The translations under genes were made by a program, and so were the position numbers. A model generated the notes under the pieces. That model searched no databases and was not told the origin of the DNA. It saw nothing but the letters and a program-made list of their open reading frames with translations. A stretch of 62,855 nt of DNA, counting the filler, from Basidiobolus ranarum (lineage: Eukaryota): assembly GCA_040143965.1 (NCBI GenBank). It is 29 parts of 29 records of this genome, joined end to end, with 100 filler letters (N's around TTAATTAATTAA, not from the genome) between each part and the next. Parts side by side here need not be neighbours in the genome. Positions count along the whole stretch, not along the records: positions 13,059 to 15,133 come from JASJQH010010696.1; 28 more parts are not named here. One strand, written 5' to 3'. How positions within the stretch are numbered: the first letter of the stretch is position 1; every line of letters begins with the position of its first letter. Of the stretch, positions 1-62,855 are shown piece by piece.

Positions 1-745
1 TGAATATTTTATTAAAGCTAATATCATTGTATGTATTGGTAACACTCCTGCTATCAGTAAGCTTGGAGGTTTTTGTGGGTGCAATGCTCTATCTTGCGGT
101 AGATTTTGTCATAACAATGGGGCCTACTTTATTGGGCATACACATTAGAGCCCAGTCAGTTTGCAGCATGATCACTGATATCAATTCATCAAATAGTCAG
201 TCTAACATCTAGCTTGGTGTTAGCCATAAGCCTAAGATTATATTGCTAAAGGCAATCAGCTGGAGCCAGAGCTTCCTATCAGGCACTATGCATTTACTAT
301 TTAACAACATTACAATACTACTTAGTCAGCCAATAGTGAAAAATTCAATATGAATGAGCCATCTGAGATAGGATCAAAGTTTTGATCAATTGGGAAAAAT
401 ACTTGACAATATCAAGATACCTTCATAGTTTACTAGGACTTCCTTAAATATCCACTCATCTAGGCTTTTATTCAAATGCTAAGACCGGAAGTATTGGATT
501 TGTATATATTCAAGTTGAATCTTGATAAGATTTCTGCCTGATAAGTATTGGCAACATTTGGAGCTATTTGTGGAATAGTCAATATATTCTTAAGGTATCA
601 ACTCACATTGGCAGATCTCAGTCAAATACAGCAACTATGCAAAGATTTTGTAATTGGATGTGGAAAACTTTATTACAGGTTTAAAGAAGAAACACTGAAT
701 CTATGCCAGCATTCAATACCTTCTCTGCTGCATTTTTTACAAAGT
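1..745 (+). pseudogene. CMC/EnSpm (CACTA-type) transposase fragment, frameshifted
   Basis: Motifs ANIIVCIGNTPAISKLGGF, CRFC, GTMHLLFNNI and YWQHLELFV; homologous to 17408-19481. Confidence 0.85.
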
Positions 746-751
746 AGAGAG

Positions 752-979
752 TGATATAAGTGTTGAGGGGATTTGGAAGTGTTTTGAACAAGATTTGGAT
801 TTTCAAACTAGACACTTAAGTATTATTGAATTGAATAGGTCCCACTTATAATTTACTATGAAATAGGACTATAGGATAGGTTTAGATCATAACAAACATT
901 CCTGTTAAGCATGGATAAACATTTGAGATGAATTGCAGGAGTTTTGAGAAAATAGTGAGAACTAGTAAAAGTGATCTAA
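752..979 (-). repeat. Copia LTR type A, 3' part, cut by a CMC insertion at 980
   Basis: Matches 6737-6965 (tgataaaagtgttgaggggatttggaagtg...aaaagtgatctaa). Confidence 0.85.
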
Positions 980-2077
980 CCCTAACAGAAAGTTTAGGAT
1001 TATTATTATAGGAAAACTATCACAAATTTAATCCATTTGGGATTGACTGTTTAATTACCATCATAAAATCATCAAGTTGGATTTGATTTAAATCAATTTT
1101 TTCAGTTTTAGGAGTGAAATTTCAAGATCTTGCAAAATAGTTGCGCATGATTGTTTACAACTTGGAGAACTATGGATCAACACATGTGCAAAAAACATAA
1201 CTCAAATGTTACACAATTACCACTTGAATGCTAATTTCTCACCTTCAAAATTCCTAGTCTTTTTGATATATTCTCCTGAATATTTTATAGAATTCTTCAA
1301 ACCCAAGATTTAGCTCATACCCAACACAAGTTTGTATCAATATCTCCATCAAAGCCCACCATTGTATTGATGTTGCTGTATCAACATTCTTCCAGCTATC
1401 TGGCAGATATCCTGCAATATTGTGCCACTCTGTATTAAGTTCTTCCCACATATTTGCACAGTCAACACCAGACTGAATGTCAAGTTGAATGTACTTCTTC
1501 AGAAACCACTTTCTGCATATTTGCACTGCATTTTTCCCTTCATTCTTTTGAAAATACTCCTCAAGCACCTTGACTATTTTTGTACATCCTTGTATTGTGA
1601 CACTACTGAGGGTGCTTTGCGGTGTTTGTGTGGCTTTTTGCTTGCCTTTAACTTTGGGGCTGATTTCAACACTTTAAAAAGTACCAGTTGAGGTTGGAGA
1701 GCTATGAGTTTTATTTGCTGGTATTTTGGCTTGTTGAGAGGTGCCAGGTGTTGGATAAACATCCAAGCTTAGCACTCTTCCAATTGGTATACCTGGTTCC
1801 ATGGTGAAATTAAGCTTTTTTGCCAGTATATCTGAATCTGGAATTGCTTATATTGGTGTGAAGAATTTGGTAAGTGGGCCAGGAGTGCCACAGCTCACAG
1901 GCCCCTTTGCATTTCCCATGGGTTTACTAACTTCCTGCTTCTTCAGCACTTCTTTAGCTGCTTTTCTTTCTTTTCCAAGTTGATAACTGCGTATATTTTT
2001 GAGATGTTTCATGAATAGGCCTATACTAACCCATTAGCCATTTGTTTGCAAAAACCAAGGATAAGCCACATAAAATA
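980..2077 (+). mobile_element. CMC element end A (TIR CCCTAACAGAAA) plus C-terminal part of ORF2 (minus strand, ~1254-2077)
   Basis: Terminus ccctaacagaaag at 980; EEYFQKNEGKNAVQICRKW...LNTEWHNIAGYLPDSW is shared with 27455-, 31779-, 57171- and 58627-. Confidence 0.85.
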
Positions 2078-2177
2078 NNNNNNNNNNNNNNNNNNNNNNN
2101 NNNNNNNNNNNNNNNNNNNNNTTAATTAATTAANNNNNNNNNNNNNNNNNNNNNNNNNNNNNNNNNNNNNNNNNNNN
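2078..2177. other. Artificial 100-bp contig linker (first of 28)
   Basis: N44-TTAATTAATTAA-N44 (stops in all six frames). Others start at 4255, 6432, 8608, 10784, 12959, 15134, 17308, 19482, 21655, 23828, 26000, 28172, 30343, 32513, 34683, 36853, 39022, 41191, 43360, 45528, 47696, 49864, 52031, 54197, 56362, 58527, 60692. Contig lengths decrease monotonically from 2077 to 2064. Confidence 0.99.
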
Positions 2178-3720
2178 AGAAGATATGAAACTGTGAAGTT
2201 AGATAATCATTAACCAACATGAGTAAATATTGTTGCCTACTTGGTGTCAGAGTTTGCATTGTGTCACATAAGTGTTTATGAATAAGATCCATATTAATCA
2301 TTTTGCTTTGCTAGCTCCTCCATTTGGATATAGTTTTCTGATGATTTTCCCCTAAATACAGGTTTCCTACTTATTAATATAGGAGGGCTGTGAACCATTC
2401 CGGTAAATAGGCTATTTTTACATAATACTTTCACACTAGCATATTTTAGATGACCCAAATACTGATGCCAGGTCATAAAGTTTCCAAAAGTAAATGTTGC
2501 AAAGTTTGAAATAGTCTCACTAAACAGTGCAATATCCAGGTGATATAGATTCACAATTCTTGTTCAAGTTGCTATTATCAAATCCTTTGATTTGTATATG
2601 GTTGCTGTTCCTTAGCTGAACTTGACATCATAATGTTTCTTTTCAATAGCTCCAATTGAAAATATATTTTTTTACACGATGGAATATGTAGGACATCTTC
2701 AAAGGTTACCTTACACTTTTGGTTTTACTAATTTGTAGGTCCAGTGTCACCTTTCCCATTCCATATGCAGCCAGTTTGTCTCCTCCAGCTACTGTGATGT
2801 GCAGTGTTTCTACTTCCTCATAGTCATGCATTACATTTCCATTGTGGCACATACACAAACTTGCACCAGAACCCAAACATTAGCAGAGTCATTTCCTAAT
2901 TTAGAGGGTGCCATAAATACATATTGTTTATTTCCTCTTTTAGTGAAGTTATATTCTTCTTTTTTCTTTGAAACCCATTTCTTCTTTTATTTCCAATAAT
3001 GTGCTCTATGTCCCAGTTTTCCAGTTTTGCAACATTTCCCAGTGATCCTTCTAGATTGGCTCTTTTGAGAATAAAATGCTTGTGTAGTTTTAGTTTCATC
3101 TACAAGCTGAGTTCTGTCTTTCCTTTCAAATTCTTCTTGACATAGACAAGTGATCAGATAGTGTGAAGTAAACTTATCTCTAACATCCATGTTGAGTACA
3201 AGGGCTAAATATGATTCAGGGAAACCATTAACTACAATAAGAATTATATCCATTTCAGGTGCTTCAAAATTTACTAGTTCCAATTGCTGGGCAAGTTTCT
3301 TGACACCATTTATATTTGTTATAATAACTGCTCACAGTTTAAGAATTTTCTTTGGAGCATCACCAAATGAGCAAGCCTGTTTTGCTCATAATGTTCCACT
3401 AGGATTTCCCATGCAGCCCAGACCAAAACAGCATCTCTGACTAGCATAAGTTGTGGTTGATCCCAGTCTTTGATATATTTCCCCAAATGCAAATCTGTCA
3501 CTTTCTTTGAAGGTTGTCTTGGCTTCTTTGTGTCAGTGCCAGAATCTGTACTTTCTTCTTTAGAAGTTCCTTCTTCTTCATCTGGTTGAACTGCTTCCCA
3601 GACATATTTCCCTTCAAGCAAAAGTTACATCTTGAATTTCCATTCATAGAAATCATCCTAATTAAATGTTGGAATATTTGTAAGCTCTGTTTGGGAAGAA
3701 GACTAATCAATTTGCTGCTA
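2178..3720 (-). mobile_element. Ty1/copia gag-protease-GAG-pre-integrase remnant
   Basis: Gag motifs LLEGKYVWEAV and NGFPESYLALV; zinc knuckle CCKTGKLGHRAHYW; WHQYLGHL pre-integrase motif; many stops and frameshifts. Confidence 0.85.
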
Positions 3721-3737
3721 CTGTGTTGCAGGATCCT

Positions 3738-3890
3738 GACATAATGGGGGTAGACATTGTTCATTAGAGGTAAATTATTATAGTGCATCTTACTTCCTTG
3801 ATTCTTAAGTGTATATTATGACTAATGTAATAGAAAAGCAAATGAATTATTTGAGATGTTCAGGAGTATGTGTAATAAGGTATGATAGAT
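3738..3890 (-). repeat. Probable copia LTR type D, 3' part
   Basis: Reverse complement resembles 45305-45420 (actcctgaa.atctca.a.aatt); lies upstream of the gag remnant. Confidence 0.5.
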
Positions 3891-3892
3891 AA

Positions 3893-4113
3893 TGTTGATA
3901 TTGGATAAATAGCATCTCATTATCAAGCAGTTAATCGACTCTTATTCTGATTATTTAGCACTCAATTCTGTCATTGAAAAACATGTGTTTATTGCTCTAA
4001 ATGATATAAATATCAATTGGATCACTTTTACCAATTAACATTATTTTCTTAAAAATTTTCCAAATTGCCTTGAGTTTTCATCCATGCTTAACAAGCATGT
4101 TTGTTATGATTCA
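3893..4113 (+). repeat. Copia LTR type A, 5' part
   Basis: TGTTGA start; ttatttagcactcaattctgtcattgaaaaacatgtgtttattgctctaa is shared with other A copies. Confidence 0.8.
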
Positions 4114-4115
4114 AG

Positions 4116-4254
4116 TGATAAAAGTGTTGAGGGGATTTGGAAGTGTTTTGGACAAGATTTGGATTTGGGAATCAGACACTTAAGTTTTATTGAATTGAAT
4201 ATGTTCTATTGATAGTTGACTATGAAATAGAACTATTGAACATGCTTAGATCAT
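4116..4254 (-). repeat. Copia LTR type A, 3' part
   Basis: tgataaaagtgttgaggggatttggaagtg, as at 6737. Confidence 0.85.
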
Positions 4255-4354
4255 NNNNNNNNNNNNNNNNNNNNNNNNNNNNNNNNNNNNNNNNNNNNTT
4301 AATTAATTAANNNNNNNNNNNNNNNNNNNNNNNNNNNNNNNNNNNNNNNNNNNN

Positions 4355-6431
4355 AATGGAAAACTGCCTTTCAAACTTGCTATGGACACTTTCAATACAA
4401 TGTCATGCCATTTGGACTTAGCAATGCCCCTGCAGTCTTTCAACACATGATGAATGATATCTTCAGAGAGTATCTTGACCAATTTGTGGTAATCTACCTT
4501 GATGATATCTTGGTCTTCTCAAGCTCTCCAGACAAACATAATATTCATGTTACCCAAGTCCCAGAAAAGTTGAAAACCTCTGGGCTCTATGCTAAACTTG
4601 CAAAATGTGAATTTGATCAAGCTCAAGTTGAATTCCTTTGATATATCATCAGCCCATCATGCATCTCCATGGACCCTAAGAAGGTTAATCTGTTCTGTCT
4701 TGGGATATTCCAAAGAATGTGAAGGATGTCCAATATTTCCTTAGATTAGCAAACTTTTACCAATGGTTTGTCAAGAACCACTCCAAAATATCTGCTCCAT
4801 TAACAAACCTTACAAAGAAAGAACTCCCATTTGACTGGAACCCATCTTCCCAACAAGCATTTGTAACTTTAATGGGTGCTTTTACCTCAGCACCAATCCA
4901 GGCACTTCCCAAGCTAGACAAGCCATTTATGGTTGTAACTGATGCATCCGACTTTGCTCTAGGAGCAGTATTATCACAGTTTGATGATAACAACATACTA
5001 CACCCTGTTGCCTTTTACTCAAGAAAGTTCTCTGCTGCAGAAATCAACTATGACATCAATGACAAGGAACCATTAGCATTTATTGCTGTGTTTGAACAAT
5101 GCTGACAATACTTGGATGGAGCAAATCACAAAATCACAGTTTATTGTGATCACAAGAATCTTCACTACTTTAGTACAACCAAAGTTCTCAACTGTCATCA
5201 AGCAACATGGTCATTATTTCTCGCCAGTTTGGATTTTGTGTTCATATATTGACCAGGCAGCCAGAAAGGAAAGCCTGATGCCTGATCACATAGAGCAGAA
5301 TATCACCCTAAAGAAGGGGATGAGGCCTTTGGCCAACAAAATACTTCCTTACCAAAGCCCCACCAACTTCAAATTAGTGCCACTGCCCTTTCTCTGCCTA
5401 GTTCAAGCACATTCCTTGATAACATCTGCAAACTTCAATCTGAAGACTGATTGGTAATAGCAATCAAGAAAGCCCAGGAAACACCCAAAGACCTCTCAAG
5501 CTTGAACCTGTACCTCCATTTCTCTATCATCAATAATCTCTTGTTTTATAAGAAGCAACTTTACATTCCAGACCACACTTCCAGACTCAAAATCATGCAG
5601 GAAAGACATGACTCACCATTAGCAGGACACTTTGGTGTTGCCAAATCATATATGTTGGCATCCAGGGATTATTGGTGGCCCAAAATGTTTGCATTTGTCA
5701 AGACTTATGTTTTGGCCTGTCATAATTGTGGTCGACTGAAGACTCCAAGACATCAGCCCTATGGCCTCCTACAGCCTCTTCCAATTCCTGATCAGCAGTG
5801 GAAATCCGTATCCCTGGATTTCATAACTGATCTACCCTGGTCTGCCAAATATGATTCAATTCTGGTATTTGTTGACCGTCTAACAAAGATGGCCCACTTT
5901 GTGCCCTGCAACAAGTCAATTGATGCTAAACAAACAGCAGAATTGGTAACTCAAAACATTTTCCACCTACATGGAATCCCTGAAACTATCATCTCTGACT
6001 AACAACCTCAGTTTGCTTCCAAATTCTGGAAAAGTCTCCTCCATACCTTGGGTATCTCTGCCAATCTCTCCACTGCCTTCCATCCCCAATACAATGGCCA
6101 AACAGAAAGAGTCAATCAAGTTTTCAAACAATATTTGCAATACACTATCAACTATAATCAGGATAATTGGACTCAACTCTTGCCTCTTGCTGAATTTGCT
6201 TACAACAACTCTTATCATACCTCAACAGAGCAAACTCCTTTCTTTGCAAATTATTGATTCCATCCTCATTTCACAATTCACCCACCATCCAATCTACCTT
6301 GCCCTGCTGCCTCAGACCATACCACTTTCCTTAAGGACACCTATAAACAATTAATATCTGAGTTGGAGCATGCTCAATCCCAATACAAGAACTTTGCTGA
6401 CAAGAGAAGAAAGCCAAGTCCAGATCTCAAG
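4355..6431 (+). mobile_element. Ty3/gypsy (Tf2-like chromovirus family) pol remnant: RT-RNaseH-integrase
   Basis: MPFGLSNAPAVFQ, YLDDILVFS, TDASDFALGAVLSQ, HDSPLAGHFG...C..C, SLDFITDLP, FHPQYNGQTERVNQ; domain order RT-RH-INT; in-frame stops. Confidence 0.95.
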
Positions 6432-6531
6432 NNNNNNNNNNNNNNNNNNNNNNNNNNNNNNNNNNNNNNNNNNNNTTAATTAATTAANNNNNNNNNNNNN
6501 NNNNNNNNNNNNNNNNNNNNNNNNNNNNNNN

Positions 6532-6706
6532 GAAAGGCAAGGATAGCTTCTGGTGGTTCCTTTGGCCCTATTTCTTCTCCTGTAACAAATCCGCAAAGGT
6601 CCTTGTCTTCTAGCATCCTTTGCATCTTGAATTTCCAAAGGTGAAAATCTTCATCATCAAACTTCTCTTTGGTTGCAAAACATTGGTAATAGTACTGGTA
6701 GATATG
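6532..6706 (-). pseudogene. Copia gag N-terminus (LTR-A family)
   Basis: KFDDEDFHLWKFKMQRMLEDKDL directly downstream of LTR and PBS. Confidence 0.85.
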
Positions 6707-6724
6707 CCTTTAACAGCTACCCTG

Positions 6725-6736
6725 GGGCTCATAACC
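6725..6736 (-). promoter_or_regulatory. Primer binding site GGTTATGAGCCC (half-tRNAiMet type)
   Basis: Directly abuts the 3' end of the LTR; complementary to the anticodon arm of initiator tRNA-Met. Confidence 0.85.
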
Positions 6737-7087
6737 TGATAAAAGTGTTTCGGGGATTTGGAAGTGTTTCAGAAAAGATTTGGATTAGTGAATTAGACAC
6801 TTATGTTTTATTGAATTGAATATGTCCTTTTATAGTTTACTATGAAATAGAGCTATTGGATGTGCTTAGATCATAACAAACATGCCTGTTAAGCATAGAT
6901 GAAGATTTGAGGTGATTTGGAAAGGTTTTGAGAAAATAGTGAAAATTAGTAAAAGTGATCTAATTGATATTTCTATCAATTAGAGCAATAAACCCATGTT
7001 TTTGAATGACAGAATTGAGTGCTAAATAATCAGAATATGAATAAACTAACTACTAAATAATGAGTTGCAATTTACCTAATTTCAACA
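6737..7087 (-). repeat. Copia LTR type A, full-length 5' LTR (~351 bp)
   Basis: TGTTGAAATTAGG...TTTTATCA termini, followed by PBS and gag. Confidence 0.9.
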
Positions 7088-7559
7088 CATGCAACCTTGC
7101 ATGGAACAAAGTCATGAGACTAATCATGTGACATACAGTGGCCAACTACCACAACATTGTAATACTGAGGACTAGCACTCATTGATATCTATATTAACAA
7201 AAGTTGATGTTACTGATAATACTTAATATTGTGTAACCTAATTGATATTTAAGCTGCTATGATAGACAAGTCATGACACACCATTACTGAACAAAGTGTT
7301 CATTATTTAACTATGAGAGAAGAGAAGCAGAACTTTTACAAACTTACATATAATTCAATGAGCTTAAATGTAAATATACATTATTCAAATTGACAAACTA
7401 TTTGATTATCAAGAAGAGATTTTTTCAAATTGATTTGATAATATAAGCAAAGTGATCAAAAATCACTACATATCAGGAGTTCAAAGTAACTCCCTATCAT
7501 TACTGGAAATTGGTTACAGCTGAGTATATGAAAACAAGCTAGGCAATTGTTCAAGAGTT

Positions 7560-8100
7560 TGGGTTTAACCAAATATGTCAAAAGTCTGTATCCAATTTAT
7601 TATGCATTGTGTGGACCTATGCAAAATTTGTCAGTAGACAGAAAAAGTTAGTTTGTCACATTTCTTGTAGATTATACAGGATGCACTTGGGAATAATTGA
7701 AGGGAAAAAAGTGAACTCTCTGTCTTTGGAAGGTTTGAAATCTTGTGGAGACTCAAAATTGAACTGAAATCAAGAAAATGCATACTAATAATGGTGGAGA
7801 AATTACTACTGTACTATTGAATCACTTTTGCAAAGTTCATGGAATTAAGCAAGAAGCTAATGCCTCCTATTCACCACAACAAAGTGGAGTTGCTGAAGCA
7901 GCTACACAGACAATAATAGAAATGACCAAATCAATGATAGATGCACAAACCTTTTCTCACATTATTTGGGTGGGATATGTGGCTGCAGCTCTATAGGTGA
8001 GCAATAGGAGTTTAACTATAAGTCTGTCTAACTCTACACCCTATTACACTTGGTCTAAATTTAAACTGATGTAAAATATTTTAAAGGATCTTTGAATACT
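7560..8100 (+). pseudogene. Copia integrase core remnant
   Basis: LCGPMQ, HTNNGGE and YSPQQSGVAE motifs. Confidence 0.8.
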
Positions 8101-8105
8101 TTGCT

Positions 8106-8340
8106 TGCTGTGCTTCAACACTAAAAGTTGCCTAACTTATGCTATCTCTTATCAACTTACACCAGTATTTGTTTAGTACATCACTGTTGCTCACAAGCCA
8201 CTTGACCTTATCCAGCAATGCAAATGTGTGACCAACTATGAGACTACCCATCTGTTCTTTTGTCCCTATTATAGTATTATAGGACCTATTACATGACCAT
8301 TATGCTATCTGTATCAAACACTGAGCCATATGCCAGGACA
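8106..8340 (+). repeat. Diverged copy of LTR-like repeat type E (5' part)
   Basis: aaaagttgcctaacttatgc and tgaccttatccag match 53894-54005. Confidence 0.5.
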
Positions 8341-8394
8341 TGCGTCACTAGACTTTTTCAATTTTATTGAGCTAGATCAGGCCAGCTAAAAAGT

Positions 8395-8548
8395 GTGTCA
8401 GCACAATTGGGCATGATTGGGCATTATCTGGTATGATGTTGTTTACCATTTCAGAAGTAGGTGCTTTACTTAAGTGGTTCATGTAGAAAAAGTGATTTTA
8501 GACTTTATTGCATATTCATAAAATGATTCAAGATTTATTGATAGTGTC
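8395..8548. mobile_element. Fragment of PHIS-type element subterminal region
   Basis: gcacaattgggcatgattggg...tttaccatttcagaa...atagtgtc matches 16437-16585. Confidence 0.6.
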
Positions 8549-8707
8549 AAAAGTCTGTTAAAGTATTTGGGAGCCTGTTGGAAGTGGTTTGGAGAAATAG
8601 AGGAATTNNNNNNNNNNNNNNNNNNNNNNNNNNNNNNNNNNNNNNNNNNNNTTAATTAATTAANNNNNNNNNNNNNNNNNNNNNNNNNNNNNNNNNNNNN
8701 NNNNNNN

Positions 8708-10783
8708 ACTGGGGACATGTGTTTTAAACTGATAAGTGTGCTATATGTGCCTGGGATAGCAAAAAATGTGTTATCAGTGAGTAAAGCAACATCTGAGGGA
8801 TAAAGCTTTAATTTTGATCAAAATGGCTGTGAACTCATGGATCAAAAAGGGAATTACGTAGCTTCTGGAGCTAAGCAAAATAACTTGTATAAACTTCATC
8901 ATATTAGGCCAATATATGAACAAGTCTATATTGCCACAGCTGAAGAGATAAACTGGAAAATCTGGCACAGGAGATTGGGTCATATAGGAGCTGAAAATTT
9001 GAGAAGTTTAATCAAAAACAAGATGGTTTTAGGACTAAATTTTGTAATTCCACTGGATCTGGAGCTATGTGAAGGTTGCCTGTATAGTAAGCAACACAGA
9101 CAGCCGTTTGTGGGCTCTGGAATGAGCAAAATTGATCAAAAAATGAGCCTGATACACTCAGATCTGCATGGCCCAAAGCAGACAAAATCCATAGGCAAAA
9201 AAAGATATTTTATGACCTTTATTGATGATGAGACAAAGTTTACTTGGGTGTACTTTATGGCTAGTAAGGATGAAGCCTTAGATACCTACAAGAAGTTAAA
9301 AGCAATGGTGGAGACTGAAACCGGTCTAAAGATTAAGATTATCCATACTGATAATGGAGGGGAATATACCTCAAAACTCTTCTCTAACTTCTGCTCAACT
9401 CATCGGATGAAACAGCAGACTACAGTGCCATATTCTATACAGCAGAATGGAGTAGCAGAATGTGCAAACAGGATCATGAAAAACAACCAAAAATTGATGA
9501 AAATTCTACTTTCTCTCACCAGATCTTGATCAGTGAAAAAAACTTTGAAAATCTCTCACCTGCAGTCTCCTCAACCAAGCCTGAGATGGTTTCATGGCCT
9601 AAATTGGTACCAGAAGTTGTAGTGCCAATTTCCCACCTTAAGAGATCCAATCAGACAAGATCTCCACCTGATTACTACTCTCACACTGGCCAAAAGGAGC
9701 CTAGTGCTAATTTAGCCTTTTCTGATGAATCCAAATCAGTACAGGAGGCTATGGAGAGTCCCAACACAAAGTTTTGGAGTGCTGCAATGGCAGAGGAGTA
9801 TCAGTCACTCATCAATAACCAAGCTTGAACTTTGGTTAATTTACCTGATGACTAAAAATCTATTTGATGCAAATGGGGGTTTAAAGTTAAACAGCTAGCT
9901 GATGGATCTGTAGAGAGATATAAAGCTAGACTTGTGGCTAAAAGATACTCTCAAATGGAAGGAGTGGAATACAATGAAACTTTACTCCTGTAGCAAAGTT
10001 TAATTCCATCAGAGCTGTACTAGCAGTAGCAGCAAAACACAGCTTAAAAGTCCATCAAATGGATGTTAAAGCTGCTTTTTTGCATGGGGACTTAGAAGAG
10101 GACATATTCATGGATCAACCAGATGGTTTCATGGATCCTGAGCACCCTGAGAATGTGTGTAAGCTACAAAAATCACTTTATGGACTTAAACAATCATCCA
10201 GGGCCTGGTACACTAAGATAGATACATACTTGGAATCACTTGATTTCCCAAAGAGTATGGGGGATTGTGGGATCTTCTTTAAGACCAATAAGGAGAGTAA
10301 GGTGATACTTGCCTTTTATGTAGATGATCTGATTATAGCTACTGATAATGATGAAGCTCTCAGGAACACCAAAAGAGATCTATCAGTCCAATTCAAGATG
10401 ACCAATTTAGGTGAACTTATGTATTTTTTAGGTCTGCAGATCCATACAGATATATTGAGTAAATCTATCACTCTGAATCAATCTAAATACATCTCAGACA
10501 TTCTCAGATGTTACAGGATGGAGAATTGTAAGCCAGTAGCAACTCCCATGGATCTAGGTGTGAAACTAGTCAAAAATCGCATCCAAAATGATGAAAATTG
10601 GCCAAATATGGCTCAAAATATGTCATTTGAAAGCTCTGAGTTCCCTTATCAATCTATGGTAGGTAGTTTGATCTATGCTATGACTGGAACCCAGTCAGAT
10701 ATCTATTTTGCAGTCGGAGTTGTCAGCCAACATGTGCAAAATCCAGGATCTGAGCATTATGTAGCAGTTAAGTGGATTTTCAG
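8708..10783 (+). mobile_element. Ty1/copia pol remnant: pre-integrase, integrase, RT
   Basis: [69 protein letters not shown]; order INT-RT. Confidence 0.95.
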
Positions 10784-10883
10784 NNNNNNNNNNNNNNNNN
10801 NNNNNNNNNNNNNNNNNNNNNNNNNNNTTAATTAATTAANNNNNNNNNNNNNNNNNNNNNNNNNNNNNNNNNNNNNNNNNNNN

Positions 10884-10988
10884 GTGATATTTGACTAAAT
10901 AATGTTGACTAACTAATATGTGATATATGAAATAGTTAGGTGTATAAAGATAGGGATAACATATATGATAAAGACAATAAACTTCAAC
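10884..10988 (-). repeat. Copia LTR type C, 5' end
   Basis: Reverse complement starts TGTTGAAGTTTATTGTC, as at 35533. Confidence 0.8.
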
Positions 10989-12224
10989 ACAGATCACAGT
11001 ATTAATATCAAAACAACTGAAAATTGGATTCTTATGTTGGCACTATATGTGGATGACTTGATTAAAGCTACAAATGATCTAGAGTCACTTAATCACAAAA
11101 AACCCCGCTTATCAAACCAATTTCAGATGACTGATATGGGTGAGTTAAGTTATTTTCTTGGAATCCAAGTCAAGAGAGATAAACCTAATCAGAAAATCAT
11201 GCTGAATCAGTCTAAATACACTCCAGACATCCTAAAACACTTCAACATGGAAAATAGCAAGCCTGCATGAGCACCAAGAGATCCCAATGTGAAATTTATC
11301 AAAATTTCATCCAAGTTGGCCCAAAATGACTCAAATCAAAGCCAGCAGTTCCTTTATCAATCCATGGTGTCTAGTTTAATGTATACAATGATTGGAACAT
11401 GACCAGACCTTGCTGTGGCAGCGGGAACTGTGAGTCTATATCTCAAAAATCCTGGATCTGAGCACAAAACTGCAGTAAAACAAACATTCAGGTATTGGCA
11501 AGGAACTGTAGATATAGTTCTGAAATACTCTGCCACTCCTGATGCACAGAATTTGAAGGCTACACTGATGCAAGCTGGTGAAGAAATCTTGATAATAGAA
11601 GATCAACAACTGGGTACACTTTTCTCTATGGCAATAGAACCATAACTTGCAATAATGGACTTGTTCAATTGTGCCAGGATTAATTGGACCTTAGCTCAAT
11701 ATGTTAGAGTAAATGTGATTGAAACTGATCATGTCAGAGGGTGCTGGATAGTGCTAAACTGAGCCGCATAAAATTTGGAACACTTTATCTAATGTGATAT
11801 ACACAGCACAATCTGGCACTATCACAGACAACAAGTCTTATAAGAGGCAACCATCCATAGCACTATCTACTACAGAAGCAGAATATATGGCTGTCTCTGC
11901 TATTACACAAGAAGCTATGTGGCTAAGTAAGTTATTTACAAACTTAGGATACAAGCAAAAATGTACTCTTACTGTGTTTGAAGATAATCAAAGTTGTATT
12001 TCATTAGCTAAAAACCCTACATTTCATGCCAGAACAAAACATATAAATATTTGGCATCATTTTGTTAGAGAAGCAATGGAGAATGATATAAATGAAATTG
12101 TCTATTGCCCTACTGAAGAAATGGTTGCTGGCATCTTCACCAAACCTTTTGCTAAAGCACAATCTGAATTATTAACATTAAAGTTAGGTTTAAGAGAAAC
12201 ACAAAATAATTAGTTGAGTGGGAA
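10989..12224 (+). mobile_element. Copia RT-RNaseH 3' end with polypurine tract, interrupted by a MITE
   Basis: LYVDDL, MTDMGEL, IALSTTEAEY, EDNQSCI, HARTKHI; PPT agttgagtgggaa before the LTR. Confidence 0.9.
11657..11838 (-). mobile_element. 182-bp MITE with GGACTTGTT TIRs (PHIS-derived)
   Basis: Reverse complement of 53006-53187, same length; inserted in the RNase H W-N-S-K-R-Q codons; flanks AAT/TAT. Confidence 0.85.
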
Positions 12225-12391
12225 TGTTGAAATTAAGTAAATAGCAACTTATTATTTAGTAGTTGGTTTATTCATATTGTTATTACTTAGCACTCAATTC
12301 TGTCATTGAAAAATGTGTGTTTATTGTTCTAATTGATAGAAATATCCTATCCAGTCAAAAACACTTGCAAGTTTCTTAAAAACTTTTATCA
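12225..12391 (+). repeat. Copia LTR type A, 3' LTR with internal deletion
   Basis: Follows the PPT; TGTTGAAATT start and ACTTTTATCA end. Confidence 0.75.
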
Positions 12392-12958
12392 GTTTATTGC
12401 CTTTAGATATTTGTTATTTCTATCCATATGAACCTAACTATCTTATAGATCACATGTAAGTTAGTAAAGATTACTTAGTCAAATATCACTTAGCTGCAAA
12501 TCCAAACATATATTATATATATATGTGAATAATATGAGAATTAGCAATTCCATATTGGAAATTTCAAACTTGTCCAAAATGCCCCAAACATAGCTCATTT
12601 TACTCCCACAGAAATTCTGAACACAACACAAGTGTTAGTTTTCTGTATTTCCACCAAAATGTATAAATGCTTTGTTTCCTGACAATAAAGAAATATTTCA
12701 CAAAAGCTATTTGCAACTCCCTTTTTCTAAAGTTCCTCCAAACCGCCCATATTTTCCCAATAGGTTATGAGCCCTGTGTTCTAACCTTTACATCATGACA
12801 GAAACCACTACAACCACTTATGGTAACTCAGGTGTTGAAAAGCTTGATGGAGAAAATTACAATTGCTGTAAGTTTATAATTCAAATCATGCTTGAAGACA
12901 GGGAACTTTGGGATGTAGCCTTTGGAGATGTGTCGGAACCTTCTGACCCCTCTTTATT
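12392..12958 (+). mobile_element. Copia family C: 5' LTR (to 12762), PBS GGTTATGAGCCCT (12763-12775), gag start (12795)
   Basis: LTR matches 35533-35911; gag EKLDGENYNCCKFIIQIMLEDRELWDV. Confidence 0.9.
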
Positions 12959-13058
12959 NNNNNNNNNNNNNNNNNNNNNNNNNNNNNNNNNNNNNNNNNN
13001 NNTTAATTAATTAANNNNNNNNNNNNNNNNNNNNNNNNNNNNNNNNNNNNNNNNNNNN

Positions 13059-13124
13059 GCCAGGATTTGAACCTGGGACCTCCTTCACTCTAGCAAGGTG
13101 CTCTAACCACTGCGCTACCAGTCC
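13059..13124 (-). tRNA. tRNA-like gene or tRNA-derived head, 3' end cut by the contig edge; identity uncertain (apparent AGA loop, short variable arm)
   Basis: GGACTGG-TA-GCGC-AGTGGTTA-GAGC-A-CCTTG-CTAGAGT-GAAGG-AGGTC-CCAGG-TTCAAAT-CCTGG-C: A box, B box and perfect T stem; one mismatch each in the D and anticodon stems. Confidence 0.75.
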
Positions 13125-13307
13125 TTGTATGCTATTCCTATATTGCTAGGAAACCTTAACCTAGTCTGTCAATGTATGGTACTTTGGCATGTCAGCTATA
13201 CAAGCAACTGATTGGCCTTAGACTTTATGTTCAGATGCAGTCACCATACTCCACATTTTCCTCTTTGGGAATTACTGCTTGTACCATAAGTCACCAGACT
13301 TTCAACA
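13125..13307 (-). repeat. LTR-like repeat type F (TGTTGAAAGTCTGGTGAC terminus), contiguous with the tRNA-like sequence
   Basis: Near-identical to 49964-50143 and 43285-43359; same terminus, different flanks. Confidence 0.85.
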
Positions 13308-13939
13308 ATTAATATATCAAGATCTTGCTACATCATGACAGAATGGCACAGTACTTGGCTAAGACATAACAGGTTGGCACCACAATTGGCTGATACATGC
13401 TGGGGTGGAATTGTCAAGATGCTCATGTGACCTATTTGAAAGGTTGGGATAAAATTATATGACCTTCCATGCAATTTGATGATAAGACTTTAATGTGACT
13501 TACTATGACTAACTACTGAAACATCATATGACTACTGACTGATATTGATTGATATCTAGATATCTGACAACTGATGGTACTGACAAACCTGATATATCAA
13601 TATTACTAGTTATTGCATAACCTAGGTATTACTAAAGCTGCCATGATTAATGAATTAAAACATTCTCTCAAACCAATAATGAGAAGGCTCCTCTAAGTCT
13701 TTCTTCTTTTTGCATCAATATTTGTTTGGTGCATCAATCTCTTGAGATCTGGCAACTGTGAGTCTGTCCCAATGGACTACATTTTCTGTAGGGACTGCTC
13801 TATGCATCAGTAGATGTGTGTGTAATGGGCATTTTCTGATAACTTTGAATGGTCATGTCTGCACGCACTCAAATATCTTCTTCATTTTATTTCTTTACAG
13901 TGCAAAGGTAGTGACTCATTGACTGAATACTATACTAAA

Positions 13940-14203
13940 ATAAGATGAATAGTAACTATTTATTTAGTTGCCAGTTTATTCATATTCTGATTATGTAGCA
14001 CTCAATTCTGACATTCAAAAACATGTGTTTATTGCTCTAATTGATAGAAATATCAATTAGAGCACTTTTACCAATTTTACTAGTTTTTCAAAACTTCTCC
14101 AAATCACCTGAAATTTTCACCCATGCTTTACAGGCTTGTTTGCTAAGATCTAAGCAAGTCCAATAGTTATATTTCATAGTAAACCATGAATAGGACATAT
14201 TCA
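13940..14203 (+). repeat. Copia LTR type A, partial
   Basis: Matches 14635-14890. Confidence 0.75.
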
Positions 14204-14206
14204 GTC

Positions 14207-14497
14207 TGTTAAAGTATCTGGGAGCCAGTTGGATGTGGCTTGGAGGATTAGAAACACTGAGAGTTTTGACTTATTGAGTAAAAAGTTGATATTTATAGTT
14301 TTGTGAAGATGTAAGCAAACTAATATCTTAAGTATTTCAAATAAGGTCCCATTAACCTGTGTGCAAAGTTTGGGGCCTCTAGCTCAAGTTTGAAAAATCT
14401 ATATATTTAAGAACTTCTAAGTTTGTAAACTATTCTAAGTAAATTCTGATTGACAATAATGGAAAATATCTTGGTGAATTATACGATAATCAGGTAC

Positions 14498-14528
<31 letters not shown>

Positions 14529-14600
14529 CCCCCTCAACTAAGTAGTCATACTAACTAATCATAACAAAGGTTTGAAATTCCTAAATTTTGTCTAGGTAAT
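14207..14600 (-). mobile_element. Copia 3' end: RNase H tail, PPT and LTR type B (14207-14526, with a (TA)n expansion)
   Basis: PPT agttgagggggag; LTR matches 44828-45175. Confidence 0.8.
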
Positions 14601-14623
14601 GTCACACTGGGGAACTAGATGAG

Positions 14624-15133
14624 GGTTGAAACTAGGTAAATAGCAACTCATTATTTAGTAATTAGTTTATTCAAATTCTGATTGTTTAGTTCTCAGTTCT
14701 GCCCCTCAAAATGTGTGTTTATTCCTCTAATTGATAGAAATATCAGTCAGATCACTTTTACCAATTTTTCACCATTTTCTCAAAACTTCTCCAATTCACA
14801 TTAAATATTGACCCTTGCTTTACAGGCATGTTTGTTAAGATCCAAGCACTTTCAATAGTCCAGTTTTGTAGCAGATATAAATAGGACCTTTTAAATTGGA
14901 TAAAAACAAAATATCTAATGCATAGATTGAAGTCTTGTCCAAAACACTTGCAAATCCCCTAAACACTTGAGTCAGGTTATGAGCCACAAGCTAGGAGCTA
15001 AAGGAATGTCTACCAGTACTATTACCAATGTTTTTGGGTCCACAGATATGGTTGATGGTGGAGACTTTCACCTTTGGAAGTTTAAGATGCAAATAGTGTT
15101 AGAAGACAAAAATCTTTGGGGATTTGTTACAGG
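14624..15133 (+). mobile_element. Copia family A: 5' LTR (to 14974), PBS (14975-14986), gag start (15006)
   Basis: GGTTATGAGCC abuts the LTR; MSTSTITNVF...FHLWKFKMQIVLEDKNLWGFV. Confidence 0.9.
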
Positions 15134-15233
15134 NNNNNNNNNNNNNNNNNNNNNNNNNNNNNNNNNNNNNNNNNNNNTTAATTAATTAANNNNNNNNNNN
15201 NNNNNNNNNNNNNNNNNNNNNNNNNNNNNNNNN

Positions 15234-15744
15234 GAAATTACAGGGGAATATTGAATTTGTTGAGAAACACTGAGAAGTGTTGAGATCCTATATTTGTTGA
15301 GACACACACTAAATCAAAAGGTTCAGTTAGCTTTATTTATACTTTTTGATAGCAAAGTGAATTAGTCAGCACTAAGATACTAGATACTTAATTTTGATAA
15401 AAACAAGGTGAATGGATACATAGATAGATAGATAATTGAGTCATGCATCAGCTGAAGTCTTGGCAGTGAAAGATCATTGGTTATGAATCTGGTGACTCAT
15501 ATTGACCTGTGTCCAAGCAGATGACTCAGAGATTAACATTAATTGGATAATGATCATGTGATGGGCCTCATGATCTGTTAGAAGTGATAAGAGAATAGAT
15601 AGTCAGTCATGTGATACGTCACATGATAGGGCCACTGGACAAGGTCATGTGACCAGTTGGTAATGAAGATAAACTAAACAGATATTCAAGCAAGTTATAT
15701 AGATATGGTGTAAGTTCAGCAACTCTATATGTTGGTGCATAACA
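15234..15744 (-). repeat. LTR-like repeat type E
   Basis: Highly similar to 47796-48100 and 53894-54196; TGTT terminus; contains (GATA)n. Confidence 0.75.
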
Positions 15745-16363
15745 GGATATACAGCAACATAGGTCATCTGGTGCCTCATAGATCTTTGTGAAAAGGGAAT
15801 CAAGTATCCACAAGTGTCTAAGGATAGATATACTGCAATACAATCTCCAGTTTCTGTTAAATAATATGTGGTGTGTGACAAAAGTGTATATTGGCATTAA
15901 CATCCTTTAAGAATGATCAGATAAAAGTGTATATTGAATCAAAAACAACTGTAAACTCAGCCAGCAAGGTCACAAAAAAGCATGCACTAGTAGTGAATTA
16001 TCCAGGAATGTGCAAACATGCTTTGCCTATGCAGAAAAACAAGGCAAAAATATATAAAGAAACAGAAATTTCACATCTACCAGTCAGTACTTCCTTGGAG
16101 CCAGTTAATCCCTCTCAGTCCCATAGTAGCCAGTAACTGTCACTAGTAGTCTCTCTTGAGCATCCTCTCCAAAGGTCTTTCAAGTAGTGATAATAATAAG
16201 GGAGGATCAGTAGTACTAATTGTAAGTTGAAAGCCAGGATGATTTTAATTATATATATATGGCTTCTGTGTATACTTTTCTAAAGGTAGAATTGAATACT
16301 ATGACAACTTGCAGAAAGTCCCAGATAATTCTATTAGTGGGGATCTGGGCATATGAAAACACT

Positions 16364-17307
16364 GGACTTGTTCCTAGTGATAGTGCTGGAAGTGTTGTAT
16401 ATATCATATCACACAGAGTATTCTAAAATTTATGCTGCACAATTTGGCATGATTGGGTGCTATCTGGTACAATGTTCTTTACCATTTCAGAAATAGTAGC
16501 TTTACTCAGGGGATGTATTTCAAAAAAGTGCTTTTAGGTATGATCACACATTGAAAAAATGATCAAGGCTTTATTAATAGTGTCTTAAGTCTAGAGTTCT
16601 TAATGGATATCCTTGAGTATGAATATATTGAGAATTAAGCATGATTTTGACTACTTTGCCTAACTTTAATTGAGGCCCAAAATATGATTTACCTATGGTG
16701 TTGCTATATCTCTTCAAGAGACCAAAGTTAAGTTTTATTCCTGCTCTAAACTGGGAAAAAATGGTATTTCAAAGGTTTTGCCTCTCTGTAAGTATCCCTG
16801 GATGTGGCCCACTAATCCAAATCTGTAAAAGCCAGGAACTTTACACAGTGAGCTTGGCATTTGCCTGAACAGAATAGAATTTGGCTGCTTTTGGCCCCAT
16901 TAATTATCACAGGAAATGTGTCAAGAATAATTGTGATATGAATTCTATTAGGAAATACTCCAGAAAATGGAAGGAAATTAGAGTCTCTAAATCTTTTGTC
17001 TCAGGAACCTTTGATATCATTCATCACTAAAGCAGGATAATTCTCACTTTCTTGCAACCAGTATGAAAGCTTTTCCCACTTTCACTACCATTAATAGTGC
17101 ACTGAAATCTGATTGGACAATAGTTTTTGTAGTAACAAAACAAATTGACTAGTGCTTTCAGATAGGTATTGGAGTGTATGAGCCACCATATTTCTCAAAT
17201 ATAGCTTCTAAGGTGGTGATAGGAAAGCCAGTAGTTGCTTTTAGATTAATGGGGAATCACCATTTAGAGTAGGTGGAGAGCATGATACTAATCTTGTATT
17301 GGGCTGG
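16364..17307 (-). mobile_element. PIF/Harbinger-ISL2EU (PHIS)-type DNA transposon: TIR plus decayed DDE_Tnp_4-like transposase (~16650-17285)
   Basis: TIR GGACTTGTTCC at 16364 (left flank ACT). Minus strand reads LKATTGFP, TIILDTFPVII...FCSGKCQAHCVKFLAFTDLD and FSQFRAGIKLNFGLLKRY, matching IS5/Harbinger motifs D..(Y)SGK..H..K and R..IE..FG.LK. Confidence 0.7.
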
Positions 17308-17407
17308 NNNNNNNNNNNNNNNNNNNNNNNNNNNNNNNNNNNNNNNNNNNNTTAATTAATTAANNNNNNNNNNNNNNNNNNNNNNNNNNNNNNNNNNNNN
17401 NNNNNNN

Positions 17408-19481
17408 CAATCTGAAAAGTCAAGGTTTCTTTGAGAAAACATATGATCATGCATTTGCATTGGCTCTGGATGGTTTCTTACTAAACAAATATACCATTGG
17501 AAAGGCTTGCTGGCCAATAATTTTAATCAACTTAAATCTTCCTCCTTCCAAACAATATAAGAGTCATAGTATTTTGATACTATCCATCATATCTGGACCT
17601 AAATCTTCTATGCTCTATATGTAGCTTCTTAGAGCCACTGATTGTAGAATTTGAATGGTTATATAATGGGGTTCAGATGGTTGAATATTTTATTAAAGCT
17701 AACATCATTGTATATACTGGTTACACTCCTGCCATCAGTAAACTTGGAGGTTTTGCAGGCACAATGCACTATCTTGCTGTAGATTTTGTCAAATCAACGG
17801 AGTTTACTCTAGCAGGCGTACACAGTACTATTATCTAAATACAACACAAAACTGCATGAATTTAATGTTGAGAGCCCAGTCAGATTTCAATAAGTTAATT
17901 GATATCACTGATATCAATTCACCAAATAGTCAGTCTATCATCAAACTTGGTATTAGCTGTAAGCCTAAGCTTATACTGATCAAGAGAATCAGCTAGAGCC
18001 CAAGCATCCTATTAGGCTCTATGCACTTACTATTCAAAAACATTACAATACTACTTACTCAGCTATATTGTGGAAATTCATTATGAATGAGCCTTTCAAG
18101 ATAGGATCAAAGTTTGAATTGATTGGGATGATGCTTCAACACATCAAGATACCATTGTATTTTGCCAGGACTCCCATCAATATCTACTCATCTAGATGAT
18201 TATTCTACTGCAAAGACTGGAAATGTTAGATTTGTATAAAGTCAAGTGAAATTTTGAAAAGATTTCTGCCTGATAAGTATTGGCAACATTGGCTGTTGTT
18301 TGTGGATATTGTTAGTCTATTCTTATGGCAGCAACTCACATTGGCAGATCTCAGGCAGATACAGCAACTGTGCAAAGATTTTGTCATTTGATATGAAAAA
18401 CATTTTACCTGTTTAAAATGATAGACTAAACCTATGCTGGTATTCAATACATTCCCTGTTGCATCTCTCACAATGCTTAGAGATTATAGGCCCTTGCTAT
18501 CCATTCTGGGAGTTCCCAATGCAGCACACCTGTGGTGAAATGATGCTCTGTGTGAATTTGTCAGTATTAATGTATGGTAATTTGATTAACAATTTATCAG
18601 TAAAATCAGTGATGGATGTATTGTGATGTGTTAAGGAGACTCCAGAGTATATTAACTGGCCAACAAAGGGCACTTCTCAATGTGCTCTTGGGTTTTGCAT
18701 TGTTATAGCACAATAACAGCAACAATGCCCTATCCATGGACACAGAGTAAGTCCTTCAATAATCAGACTATTTGGCTATGTGATAATCTGATGGTATTTT
18801 TAGGAAAGCAGCAAGACAGACTTCTTGGTGAGATAGATCAAGATTTGCAGTATTTTTGTTTTAGCTACAGGGTAATCTATTCAAGCAATGACACATCTAC
18901 TTGTGGCAGGCCATTTCTTGACTGCAACCTGGCGATATATTGGCTGAATTCTTTATGGAAATTTGCCAAAATACAAGTGCTTATTCTCATTGTGAAAGGT
19001 ACCAAGAGTCAGCTATTTGCCAAGTATCCATGTTATTCAAAATTTCAGATGTTTAGCAACTTTTCCACCCTTAGTTTGCTGGTAAATCATATTGAAGTCA
19101 TTGAGTTATGTCTAATCAGTCAAGTATTTGAGTATGTAGAGATTAAACACAACAAGATTCTTGTATTCTTTGATTCTCATAATGGCTGGAACACAAAGCT
19201 TGAACTATCTAAATAAAGGCTTGCTTAGTATTTTGAATTCCTACAGCAGCAAACCCAGTAATTTGCCTTTCAAAAATTAAATGTTTGCCAAAATTGCCAG
19301 ATATTGATTAATACATGCCTAATTTAAGGATTAATATTTTAACATTTATGAATACAGTCCAAATACCATCAAGAAACCTCTGTCACACCATCAAAATCCC
19401 TGGCAGAATGTAAGCCAGCAATATTGTGACGGTTCTCTGATGGTTTTGCTATTTTGGAGGGTGGATCCAATCCGGATCAAA
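17408..19481 (+). mobile_element. CMC/EnSpm transposase (Transposase_21 and DUF4218-like) remnant, running to end B
   Basis: ALALDGF, WPIILINLNLPP, GPK, CCRFCQI, MHLL, GPCYPFWEFPMQ; subterminal ggatccaatccggatc. Confidence 0.9.
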
Positions 19482-19581
19482 NNNNNNNNNNNNNNNNNNN
19501 NNNNNNNNNNNNNNNNNNNNNNNNNTTAATTAATTAANNNNNNNNNNNNNNNNNNNNNNNNNNNNNNNNNNNNNNNNNNNN

Positions 19582-19878
19582 AGAGAAAGTTCAAGACAAA
19601 GAAGTGAACTTTATTTGTTGTAATACTGAAACCATGCTTGCAGATATACTAACAAGACCACTAAAAATTTCAAGCTTTGAGAAGTTAGGAGCAGGAATAG
19701 GCATTAGTGAATATAAGAACAATTACAAATAAGAATTAAGGGAAGGTGTTTGATAATTAATCTCTATTCAACCTCTTGGTTAACTTTAGTCACGATACAT
19801 ATATCAGAAACAGAAAGCAATGTATTACAGCCCCTATATTCTAAATAGGAATATCTCCATATCAATCTAACAAGTATG
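19582..19878 (+). mobile_element. Copia RNase H tail, PPT and LTR type D (from 19747)
   Basis: CNTETMLADILTRPL; PPT aagggaagg; LTR matches 38870-39021. Confidence 0.8.
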
Positions 19879-20320
19879 TGTTAAAGTACTTGGAAGCCTG
19901 TTAGAAGTGGTTTGGAGAATTAGAGGATTTGGTGGTTTTCACTTATTGATTTATTGAGTTGAAAGCTGACATTTATAGTTTGTCCAGATGTAAGCAAACT
20001 AACATGTAGAATATGTTAAGGAAAGTCCCAGGAGCATGTGTGCAAAGTTTGGGGCTTCTAGCACAGGTTTGAAAAATCTATATATCTGAGAACTTCCAAG
20101 TTGGTAAAAATATCCAAAGTAAATTCCAATTGAGAATAATGGATTTTATTAGTAAATTATAAGATAACTGAGTACTAAGCTATATACAACTATGTAGGTG
20201 TTTAGACAAAGCTAATCTCAACACTCTCCATCAACTAAATAGTCATATAAACTAATACTGATAAAGGTCTAAATTTCCCAAACTTCTGTCTAGCTAATGG
20301 TTTGGTTATTATATCAGTAA
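19879..20320 (-). mobile_element. Copia 3' end with full LTR type B (19879-20223), inserted into LTR D
   Basis: TGTTGAGA...TTTAACA termini on the minus strand; PPT and RNase H tail (EDIIT..ITKPLARQKF). Confidence 0.85.
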
Positions 20321-20334
20321 TAATGTCTTCTGTA

Positions 20335-20530
20335 GAACAATATAGCTTGGAATAGCAAGGAGCAACCAATCATAGCACTTTCCACTCCAGAAGCAGAGTA
20401 TATGACTGTGTCTACTACTACACAAGATGCTATGCAATCAAGGTTATTTACAGACTTCATAAATAAAAACATGCTATTGCTGTCTTTGAAGATTTTAAAG
20501 TTGTATTTCATTAGTTAAGAACCGTACATT
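20335..20530 (+). pseudogene. Copia RNase H fragment
   Basis: IAWNSKEQPIIALSTPEAEY. Confidence 0.75.
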
Positions 20531-21494
20531 TAAGAATTCAAATGGTGTATCCAAGGCTTAATAATATCTTGGGCATTCATCTTGGTATCTGGTGCCACTA
20601 TTCCTTGAAGAAGATTTTGTTTCTGAGGAATACTGATAATCAAGTGTTGGCTCTTCACACTATAACCCTGCTATTTATACTGCATACATATTAGGGTGTT
20701 TTATATTTACACTTTGCATTCCTATTATTGAAGCATTTTGAGAGTTGTTGGAAGGGATATGGAGAATTAGATACTGATAAATTGAGTACAAGTGATACAT
20801 ATATATTTATCAAGAAATAGATAAACTAAATCATAATGGATGCCAACATGTGTGGAAAGCTTGTGGTTTTTTAGGTTTGAGAAAATCACATGGTCTGAGA
20901 ACTTCCAAATTGGTCTCAATATTATAAGAAAATTCCTCTTGAAGATAATGAATAATAACATTGTGAAATTTAGATAGCTAGCTATATGACTATGTAGATA
21001 CTTCAGCTATATGATTTTCAACACATGTATGAGTTATAATAACCCTTTCAATATTGTGAAAAATATATTGGAAGTAGAAAAGATCTCACTGCTTAAATAT
21101 CATTATCATTATTGGATACAAATATTATATTGAGTAATAGTTAATAACAGCTTTTGTTAAATATGGTATATGTCTATTAAACGACTTAACAACACAATTA
21201 TCCAGCATCTAGTATATACAATGAACCTCTCGTGCATTTTGGATATCAATAGTAGTACACACAGATATAATTTAAAATTACTACAGTAATTTTAGGACTG
21301 AACAAACAGCTAGTTATTAAGATAGTATCCGAATCAAATATTCCATATGATATCACCATATCAATGAAAAAGATGTTTTATGAAATGAAGGCTTTATTGA
21401 ATATAAGAAAAGCAACAGAGTATGTATGATTAATGGGAAATGTTAGTTGTACAATGGAGCAGTGACAGTGGATTTAAGGAGTGAAATAACACGG

Positions 21495-21653
21495 CTAAGC
21501 TTTGGATGCAGCTGCCTTAAGACCTGCTTCAATACGACGTCCGTATTCCTTATCTGCTCGCTTGAAGTGTCCAACTTGACGTGCTTGAATCTCCTTCTTG
21601 GCATTCTTCAAGTGTCCAACAATATTCGACACAAGTCGCTCTTGTTGCTCTTT
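21495..21653 (-). CDS. Catalase (small-subunit monofunctional), C-terminal 52 aa, partial
   Basis: KEQQERLVSNIVGHLKNAKKEIQARQVGHFKRADKEYGRRIEAGLKAAASKA* is the typical catalase C-terminal helical region. CpG-rich; absent from the ORF track. Confidence 0.85.
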   Translation of the reverse strand, partial: KEQQERLVSNIVGHLKNAKKEIQARQVGHFKRADKEYGRRIEAGLKAAASKA

Positions 21654-21754
21654 GNNNNNNNNNNNNNNNNNNNNNNNNNNNNNNNNNNNNNNNNNNNNTT
21701 AATTAATTAANNNNNNNNNNNNNNNNNNNNNNNNNNNNNNNNNNNNNNNNNNNN

Positions 21755-23827
21755 GTCCACTGCTCATCAAGAAGAAATAGCCTTTAATATCAATTCTTCA
21801 CCTCACCACCCAGTCATCCTTGGGATCTCATGGCTCATGCAGCACAACCCAGTAAGCAATTGGAAGAAGAAGATTATGACATTCAAGCAAACTCCACCTC
21901 CTAGTCCATATTTGCCAACCTGCAAATTATCCAACTCAGCACTAGCCCAACTCCTAAAAACATCTATAAAGCCAAAATTCATTGACAGTATTGCAGAAAA
22001 GCTGAAACCAACAAATCTATGGTTCATAAGCTCCCACCCAAATACCAAGCCTTTGATGATGTCTTTGACAAGAAGAAATCTGATATACTCCCAGCTCATG
22101 GCCCATATGATTGCCCTATAGATCTACAAGAAGGAAACAACCACCATTTGGGCCTATATATGGGCTAACCCAGCCAGAACTCAACATTCTGAAAGAGTAC
22201 ATTGCAGAAAATCTGGAGGAAGGATATATCCAACATTCAAAGTCCCCAGCAGGCTCTCCAATCTTATTTGTCAAGAAAAAGGATGGATCCCTCCACCTCT
22301 GTGTTGAACATTGAGGCCTAAATAGCATTACAGTCAAAATTGGTACCCCTTGCCATTAATCAACTCACTCTTGGATCAGCTTGCTTCAGCCAAGGTGTTT
22401 ACAAAGATTACTTTAGGAGGTGCTTACAATCTTGTACAAATCAAACCAGGAGACCAATGGAAAACTGGCTTTGAATTTGCTAAGGACACTTTGAATACAA
22501 TGTCATGCCATTTGGACTTACCAATGCCTCTGCAGTCTATCAACGCATGATGAATGATATCTTCACAGAGTCTCTTGACCAATTTGATGTAATCTACCTT
22601 GATGATATCTTGATCTTCTCATGCTCTCAAGAAGAACGCAATATTTGTGTTTGCCCCCAGCAGGCTCTCCAATCTTATTTGTTAAGAAAAAGAATGGATC
22701 CCTCTGTCGCTGCATTGATTATCAAGGCCTAAATAGCATTATAGTCAAAAATTGGTACCCCTTGCCATTAATCAACTCACTCTTGGGTCAGCTTGCTTCA
22801 GCCAAGGTGTTTGCAAAGATTGATCTAAGAGGTGCTTACAATCTTGTAAGAATCAAACCTGGAGACCAATGGAAAACTGCCTTTTGGACTTGCTATGGAC
22901 ACTTTGAATACAATGTCATGCCATTTGTACTTACTAATGCCCCTGCAGTCTTTCAACACATGACGAATGACATCTTCAGAGAGTATCTTGATCAATTTGT
23001 GATAATCTACCTGGACAATATTTTGGTCTTCTCAAGCTCTCAAGAAGAACATAATATTTATGTTTCCAAAGCCCTAGAAAAGTTGAAAATCTCTAGGATC
23101 TATGCTAAATCTGAGAAATGTGAATTTGATCAAGCTCAAGTTGAATTCCTTGGATATAACATCAGCCAATCAGGCATCTCCATGGACCCTAAGAGGGTTG
23201 AATCTGTTCTGTCTTTGGATATTCCTAAGAATGTGAAGGATGTCCAATCTTTCCTGGGATTTGCAAACTTTTACCAACAGTTTGTCAAGAACTACTCAAA
23301 TTATCTGCTCTGTCAACAAACCTTACAATGAAAGAACTCCTATTTGACTGGAACCCATCTTGCCAACAAGCATTTGTAACTTTACAGAGTGCTTTTACCT
23401 CAGCACCAATCCTGGTGCATCCCAAGCTAGATAAGCCATTTATTGTTGAAACTGATGCCTCCAACTTTGCTCTAGGAGCAGTACTCTCACGGTCTGATGA
23501 TGACAACTTACTGCACCCTTTTGCCTTTTACTCAAGAAAGTTCTCTGCCACAGAAATCAACCATAACATCTATGACAAGGAACTTTTAGCAATTATTGCT
23601 GCGCTTGAACAATGGTAACAATACTTGGATGGAGCAAATCACAAAATCATAGTTTATTGTGATCACAAGAATCTTCAGTATTTTAGTACAACCAAAGTTC
23701 TCAACCATCATCAAGCAAGATGGTCATTATTTCTTGCCAGTTTTGATTTTGTGACTTCATATCAAGCAGGTAGCCAGCAAGGAAAGCCTGATGCCTTATC
23801 AAGTAGAGCAGAGTATCAGCCTAAAGA
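21755..23827 (+). mobile_element. Ty3/gypsy pol remnant: protease end, RT, RNase H, with a ~410-bp internal tandem duplication
   Basis: [34 protein letters not shown] (twice), KIDLRGAYNL, YLDNIL, ETDASNFALGAVL. Confidence 0.95.
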
Positions 23828-23927
23828 NNNNNNNNNNNNNNNNNNNNNNNNNNNNNNNNNNNNNNNNNNNNTTAATTAATTAANNNNNNNNNNNNNNNNN
23901 NNNNNNNNNNNNNNNNNNNNNNNNNNN

Positions 23928-25098
23928 TTCTTGTGCTGCCCTCTTTGATTACATGGCCTGGTTTCTTGCAATGCCAGCAGATGATTGCATCCCTACTAGG
24001 GTCACCTTTATTGAATTGCAATGGATATTTTCAGCTCCAAAAAAGGCCTGATCTGCATTATCTTGCTGAAAAATAGATATCCTTAATTGCTCATTTAAAA
24101 GCCTGGTACTAACATATTCCATTATAAATGGTTCTGATCTTGATTTTAGGGCAATCAAGGGGCTCCCAAATTCACCTTGCCAGCTTGCAAGTAGTGTCAT
24201 GATGCAGTCATCTTGACTTAGAGAGGCACCAAGGGATGAGAGCTGATCTGCCATAGTTTTTATCCAATTCCTATTAATGGCCACAAAATAATTGTAAATA
24301 ATCTAAATTGAGGATTACTTTCATCTAGGATATACCCTATCCGCCCAACTTCAAGTTGCATATAGTCCCCCAAGTGCTTTCAAAGCCTTTTGGCTGTTTT
24401 TGGCTGAGTGTATTTGCCTCAATTGAGAGTCTCTGAGATGTAGACAAGTGTAGAGAGACCTTTCCTCTGCCTCTTGTGAAAGGCAAGGATAGCTCCTAGT
24501 GGTCCCTTTCGCTCTATACTTCTTCTGTAACTAATCCCAAAGGCCCTTGTCTTCAGTACCATTTGCAAGTTGTACTTCCAAAGATGAAAGTCTTCATGAG
24601 CAAACTTCTGTGTGGATGCAAAATGTTGGTAGTAGCACTGGTAGACATTACTCTATCAGCTAGTTTGTAATGCATAATCTGATAAAAGTGTTTAGAGAAT
24701 TTGGAAGTGTTTTGGACATGATGAGGGTTTGTGACAAGGACACTTGACTTTTATTAAATTGAATATGACCATTCAAAGTTTCCCATGAAATAGGATTTGC
24801 CAATTAGACACCCAAGTTTCATTGATTTGAGTATGTGTTATTTATACTTTAGTCTGAAATAGGGCTTTTGGACATGCTTAGATCATAGCAAACAAGCCTG
24901 CAAAGCATGGGTGAAAAATTGAGATTATTTGGAGACATTTTGAGAAAATAATAAAAACTATCAAAAGTGATCCAATTGATATTTCCATCTGTTAGAGTAA
25001 TAAGCATACATTTTTAAATGGCAGAAATGAGTGCTAAATAATCAGAATATGAGTAGAATTAATACTTAATAATGAGTTCCTGTTACTAAATATCAACA
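23928..25098 (-). mobile_element. Copia family A: LTR (24680-25098), decayed PBS, gag
   Basis: DFHLWKYNLQMVL, MADQLSSLGASLSQDDCIMTLLAS, zinc knuckle; LTR matches 6737-7087 with a small internal duplication. Confidence 0.85.
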
Positions 25099-25199
25099 AA
25101 AAAACTTGAAAGACCATATAAGCCTAAAAGTCTAGCATATATACTATATCTTGAATGAAAAGTACTGTCCAGTCAGATAAATACTTGTGATTCACTGGC

Positions 25200-25887
25200 A
25201 TATAAGTTGGACCTAACCTATGGCTGATTAACCCCCATCATTAAAGCATCTCTGAATGAGGATGGCTTTGTCATGTTACTACTTGGGAACCTGACAGAAG
25301 AATTGCAAGGATCTGAATTGCCCTGGAATCAATATCATTGTCTTTATCAATGAAATATTCAGGTGCCAAGCTTTTCAATGAAGAGTTAAAGAGATCCAAT
25401 ATTCAGTAAAAAAATAAATATCAATCACTTTTTGGAGCTTTGAAATGTCCAACATGTTTCAATCATGGTGCCCCCAGAAGGAAATCAATCTGCACTAGTT
25501 TTGCAAGAAACCAGGTAATTTTATAATATATTGCAGCAAAAAGTTTTTTACAACAAAGTAACTATTACAACAAGTAAATAGTGTAGGCACTGATTGAATC
25601 ATCTATTGATATCTCTCCTATCATTAACTGCTACAAAAGACTCAAAACTTGGTACATGGATTTAGAATCTTTTAGGCATAAGTCCTACAAGAAAGCATAG
25701 CTTTCCTGCTTGGAACTAATTCAAACAAACAAAATCTGCTTAGGAGATGAATATACTCTAATCGCAAGTGGTAAGGGCACAACTGTGCTTGATTTAGGCA
25801 AATATTCAGCTATACCATCTGCTAAAATAGGTGCTGCGCAATATGTGCCAAATATACCCACAAGTCTGCTATCAGTGAGCCAAGCAA
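25200..25887 (+). pseudogene. Copia gag-protease remnant
   Basis: ASLNEDGFVMLLLG, TWYMD, ICLGDEYTLIASGKG, YVPNIPTSLLSVSQAT. Confidence 0.7.
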
Positions 25888-26099
25888 CGGGGTGGGGAGG
25901 GGGCAAAGACCTGAAGCCGCGAATTTCATCCCCCTGGCGAAGGACCAGGGCCAAAACCCCCTCATTTAACTCTCGGAGAGCGATTAGAAAGGGGTTCGAN
26001 NNNNNNNNNNNNNNNNNNNNNNNNNNNNNNNNNNNNNNNNNNNTTAATTAATTAANNNNNNNNNNNNNNNNNNNNNNNNNNNNNNNNNNNNNNNNNNNN

Positions 26100-27454
26100 G
26101 TACCTCAACTTCTGGCATTGTGTTGGGCACTTCAGTAGGCAAAACTTTGGTTAAAAGGTCCACACAAATGCTAATTTATTCATTGTTTAGGTTTGAATCA
26201 ATTTGAATGATTGGATCAGGAGGAAGTTAATTTTCATCATGCATCTGGGGTCATTTTGTGTGAAAAATTTTCTTTTCATTAAACAATACATCCATGGACT
26301 TTATTTACTTGAAAAGATTGGTATCAAAGAGTCTGTAGGCCTTAGTTTGAGTACACTAACCCAGAAATTTGCATTTCTTACTTTTTGGATCAAATTCAGA
26401 CCAATTTTTGGTTACAATTTTGCCATAAGCAATGCATCCAAACATCCTCAAATGTTTTACATCAGGTTTACTTCAGACCAAGCTTGATATGGTATAGAGT
26501 TAGACAGACTTCTAGTAAAACTCCTATTCTTCAGATATACAGCTGAAGCAACACATTCTGCTCAAAAGTTATGATATATATTTTGTGCATTTATCATAGA
26601 ACTTGCCAATTCCGTTATAGTCCTGTTAGCTTTTTCCTCCACTCCATTTGATGAGGTGAATAGGGGCACTAGTTTCTTGCTTAATTCCATGCAAAAGTGC
26701 TTTAATAGTATTGAAGCATATTGTCCACCATTATCAGTATCTGTTTTCTTGCTTTTAGTTCCAGTCTCAGTCTGCACCAGTGTTTCAAATCTTTAAAAAT
26801 GGACAGAGCTTCTTCTTTTCTTTCCATGAAGTATACCCAAGTGTATCTTGTATAATCATCAATAAATGTGATTACATATCTTTTTCCACCTAAGGATAAA
26901 CATTGCATAGGTCCACACAAATATGAATAAATTAGATCCAATTTTGCAACAGATTTGATTAACCTAGAGCTCTTGAATGGTTGCCTGGCTTGTTTTCCAT
27001 ATATACAACCCTCACAGATTTCCATTTTAGTTTGGGGTAAATATGAATTCTAGAAAATAGGAAATTTTTGATCAGTTTGCTCAAATAAGCAAATCCAATA
27101 TGGCCAAATCTCTTATGCCATAATTGAATAGTTTCCTGAATGGAATAACTTATATTTACACATAGACCTCTTGGACTTTATGTATGTTTGTATAAGATCT
27201 GATCCTTTTCTCTCAAAGCTAAATAATTCCCATTTTGATCATTAATGATGCATCCTGACTTATCAAAATTGAATTTTAGCCCTTCTGAGGTGGCCTTGAA
27301 TACAGATATTAATTTCTTTGCAATATCTGGAACATGGAGTACATCCTTAAAAATCTATACTTTCTCTTCAGAAGCTGTAGTTAAATTGTCTTGAATTGTT
27401 CCCATTCCAATAGCATCCAATGTGCAGTCATCTCCCATGAAAACCTTTCTAATT
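26100..27454 (-). mobile_element. Copia protease-integrase remnant
   Basis: KVFMGDDCTLDAIGMG, WHKRFGH, CEGCIYGKQ, TFIDDYTRYTWVYF, TDNGGQY. Confidence 0.9.
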
Positions 27455-28171
27455 CCCTAACAAAAATTTGAAGATTGTAATCATAGGAAAACCATTGCAG
27501 TTTTAATTCATTTGGGATTGACCGTTTACTGACCATCATAAAATTGTCAAGTTAGATTTGATTTTGATCAATTTTTCAGTTTCAGGAGTGAAATTTCAAG
27601 ATCTTACAAAATAGTGGCACATGATTGGCAAAAATGTCAAAGAACTATGGATCAATAGATGTGCAATAAACATAATGCAAATTTTACACAACTACAACTT
27701 GAACACTAATTTGTCACCTTCAAAATCCCTAATCTCTTTCATATATTCTCCTGAATATTTTTACAGAGTTCTTCATACCCAAGGTTTAGCCCATACCCTG
27801 CACAAGCTTGTGTCAATATCTCCATCAAAGCCCACCATTGTATTAATGTTGCTGAATCAACATTCTTCCAGCTATCTGGCAGATACCCTGCAATATTGTG
27901 CCACTCTGTATTAAGTTCTTCCCAGATATCTGCATGGTCAACACCAGACTGAATGTCAAGTTGAATGTTCTTCTTCTGAAGCCACTTTCTGCATACTTGC
28001 ACTGCATTTTTCCCTTCATACTTTTGAAAATACTCCTCAAGCACTTTGACTATTTTTGTACATCCTTGTAGTGTGACACTACTGAGGGTGCTTTGCGGTG
28101 TTTGTGTGGCTTTTTGCTTGCCTTTACCTTTGGGACTAATTTCAACACTTTGAAAAGTACCAGTTGAGGTT
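27455..28171 (+). mobile_element. CMC end A plus ORF2 C-terminus (minus strand)
   Basis: ccctaacaaaaatttgaagattg terminus; ORF 27739-28044. Confidence 0.85.
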
Positions 28172-28271
28172 NNNNNNNNNNNNNNNNNNNNNNNNNNNNN
28201 NNNNNNNNNNNNNNNTTAATTAATTAANNNNNNNNNNNNNNNNNNNNNNNNNNNNNNNNNNNNNNNNNNNN

Positions 28272-30342
28272 TGAAGCATTTTAGCATGTATAGGATGCAT
28301 CAAGACTGATTCAGCATGATTTTCTGATTGTGCTTATCTCTCTTGATTTGGATTCCAAGAAAATACCTTAATTCACCCATATCAGTCATCTGAAATTGGT
28401 TTGATAAGCTGCTTTTTATCTGATAGTGATTTTAGATCATTTGTGGCTATGATTAAGTCATCCATATATAGTGCCAAGATAAGGATCCTCTTTCTGGTTG
28501 TTCTGATGTAACTACCATGATCTGCTGTTCATTTTTTGAATTCTAGTGATTCCAATAAGGTATCTATCTTGTTGTACCATGCCCTGGTTGCTGGCTTGAG
28601 TCCATTCAGCAATTTTTGCAGTTTACAGACCAAATCAGGATTTTTTGGACCAACAAATACTTCTGGTTGCTCCATTTTGATCTCTTCTTCTACATTTTCA
28701 TTCTGAAAGGTTGTTTTTACATCCATTTGATGTTGAACAAAGTTATGGATAGTTGAGAGTGCCAGGATTGATCTACCAGAGCTAAACTTAGCTACTGAAG
28801 CAAACATTTTATTAAAATCAATTCCTGGGGTCTGGGAATAGCCTTTTGTGACTAATCTTGCTTTGTAGCTTTCTATGGTTCCACCAGCTTGATTTTTGAC
28901 TTTGTAGACACAGTTGTAACCTGTTGCCTTTCTCCCTGATGGAAGAGGACTTAAAACCATATTTTATTGTCCTGAAGTGAAGAATATTCATCTGACATTG
29001 CTTTTCCCACAATTTTGATTCTGCTCACTTGAGAGTTTGTTATAGAGTCTGTGGCTGTCACAGAATGCTGCATAAGCATATGCATCATCATTGGAAGTGT
29101 TCCACCAGTTTTCTGGCTTATTTCTCCTTCTGGATAAGCTTCTGGGTCCTGAATCATCCTCTGATGTAACTGGACCTGCAATTTTGGTTGAATAAGGCTC
29201 AGATACAGCTGGATTTCTGTCAGTCACCTCCTGAATTGTGCTGACTATGTTTTCAGGATCAAGAACAGTGATTTGAGGTGAAGAATTTGTTTTTTATCAA
29301 AAATTACATCTCCGCAGTTGATTACCTTCTGGTTTTTGGTATCAAACAGTGTGTAGGCCTGAGATTCATCACAGTAACCAAGAAATATGCATTTTCTGCT
29401 TTAAGGTTTGAATTTAGACTGTTTTTGAGCTGGAATTAGGCAATATGCTGTGCAACTAAAGATCCTGGGAGCATCTACAATTGGTTTTCATCCATATAGG
29501 GCTTCTAATGGAGTAGAATTTTGTAGCAATTGTGTTAGGCATCTGTTTTTGATATAGACTGCAGTGTAGACATATTCAGCCCAATATTGGTAATCTAACT
29601 TTTGATCATGTAACATTGAACTTGCCATCTTCACTATGGTTCTATTAGCATGTTCTGCAGCTCCATTTTGCTGAGGAGTATAAGGAACAGTAGTTTGATA
29701 CATAGTTCCATGTTTAGAGCAAAAACTGGTAAAGTCCTTAGAGCAGTATTCTCCACCATTATCACTCCTTAGTACCCTTATTTTTTGTGCTGATTATTTC
29801 TCTACCATTGCTTTGTGTTGTCTGAATGTAGCTAAGGCTTTGGATTTTGATTTGGGAAAGCATACCCAAGTATATCTTGTCTTGTAATCAATAAAGGACA
29901 TAAAGTACCTTTTACTACCTAGTGAGATGTTGTTCATGACTCCACATAGGTCAGAATGAATTAGAGCACAATTCTGAGTGGATTTAATCTCTCCAGAGAT
30001 TGAAAATGGCTGTCTGTGATGTTTTCCATATATGCAACCTTAACATAGATTCAATTTAGTGATATTTCCAATTTCCAATCCTGAAACAAGCTGATTTTGG
30101 ATTATATGGGTTAATTTCTATTCCCCAATGGGGCCTAATCTTCTATGCCACATTTAACAGCCTATTTCACCAGTTTGGGCCAAGTTTGCATGCTCAGAAT
30201 GCAATTTGCTGATCCTAGCTTGTATTAGTTTTGAGTTTAGAAGTGAGTAGTTAATTTGGTATTATTCTGATTTGAGATAGTGCACCCAACCTTACTGAGC
30301 ACAAAATTTGGTCCTTGAGTTGTTGCTTGGCTTACTGAGAGT
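28272..30342 (-). mobile_element. Copia integrase-RT remnant
   Basis: SDLCG, SDNGGEY, VPYTPQQNGAAE, YKARLVTKGYSQ, QMDVKT, LYMDDLII. Confidence 0.92.
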
Positions 30343-30442
30343 NNNNNNNNNNNNNNNNNNNNNNNNNNNNNNNNNNNNNNNNNNNNTTAATTAATTAANN
30401 NNNNNNNNNNNNNNNNNNNNNNNNNNNNNNNNNNNNNNNNNN

Positions 30443-31778
30443 ACAATGAAACATTTGCTCCTGTAGCAAAGTTTAATTCCATCAGAACCTTACAAGCAGT
30501 AGAAGAAAAGCACAGCTTAAACATCCATCAAATGGATGTTAAAGCTGCTTTTTTCAATGGGTACTTGGAAGAGGATATATTCATGAATCAACTGGATGGT
30601 TTTGTAAAAACTGAGCACCCTGTGGATATGTGTAAGCTAAAAAATTCACCTTATGAACTTGAACAATCACCCAGTGCCTGGTACACTAAGATAGACACAT
30701 ACTGGGAATCACAGCATTTCCAAAAGAGTACAGCAGATTTTATGATCTACTTTGTGACAGATAACAACAGTAAGGTGATACTTACATTATGTGTAGATGA
30801 GCTGATGATAGCTATCAATAATGATGAAGCTCCTGGGAACACCAAAAGAGATCCATCAGTCCAATTCATGATGTCCAATATAGGTGATCTTATATATTTT
30901 TGGGCCTGCAGACCCATACAGATATATTATGTAAATCTGTTGCTCTGAATCAGTCTAAGTACATATCTGCCATTCTCAGATGTTACAGGATGGGGAACTG
31001 TAAGCCAGTAGCAACTCCTATGGATTGAGGTGTGAAACTAATCAAAAATCCCATCATAGATGACAAAATCAGCCAAATATGGCTCAAAATATGTCATTTG
31101 AAAGCCCTTAGTTCTCTTATCAATCTATGGTAGGTAGTTTGCTCTATGCTAAGACTGGGAACAGGCCAGATATGTCTTTTGCAGTGGGGGTAGCTACTCA
31201 ACATGTGCAAAATCCAGGATCTGAGCATTAAGCAGCAGTTAAGTGGATTTTCAGATATTTGAAAGAGACAGTTGATCTGGAATTAAGATACACATATTCT
31301 TACAACAGTAAGGATCTAATTACATATAGTGATGCAAAGTGGTGATGTGATATTGAGGATGGAAGATCTATCACTAGATGTACCTTTCTCTATATCCCTA
31401 ACAAAAAAAAATTAGATTTGCCTTTCATAATATTTTCTTACTGTTATACTAAGTTATTATGCTGGGATTACAACAGTTTTCTTATGGTTTCTCTACTAGC
31501 ATTTTTCTTCCTCACATTTTCTAATGGTATTCCTACCACTATATTTGTGTTTTTTCTGGTTTTCCTCTGGTATTCATTCCCGTTTTTTTCATAGGGTATA
31601 GTGAAGCAGCCATATCTTGGAATAGCACAAAACAACTCACTGTAGCACTTTCAACAACTGAAGCAGAGTATATTGCAGCATCACATACAACAAAGGAGGC
31701 CATGTGGTTAAGGAAACTGTTCCAAGACTTGGGCATTTCTCAAAGTTCACCTACCATAATTTTCAAGAATAATCAAAG
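30443..31778 (+). mobile_element. Copia (family C) RT-RNase H remnant, interrupted by a MITE and cut by CMC end A
   Basis: QMDVKAAF, CVDELMI, YQSMVGSL, ISWNS..QLTVALSTTEAEY. Confidence 0.9.
31396..31596. mobile_element. 201-bp non-autonomous CMC-type MITE (CCCTA...TAGGG) with 3-bp TAT target duplication
   Basis: Ends CCCTAACAAAAAAA and TTTTTTTCATAGGG; TAT on both sides; copia coding sequence resumes after it. Confidence 0.8.
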
Positions 31779-32354
31779 CCTTAACAGAAATTTGAGGATT
31801 ATTATTATAGGAAAACAATCACTATTTTAATCCATTTGGGATTAACCAATCAATTATCATCATAAATAGTCAATTCAGATTTGATCTTGATCAATTTTTT
31901 CAAGATCAGGAGTGAAATTTTAAGATCTTGCAAAATAGTTCATGTGATTGGCTACCATCTCAGAGAACTATGGATCAGCACAGGTACAAAATACATAACT
32001 TGGATTTTACACATTTACCTCTTGAATGCTAATTTGTCACCTTCAAAATCCCTAGTTTCTTTGATCCATTCTCCAAAACATTTGATAGAGTTCTTCATAC
32101 CCAAGGTTTAGCTCATATCCAACATAAGTTTGTATCAATGTCTCCACAAAAACCTGCCATTAAGTTAACATTGCTGAATCAACATTCTTCCAGCTATCTG
32201 GTGGATACCCTGTAATATTGTGCCACTCTGTATTAAGTTCTTCCCTGATATCTGCATGGTCAACACCAGACTGAATGTCAAGTTTAATGATCTTGTTCTG
32301 AAACCTCTTCTGGCATGTTTGCACTGCATTTTTCCCTTCATACTTTTGAAAATA
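31779..32354 (+). mobile_element. CMC end A plus ORF2 C-terminus
   Basis: ccttaacagaaatttgagg terminus inside RNase H (NNQS codons). Confidence 0.85.
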
Positions 32355-32512
32355 CCCCAACAAAAATAAAATCACTTTGATCCGGATTGGATCCACCCTC
32401 AAATATATCAATACAGTTGAAAATTGTGACAATGTTGGTGGCTTGGATTCTGACAGGGATTTTGATGGTATGATGGCAGTTTCTTGACAGTATTTTAACA
32501 GTATTCATAAGT
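32355..32512 (-). mobile_element. CMC end B nested inside another CMC copy
   Basis: ccccaacaaaaataaaatcactttgatccggattggatcc. Confidence 0.8.
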
Positions 32513-32612
32513 NNNNNNNNNNNNNNNNNNNNNNNNNNNNNNNNNNNNNNNNNNNNTTAATTAATTAANNNNNNNNNNNNNNNNNNNNNNNNNNNNNNNN
32601 NNNNNNNNNNNN

Positions 32613-33950
32613 ATCTGATGGCCAAAAAGAAAGAGTCAATCAGGTTTTGGAACAATATTTGTGATGCACTATCAACTATAATCGGGATAATTGGACACAA
32701 CTCTTGCCTCTTACTGAGTTTGCTTACAACAACTCTTATCATACTGCAACAAAACAAACTCCCTTCTTTGCAAATTATGGATTCCATCCTTGTTTCACAA
32801 TTCGCCCACCATCCAATCTGCCTTGCCCTGCTGCCTCAGACCATGCCACTTACCTTGAGGACATCCATAAACAACTAATATCTGAGTTGGAGCATGCTCT
32901 ATCCTGATACAAGAACTTTGCAGATAAGAAAAGAAAGCCAAGCCCAGTTCTCAGGCCAGGAGATTATGTTTGGCTACTTTGGAAAAGTATCAAAACCACT
33001 AGACCTTGTGATAAACTTGATCGTAAAAGACTAGGGCCTTTTAAGATTATTAAGCAAATCAATTCAGTATCCTTCTGCCTTGAACTCCCAGCCCACTTCA
33101 AAGTCCACAATGTATTCCATGTGTCTCTCTTAGAGCCACATGCCAGAAACACCTTCCAGGGCCAATCCATTGACCCACCCCCAGCAATCCTAGTGGAAGA
33201 ACACCCTGGATATGAAGTGAGTAAAATTCTAGATTTCAGAATTTATTGACATAAATTGCAATATTTAGTGGATTGGAAGGGATATTCAACAAATGATTTA
33301 TCATGGGAGCCAGCAACAAATCTTTCCAATTCCAAGGAACTCTGCCAGGAGTTTCATGAAGCCTACCCAGAAAAACCTGGCCCTATGATATCTGGAAGCC
33401 ATCACTAAAGAAAGGGATACTGTCATGATTTTGATCTTGGCATACTGATCCACTACAAATAGAACTTCTCTATTATTAGATTATGACATCATATCTACTG
33501 TGCCATCCCTTCCTAGCAATCTGGTGTCAGTTCATCCAAATTAACTTATATGCAAATCATGTCCTTTGGAACATTCCATGAAACCTAACCAATCATGTCC
33601 TTGCACACATAGTGTATTTCTGCCAAGACCTTCCATGGAAGGTCACCTGATTATCCTTACATCATCCCTCTTTGTATTGGTCCTTGTAGTCCCCAACACC
33701 CGAACTCTCAAACTTGCCACAGTATATTCCCTATTCAGTATATTATGTTTCACCATGCAATATCTATATAAGCCCCATGTATTCCTTGATCAGACTGAGG
33801 TCTGTTCAATGCCAGTTATCAATAAAGATTCTAGCCAAAGTATCTTCTTTGTGCAGTCTTGTCTTGTCTTGTGGTCTACACCCAAGTACTCTCCTGCCTT
33901 CTAGCCTCTTGTTGTTGTTCCCAGTCCTTGTCCAGTTCCTTATTGTGACA
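32613..33950 (+). mobile_element. Gypsy chromovirus 3' end: integrase tail, chromodomain, PPT, 530-bp LTR (33421-33950)
   Basis: KRLGPFKI, VHNVFHVSLL, YEVSKIL...QYLVDWKGY....SWEP (chromodomain); PPT aaagaaagggatac; LTR TGTCATG...GTGACA. Confidence 0.95.
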
Positions 33951-34782
33951 GTAATCAGGCGGTGTAGTGTTGGAAATATTGAAATCATATCTTGCACATA
34001 ATAAGCAGGAATAATATTATCTATTGCTATCTTAAAATATTATACAGATCAAGAAAAAGAACAAGAATATTTGATTGCTCATAATCACATCAATACTTAA
34101 CTGATTACAACAATTGTAGCTGTAATCAAAAACTCCGGAATTAGAGCTTTGCAACCATGCAAGAATCATAAGATTTGATCCAACATTGGTGGAGCTTCAA
34201 TCATTTCAAAATTGTCAACACAAAAATCAACACTAGCATATATTCAGAACACAGGAATTAAAGCTCTCAAGATGCTCACATAAATAGTGCTAACTTTTAA
34301 ACCAGCCAATGGATTCTCTTCAAAGTTTGCACAGAGCTGCAGCATTACTTGATGCTGAAGTGTTTTACGTTTCAAAGCCGCAGCTGCTTTATTAGTAATC
34401 TTATTAGCACTTCAATGCTAAGCCACCCACTCATAGTATTTATTCTGGGCCATGAATTCATAGCATTTATTCTAAGCTGTTTCTTTATATAAGCAACCCT
34501 GCCCCCTATTGAAAAAGCTTCTAGCCTTAGCACCATCCAAACTACACCATATTCTTTATCCTTTCCTTAACTAGATATTATACCCTGTATCATAGTAAGA
34601 TAATAAAGATTCCTATTGCAACTCAACTAGGCTTGACTATTGAAGATTGCAGTGCAGATTCTTTCATAGTTATCTTCACCTTNNNNNNNNNNNNNNNNNN
34701 NNNNNNNNNNNNNNNNNNNNNNNNNNTTAATTAATTAANNNNNNNNNNNNNNNNNNNNNNNNNNNNNNNNNNNNNNNNNNNN

Positions 34783-35123
34783 CGTGTATTTTTTGATTCT
34801 CATTATGGCTGGAATACAAAGCTTAAAATATCTAAATAAAGGCATGCATATTAATTTGAATTCCTACAGCAGTAAACCCAGTAATTTGCCATTCAAAAAT
34901 TAGATTTTGCAAGATAACCGGATATTGAATAACATATGTCAAATTTGAAGATCAATATTTTAACATGTATGAATACGGTCAAAATACCATCAAGAAACCA
35001 TCATCACACCATCAAAATCCCTGGCAGAATGCAAGCCACCAATATTGTGAAGGTCCTCTGATGGTTTTACTCTTTTGGAGGGTTTATCTGAGCTGTATCA
35101 AATTGATTTTATTATTGTTAGGG
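34783..35123 (+). mobile_element. CMC end B
   Basis: Ends attattgttaggg; matches 19165-19481. Confidence 0.85.
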
Positions 35124-35911
35124 TATGGTGAAGCAGTAATATCTTGGAATAGCATGAAACAACCCACTGTAGCACTTTCAACAACTGAAGCAGAGTACAT
35201 GAAAACATCACATACAACAAAGGAGGCTATGTGGTTAAGGAAGTTGTTCAAAGACATGGGCATTTTTCAAAGTTCACACACCATAAATTTCAAGGATAAT
35301 CAATGTTGTATTTCTTTAGCTAAAAATCCCAAATTTCATGCTAGAAGTAAGCACATTGACATTCAATCATCACTCTGTTAGGGAAGCTATTGAGAATAAG
35401 CACATCTACTGGAGTACTGTCCAACTGAGGACATAATTACTGACATCCTTACCAAACTAATACCCAAACCAAAATGAAAGAATTAAGATTTAAGTTAGGA
35501 TTAAGATATATGCACATATAGTTGAGTGGGAGTGTTGAAGTTTATTGTCTTTATTATATTTGTTATCTCTATCCTTATACACCTAACTATTGCATATATC
35601 ACATATATGCTAGTTAACATTACTTAGTCAAATATCACTCAACTGCAAATCAGAGCATAAATCATATATGTATGTGAAAAATGTGAAAATTAGCAATTCC
35701 ATATTGGAAATTTCGAACTCATCCAAATTGCCCCAAAGATAGCTCATTTTACTGCCACATATGTTCTGAACCCAACCCCAGTGTTAGTTTCTTGCATTTC
35801 CACCCAAATGTGTAAATGCTTTATTTCTCAACAATAAATAATTTTCACACGAAAGCTACTCACATCTCCACTTTTCTAAAGTTCCTCCAAACAGCCCATA
35901 TTTTCCAAAAA
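35124..35911 (+). mobile_element. Copia family C RNase H, PPT and 3' LTR type C (35533-~35911)
   Basis: YGEAVISWNS..QPTVALSTTEAEY...HARSKHIDI; PPT agttgagtgggag. Confidence 0.9.
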
Positions 35912-36015
35912 GAAATGCTCAAGTCTTTGAACAGTTTCCTTGACAACATAACCTCCTTTGTTGTATTTGATGCTTCCATGTACTCTACTACAGGTATTGA
36001 AAGTTCTTCAGTGGG
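35912..36015 (-). pseudogene. Copia RNase H fragment
   Basis: PTEELSIPVVEYMEASNTTKEVMLSRKLFKDL. Confidence 0.7.
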
Positions 36016-36852
36016 CCCTAACAAAAATAAAATTGAGTTGATCCCAATCAGATCCACCCTCCAAAAGAGCAAAACTGTCAGATAACCTTCACAATATTGG
36101 TGGCTGGCATGCTGCCAGGGATTTTGATAGTATGATGGTGGTTTCATGGGAATACTTTGAAAGTATTCATACATGTTGAAATATTGATCCTCAAATTTGG
36201 CATGCATTATTCAATATCTGGCAATTTTTGCAAAAATATAATACTCAAATGGCAATTTACTGGGTTTACTGTGGTAGGAAATCAAATTAATATACATGCC
36301 TTGATCTAGATATTCTATGCTTTGTATTCCAGACAGAATGAGAATTAGAGAATACAAGAATCTTGTTGCGTTTAGTCTCTGCATATGCACATACTTGACT
36401 GATTAGACATAACTCAACAACATCAATATGCTTTACCAGCAGACAAATGATGGAAAAATTGCTAAGCATCTAAAATCTAGATTAGGAATTTTGAATTGCA
36501 CTGACACTTGGCAAATAGCTGACTCTTGTTAACATTCACAAAGAAAATAAGCTCTTGGTTTTTGGCAAATTTCTATAAAGAATTCAACCAAACTATCCCC
36601 ATCTTGCAGTCAACAAATGTCTTGCCACAAGTCTATGGGTCATTGCTTGAATAGATTACCCCATGGCTAAAACAATAATACTGTGTATCTTGATCCACAT
36701 CACCAAGAAGTCTGTGTTGCAGCTTTCCTAAAAATACCAATGGATTATTACAAAAGCAAATTAGTCCATTATAGAGGTACTTACTCTGTGTCCACAGATT
36801 GGGCTTTGTTGCTGTTATTGTGCTCAAACAATGCAAAAACCTATGAGCACAT
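36016..36852 (-). mobile_element. CMC end B and transposase 3' region
   Basis: ccctaacaaaaataaaattg terminus; matches 18680-19481 in reverse. Confidence 0.85.
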
Positions 36853-36954
36853 NNNNNNNNNNNNNNNNNNNNNNNNNNNNNNNNNNNNNNNNNNNNTTAA
36901 TTAATTAANNNNNNNNNNNNNNNNNNNNNNNNNNNNNNNNNNNNNNNNNNNNAT

Positions 36955-37622
36955 GCCCTCATGAAATGCAACAACAGCAACCCTGCACTACAACCCTGGG
37001 TTCCCGGTCGTGCTGGTTGCCGCAGCAGCGGTAACACGAAACGCCGCGACAGTACAAATGTCAAGTCTGACCAAGAAGCTCAGCAGGGCATCAAGTGCGG
37101 CGATGTTCGCGTCCACACAGCCAACATTACTGAAATGATGCCTGTTTTCGAAGTACGACACAACAAGAGTCGATTCTTTGGAGACTATGCGGATAATGCT
37201 CCTGCCCAGTGTGCGCAGTGGGCATTGCCCGCCAAGGAGCGATATATGGGTGATTTTAACGTGAAGCCCAAGAATCCAGTCTTGGTTATTGGCAACACAC
37301 ATGATCCTGTTACGCCTTTGGTGTCGGCACGGAATGTTAGTGAGACGTTTAAGGGGAGTGTGCTACTGCAGCATGATTCCTATGGGGTATGTTTTTATTG
37401 GTTCTTTTTTTCTCTCGACAATAATGGATTGTGAGCTAACAATATGTATAGCATGACAGTTTGATGCAAGCCTCGTTGTGTACAGCTGAAGCTATTCGAT
37501 CCTACTTTGTGAATGGTACGATGCCTCAGAAGGGAACGAAATGCCCCGTGAAGGTCCCTTTGTTTTCTGAGGAGGATGGTTGGGATGAGGTGATTGCGCA
37601 GTTAGAAAGTGGATCCAACTAA
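36955..37622 (+). CDS. TAP-like alpha/beta hydrolase (Abhydrolase_4-type C-terminus), 5'-partial; intron 37387-37451
   Basis: GIKCGD, CAQW, NPVLVIGNTHDPVTPLVSA. Spliced YG|HDSLMQASLCTAEAIRSYFVNGTMPQKGTKC restores the catalytic GH. Intron GTATGT..GCTAAC..TAG. Confidence 0.85.
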
Positions 37623-37935
37623 CTGATCAATTATTTTGACATACGAACAAATACCAACTATTCCCAAGGAAGTCACAGATACATAAAGAGACGTTAAGTC
37701 TGATGTGAAATAACAATAAAAACATGTAAATTAAAATCAAAACCGCTTTTCATTATAGAGCTCGCATTTACCCTTAAGGTTTTCCAAACCGAGAAATCCA
37801 TTCAAAAATATTTAGTCCAATCGTTTTTAATCTACTGGTAGTAATGCAATCTTCATTACTGGTGTAATAATGATACAACCTCTAATTTCCTCTTCAACGC
37901 CCAATATTTCAATGGCTAGTCGGAACAAAAGCAAG

Positions 37936-38264
37936 TTAGTTTTCACTCTCTTGCAGGGCCGTATCGTGATCCTTCTTGTGCTTCTCCCGTACATGGTACC
38001 ACTTGTTGGGACTCTGTGGCTTGTATGCCTTGGCTTTGTATTTCAGTGGAAATTCCCTCTTAATGAGCTTGAACAATATCTCACTGGTCGTGCCTTGTAT
38101 CTGGGGAGTATTGAGCTGGATCTGCCTGAGTGATAGGCACTGTCGACCTTGAGAAGGATGTGTCGCATAGCCTCGTAGTGTGGATAATCTCTTACGCTTT
38201 CTAATCTTTTGAGGCTCTTGACGCACATCGTAGTGGCTAGTTCAACCAGGGATTTGACCTGCAT
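37936..38264 (-). pseudogene. Elongin-A-like (Pol II elongation factor SIII subunit A) N-terminal pseudogene
   Basis: Joining two frames across a 1-bp shift near 38131 gives MQVKSLVELATTMCVKSLKRLESVRDYPHYEAMRHILLKVDSAY-LRQIQLNTPQIQGTTSEILFKLIKREFPLKYKAKAYKPQSPNKWYHVREKHKKDHDTALQESEN*. This has a BC-box SLVELA...C and an LRQIE.NSP-type motif, then an early stop. Confidence 0.75.
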
Positions 38265-38499
38265 ATTGAGCAAGAGGTCGACGACCCTTCAGGCGATATT
38301 TACAAACTGTATAAACATAAATAGTATAAATACTACAAGTTGATTGGTTAATATCGCCAAAGTTTATAATTACTCCAATAATTAAAATTTCTTTTTCAAG
38401 GCTTAAATTTCACAATACTAGTGATCTTGATAGGAGACAAGATATGGAAAGCGTATAATTAATAAGTCAATACATCTTTCTTTATAGTGATGATCCGCT

Positions 38500-39021
38500 T
38501 CTTTGAATAGCAAGAAATAATCAACTGTGGTTCTTTCCACAGCTGAAGCAGGGTAAAAAGTAGCTGCACACCCCACAATGGAGGTCTTGTGATGAAGGAA
38601 ACTTTTTAAGGACTAACCTATCTCTCAGTATGCAGTTTGAAACATTTAGTAAATATATGAGAAAGTAGTATGTACAGTATATGAATACATTTCTCTCCTG
38701 GCAAAAACTCCAAAATCAAGTATTTTGTTAGCTGATTAGACATTGGTTAGCTTTGCTTAACATGTGCCCAGTGCTTGTAGCCTGCCATAAATAGTAATAA
38801 TTAATCTAAAGTGTTTAGAGCAATACATGACATGCAATGGACATATTTACATCCTTAAATTGGGATATGTGTTGGATAATTAATCTTTATTCAACATCAT
38901 AGTTAACTTAAGTTATGATACATATATCAGAAACAGAAAGCAACGTATCTATAGCCCCTATATTCTAAATAGGAATATCTCTATATCTATATAACAAGTG
39001 TGTCTTATTACCCCCACTTAT
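38500..39021 (+). mobile_element. Copia RNase H scrap and LTR type D (38870-39021)
   Basis: NSKK*STVVLSTAEA; LTR matches 19747 and 45176. Confidence 0.7.
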
Positions 39022-39181
39022 NNNNNNNNNNNNNNNNNNNNNNNNNNNNNNNNNNNNNNNNNNNNTTAATTAATTAANNNNNNNNNNNNNNNNNNNNNNN
39101 NNNNNNNNNNNNNNNNNNNNNCTTAATTTAAAGGAAGCAGCTTTGATTATTGAGGAGCGGAGAGTTCAAACCATTCTTTGC

Positions 39182-41190
39182 TCCTAACAAAAATAAAATC
39201 AATTTGATCTGGATTGGATCCAATCTCTGAAATAGCAAAACTGTCAGAGAACCATCACAATATTGGTGGCTTGCATTCTGCCAGGGATTTTGATGGTGTG
39301 ATGGCAGCTTCTTGATGGTATTTTGATGGTATTCATGCATGTTAAAGCATGAATCCTCAAATTTAGCATGTGTTTTTCAATATTTGGCAATTATTGAAAA
39401 AATATAATTTCTGAATGGCAAATTACCGGGTTTACTGCTGTATGTCTTTGATTTAATATGCATGCCTTTATTTATATATTATAGGCTTTGTTTTTCAGCC
39501 ATAATGAGAATCAAAAAATACAAGAATCTTGTTGTGTTTAGTCTCTACATATGCACATACTTGACTGATTAGACATAACTCAACAACATGAATATGCTTC
39601 ACCAGCAAACTAATGGTGGAAAAATTGCTAAACATCTGAAATTTTGAATAGCACTGACACTTGGCAAATAGCTGACTCTTGTTACCATCTACAATGAAAA
39701 TAAGCTCCTGGATTTTGGCAAATTTCCGCAAAGAATTCAGCCAATATATCCCCAACTTGCAGTTAACAAATGTCCTGCCACAAGTAGATGTGCCATTGCT
39801 TGAATAGATTACCCAATGGCTAAAACAATAATACTGTGTATCTTGATATATCTCATCAAGGAGTCTATCTTGCAGCTTTCCTAAAAATACCATCAGATTA
39901 TCACACAAGCAAATTAGTCAAATTATAGAGGTACTTACTCACTGTCCATTTATTGGGCTTTGTTGCTGTTATAGTGCTCAAACAATGGAAAAACCTGTAA
40001 ACACATTGAAAAGAGTACTTTATTGGAAGGTTTATATACTCTGGAGTCTCTATAACCCATTGCATTACATCCATCACTGATTTTGCTAATACATTGTCAA
40101 TCAGATCAGCATACAGTATTACTGATAATTTCACATGGAGCATCATTTCACTGCAGGTGCGCTCCATTGGGAACTCCCAGATTGTATAGCAAGGGCCTAT
40201 AATCTCCAAGTATTGTGAAAGATGCAGTAGGGAATGTATTGAATACCAGTGTAGATTCAGTCTATCTTCTTTAAACCTGTAATAAAGGTTTTCATATCAA
40301 ATTACAAAATCTTCCCACAATTGCTGTATCTGCTTGAGATCTGCTAACGTGAGTTGATACCATAAGAATATATTAACAATATTGACAAACAACTCCCAAT
40401 GTTGCCAATACATATCAGGCAGAAATCTTCTCAAAGTTCCACTTGTATATATAGAAATTTAATACTTCCAGTCTTTGCATTTGAATAAACACCTAGATGA
40501 GTGGATATTGATGAGAGTACTGGTAAAATATGATGGTATCTTGACTTTTTCAAGCATTTTCCCAATCAATTCAAACTTTGATCCTATCTTGAATGGCTCA
40601 TTCATATTGAATTTGCTACTATATAACTGAGTAAGTAGTTTGGGAATGTTGTTGAATAGTAAGTGCGTAGTGCCTAATGGAAGCTCTGGCTCCAGCTGAT
40701 CCCTTAAGCAATATAATCTTAGGCTTACAGCTAATATCAAGTTTGATGTTAGACTGACTTTTTGGTAAATTGATATCAGTAATCATATTGAAATCTGACT
40801 AGGCACTTGACAGTAAAATCATGAACTTTAGTGTTGTATTTAGATAGTAGTAAAGCATATGACTGTTAGAGTAAACTCCTTTGATTTGACAAAATCTACA
40901 GCAAGATAGTGCATTGTGCCTGCAGAAACCTCCAAGTTTACTAATGACAGGAGTGTCACCAATACATACAATGATATTTGCTTTAAAAAAATATTCACCC
41001 ATCTGAACCTCATTATATAACCATTCAAATTCCACAATCAAAGGCATCAAGAAGCTATCTATAAGCACAGGTGATTTAGGTCCATATATGATGGATAGTA
41101 TCAAAATATTATGACTCTCATTTCACTCAGAAGGAGAAAGATTTGCCTTTCCTATGGTAAACTTGTTTAGTGAGAAACCATCTAGAGCCA
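39182..41190 (-). mobile_element. CMC end B plus transposase remnant, nested in another CMC copy (39122-39181)
   Basis: LDGF, GPKSPVLIDSFLMPL, GDTPVISKL, CCRFC, GPCYTIWEFPMER; the flank matches 51720-51778. Confidence 0.9.
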
Positions 41191-41290
41191 NNNNNNNNNN
41201 NNNNNNNNNNNNNNNNNNNNNNNNNNNNNNNNNNTTAATTAATTAANNNNNNNNNNNNNNNNNNNNNNNNNNNNNNNNNNNNNNNNNNNN

Positions 41291-42927
41291 TTTTTCCCAA
41301 CATATGATTTTCAAATGCCAAATTACTGGGTTTACCGCGGGAGGAATCTGAATTAATATGCATGCTTTTATTATTTATTTTAAGCTTTCTATTCTGACCA
41401 TAACAAGAATAAAAAAAAACAAGAATCCTGTTGTGTTTAGTCTTTACATATGCACATACTTGACTGATCCAACATAACTCAACAACATCAATATTCATCA
41501 CCACCAAACTAATAGTGGAAAAAGGTTAAACATCTGAAATTTTGAATAGTACTGACACTTGGCAAAGAGCTGACTCTTGTTACCATTCACAATGAGAATA
41601 AGCTCTTGGATTTTGGCTAGTTTCTGTAAAGAATTGAGCCTAAATATCCCCAACTTGTATTCAACAAATGTCCTACCAAAAGTAGATGTGTCATTGTTTG
41701 AATAGATTACCTCATGGCTAAAACAATAATACTGCATATCTCAATCATTCTCACCAAGAAGTCTGTCTTGCAGCTTTCCTAGAAATATTGACAGATTATT
41801 ACACAAAAATATTGGTCCAAATTATAGAGGTACTTATTCTGTGTTCATGGACTGGGTTTTGTTGCAGTTATTGTGCTCAAACAATGCAAAAACCCATGTG
41901 GCAATAGTACTGTATATCTCAATGTTTCTCACAAAGAAGTCTGTCTTGCAGCTCTCCTAGAAATAATGTCAGATTATTCCACAAACATATTGGTCCAAAT
42001 TATAGAGGTACTTACTCTGTGTTCATGGACTGGGTTTTGTTGCAGCTACTGTGCTCAAACAATGCAAAATCCCACAAGCATACTAAAAAGAACCCATTGT
42101 TGGAAGGTTAATGTACTCTGCAGTATCCTTAACCCATCACATTACATCCATCACAGATTTTGCTGACACATTGTTAATCAGATTAGCATATGGAAATACT
42201 GACAAATTCACAAGGAGCATCATTTCACCACAGGTGCAATCCAATTGGAACTCCCAGAATGTATAGCAAGAGCCTATAATCTCTAAGCATTGTGAAGTAT
42301 GCAGCAGCAAATGTATTGAAAACAGGCAAACTTTCAGTCTATCTTCTTTAAACCTGTGAGACAGCTTTTCATATCTAATTAAAAAATCTTCACACAGTTG
42401 AGGTATCTACCTGAGATCTACCAATGTGAGGTGATGCTATAAGAATATATTAACAATATCCACAAACAACTCCCAATGTTGCCAATACTTATCAGGCAGA
42501 AATCTTTTCAAGATTCCATCTGAATATATACAACTCCAATACTTCCAGTCTTTGCCTTTGAATAAACAGTTAGATGAGTGGATATGGATGGGAGTCCTGG
42601 TAAAATATGATGGTATCATGAAATTTTCAACCATTTTCCCAATCAATGCCAACTTTGATTCTATCTTGAATGGCTCATTCATATTAAATTTTCCACTATT
42701 TAGCTGAGTCAGTAATATTGGAATATTGTTAAATAGTAAGTGCATAGTGCCTAATAAGAAGCTCTGGCTCCAGCTGATCCCCTCTAGCAATATACTCTTA
42801 GGCTTACGGTAATACCAAGTTTGATATTAGACTGACTATTTGGTGAATTGATATCAGTGAGCATGTTGAAATCTGACCAGGCTCTTGATGGTAAAATCAT
42901 GGAGTTAAGTTTTGTATTTGGATAGTA
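41291..42927 (-). mobile_element. CMC transposase remnant with a ~177-bp tandem duplication
   Basis: GTMHLLFNNI, FKGKDWKYW, YWQHWELFV. Confidence 0.9.
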
Positions 42928-43284
42928 CCCTAACAGAAATTTGAGGATTGTTATTGTAGCAAAACCATCACAATTTTAATCCATTTGGGACTGACCATTT
43001 ACTTGCCATCATAAAATTGTCAAGTTAAATTTGATTTTAATCAAATTTTTCAGTTTCAGAAGTGAAATTTCAAGATCTCACAAAATAGTTGCACATGGCT
43101 GACTACAATCTCAGCAAACTATGGATCAATGCTTGTGTGAAAAATATAACTCAAATTTTACACCTTTACCACTTGAATGATAATTTGTCACCTTTGAAAT
43201 CCCTAGTTTCTTTGATATATTCTCCTGAATACTTTTATAGAGTTCTTTGTACCCAAGGTTTAGCTTATATCCAACACAAGTTTG
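42928..43284 (+). mobile_element. CMC end A nested in a CMC transposase
   Basis: ccctaacagaaatttgaggattg. Confidence 0.85.
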
Positions 43285-43359
43285 TGTTGAAAGTCTGGTG
43301 ACTTGTGGTACAAGCAGTAATTCCCAAAGAGGAAAATATGGAGTATGGTGACTGCATCT
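43285..43359 (+). repeat. LTR-like repeat type F terminus inserted in CMC
   Basis: tgttgaaagtctggtgacttgtggtacaagcagtaattccc. Confidence 0.85.
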
Positions 43360-44827
43360 NNNNNNNNNNNNNNNNNNNNNNNNNNNNNNNNNNNNNNNNN
43401 NNNTTAATTAATTAANNNNNNNNNNNNNNNNNNNNNNNNNNNNNNNNNNNNNNNNNNNNAGGTAGACCTACGAGGAGCAGGGGATTTGATTTCCATGTGA
43501 CCAGACACGGAACCTAAAAGGGCGCAGAGAGACGCAGCGATCAAGCAAGGTACACTTCTCATTTTCTATTAGATTACTTGTAACTTGTAAACGGATAGGA
43601 TGCTCTTTAGAGATTTGAGTTAGGGCCGTTTTATATATAAAAAAATGGAAACCCGAAGCTCACAAAGTGCAGTACAAATGATTCAGGGTATCTTCTAACG
43701 CAGTACAGGCGATTCAAGGTATCTTCTAATTTAGATCCTCATCAAGCATCTTCAAATTTGAGTAACTATGTTTCCGTCCCAATTCACTAGTTGTCCTACC
43801 AGATAATTTCCGCGATGCAGTAGATGATTTCGAGAGGGATATTTGCTAATGTTATTTCGTGTGTAACAATCAAACAAATATTACATTAAACGTGGACCTA
43901 AACCATATAGAGATCACCGAGGATACTGGATTTCATGCTGCTACAAAGCATCTGAATCGATTAGGCTAGTTACCATCAAAATGATGATGAGTACAGCGTT
44001 TCCATAGATTTAGGTTCCTTCCAATTCTGTATGTTTGGTAGCGTGCTTGGGACTAGATACTACTCATTAATTAAGAAGCCAAGGGGTCCTCTAGATATAG
44101 GAACTCCATTGCATGACATCTGGATTTTCTCACGCGAGTTGAGCACTTTTTGCCTTAAATAGATTTTTTGCCATACTCAACATCCCATTGATCGTTCCAC
44201 TATGTTTAAAGTAATAAACTGCGTGATATACGAAGGAGAGCTGTGAGATTCTTAGAAGCATGGATTACTTGACCAAAGAAACTATCACGTTAAGAGGATC
44301 TATGAAAATTACAAGAACCAAAATAATGGAGCTTTATATAGTGCCATCTATATACAGTGTGCTTAGTGTTTACTATGTTCATTTGTAGGCCATACTATTG
44401 AAGAGCAATAAATTCATGCATACTAAACTGACAATACACTCTTCTCCTATTAGTATTGGATAATGCTGCTATTTGAAAGTAAGTTGCCCTAATTCTTGGT
44501 GGAAGTGAAGTTAGAGGCATGAAAGAAAACCGATTGTGGAAGTTTACCATTTATGTTGAATAAAGCTCTTTCTCCTAATGCCATAGTTACCCTTTGAAAG
44601 GCTTACCTGAGTCAATATAATTATACTTGCTATTTGTTTTTCCTATTAATAGATCCTGGAATGGCCAAAGTAGCTTATCTCATAGATCTATTGAATGTAA
44701 AATGTCTCCCTCACCAAAAAATTTAATCTATATGTACAAAGGCTGCGATAATCTGCAGTTCAAATGATATTTGATTTAACAGCTATTTCCTGAATTATTC
44801 TGATGCTTCAGTATTTTAGCTTTACTC

Positions 44828-45175
44828 TGTTGAAATTGGCATTGCCCAAACACCTATATAGTCATCTATAGCTTAGTATTTAGTTATTCTATATTGAACC
44901 AAGATATTTTCCATTATTCTCAATTGGAATTTACTTAGAGTATTGACACCAACTTGGAAGTTTTCAGATATATAGATTTTTCAAACTTGTGTTAGAAGCC
45001 CCAAACTTTGTACACATGTTCCTGGGAGTTTTTTTAATATTTTTTATATGTTAGTTTCTTTACATCTTGACAAGAGTATAAATAGCAACTTTCTACTTTA
45101 TAAATCAATAAGTGAAAGCCACCAATTTCTGTAATTCTCAAAACCACTTCCAACAGATTCCCAAATAATTCAACA
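44828..45175 (+). repeat. Solo copia LTR type B with 5-bp TSD TACTC/TATTC
   Basis: TGTTG...CAACA termini; sits in the start of an LTR type D copy (45176-45420). Confidence 0.9.
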
Positions 45176-45527
45176 TATTCAGCATCTTAGTTAACTTTAG
45201 TTTTGATACATATATCAGAAATGGAAAGCAATGTATCTCTAAGCCCTATATTCCAGTTAGGAATATCTCAATATCTGTATAACCCATATATCTTATTACC
45301 CCCACTTATCCATTATATCTTATTATACAAACTCCTGAATATCTCAGACAATTGATTTACTTCTCTGCTATATAAAACACCTATTCTCTTAAGAATAAAG
45401 TAACTAAAGCACTATCATATAAGTCAAGGAAGGTCCCAGGAGCAAGTGTGCAAATCCTGGGGCTTCTAGCACAAGTTTGAAAAAATCTATATATCTGAGA
45501 ACTTCTAAGTTGGTAAAAATATTCCAA
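45176..45527. repeat. LTR type D (plus, to ~45420) followed by partial LTR type B (minus)
   Basis: Matches 38885-39021 and 20020-20130. Confidence 0.75.
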
Positions 45528-46136
45528 NNNNNNNNNNNNNNNNNNNNNNNNNNNNNNNNNNNNNNNNNNNNTTAATTAATTAANNNNNNNNNNNNNNNNN
45601 NNNNNNNNNNNNNNNNNNNNNNNNNNNTTTATACATAGTTAGGGAATTCCACTCAAGTTCTCCTTAATGCACAGAAATTCACCTAAATTAAAATTGTCAG
45701 GTTAATTCTACATATTTATGTAATAAGTCTTTGGTTGCGTAGTTTGTACTTTCTTACCCAATCCAATATCCACTTATTCAAAGCATTCTACTCTTTATGC
45801 CATCCTCTCCTCCATACTTCATATGATTACCGACTGATGTTGTCATTTTTAGCAAGTGTTCACTTCAACGGTAGGTATGATATCTACATGTAACAGGTTT
45901 TTGGAGCAGTAGAAAGCACAGCCAGGTAGGGATGGTGGACAGAAATTGATCGTTAACTTGTGTTGGACCCTGTATCATCTGCATTTCACCACCTACAGAT
46001 TCCAACCCCCTGTATGCACATATTCCACGTTCATTTTATCTAGAACATAGCGAGATCTAAGGATATAAAAGTAGTAGCGAAAGTCAATCCTCAAAGCAAT
46101 TCACTTTCAATTAGAAATATACATTCAACAACTATA

Positions 46137-46523
46137 ATGAAATTCTCTACCATCTTCGTTGCCATCGCTTTTGTTATCAGCACTGTGCTCGCCGCTCCTG
46201 TTCCACTCGATCTTTCTCCAGTCCTTGGTAGTGTCACCAACAATCCAGGGGGTGCTCTTTCCCCTGTAGTGGATGGACTTTGCGATCCCGCTTTAGCAAT
46301 CGTGAAATTGAATGTGGCTGAAGTAGCTCACGTGGATGCCTTTGTATGCTTGGCTAAATCCCAGCCCGTTCCCCCAGAAATTGAACAAGCTACTCGCGAG
46401 GTCTCCTCCAACTGCAACGTTCTTAAAGACTCCATCAATGCTTTGGTTAGTGCACCAGGTCTCTTGGAAGTTCGCGCAGTAGTCTGCCTTCCTAAAGTAA
46501 TAGTATATGTCTCAGTCTTATAA
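46137..46523 (+). CDS. Small secreted protein, 128 aa, 4 Cys in two C-x(21-23)-C repeats ending VCL
   Basis: Signal peptide MKFSTIFVAIAFVISTVLA/AP; TATAAAA at ~46063; CpG retained; no stops. A possible 3' intron at 46497-46551 is unconfirmed. Confidence 0.85.
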   Translation: MKFSTIFVAIAFVISTVLAAPVPLDLSPVLGSVTNNPGGALSPVVDGLCDPALAIVKLNVAEVAHVDAFVCLAKSQPVPPEIEQATREVSSNCNVLKDSINALVSAPGLLEVRAVVCLPKVIVYVSVL

Positions 46524-47386
46524 GTGAATGCCTCTTGATGGATATACCACAGCTAGATTACGACCGAAGACATGATTTAACATCATCTTGAATTTAATAA
46601 ATAAACACTAAATTTGATTTAGTTTTTTACTCACAAACCTATTACTGTGTGATATATTTTTAGATTGATATTACAAAATATAACTGATATTTAAAGGTAT
46701 ATTAAAAGTACCAGGACAGTTATATAATCCATCCAAGAACCGGTTTTTGGTTACACTGGAGATTGCTCTCACAAATAGACTGTCAAGTTTTTCAATAATT
46801 AAGATCGAAACGCATTGTACAAGCTCAAGCTGTGATTTTGGCATGAGTTGATTTCTGTACAAGTATGCAATGCATTATTGGTTCAATTTGTCATGATTGA
46901 TGTGTGCTAGTACCAATTTAGCCTTATCTACATTGTTACTCAACTTAGACAGGTTACGAGTATGTGCATTTCTACTGTTGCCCAGGAATAGAAGCATATT
47001 GCTCTCATAATAGAAAATTTCTTTAACACCCCAAATAGTATCACTTAAATTTGATAGTTGAAATAGTGAAAGGATCTAAAAATCTGTCTTAAGCCTAATG
47101 AACACAAGATGGGTTTAATCTATAAAGTATTAAAAAGCTATTAAATATTGGACTTTAATTAAACTTGTGTTAATTATTTATTTCATATTTATTATATACT
47201 TTTTAGAACTCTGGAGTAACAAGTATATCTGAGAACCACCCATACATAAACTCCTTAAATATTTTCCCAATGATTCCACAGAATGTAGGATGAAAAATTA
47301 CACAAAATACCATAAAATGATACATCCATGTTTGGACTTTTGTTACTACCGCACTTTCATCTTTGATGCTGCTTGAGGGGTACTTT

Positions 47387-47695
47387 TGTTGAAATTAGCA
47401 TTGCCTAAACACCTATATAGTCATATATAGCTTAGTACTTAGTTATCTTGTAATTCACTAAGATATTATCAATTATTCTCAATCGGAATTTACTTGGAAT
47501 ATTTTTACCAACTTAGAAGTTCTCAGATATATAGATTTTTCAAACTTGTGCTAGAAGCCCCAAACTTTGCACACATGTTTCTGGTGTTGAAATTAGCATT
47601 GCCTAAACACCTATATAGTCATATATAGCTTAGTACTTAGTTATCTTGTAATTCACTAAGATATTATCAATTATTCTCAATCGGAATTTACTTAG
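47387..47695 (+). repeat. Two tandem 5' halves of LTR type B (starts 47387 and 47585)
   Basis: tgttgaaattagcattgcctaaacacc occurs twice, nearly identical. Confidence 0.85.
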
Positions 47696-47795
47696 NNNNN
47701 NNNNNNNNNNNNNNNNNNNNNNNNNNNNNNNNNNNNNNNTTAATTAATTAANNNNNNNNNNNNNNNNNNNNNNNNNNNNNNNNNNNNNNNNNNNN

Positions 47796-48178
47796 TATTA
47801 ACCTCTGAGTCATCTGCCTAGACACAAGTCAATATGAGTCACAAGATTCATAACCAATGATCTTTCACTGCCAAGACTTCAGCTGATGCATGACTCACTT
47901 ATCTATCTATCTATCTATCCAATCACATTTTCTTTTATCAGAATTAGTCATCTAATATCTTGGCACTGACTAATTCACTTTGCTATCAAAAAGTATAAAT
48001 AAAGCTAACTGAACCTTTTGGTTTAGTGTGTGTCTCAACAAATATAGGATCTCAACACTTCTCAGTGTTCCTCAACAAATTCAATATTCCCCTCTCATTT
48101 CTATCCAAGCCTAGTATCCACTAGCATCTACAGAACACCAAGCCTAGCTGCCTAGCAAACCTACTCTCTACCGTAACA
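47796..48178 (+). repeat. LTR-like repeat type E, 3' part ending GTAACA
   Basis: Overlaps 54100-54196 and the reverse complement of 15234-15540. Confidence 0.7.
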
Positions 48179-48329
48179 TAGCAACCCACTGCTATTCCCA
48201 AGACATATATTAGTTAGATCTGCTCTGCTTATATATCCTGCTTAAACAGTTCTAAGATTCTGCACTTAACTGTTTCTTTGGTTCAGTAAAGTTCAAGACT
48301 TTTTATCCACTTTTCTCTTGGACACAACA

Positions 48330-49467
48330 TCAACCATCCAATCAACCTTGCCCTGCTGGCTCAGACCATGCCATTTTCCTTAAGGACTTCTATAAACATT
48401 TAATATCTGAGTTGGATCATGCTCAATCCCAATACCAGAACTTTGCTTATAAGAAAAGAAAGCCAAGGCCAGATCTCAAGCCAGGAGGTTATGTTCGGCT
48501 ACTCCAAAAAAATATCAAACCACCAGACCTTGTGATAAACTTGATCATAAAAGACTAGGGCCTTTTGAGATAATTAAGCAAATCAATACCATAGCCTTCT
48601 GCCTTGAACTCCCATCCCATATCAAAGTCCGCAATGTATTCCATGTGTCTCTCTTAGAGCCAGATGCCAGAAACACCTTCCAGGGGTGATCCATTGACCC
48701 ACCCCCAGCAATTCAAGTGTAAAAACACCCAGAATATGAAGTTACAAAATTCTAGATTCCTGAATTTATCAACGTAAATTGCAATATTTAGTGGACTGGA
48801 AGGGATATTCATCAAATGATGAAACATGGGAGCCAGCAACAAATCTTTCCAATTCTAAGGAACTTTGCCAGTAGTTTCATGAAGCCTATCCAGAAAAACC
48901 ATGCCCTATGATGACTGGAAGCCATCATTAAAGAAGGGGATACTGTCATGATTCTGATCTTGGCCTACTGATCCACAGCATATAGAACTCTTCTATTACT
49001 AGATTATAACATTGTATTGGCTGTGCCATCCCTTCTTGGCAATCTTGTGTTAATTTATCTGGGTTACCTGATATGGAAGTCATGTTCTCTGGAATATTCC
49101 ATGAAACCTAAACAATTATGTCATTGCACACATAATGTATTTCTGCAAAGACCTTCCATGGAAGGGCACCTGATTGTACTTACATCATCCCTCTTTGTAT
49201 TGGTCCTTGTAGTCCCCAACACCCCAGCACTTAAACTTGCCACAGTATATACCCTATTCAGTATATTATGTTTCACCTTGCAATATCTATAAAACCTCAT
49301 GTATTCCTTGATCAGACTGAGGTCTGATCAACACCAGTTATCAATAAAGATTCTTGCCAAAGTATCTTCCCTCTCTTGTCTTATCTTGTGGTATCCACCC
49401 AAGTACTCTCCTGCCTTCTAGCCTCTTGTCATTGTTTTCAATCCTTGTTCAGTTCCTTATTGTGACT
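48330..49467 (+). mobile_element. Gypsy chromovirus 3' end with LTR (48944-49467)
   Basis: Second copy of 32810-33950, including chromodomain and PPT. Confidence 0.92.
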
Positions 49468-49863
49468 GAAACAATGAAGAAAATAGCATTTTTGTAGACC
49501 CTTCAACCAAAATTTTGCCTACTGAAGTGCTCAATATAATGCCAGAGGTTGTAGTACCTCTATCCCAAACCAGGCAATCAAAGTGGATCAGAAAAAGCCC
49601 TGATTACTTTATCAATGAGTCCCAAACTTGGGCATATTACTGCACAGCTCAAATACATGAGCCTCAGCATGTAAAAGAGACCCTGAATGGCCCTCACACA
49701 AAATCTTGGAGATCTGCAATGGCTGATGAGTGCCAGGCTTCAATTGATAATCATACTTGGATTTGTAGCCACTTACCTGATGAAAGAAAATCAATTGGCT
49801 GCCAACAGGTGTTTAAAGTTAAATACAACTCTGATGGCAATATAGAAAGGTACAAGTATGATT
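49468..49863 (+). pseudogene. Copia integrase-RT linker and RT start
   Basis: EPQHVKETL, WRSAMADE, VFKVKYNSDGNIERYK; matches 61265-61590. Confidence 0.85.
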
Positions 49864-49963
49864 NNNNNNNNNNNNNNNNNNNNNNNNNNNNNNNNNNNNN
49901 NNNNNNNTTAATTAATTAANNNNNNNNNNNNNNNNNNNNNNNNNNNNNNNNNNNNNNNNNNNN

Positions 49964-50143
49964 TATGCTATGCCTATATTGCTAGGGAACCTTAACCTAG
50001 TCTGTCAATGTATGGTACTTTGGCATTTCTACTATACAAGCAACTGATTGGCCTTTGACTTTGTGTTCAGATGCAGTCACCATACTCTATATTTTCCTCT
50101 TTGGGAATTACTGCTTGTACCACAAGTCATCAGACTTTCAACA
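49964..50143 (-). repeat. LTR-like repeat type F inserted in CMC ORF2
   Basis: Near-identical to 13128-13307. Confidence 0.85.
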
Positions 50144-52030
50144 CTTATATCATTGTTGAGTGACTCTCTAACTATTGACTAGTTGCTTTGGAACACCATA
50201 ATAATTGCAATATTGCAGCAGTATTGCTTGTCATGGCCAGTGTAGCAACTTTGTAGTCTATACTTATGATCACATACTTATCATTACAGTGTTCTGCCTG
50301 CAATTCTCTTGTTGTGATAATTCTATCCAAACTTTCTACAGAGAGTTGTTCAAAAGTTGGCAAATTAGCCATTTTGGAACTTCATGGTCTTGATGATGCT
50401 TTGGTTGCACTTTGCTCAACTATTGATTTACTACACAATTGGGGGATTAAAATCTCTTCACTTGCACTATTGCTGGAAAGAAACACATCTGGTGAGTTGA
50501 TCAGAGCTTCATCATTACTTGAATTAGTTTCTGGCATGTTAATGCCTCCAAAGTGGATAGTGGATTGCTAGACTGCTCATCAATTAAGTCCTGTGTTCTT
50601 GCTGGTTTTTTTCCATCTGTGCCAGCAGGCTTTTGCTTAGAAGCCAGTTTTGATTTTGATTTTGAACACTTTCTAAATGTATTGGGAAAATATGGGCTGT
50701 ATAGAGGAACATGAAAAAAGTGGAGTTGTGAATAGCTTTGTGACACAATTATTCATTGTCCAGAAATAATGCATTTATACATTTTGGTGGAAATACAGAA
50801 AACTAACTCTGGGGTTGTGTTCATAACATCAGCGGGAGCAAAATGAGCTATCTTTTGGGCATTCTAGATAAGGTTAATATTTTCCAATATGGAATTGCTA
50901 ATTCTCACATTATTCACACATATATATAATATATGTTCCAATTTTCAGCTAAGTAATATTAACTGACTTATATGTGATATATGAAATAGTTAGGTGTATA
51001 AAGATAGAGATAAGAAATATCATAAAGACAATAAACTTCAACAGAATGGCATTAAAATTCTCAGATGGTAAACTTGGTGTAATGAAATTGCTTAGAAACA
51101 GCTTATAATAAACCAAAATTGCCATCCATTACCAGAAATATCTTGGAAATCCCCAGATGACTCATGTGTGACACCGTTTCAGAATCAGCTGACAATATTG
51201 ATGGGCTATACCTAGAATACCACCCTTATGTGGGAGGTGTTCTTTTTTCTACAATATCCTTCTAATGCTGCAACACAAATGTTCAAAGATGATCTGCTAT
51301 TATTGTCAAAAATATTTGTGCTATAAAAGCTGGAGGCTTCATAGAAAAAATAATCACAAGCATGGTCACTGTACAAAGCCACCAGCTGCACAAAGCCTGG
51401 GATATAACAACAGTAATAAGTGCACTAAGTTGAATTTAGTTTTGCCCTTTGAGTCCACTGATTGTAGTTTGCCTCAAAGTTTTGGTAACACTGCTATAAG
51501 TTAAGATGCTGCGGAGTTACCATAGTTATATACCAGAATGATGTACGTCAAAATGCAACTTTGGTTGAACCAGTAAGTCCAGACAGCTTTGAAGACTTGC
51601 TGCTAGATGTTGACCTGGTTATTCAAGTACCAATGGTAGTATATCAGAAGTTGAAGAAGAAGACAACAGTTTTGTTACTGACTCTTTGCTATTAGCAAAC
51701 ATTAGTCCACTCTTGACTCTTACTGTAAAGGAAGCAGCTTTGATTATTGAGGAGTGTAGAGTTCAATCCAATCTTAGCAACCAGGTATTTATTGGTTTTC
51801 TTACACTTTTACCACAGTTGATTGGCAACTGCTGCTTGCCACAGACCTGGTACAAGTGGAAAACAGCTGTCAATTGTATGACATATAATCCTTCAGTAAT
51901 TAAACTACCTTCATGTCCAAATGGTTGTTTGGCTTTTACCGGAGATCTGAAAAACCTGAAGTCATGCACGGTTTGCACACAATTGGCAATCACTGAATTA
52001 GGTAAATATTGTTCATATTGGGCTTACATA
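50144..52030 (+). mobile_element. CMC central region: ORF2 5' part (minus strand, to ~50670) and transposase N-terminus (plus, 51686-52030)
   Basis: Left part matches 60187-60691; right part LPQTWYKWK...SCPNGCLAFTG...CTVC is the Cys motif at the EnSpm transposase N-terminus. Confidence 0.8.
50680..51043 (-). repeat. Solo copia LTR type C with 5-bp TSD AAATG/GAATG
   Basis: Full-length match to 35533-35911. Confidence 0.88.
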
Positions 52031-52238
52031 NNNNNNNNNNNNNNNNNNNNNNNNNNNNNNNNNNNNNNNNNNNNTTAATTAATTAANNNNNNNNNNNNNN
52101 NNNNNNNNNNNNNNNNNNNNNNNNNNNNNNGGCGAGTTTCACATTCAAGTACGAATTTGGCACTATAAGAGAAGACTTCTAGGCAGGTACAGACTTTATG
52201 TTTGACGCCAATAGATCGGAGGGTGGGTGCATTTTCGC

Positions 52239-52499
52239 GTGTGGCAATGGGCGAAGCACTCAGTGAAGACTGCGGAAGGCAAGCAAGTCAATCAGCAATG
52301 GCTTTTACAGCTGTTGGACGAAGAAACCAACTCGTTGAAGAAGCAACTTGGCAACAAATACGGTAGCTTCAAATTCGATCTTGCGAAGAAGTATATGGCA
52401 GGACAGGTGACAGGGAAGGATACAGATTATGCAGACTTCTTGACTACCTTGATTTATGATGAGATCACATCGTTACCTAACAACAAACCGAAACTTTAA
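52239..52499 (+). CDS. MLS1: Malate synthase C-terminus with PTS1-like PKL, 5'-partial
   Basis: VWQWAKH.VKTAEGK...KFDLAKKYMAGQVTG...YADFLTTLIYDEI...KPKL*. Confidence 0.85.
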   Translation: MWQWAKHSVKTAEGKQVNQQWLLQLLDEETNSLKKQLGNKYGSFKFDLAKKYMAGQVTGKDTDYADFLTTLIYDEITSLPNNKPKL

Positions 52500-53005
52500 G
52501 CTGATTCGTTTGTCAAGTTCACAGTACTCCAGTGTTACCTCCTCAATTTCACATAAAATGGTTCGATTTTTGACTGGTATGCGGTAAATAATAAATCCAA
52601 GAAAATACCTAATACAAATGGTAATGATTACTATCTTCGTAGATTCGCTTAATTTGACATTCACTGAGTCCTCCAACTATCTGGTAATTAATAGCTAAAA
52701 GACTCTTCAAACTAATACATTTTATTGCCAAATACAAGGCCTGTGCGCTTGTAATGCAGTACATATGATACCAGAATGGTGTGAGCAGTTAATCCAATAT
52801 TGCGTGAAGTTATCACAGTGGTCTCGATACTAATAAGCTTAGAGCAAATAGGAAGCATAAGGTATATATGTAGCTAACGGAGAATGACAAAATATTCTGC
52901 ATCTCTAGAGTCTTCGCATTTATTTTTAGTGCCTCAATAAATAATTTGAACATGCAAGTTAAGCATACTTTAGTATTTCTGTCTCTGTAATGACTACAAT
53001 ACAAT

Positions 53006-53187
53006 GGACTTGTTCCCAGTGATAGTGCCAGATTGTGCTGTATATATCATATTGGATAAAGTATTCTAAAATTTATGTGGCACAATTTGGCACTATCTGG
53101 CACCCTCTGGCATGATCAATTTCAATCACAACTACTTTAATATATTGAGCCCAGGTCTGATAAATCCTGGCACCATGGAACAAGTCC
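53006..53187 (+). mobile_element. 182-bp MITE, perfect 11-bp TIR GGACTTGTTCC, TSD AAT
   Basis: aat-GGACTTGTTCC...GGAACAAGTCC-aat; left ~95 bp match 16364-16460. Confidence 0.92.
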
Positions 53188-53519
53188 AATGCTTGGACTT
53201 GGGAAATGTTGACTCTAGATTGGCAATACACATTGCTAACCCCATCTGATATACCAGAACTCAAACTGGTAGAATACCAGCAGAGTGTATAAGTGAGGCC
53301 TAAAATAACATGAGAGTGCTAGCTAAAAAAGAACATTTTCCCTTACCATCAGAAAAACAGTAGAAAGCTGAAGTTTATGACCTTTATCATGTTTGTTATT
53401 CCTACCTTTATAGGCCTAACTATCTCTTAGAGTAGACTGTAGTAAATGCATCTTTAAATTGTAAAAATTCAGCAAAAATACCTTTTTTGGCTGGCATTTA
53501 GATCAGTATACTGCTTTAC

Positions 53520-53880
53520 ATATTTAAAAGAACTTGCATGCCTATATTTATACACTTTTGGCCATGTGTTCCAGCCATATTTTGAATCAAAAGATACTAG
53601 CATCTTATTGTGCTTGGTCTCTACATATTCACATACTTGACTAATCAGACACCTTTTACAATGTCAATAGACTTTGTTAACAGGCTAACAGTGGAAAAAT
53701 TGCTGAACATTTGAAATTTTGAATATTACTAACACTTGACAAATAGCTGATTTTTGCTACCACTGACAATTGGAATAAACTCCTTAATTTGTGCAAATAT
53801 TTGTAAAGTATTCAGCCAAAATATCCCTGATTTACAATCAACAAATATTTAATCAAAAGTGGAAGTGTCATTGCTTAAAA
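53520..53880 (-). pseudogene. Diverged CMC transposase 3' region (second subfamily)
   Basis: Aligns loosely to 39460-39800 (catacttgact.at.agaca, aaatagctga, gtgtcattgctt). Confidence 0.65.
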
Positions 53881-53893
53881 AAAATCATTATGC

Positions 53894-54196
53894 TGTTGTG
53901 TACCAATATAAAAAGTTGTTTAACTTATGCCATTTCTACACAACTTGCATGAATATCTGTTTAGTTTATCATAATCACTAACTAGTCACCTGACCTTATC
54001 CAGTGACTCAATCATGTGACTTATCACATGACTAACTATCTATTCTCTTATCCCTTCTATAAGAACATATGAAAAATCATATGAGCATTATCCAATCAGT
54101 ATTAACCTCTGAGTTATCTGCCTAGACACAAGTCAATATGAGTCACAAGATTCATAACCAATGATCTTTCACTGCCAAGACTTCAGCTGATGCATG
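53894..54196 (+). repeat. LTR-like repeat type E, 5' part
   Basis: TGTTGTGTACC terminus; matches the reverse complement of 15440-15744. Confidence 0.75.
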
Positions 54197-54296
54197 NNNN
54201 NNNNNNNNNNNNNNNNNNNNNNNNNNNNNNNNNNNNNNNNTTAATTAATTAANNNNNNNNNNNNNNNNNNNNNNNNNNNNNNNNNNNNNNNNNNNN

Positions 54297-55085
54297 CTCA
54301 ATGGCTCAACATAATCTACAAGAGCTTGGAATAGGAAAATATATGCTTTTTTGGAAACACTCAAATTCCAAAATAGTAATGCTGACTATAGTTACTATTT
54401 CTGGCCAGATAAGATGAACCCAGCTTTATTAGCATTATATGTATATGACCTTATTATTGCAACCAATGACTTGAAGACTTTGGAAAAAATCAAATCCAGA
54501 TTATCGGCCAATGAAAAATGACTGATCTTGGTGAACTGAAGTACTATCTTGGTATCCAACTTAAGATAGATAAAACTACCAAAACAATTACTTCAAACCA
54601 GTCTAAGTATATACTCAGTATACTAAAGAAGTTAACAATTGAAGAATGTAATCCAGTATCTACCCTAATAGAGATAAATCTTAACTTGACCAAAAATGAC
54701 TCAAATTGGATGTTTTTGGATTCAAATGAAAGCCAGAAATTTCCTTATCAATCAATGGTTGGTAGTTTTATGTATATCATGGTTGGAACACAGCCAGATA
54801 TTGAATATTCTGTGAGAGTTATGGGCCAATATCTTCAAAGTTATGCATCTGATGGCAGTTAAACAGATTTTCAGATATTTGAAAGATACTGTTGATCAGT
54901 GCTTAAAATGCACATATTCTGGATCAAACTTTGATCTGATGAGATATTCAGATGCAAATTGCTGGAGAGTTATTCAAGACAGGAGATTGACAACAGGATA
55001 ATTATTTCTTTGCTGTAATGGAGCTATTTTTTGGAATTCAAAGAAACAACCTACCATGGCACTTTCAACAACAGGAGCTGAGCCA
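54297..55085 (+). pseudogene. Copia RT-RNase H remnant
   Basis: MTDLGELKYYLGIQ, YQSMVGS, WNSKKQPTMALST. Confidence 0.88.
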
Positions 55086-55218
55086 CAGTCCGCAATTTTT
55101 TTTAGAATTTTCTGGATCCACAAATCCATCTAGCTAGTTGATAAAAGTCTACTCAGCAAGCTCACCATTGAAAAAAGCAGTTTTGACATGTATATGATAT
55201 ATAATAAACTGATATTTT

Positions 55219-55459
55219 GCTAAAAGAAATTTGAGGATTGTGATTATAAGAAAACCATCACAATTTTAATACATTTTGGATTGAATGTTTACTTACCATC
55301 TTTAAATCATCAAATTAGTTGTGATTTTAATCAGTTTTTTTTGGTTCAAGAGTGAAATTTCAAGATGTTACAAAATAGTTGCACATGATTAGCTACAATC
55401 TCAGAAAATTATGGATCAACACATGTGTGAAAAATATACCTCAAATTTTACATGTTCAC
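55219..55459 (+). mobile_element. Decayed CMC end A
   Basis: gctaaaagaaatttgaggattg; matches 57171-57415. Confidence 0.75.
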
Positions 55460-56361
55460 TGTTAAAGTTTAAGAGAGCCTCTTGGAAGTGGTTTGGAAAT
55501 TAGAGAAATGGGTGGTTACCACTTTTTGATTTATGGAGTAGAAAGATGACATTTATAGTTTTGTCAAGATTTATACAAACTAACATGTAGGATGTGTTAA
55601 GTGCTGAAATTAGGATTACCTAAACACCAATATTGTCATATATAGCTTAGTACTTAGTTATATCATAATTTGCTAAGATCTTATCCATTATTCTCAACTG
55701 GAATTTGCTAAGAATATTTTTACCAACTTTGCTGTTCCCAGATATTCAGATTTTTTAAACTTGTCCTAGAAGCCCCAAACTTTGTACAGATGTTCCTGGC
55801 ACCTTCCTTCACACATTTTTATGGTAGCTTGCTTACATCTTGACAAAACTATAAATGTCAATTTTCTACTCAATAAATGATTAAGTGTAAACCACCACTT
55901 TCTCTAATTCTCCCAACCACTTCCAACATGCTCCCAAATACTTTAACAAGTTCTGAGCCCCAAGCTTTACTCTCTTTAATGTCTACTTCTCAAATTTATG
56001 GAATTTTTCCCTCTTCTGAAAAGTTAGATAGAATCAATTATCATGTTTGGAAAATAGAACTGAAAATACTGCTGCAAGAAAAGGACTTTGGGACACTGCT
56101 GTAGGCAAAGTAAACAATGAAAAAATATCTGAAACCAAAGTTTCACTCCTGGCAAAAAAAGAACAATGTCCCTTTAATACAATTTGTCTAAATGTTAAAG
56201 ACAAATGGCTAATTCAATGTTCAAGAGCTAAAGCTGCCAAGAAGGTATGCAAAGCCTTGGAAGACACCTACCAAACAAGTTCTGCTGCCAACAAGATGTT
56301 TCTAAGAAGACAATTCTTTAACTTAAAGATGAAGCCAGGAGAAGACATTAAATCACTAATT
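55460..56361 (+). mobile_element. Inverted partial LTR B (55460-55600), then copia family B 5' LTR (55602-55948), decayed PBS (55949-55960) and gag (from 55979)
   Basis: agttctgagccc after the LTR; EKLDRINYHVWKIELKILLQEK, NKMFLRRQFFNLKM. Confidence 0.85.
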
Positions 56362-56461
56362 NNNNNNNNNNNNNNNNNNNNNNNNNNNNNNNNNNNNNNN
56401 NNNNNTTAATTAATTAANNNNNNNNNNNNNNNNNNNNNNNNNNNNNNNNNNNNNNNNNNNN

Positions 56462-57170
56462 AGCTTCATAAATCCCTTTTTGAACCCTGATTGTGCAGCC
56501 ATTTTGACCAAAATTAAAGCTATATCCCTCAGATGTAGCATTACTCACTGATAACAAGTATTTTGCTATCCCAGGCATATATAGCACATCTTTCAATGTC
56601 CAATATATGCCCCTGAGATGCCTCCAAGATCCACTTCAATTTCTTCCACTCCCATAGCTTCTAGTTGCTAGTCATCTCCCATTTAAACCTTCTTGTTTAT
56701 GTCACTTTTAAGTGTCTTAAATCAGTTTTTTTGAGTAGAGAAATGTTGAAAGGCTCCAGAATCAATATATCACCACCTACAATCTTGTTCAGAGGTCACT
56801 GATAGGACAGAAATGAATAAAACTTCCTCTTTGGTTGAAACCTGCATTGCTTGTTCTGACTTCTCATTTTTGTTGTAATTTCTTGATTTGCAATCTTTTA
56901 ATTGGTGTCCTGGTTTGTTACAACCATATCATAAACCTGGTTTCCTTCTTTTGTAACCTTTGTACTTGCCAAAGCTATGTTTTGCAGCTCCAAAAAGATC
57001 CACTTGCTCAGATTCTTTTTCTAAATTCTGACTTCTGCGGTGTTGATCCATTAGCCTTGCCACCACAAACTTCAGAGACAACTTGTCAGTTCTTGCTTTC
57101 AAAGCTGTGACCAAGTTTGAATACTGTTATGGTAGACCACTTAGAAGAGTCATAATGATATCTTCTTCCA
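56462..57170 (-). pseudogene. Copia gag-protease remnant
   Basis: IIMTLLSGLP, YIDSGAF, DVLYMPGIAKYLLSVS. Confidence 0.85.
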
Positions 57171-58526
57171 CCCTAACGGAAATTTGAGGATTGTTATTGT
57201 AGGAAAACCGTCACAATTTTAATCCATTTGGGGTTGAACGTTTACTTACCATCATAAAATTGTCAAGTTAGATTTGATTTTAATCAATTTTTTCAGTTTC
57301 AGGAGTGAAGTTTCAGGATCTCACAAAATAGTTGCAAATGATTGGCTAAAATCTCAGAGAATTATGGATCAACACATGTGCAACAAACATAACTCAAATT
57401 TTACATAATTACCACTTGAATGCTAATTTGTCACCTTTGAAATCTCTAGTCTCTTTGATATATTCTCCTGAATATTTTTATAGAGTTCTTCACACCCAAG
57501 GTTTAGCTCATACCCAACACAAGTTTGTATCAATATCTCCATCAAAGCCCAATATTGTATTAACATAGTGGAATCAACATTCTTCCAGCTATCTGGCTGA
57601 TACACTGTGATATTGTGCTACTCTATATTAAGTTCTTCCCAGATATCTTCACAGTCAACACCAGACTGAATGTCAAGTTGAATGTTCTTCTGAAGCCACT
57701 TTCTGCATACTTGCACTGCATCTTTCCCCTCATACTTTTGAAAATACTCCTCAAGCACTTTGACTATTTTTGCATGTCCTTGTAGTGTGACACTACTGAG
57801 GGTGCTTTTCAGTGTTTGTCTGGCTCTTTGCTTGCCATTAAGTTTGGGCTAACTTCAACACTTTGAACAGTACAAGTTGAGGTTGGAGAGCCATGAATTT
57901 TATTTGCTGGTGTTTTGGCTTGTTGAGAGGTGCCAGGTGTTGAATAAACTTCCAAATTTAGCACTTTTCCAACTGGTGTACCCAGTTCCATGGTGAAATT
58001 AACCTTTTTTGCCAGTATATCTGACTCTGGAAATGTGATATTTGTAATGGTGTAAAGAATTTGATAAATGGGACAGTTGAGCCTAAACTCACTGGCTCCT
58101 TTGCTTTTCCTTTAGGTTTTCTAACTTCCTGCTCCTTTAGTACTTCTTTGGCTGCCTTTCTTTCTTTTCCACATTGATAATTGTGTACATTTTTGAGATG
58201 TTTCATGAATAGGCCTATACTAGCCCAATTGCCATTTGCTTGCAAAAACTAAGGACAAATCACATGAAATAAGTCAAGAACCTTCAGAGTAACAGCTGAT
58301 TTTTGGTTTTTCCGCAATTGGCTCAAATCCAGGTGATTTTGGGCAAGATTTGGCACAGTTTCAAAAATGATAAAACACTCATCATCAGAGTAAGTGACAG
58401 CAGCTCTGACATTCAGAGTCTTTTGGTTTGCCGGTTTTCCTATGAGATTTCTACTTTCATGTGCCCAAGCAATTTTGGGTCATTGTGTAGGCATAATGGT
58501 CTAACACATATTCTGCACTGTTAGAT
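57171..58526 (+). mobile_element. CMC end A plus ORF2 (minus strand)
   Basis: ccctaacggaaatttgagg terminus, which retains CpG. Confidence 0.9.
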
Positions 58527-58626
58527 NNNNNNNNNNNNNNNNNNNNNNNNNNNNNNNNNNNNNNNNNNNNTTAATTAATTAANNNNNNNNNNNNNNNNNN
58601 NNNNNNNNNNNNNNNNNNNNNNNNNN

Positions 58627-59312
58627 AATAGCCCCAAAGTTAAAGGCAAGCAAAAAGCCACATAAACACCACAAAGCACCCTCAGTACTGTCACACTACA
58701 ATGACGTATGAATATAGTAAAAGTCCTTGAGCAGTATTTTCAACAGTATGCAAGGAAAAATAGAGTGCCAGTATGCAGAAAGTGGCTTCAGAAGAACAAC
58801 ATTCAACTTGATATCCAGGCTGGCTTTGACCATGCAGATATCTGGGAAGAACTTAATACAGAGTGGCACAACATTGCAGGGTATCCACCAGATAGCTTGA
58901 AGAATGTTGATTCAGCAACATTAATACAATGATGGGCTTTGATGGAGATATTGATAAAACTTGCATTATATATGAGCTAAACCTTGGGTATGTAGAACTC
59001 TATAAAAATATTCAGGAGAATATATCAAAGAAACTGGGAATTTCAAAGATGACAAATTAGTGTTCAAATGGTAAATGTGTAAAATTTGAGTTACGTTTTA
59101 TGCGCATGCATTGATCCATAGTTTGCTGAGATTGTAGTCAATCATGTGCAACTATTTTGCAAGATCTTGAAATTTCACTCCTGAAACTGAAAAAATTGAT
59201 TAAAATCAAATCTAAGTTGATGATTTTCTGACAGTAAGTGAATGGTCAATCCCAAATGGATTAAAATTGTGGTAGTTTTCCTACAATAACAATCTTCAAA
59301 TTTATGTTAGGG
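58627..59312 (-). mobile_element. CMC end A (TIR ends at 59312) plus ORF2 C-terminus, nested in another CMC copy
   Basis: ...caaatttatgttaggg; ORF 58708-58932. Confidence 0.85.
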
Positions 59313-60691
59313 TTCATGTTGCTGAATTAACATTCTTACCACTGTTTAGCAATTCCCTGCAATAATGTGCCACTCTGTATAAAGTTCTTCCCAGATATCC
59401 ACACAGTCAACACCAAAAAGCATGAGATAGGGTTGGAGAGCTATGAGTTTTATTTGCTGGTGCTTTGGCTTGTTGAGAGGTGCCAGGTGTGGGATAACCT
59501 TCCAAATTTTGCACTCTTCCAACTGGTGTACATGGTTCCATGATGAAATTAAGCCTTTTTGCCAGTATACCTGACTCTCAAAATTCAGATCTTTGTAATG
59601 GTGTGAAGAATATAGTAAGTAGGACAGTTGAGCCTAAGCTCAGGGGCTCCTTTACTTTTCCCTTGGGTTTACTAACTTCCTGCTCCTTGAGTACTTCTTG
59701 AGCTGCTTTTCTTTCTTTTCTAAGTCAATCATTGCATGCATCTTTGAGATGTTTTGTGAATAGGACTATACTAGCCCAATTGCCATTTGCTTGAAAAAAA
59801 ACCAGGATAAGCTATATGACATAAGTCAAGGACATTTGGAGCAACACCTGGTTTTTAGTTTTTCCAGGATAGGCTCAAATCATGGTGATTTTTGGCAAGA
59901 TTCCACACAGCTTCCAAAATGTTAAGCCACTCATCATCAGAGCAAGTGCTGGCAACTCTGACGTTCAGAGTCTTTTGGTTTGCTGGCTTTCCTATGAGAT
60001 TTCTACTTTCATGTGCCCAAGCAATGTTGGATTGTTGGGTGAGCTTAATGGTCCAACACATATTTGGCTATGCTAAATAGTCATGGTGACATTCATATGT
60101 ATGGTGTGGGACTGATTAAAATCCCATATGAGATTGGACATAAGGAGCAGCATGTTGCTGTGGCTCAAGTACAGATTTCTGAAGGTCTTGTATCAATGTC
60201 AAGTGACTGTCTAACTTTTGGCTTGTTGCTTACAGATGCTGCCTTAATTGCAATATTGCAGGATTATTGCTTGTCATGGCCTGTATAGCAACATTGTAGT
60301 CTTACTTGTGATTACATACAAATCATTATGGTGTTCTGCCTGTGATTCCATTGTTATAATGATTCTATCCAAATTTCCTATGGAGGGTTGTTCAATTGTT
60401 GGCAAAGTAGCCATTTTGAAAGTTGATGGGCTTGACAATGTTTATGTTGAACTTTGCGCAACCATTGACTTTGTTGGAGAATATAATCTCTTCACTTGCT
60501 CTATTGCTTGACAGGAACACATGTGGTAGATTGATGAATACTTTGTTATTACTTGAGTTAGTTTCTGGCATGTTAATACCATTCAAATTGGATAGTGGAT
60601 TGCTAAACTGCTCATCAATTAAGTCCTCTGTTCTTGGTGGTTTTTTTCCTTTTGTGCCAGCTGTCTGTTGGGTAGAAGCCAATTTTGATTT
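59313..60691 (+). mobile_element. CMC internal region (ORF2 on minus strand)
   Basis: Overlaps 57570-58526 and 50144-50660. Confidence 0.85.
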
Positions 60692-60791
60692 NNNNNNNNN
60701 NNNNNNNNNNNNNNNNNNNNNNNNNNNNNNNNNNNTTAATTAATTAANNNNNNNNNNNNNNNNNNNNNNNNNNNNNNNNNNNNNNNNNNNN

Positions 60792-62855
60792 CTTTTGGGT
60801 GGAATCTGTTGCTACAGCTGTAAATCTGAAGAATATGAGTTTTACTAGAAGTCTGTCTAACTCTACACCATATCAAGCTTGGTTTGGAGTTCAACCTGAT
60901 GTAAAACATTTCAGGATTTTTGGATACATTGCTTATGTCAAAGTTATGACCAAAAATGGTCTAAATTTGATCCAAAGGTAAGAAATGCATATTTCTAGGT
61001 TATTGTATTCAAACTAAGGCCTACAGACTCTATGATATGAAACTTTCCAAGTCAAGCAAGTTCAGGGATGTTTTGTTAAATGAAAATGAAAAATCTTAAC
61101 CCAAAATGACTTCAGATGATGATGAAAGCAATTTTCACCTGATCTGATCATTCAAATTGATTCAAACCAAAACAATGAAGAAAAAAAGCATTCCTGTGGA
61201 CCCATCAACCAAAATTTTGCCTACTAAAGTGCCCAATACAATGCTGGGAGTTTGATTCAAACCAAAACAATGAAGAAAATAGCATTCCTGAGGACCCTTC
61301 AACCAAAACTCTGCTTACTGTAGCTCCCATTAAAATGCCAGAAGTTGTAGTATCTTTATCCCAAACCAGGAGATCAAATTAGAGCAGAAACAGCCCTGAT
61401 TACTATATCAATGAGTCACAAAAACAGGTCTATGCCTGCACAGCTCAAATACATGAACCCAAGACTGTAAAAGAGGCCCAGAATGGCCTTGGCCTCTAGC
61501 CAACTTACAGGATGAGAGAAAATCAATTGGCTGCTGATGGATGTTTAAAGTTAAACACAACTCTGATGGCAATATAGAAAGATACAAGGCTATACTAGTT
61601 ACCAAAGGCTATCTCCAAACACCAGGAATATATTATACAAAAACTTTTCCTCCTATAGCAAAATTTAATTCCATCAGATTGATTTTAGCAATTTCAGCTA
61701 AGTATCAGCTTATTATACATCAAGTGTACGGTAAAGCTGCTTTTTTGAATGGTGAGCTTGCTGAGGAGATCTATATAGACCAGCCTGATGAATTGGTGGA
61801 CCCAGAAAACCCTGAACACAAATTGCAGACTCCGGAAAACAGTATATGGCTTGAAACAATCTCCAAGAGCTTGGAATAGCAAGATAGATACTTTTTTGAA
61901 TACACTCAGATTCCAAAAGAGTAATGCTGACTATAGTATCTATTTCAGGCCAGATAAGACAAACCCAGTTCTATTAGCCTTATATATAGATGACCTTATT
62001 ATAACAACAAATGACTTGAAGACTTTAGAGAAAACCAAATCCAGCTTAACTGCTGAATTCAAAATGATTGATCTTGGTGAACTGATGTATTATCTTGGAA
62101 TCCAAATTAAAATATATAGAACTACAAAAACAATGGCTTTAAACCATTCTAAGAATATTCTAGATACACTAAAGAAGTTTAAAATGGAAGAATGTAATCC
62201 AGTATCTATCCTAATGGAGACAAATTTAAACTTGATCAAAAATGGCTCAAATCAGTGAAGCAACAAAAGAAGCAATATGGTTAAGAAAACCCAAACCTGT
62301 GAAGCAACAAAAGAAGCAATATGGTTAAGAAAACCCTTAACAGATTGAGGTTGCTCTCAAAATTCACCAACTGTAATATTTCAAGATAATCAAAGTTGTA
62401 TCAAATTAGCTAAAAATCCCATGTTTCACAATAGAAGCAAACATATAGATATCAAGCATCACTTCATTAGAGAAACTCTAGAGAATAAGTTTATTGACTT
62501 AACTTATTGTTCTACAGAAGACATGACTGCTGATACATTAACCAAACCATAAGCTAGACAGAAATTTGAGGAATTTAGACCATTATTAGGATTGGTTTAT
62601 ATGACTATTTAGTTGAGGGAGAGTGCTGACATTAGTGTTACCTAAACACCTATATAGTCATATATAGCATAGTACTTAGTTATCATATAATTCACTAAGA
62701 TGTTATCAATTATTCTCAATTGGAATTTACTTGGAATATTTTATCCAACTTAGAAGTTCTCAGATATATAGATTTTTCAAACTTGTGCTAGAAGCCCCAA
62801 ACTTTGCACACATGTTCCAGGGACCTTCCTTAACATATTCTACATGTTAGTTTGT
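60792..62855 (+). mobile_element. Copia family B: integrase tail, RT, RNase H (with deletions), PPT, 3' LTR type B (62624-62855)
   Basis: TPYQAWFG, ERYKAILVTKG, YGLKQSPRAW, LYIDDLII, HNRSKHIDIKHHFIRE; PPT agttgagggagag. Confidence 0.92.

Follow-up and report, generated by a model that had tools for sequence, protein, structure and literature searches.

A mobile LTR-like repeat that runs into a tRNA-derived Pol III module in a probably Basidiobolus-like genome, and its probable relation to Helenus elements

In this study we describe an LTR-like mobile repeat which, in the longest of its three copies, passes directly into a tRNA-derived sequence with both internal promoter boxes of RNA polymerase III (Pol III). 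In this copy (copy 1) the LTR terminus TGTTGAAAG is followed by 183 nt and these in turn by the tRNA-like module, which has A and B boxes. By analogy with published elements we consider it rather probable that these 249 nt are, counted from the 5' end, four-fifths of the LTR of a Helenus-type element (TRIMp3), which would make them a new family of a kind that has already been published. An earlier reading of this DNA, made from the sequence only (below: the sequence-only reading), had offered, as one of two alternatives, an LTR retroelement or TRIM whose LTR has captured a tRNA-derived Pol III promoter. This proposal is the best supported one, because the anatomy matches that of fungal Helenus point by point up to the contig end, with the junction present in one copy; the copia elements of the window match as well, in LTR start and in type of primer binding site.

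If the repeat is indeed of the Helenus type, the remainder of its LTR would lie past the contig break, comprising about 25-60 nt more and ending in CA. TFIIIC and Pol III would use the A and B boxes, and the transcript would start in the 5' LTR just upstream of the module, as in the analogous cases of Cassandra and Helenus, the module acting as a promoter and not as a tRNA. Copia elements of this genome might then act in trans on the RNA, packaging it, reverse-transcribing it and integrating the product. These elements have the terminal TGTTGAAA in common with the repeat and use a GGTTATGAGCCC-type primer binding site (PBS), and 5-bp target duplications would result. An element of this kind would be expected to carry the module in every copy, to possess a second LTR, a PBS, a PPT and a TSD, to be short and to be transcribed by Pol III.

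Three copies of the repeat and their insertion boundary

The window, i.e. the whole stretch of DNA that was analysed (62,855 nucleotides), is made up of 29 contigs of 2064-2077 bp each, arranged in descending order of size and separated by linkers of the form N44-TTAATTAATTAA-N44 (for example at 12959-13058). These linkers contain stops in all six frames, and adjacency across them is artificial. The contigs are unplaced and repeat-rich, with a GC content of 32-40% per contig, and a contig break at the end of a repeat is the usual outcome for any repeat in these ~2-kb contigs.

When the 249 nt of copy 1 (13307 to 13059, minus strand) were compared by BLAST with the 29 contigs, we found three copies of a repeat starting with TGTTGAAAGTCTGGTGAC (Table 1) and, beyond these, no match longer than 22 nt. 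The search thereby bore out the claim of the sequence-only reading that a repeat with a fixed terminus occurs three times, with different flanks, and ends at a contig break each time. All three copies are truncated by contig ends: copy 2 stops at nt 75 and copy 3 stops 3 nt short of the tRNA-like start, so that the junction past nt 183 is crossed by one of the three copies only, copy 1.

Table 1. Positions of the features in the window
Feature	Positions	Strand	Remarks
Copy 1, upstream part	13125..13307	-	LTR-like repeat, nt 1-183, from TGTTGAAAGTCTGGTGAC to ...GCATACAA
Copy 2	43285..43359	+	first 75 nt; 73/75 identical to copy 1; cut by contig end; inside RepX
Copy 3	49964..50143	-	first 180 nt; 169/180 identical to copy 1; cut by contig end
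tRNA-derived module	13059..13124	-	sense orientation; begins at base 184; cut by contig end after the T arm
Pol III A box TAGCGCAGTGG	13107..13117	-	pattern T[AG]GC..AGTGG
Pol III B box GGTTCAAATCC	13063..13073	-	pattern GGTTC[AG]A..CC
copia PBS GGTTATGAGCCA	14975..14986	+	directly after LTR end ...GTCA; candidate helper family
copia PBS, further site	12763-12774	+	directly after LTR end
copia PBS, further site	6725-6736	-	directly after LTR end
RepX terminus, contig 27	57170		
RepX terminus, contig 1	979		
RepX terminus, contig 13	27455		
RepX terminus, contig 15	31779		
RepX terminus, contig 20	42927		
RepX terminus, contig 26	55220		
RepX terminus, contig 28	59313	-	

That the start of the repeat is a genuine end of a mobile element can be seen from related sequences that lack the insertion. 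In the case of copy 2, which lies inside another repeat that we call RepX, five RepX paralogues (contigs 27, 1, 28, 13 and 15) are uninterrupted through ...AAGTTTGT and on into ATCAATATC, the empty site at the insertion point reading AAGTTTGT followed by ATCAAT. With copy 3 there is one such paralogue, contig 28, to which the flank becomes homologous at position 1561 of that contig, exactly at the terminus. One end of each insertion is visible. Because insertion-free related sequences run through the site in these two copies, TGTTGAAAG is a true mobile-element terminus; the family of the TGTTGAAAGTCTGGTGAC repeat has moved, and its terminus is a genuine insertion boundary. Copies 2 and 3 are independent insertions, at different places and in opposite orientations relative to RepX. 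A purine tract was not seen upstream of any of the three copies, so that each of them is the left end either of an element or of a solo LTR.

The terminal 9-mer TGTTGAAAG occurs nine times in the window against 1.21 occurrences expected, a count reached in 0 of 100 shuffles. The copia LTRs of this DNA had been said to begin in the same way, which is correct only in a qualified sense. Five of the six other exact matches are antisense coding sequence, namely ALSTTEAE/ALSTTGAE of copia RNase H (31648, 35175 and 55062) and AVFQHM of gypsy RT (4437 and 22950), while the sixth, at 56744 on the plus strand, falls outside these five. What stands is that the LTRs of the copia family in which a PBS was found start with TGTTGAAAT or TGTTGATAT, agreeing with the 9-mer in eight of nine bases and sharing the terminal 8 nt with the TGTTGAAAGTCTGGTGAC repeat.

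The immediate host of copies 2 and 3 is RepX, and the CMC host named in the sequence-only reading is not supported. Pfam searches of RepX ORFs of at least 45 aa from contigs 27, 28, 1, 13 and 24 gave no match, and Transposase_21 was found in contig 19 only; a CMC host was rejected for these reasons. Likeness to the contig with Transposase_21 is confined to other parts of contig 20. The RepX terminus ACCCTAACAGAAATTTGAGG is sharp and is met with seven different flanks. In contig 27 RepX extends over at least 1.3 kb, and with contig 28 as its continuation it might reach about 2 kb; ACCCTAACAGAAATTTGAGGATTGT is the common terminus; several of the seven upstream flanks lie inside copia genes, the first bases of RepX hold one telomere-like CCCTAA unit, and in contig 28 RepX is inverted and rearranged.

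Outside the window nothing related to the element was found in the public collections that were scanned. A motif of the 183-nt part had 0 matches in public metagenome contigs, motifs of the window had 0 and 0 in viral contigs, and a scan of prokaryote genome contigs with a window motif returned a single locus (L002), a chance 21-mer with no further likeness. Sequence fragments of the element gave no relevant match in the full-text literature.

The tRNA-derived module and its junction with the repeat

The sequence-only reading had placed a tRNA-like part with A and B boxes and a perfect T arm about 183 bp into the longest copy, and this was confirmed. In a local scan the module matched positions 1-64 of the 71 in the Rfam tRNA family model RF00005, at 37.8 bits and with an E value of 1.3e-6, the 3' side being cut by the contig end. 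Over the whole window the score was 33.1 bits, where the gathering score is 29, and RF00005 was the sole family that reached its gathering score in this stretch. Both boxes are intact and match the conserved box A (TRGCY...YGG) and box B (GGTTC) of tRNA-derived sequences. The T stem is perfect; the D and anticodon stems have a single mismatch each. As had also been noted before, the anticodon loop contains AGA (CUAGAGU) together with a short variable region, which measures 5 nt. Ser tRNAs belong to class II and have a long variable arm. Because of the two stem mismatches, and of an AGA anticodon combined with a 5-nt variable region, the module does not appear plausible as a Ser tRNA gene. ARAGORN called 0 tRNA genes, as expected with a truncated gene.

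The same 22-nt motif of A box and D arm was observed in one metagenome locus (L001, positions 601-680), the only one there to match it. This is an unrelated SINE-like, tRNA-like sequence with a different anticodon arm and a different T arm, and ARAGORN found no tRNA in it either.

How might the tRNA-like sequence have come to lie next to the repeat? The second proposal of the sequence-only reading was a short LTR that ends in ...GCATACA and integrates beside tRNA genes, i.e. a 183-nt LTR (TGT...ACA) placed next to a tRNA gene or pseudogene by targeting of Pol III genes in the style of Ty1 and Ty3. The TGT...ACA ends of the 183-nt part would agree with this, and targeting of tRNA genes by Ty1 and Ty3 is known in yeasts. 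But the neighbour, with its two stem mismatches and its AGA anticodon in a class-I variable region, is degenerate and not a working Ser tRNA, and copies 2 and 3 were inserted into a repeat in which no tRNA is found over the ~2 kb seen. In addition, the two parts are spaced by 0-1 nt, too little to accommodate the window upstream of a tRNA gene into which tRNA-targeting elements usually integrate. Behind ...GCATACA in copy 1 we found no PBS of the GGTTATGAGCC type and no standard PBS, and therefore the 183 nt would not be the complete LTR of a 5' copy. Taken together, this proposal is disfavoured, and we regard it as very improbable.

Two further ways of placing a PBS at the repeat were tried and rejected. 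In a plus-strand reading, an LTR end CAACA would be followed by TATCA-like bases; here the flank of copy 3 is homologous to uninterrupted contig 28 sequence, and the flank of copy 1, compared by eye, fits TGGTATCAGAGC poorly. In a minus-strand reading, TGGTAGCGCAGTGG would be the PBS; here the sense tRNA model is matched over all 66 nt, and the copia elements of this genome use GGTTATGAGCC.

The main rival to an LTR with a built-in module is a tRNA-derived SINE, moved by a LINE, that is nested at position 183 of an otherwise ordinary, longer LTR, either in this copy alone or in a small subfamily. This would agree with a junction that is present in one copy only, and with the fact that the 5' end of the tRNA-like sequence coincides with the limit of the comparison between copies. 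The SINE-like locus described above has the same A-box region. Moreover, an origin of Helenus by insertion of a SINE into an LTR has been proposed by Kojima (PMC10886601), so that intermediates of just this sort must exist. On the other side, the window holds no other tRNA-like sequence in 60 kb, and no LINE-type domain was found in the 187 ORFs scanned, where contigs with RVT_1 matches also had a gypsy-type RNase H or integrase. With one tRNA-like match in 60 kb and no LINE-type domain, a dense SINE population, from which a chance hit on a 183-nt target might be expected, is therefore not evident. The sample is small and the argument is a weak one; to the same weak degree it favours a module that belongs to the LTR. 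The sense orientation of the module and its place near the expected 3' end of the LTR fit the Helenus plan, which is again a weak argument. On balance we think a nested SINE unlikely.

Even if the module is part of the LTR, the LTR might be that of a large or autonomous retrotransposon and thus fall outside Helenus as it has been defined. According to Kojima, tRNA-like parts are contained in 'not a few' LTRs of Repbase, from which only short TRIMs were retained (PMC10886601), and of our copies only 75-249 nt each are visible. A Pol III-driven LTR, however, is expected to limit the length of the transcript (PMC10886601), and the 183-nt part has no TATA[AT]A on its sense strand. A large element of this sort seems distinctly improbable to us. 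A T run, too, is absent from that strand of the 183-nt part.

Finally, the junction might be an artefact of assembly, contig 7 being a chimera in which the end of a repeat was joined to a tRNA-like sequence. The contigs are short (~2 kb), unplaced and rich in repeats, and all copies break at contig ends, which are circumstances that would favour a misjoin. But the join reproduces an architecture that has been published, which is unexpected for a random misjoin, and no shared repeat was seen at the junction. We therefore give this explanation hardly any weight.

Copia elements and the affinities of the host genome

A Helenus-type element would depend on a partner, for which the copia elements of the window are candidates. 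Directly behind LTR ends of the form ..CA or ..TA we found the PBS GGTTATGAGCC(C/A) at three sites, with 0.17 expected. This type of PBS complements the initiator tRNA's anticodon loop. Plant copia elements have a different PBS, TGGTATCAGAGC, which is unlike the GGTTATGAGCC type.

The contig that bears copy 1 (contig 7) also contains two pieces of one copia LTR family, at 13938-14203 and 14625-14974, which are ~420 bp apart. A purine-rich tract, GGGGAACTAGATGAGGG, stands before the second piece, and a PBS and the start of gag follow it. The order of these parts points to two elements in tandem, or one nested in the other, with an LTR in common.

The nature of the host can be approached from the few protein fragments of the window. 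A malate synthase fragment of 94 aa (52215-52496, plus strand) is 85% and 79% identical to two proteins of Basidiobolus meristosporus, the next matches having at most 54%. The contig with this fragment has a repeat in common with contig 20 and therefore comes from the genome that also harbours the element. We read this genome as fungal and probably Basidiobolus-like, a placement made from this one 94-aa fragment. An origin from a plant was considered and rejected: the Atlas row for the copia RT names Streptophyta, but the plant matches of this RT are 40-43% identical, against 59% for its best match, and the malate synthase is nearest to Basidiobolus. Likewise, the plant framing of the sequence-only reading, which had pointed to Cassandra, found no support; fungal Helenus is the closer known kind.

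A different picture is seen for a fragment of a TAP-like hydrolase (36955-37431, plus strand). Its best three matches, 65-79% identical, come from Hypocreales (pathogens of insects and fungi), and its top Atlas cluster is assigned to Basidiomycota, with the phylum known for two members only. Such a mixed taxonomic signal could be due to gene transfer, to uneven database coverage or to a mixed assembly.

Helenus and other Pol III-driven elements

Helenus elements are TRIMs that carry a tRNA-derived sequence in their LTRs and, together with Cassandra (5S) and Ajax, make up the TRIMp3 group (Kojima 2024, PMC10886601). They are short (311-1263 bp), non-autonomous and non-coding, with two LTRs flanking a PBS and a PPT. 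In fungi, 113 families have been described from Pucciniales and a few from Agaricomycetes; they have TSDs of 5 bp, and dependence on copia elements has been proposed. The PBS of most fungal families complements a tRNA's anticodon loop, the proposed helper copia elements having a PBS of the GGTTATGAGCCC type. The consensus LTRs start with tgttg, continue for ~50-230 nt up to a tRNA-like part in sense orientation and end in ..aca some 25-60 nt later, and the internal parts mostly begin with ggttatgagcccag. Many Helenus have an AGA or AGT 'anticodon' that conflicts with the isotype model, and they are the source of most of the 'tRNA genes' predicted as Thr-AGT, Ser-AGA and similar in rust genomes (PMC10886601).

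The repeat described here agrees with these elements in its TGTTG start, in an upstream part that lies within the published range of lengths, and in a sense module, with both boxes, placed where the 3' part of the LTR would be. It agrees as well in the degenerate 'tRNA' with an AGA anticodon and an isotype conflict, and in the presence of copia elements with a GGTTATGAGCCC-type PBS in the same genome. By eye, the T arm GAGGTCCCAGGTTCAAATCCTGG of copy 1 is identical to those printed for Helenus-4_CroRib and Helenus-16_CroRib, and TAGCgCAGTGGTTAGAGCACC differs in one of 21 bases from Helenus-6_CroRib and Helenus-15_CroRib. Such likeness is confined to motifs of the tRNA part and could stem from tRNA ancestry alone. 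The 183-nt part and the region of D arm and anticodon yielded motifs, 9-18 nt long, for which no exact match was found in the passages of Kojima's supplement that were compared (TGTTGAAAG 0, TGTTGAAAGT 0, CAGTAATTCCC 0, GCGCAGTGGTTAGAGC 0 and GAGCACCTTGCTAGAG 0), and the 183-nt part is in none of the consensus sequences given there. If the repeat is a member of Helenus, it therefore forms a new family.

The host, too, would set this family apart, being apparently Basidiobolus-like, whereas the reported range comprises Pucciniales and a small number of Agaricomycetes. All fungi in Table 1 of Kojima belong to Pucciniales or Agaricales; the underlying screen took Repbase and close relatives as its starting point and was non-exhaustive (PMC10886601). 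Thus the kind of element is already published, and the Basidiobolus-like lineage would possibly be new for it. We put forward, as a tentative proposal that is somewhat less than an even bet, that a Helenus-type TRIM with a Pol III promoter is active in an early-diverging, Basidiobolus-like fungus (Zoopagomycota), with a T arm letter-identical to that of some rust families and a copia helper of the same kind (TGTTGA terminus, anticodon-loop iMet PBS). If this were true, the partnership between copia and Helenus might have a much older origin in fungi, or the element might have been transferred horizontally, or the same type of tRNA module might have been captured repeatedly by convergence. A confirmed element would be the second system in fungi for studying how an LTR retrotransposon can have a Pol III transcript as its genome. 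Such elements are also of practical concern: they inflate predictions of tRNA genes (PMC10886601), and they break short-read assemblies, as has happened here.

Other systems are similar to the repeat in part. In tRNA-derived SINEs (SINE2), too, A and B boxes lie in a head that is a degenerate tRNA. They start at this head, though, and are moved by LINEs, whereas the proven terminus of our repeat lies 183 nt upstream of the tRNA-like sequence and no LINE was seen in the window. With Ty3/sigma and Ty1/delta, the end of an LTR is found beside a working tRNA gene of the host that is situated outside the element. In contrast, the tRNA-like sequence described here is degenerate and abuts the repeat without a spacer.

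Cassandra, a TRIM of plants, resembles the repeat in that the module of a small-RNA gene with an internal Pol III promoter is contained in the LTR of a non-autonomous element. It differs in that its module is derived from 5S and has a type 1 promoter, in its plant hosts and in its independent origin (PMC10886601). The Ajax TRIM of nemerteans has the TRIMp3 concept in common with the repeat and differs by a partial, 5S-derived module and by its animal hosts (PMC10886601). Next to Cassandra, Helenus and Ajax, the repeat, if confirmed, would add one more fungal lineage to those whose LTR retrotransposons are driven by a captured Pol III promoter.
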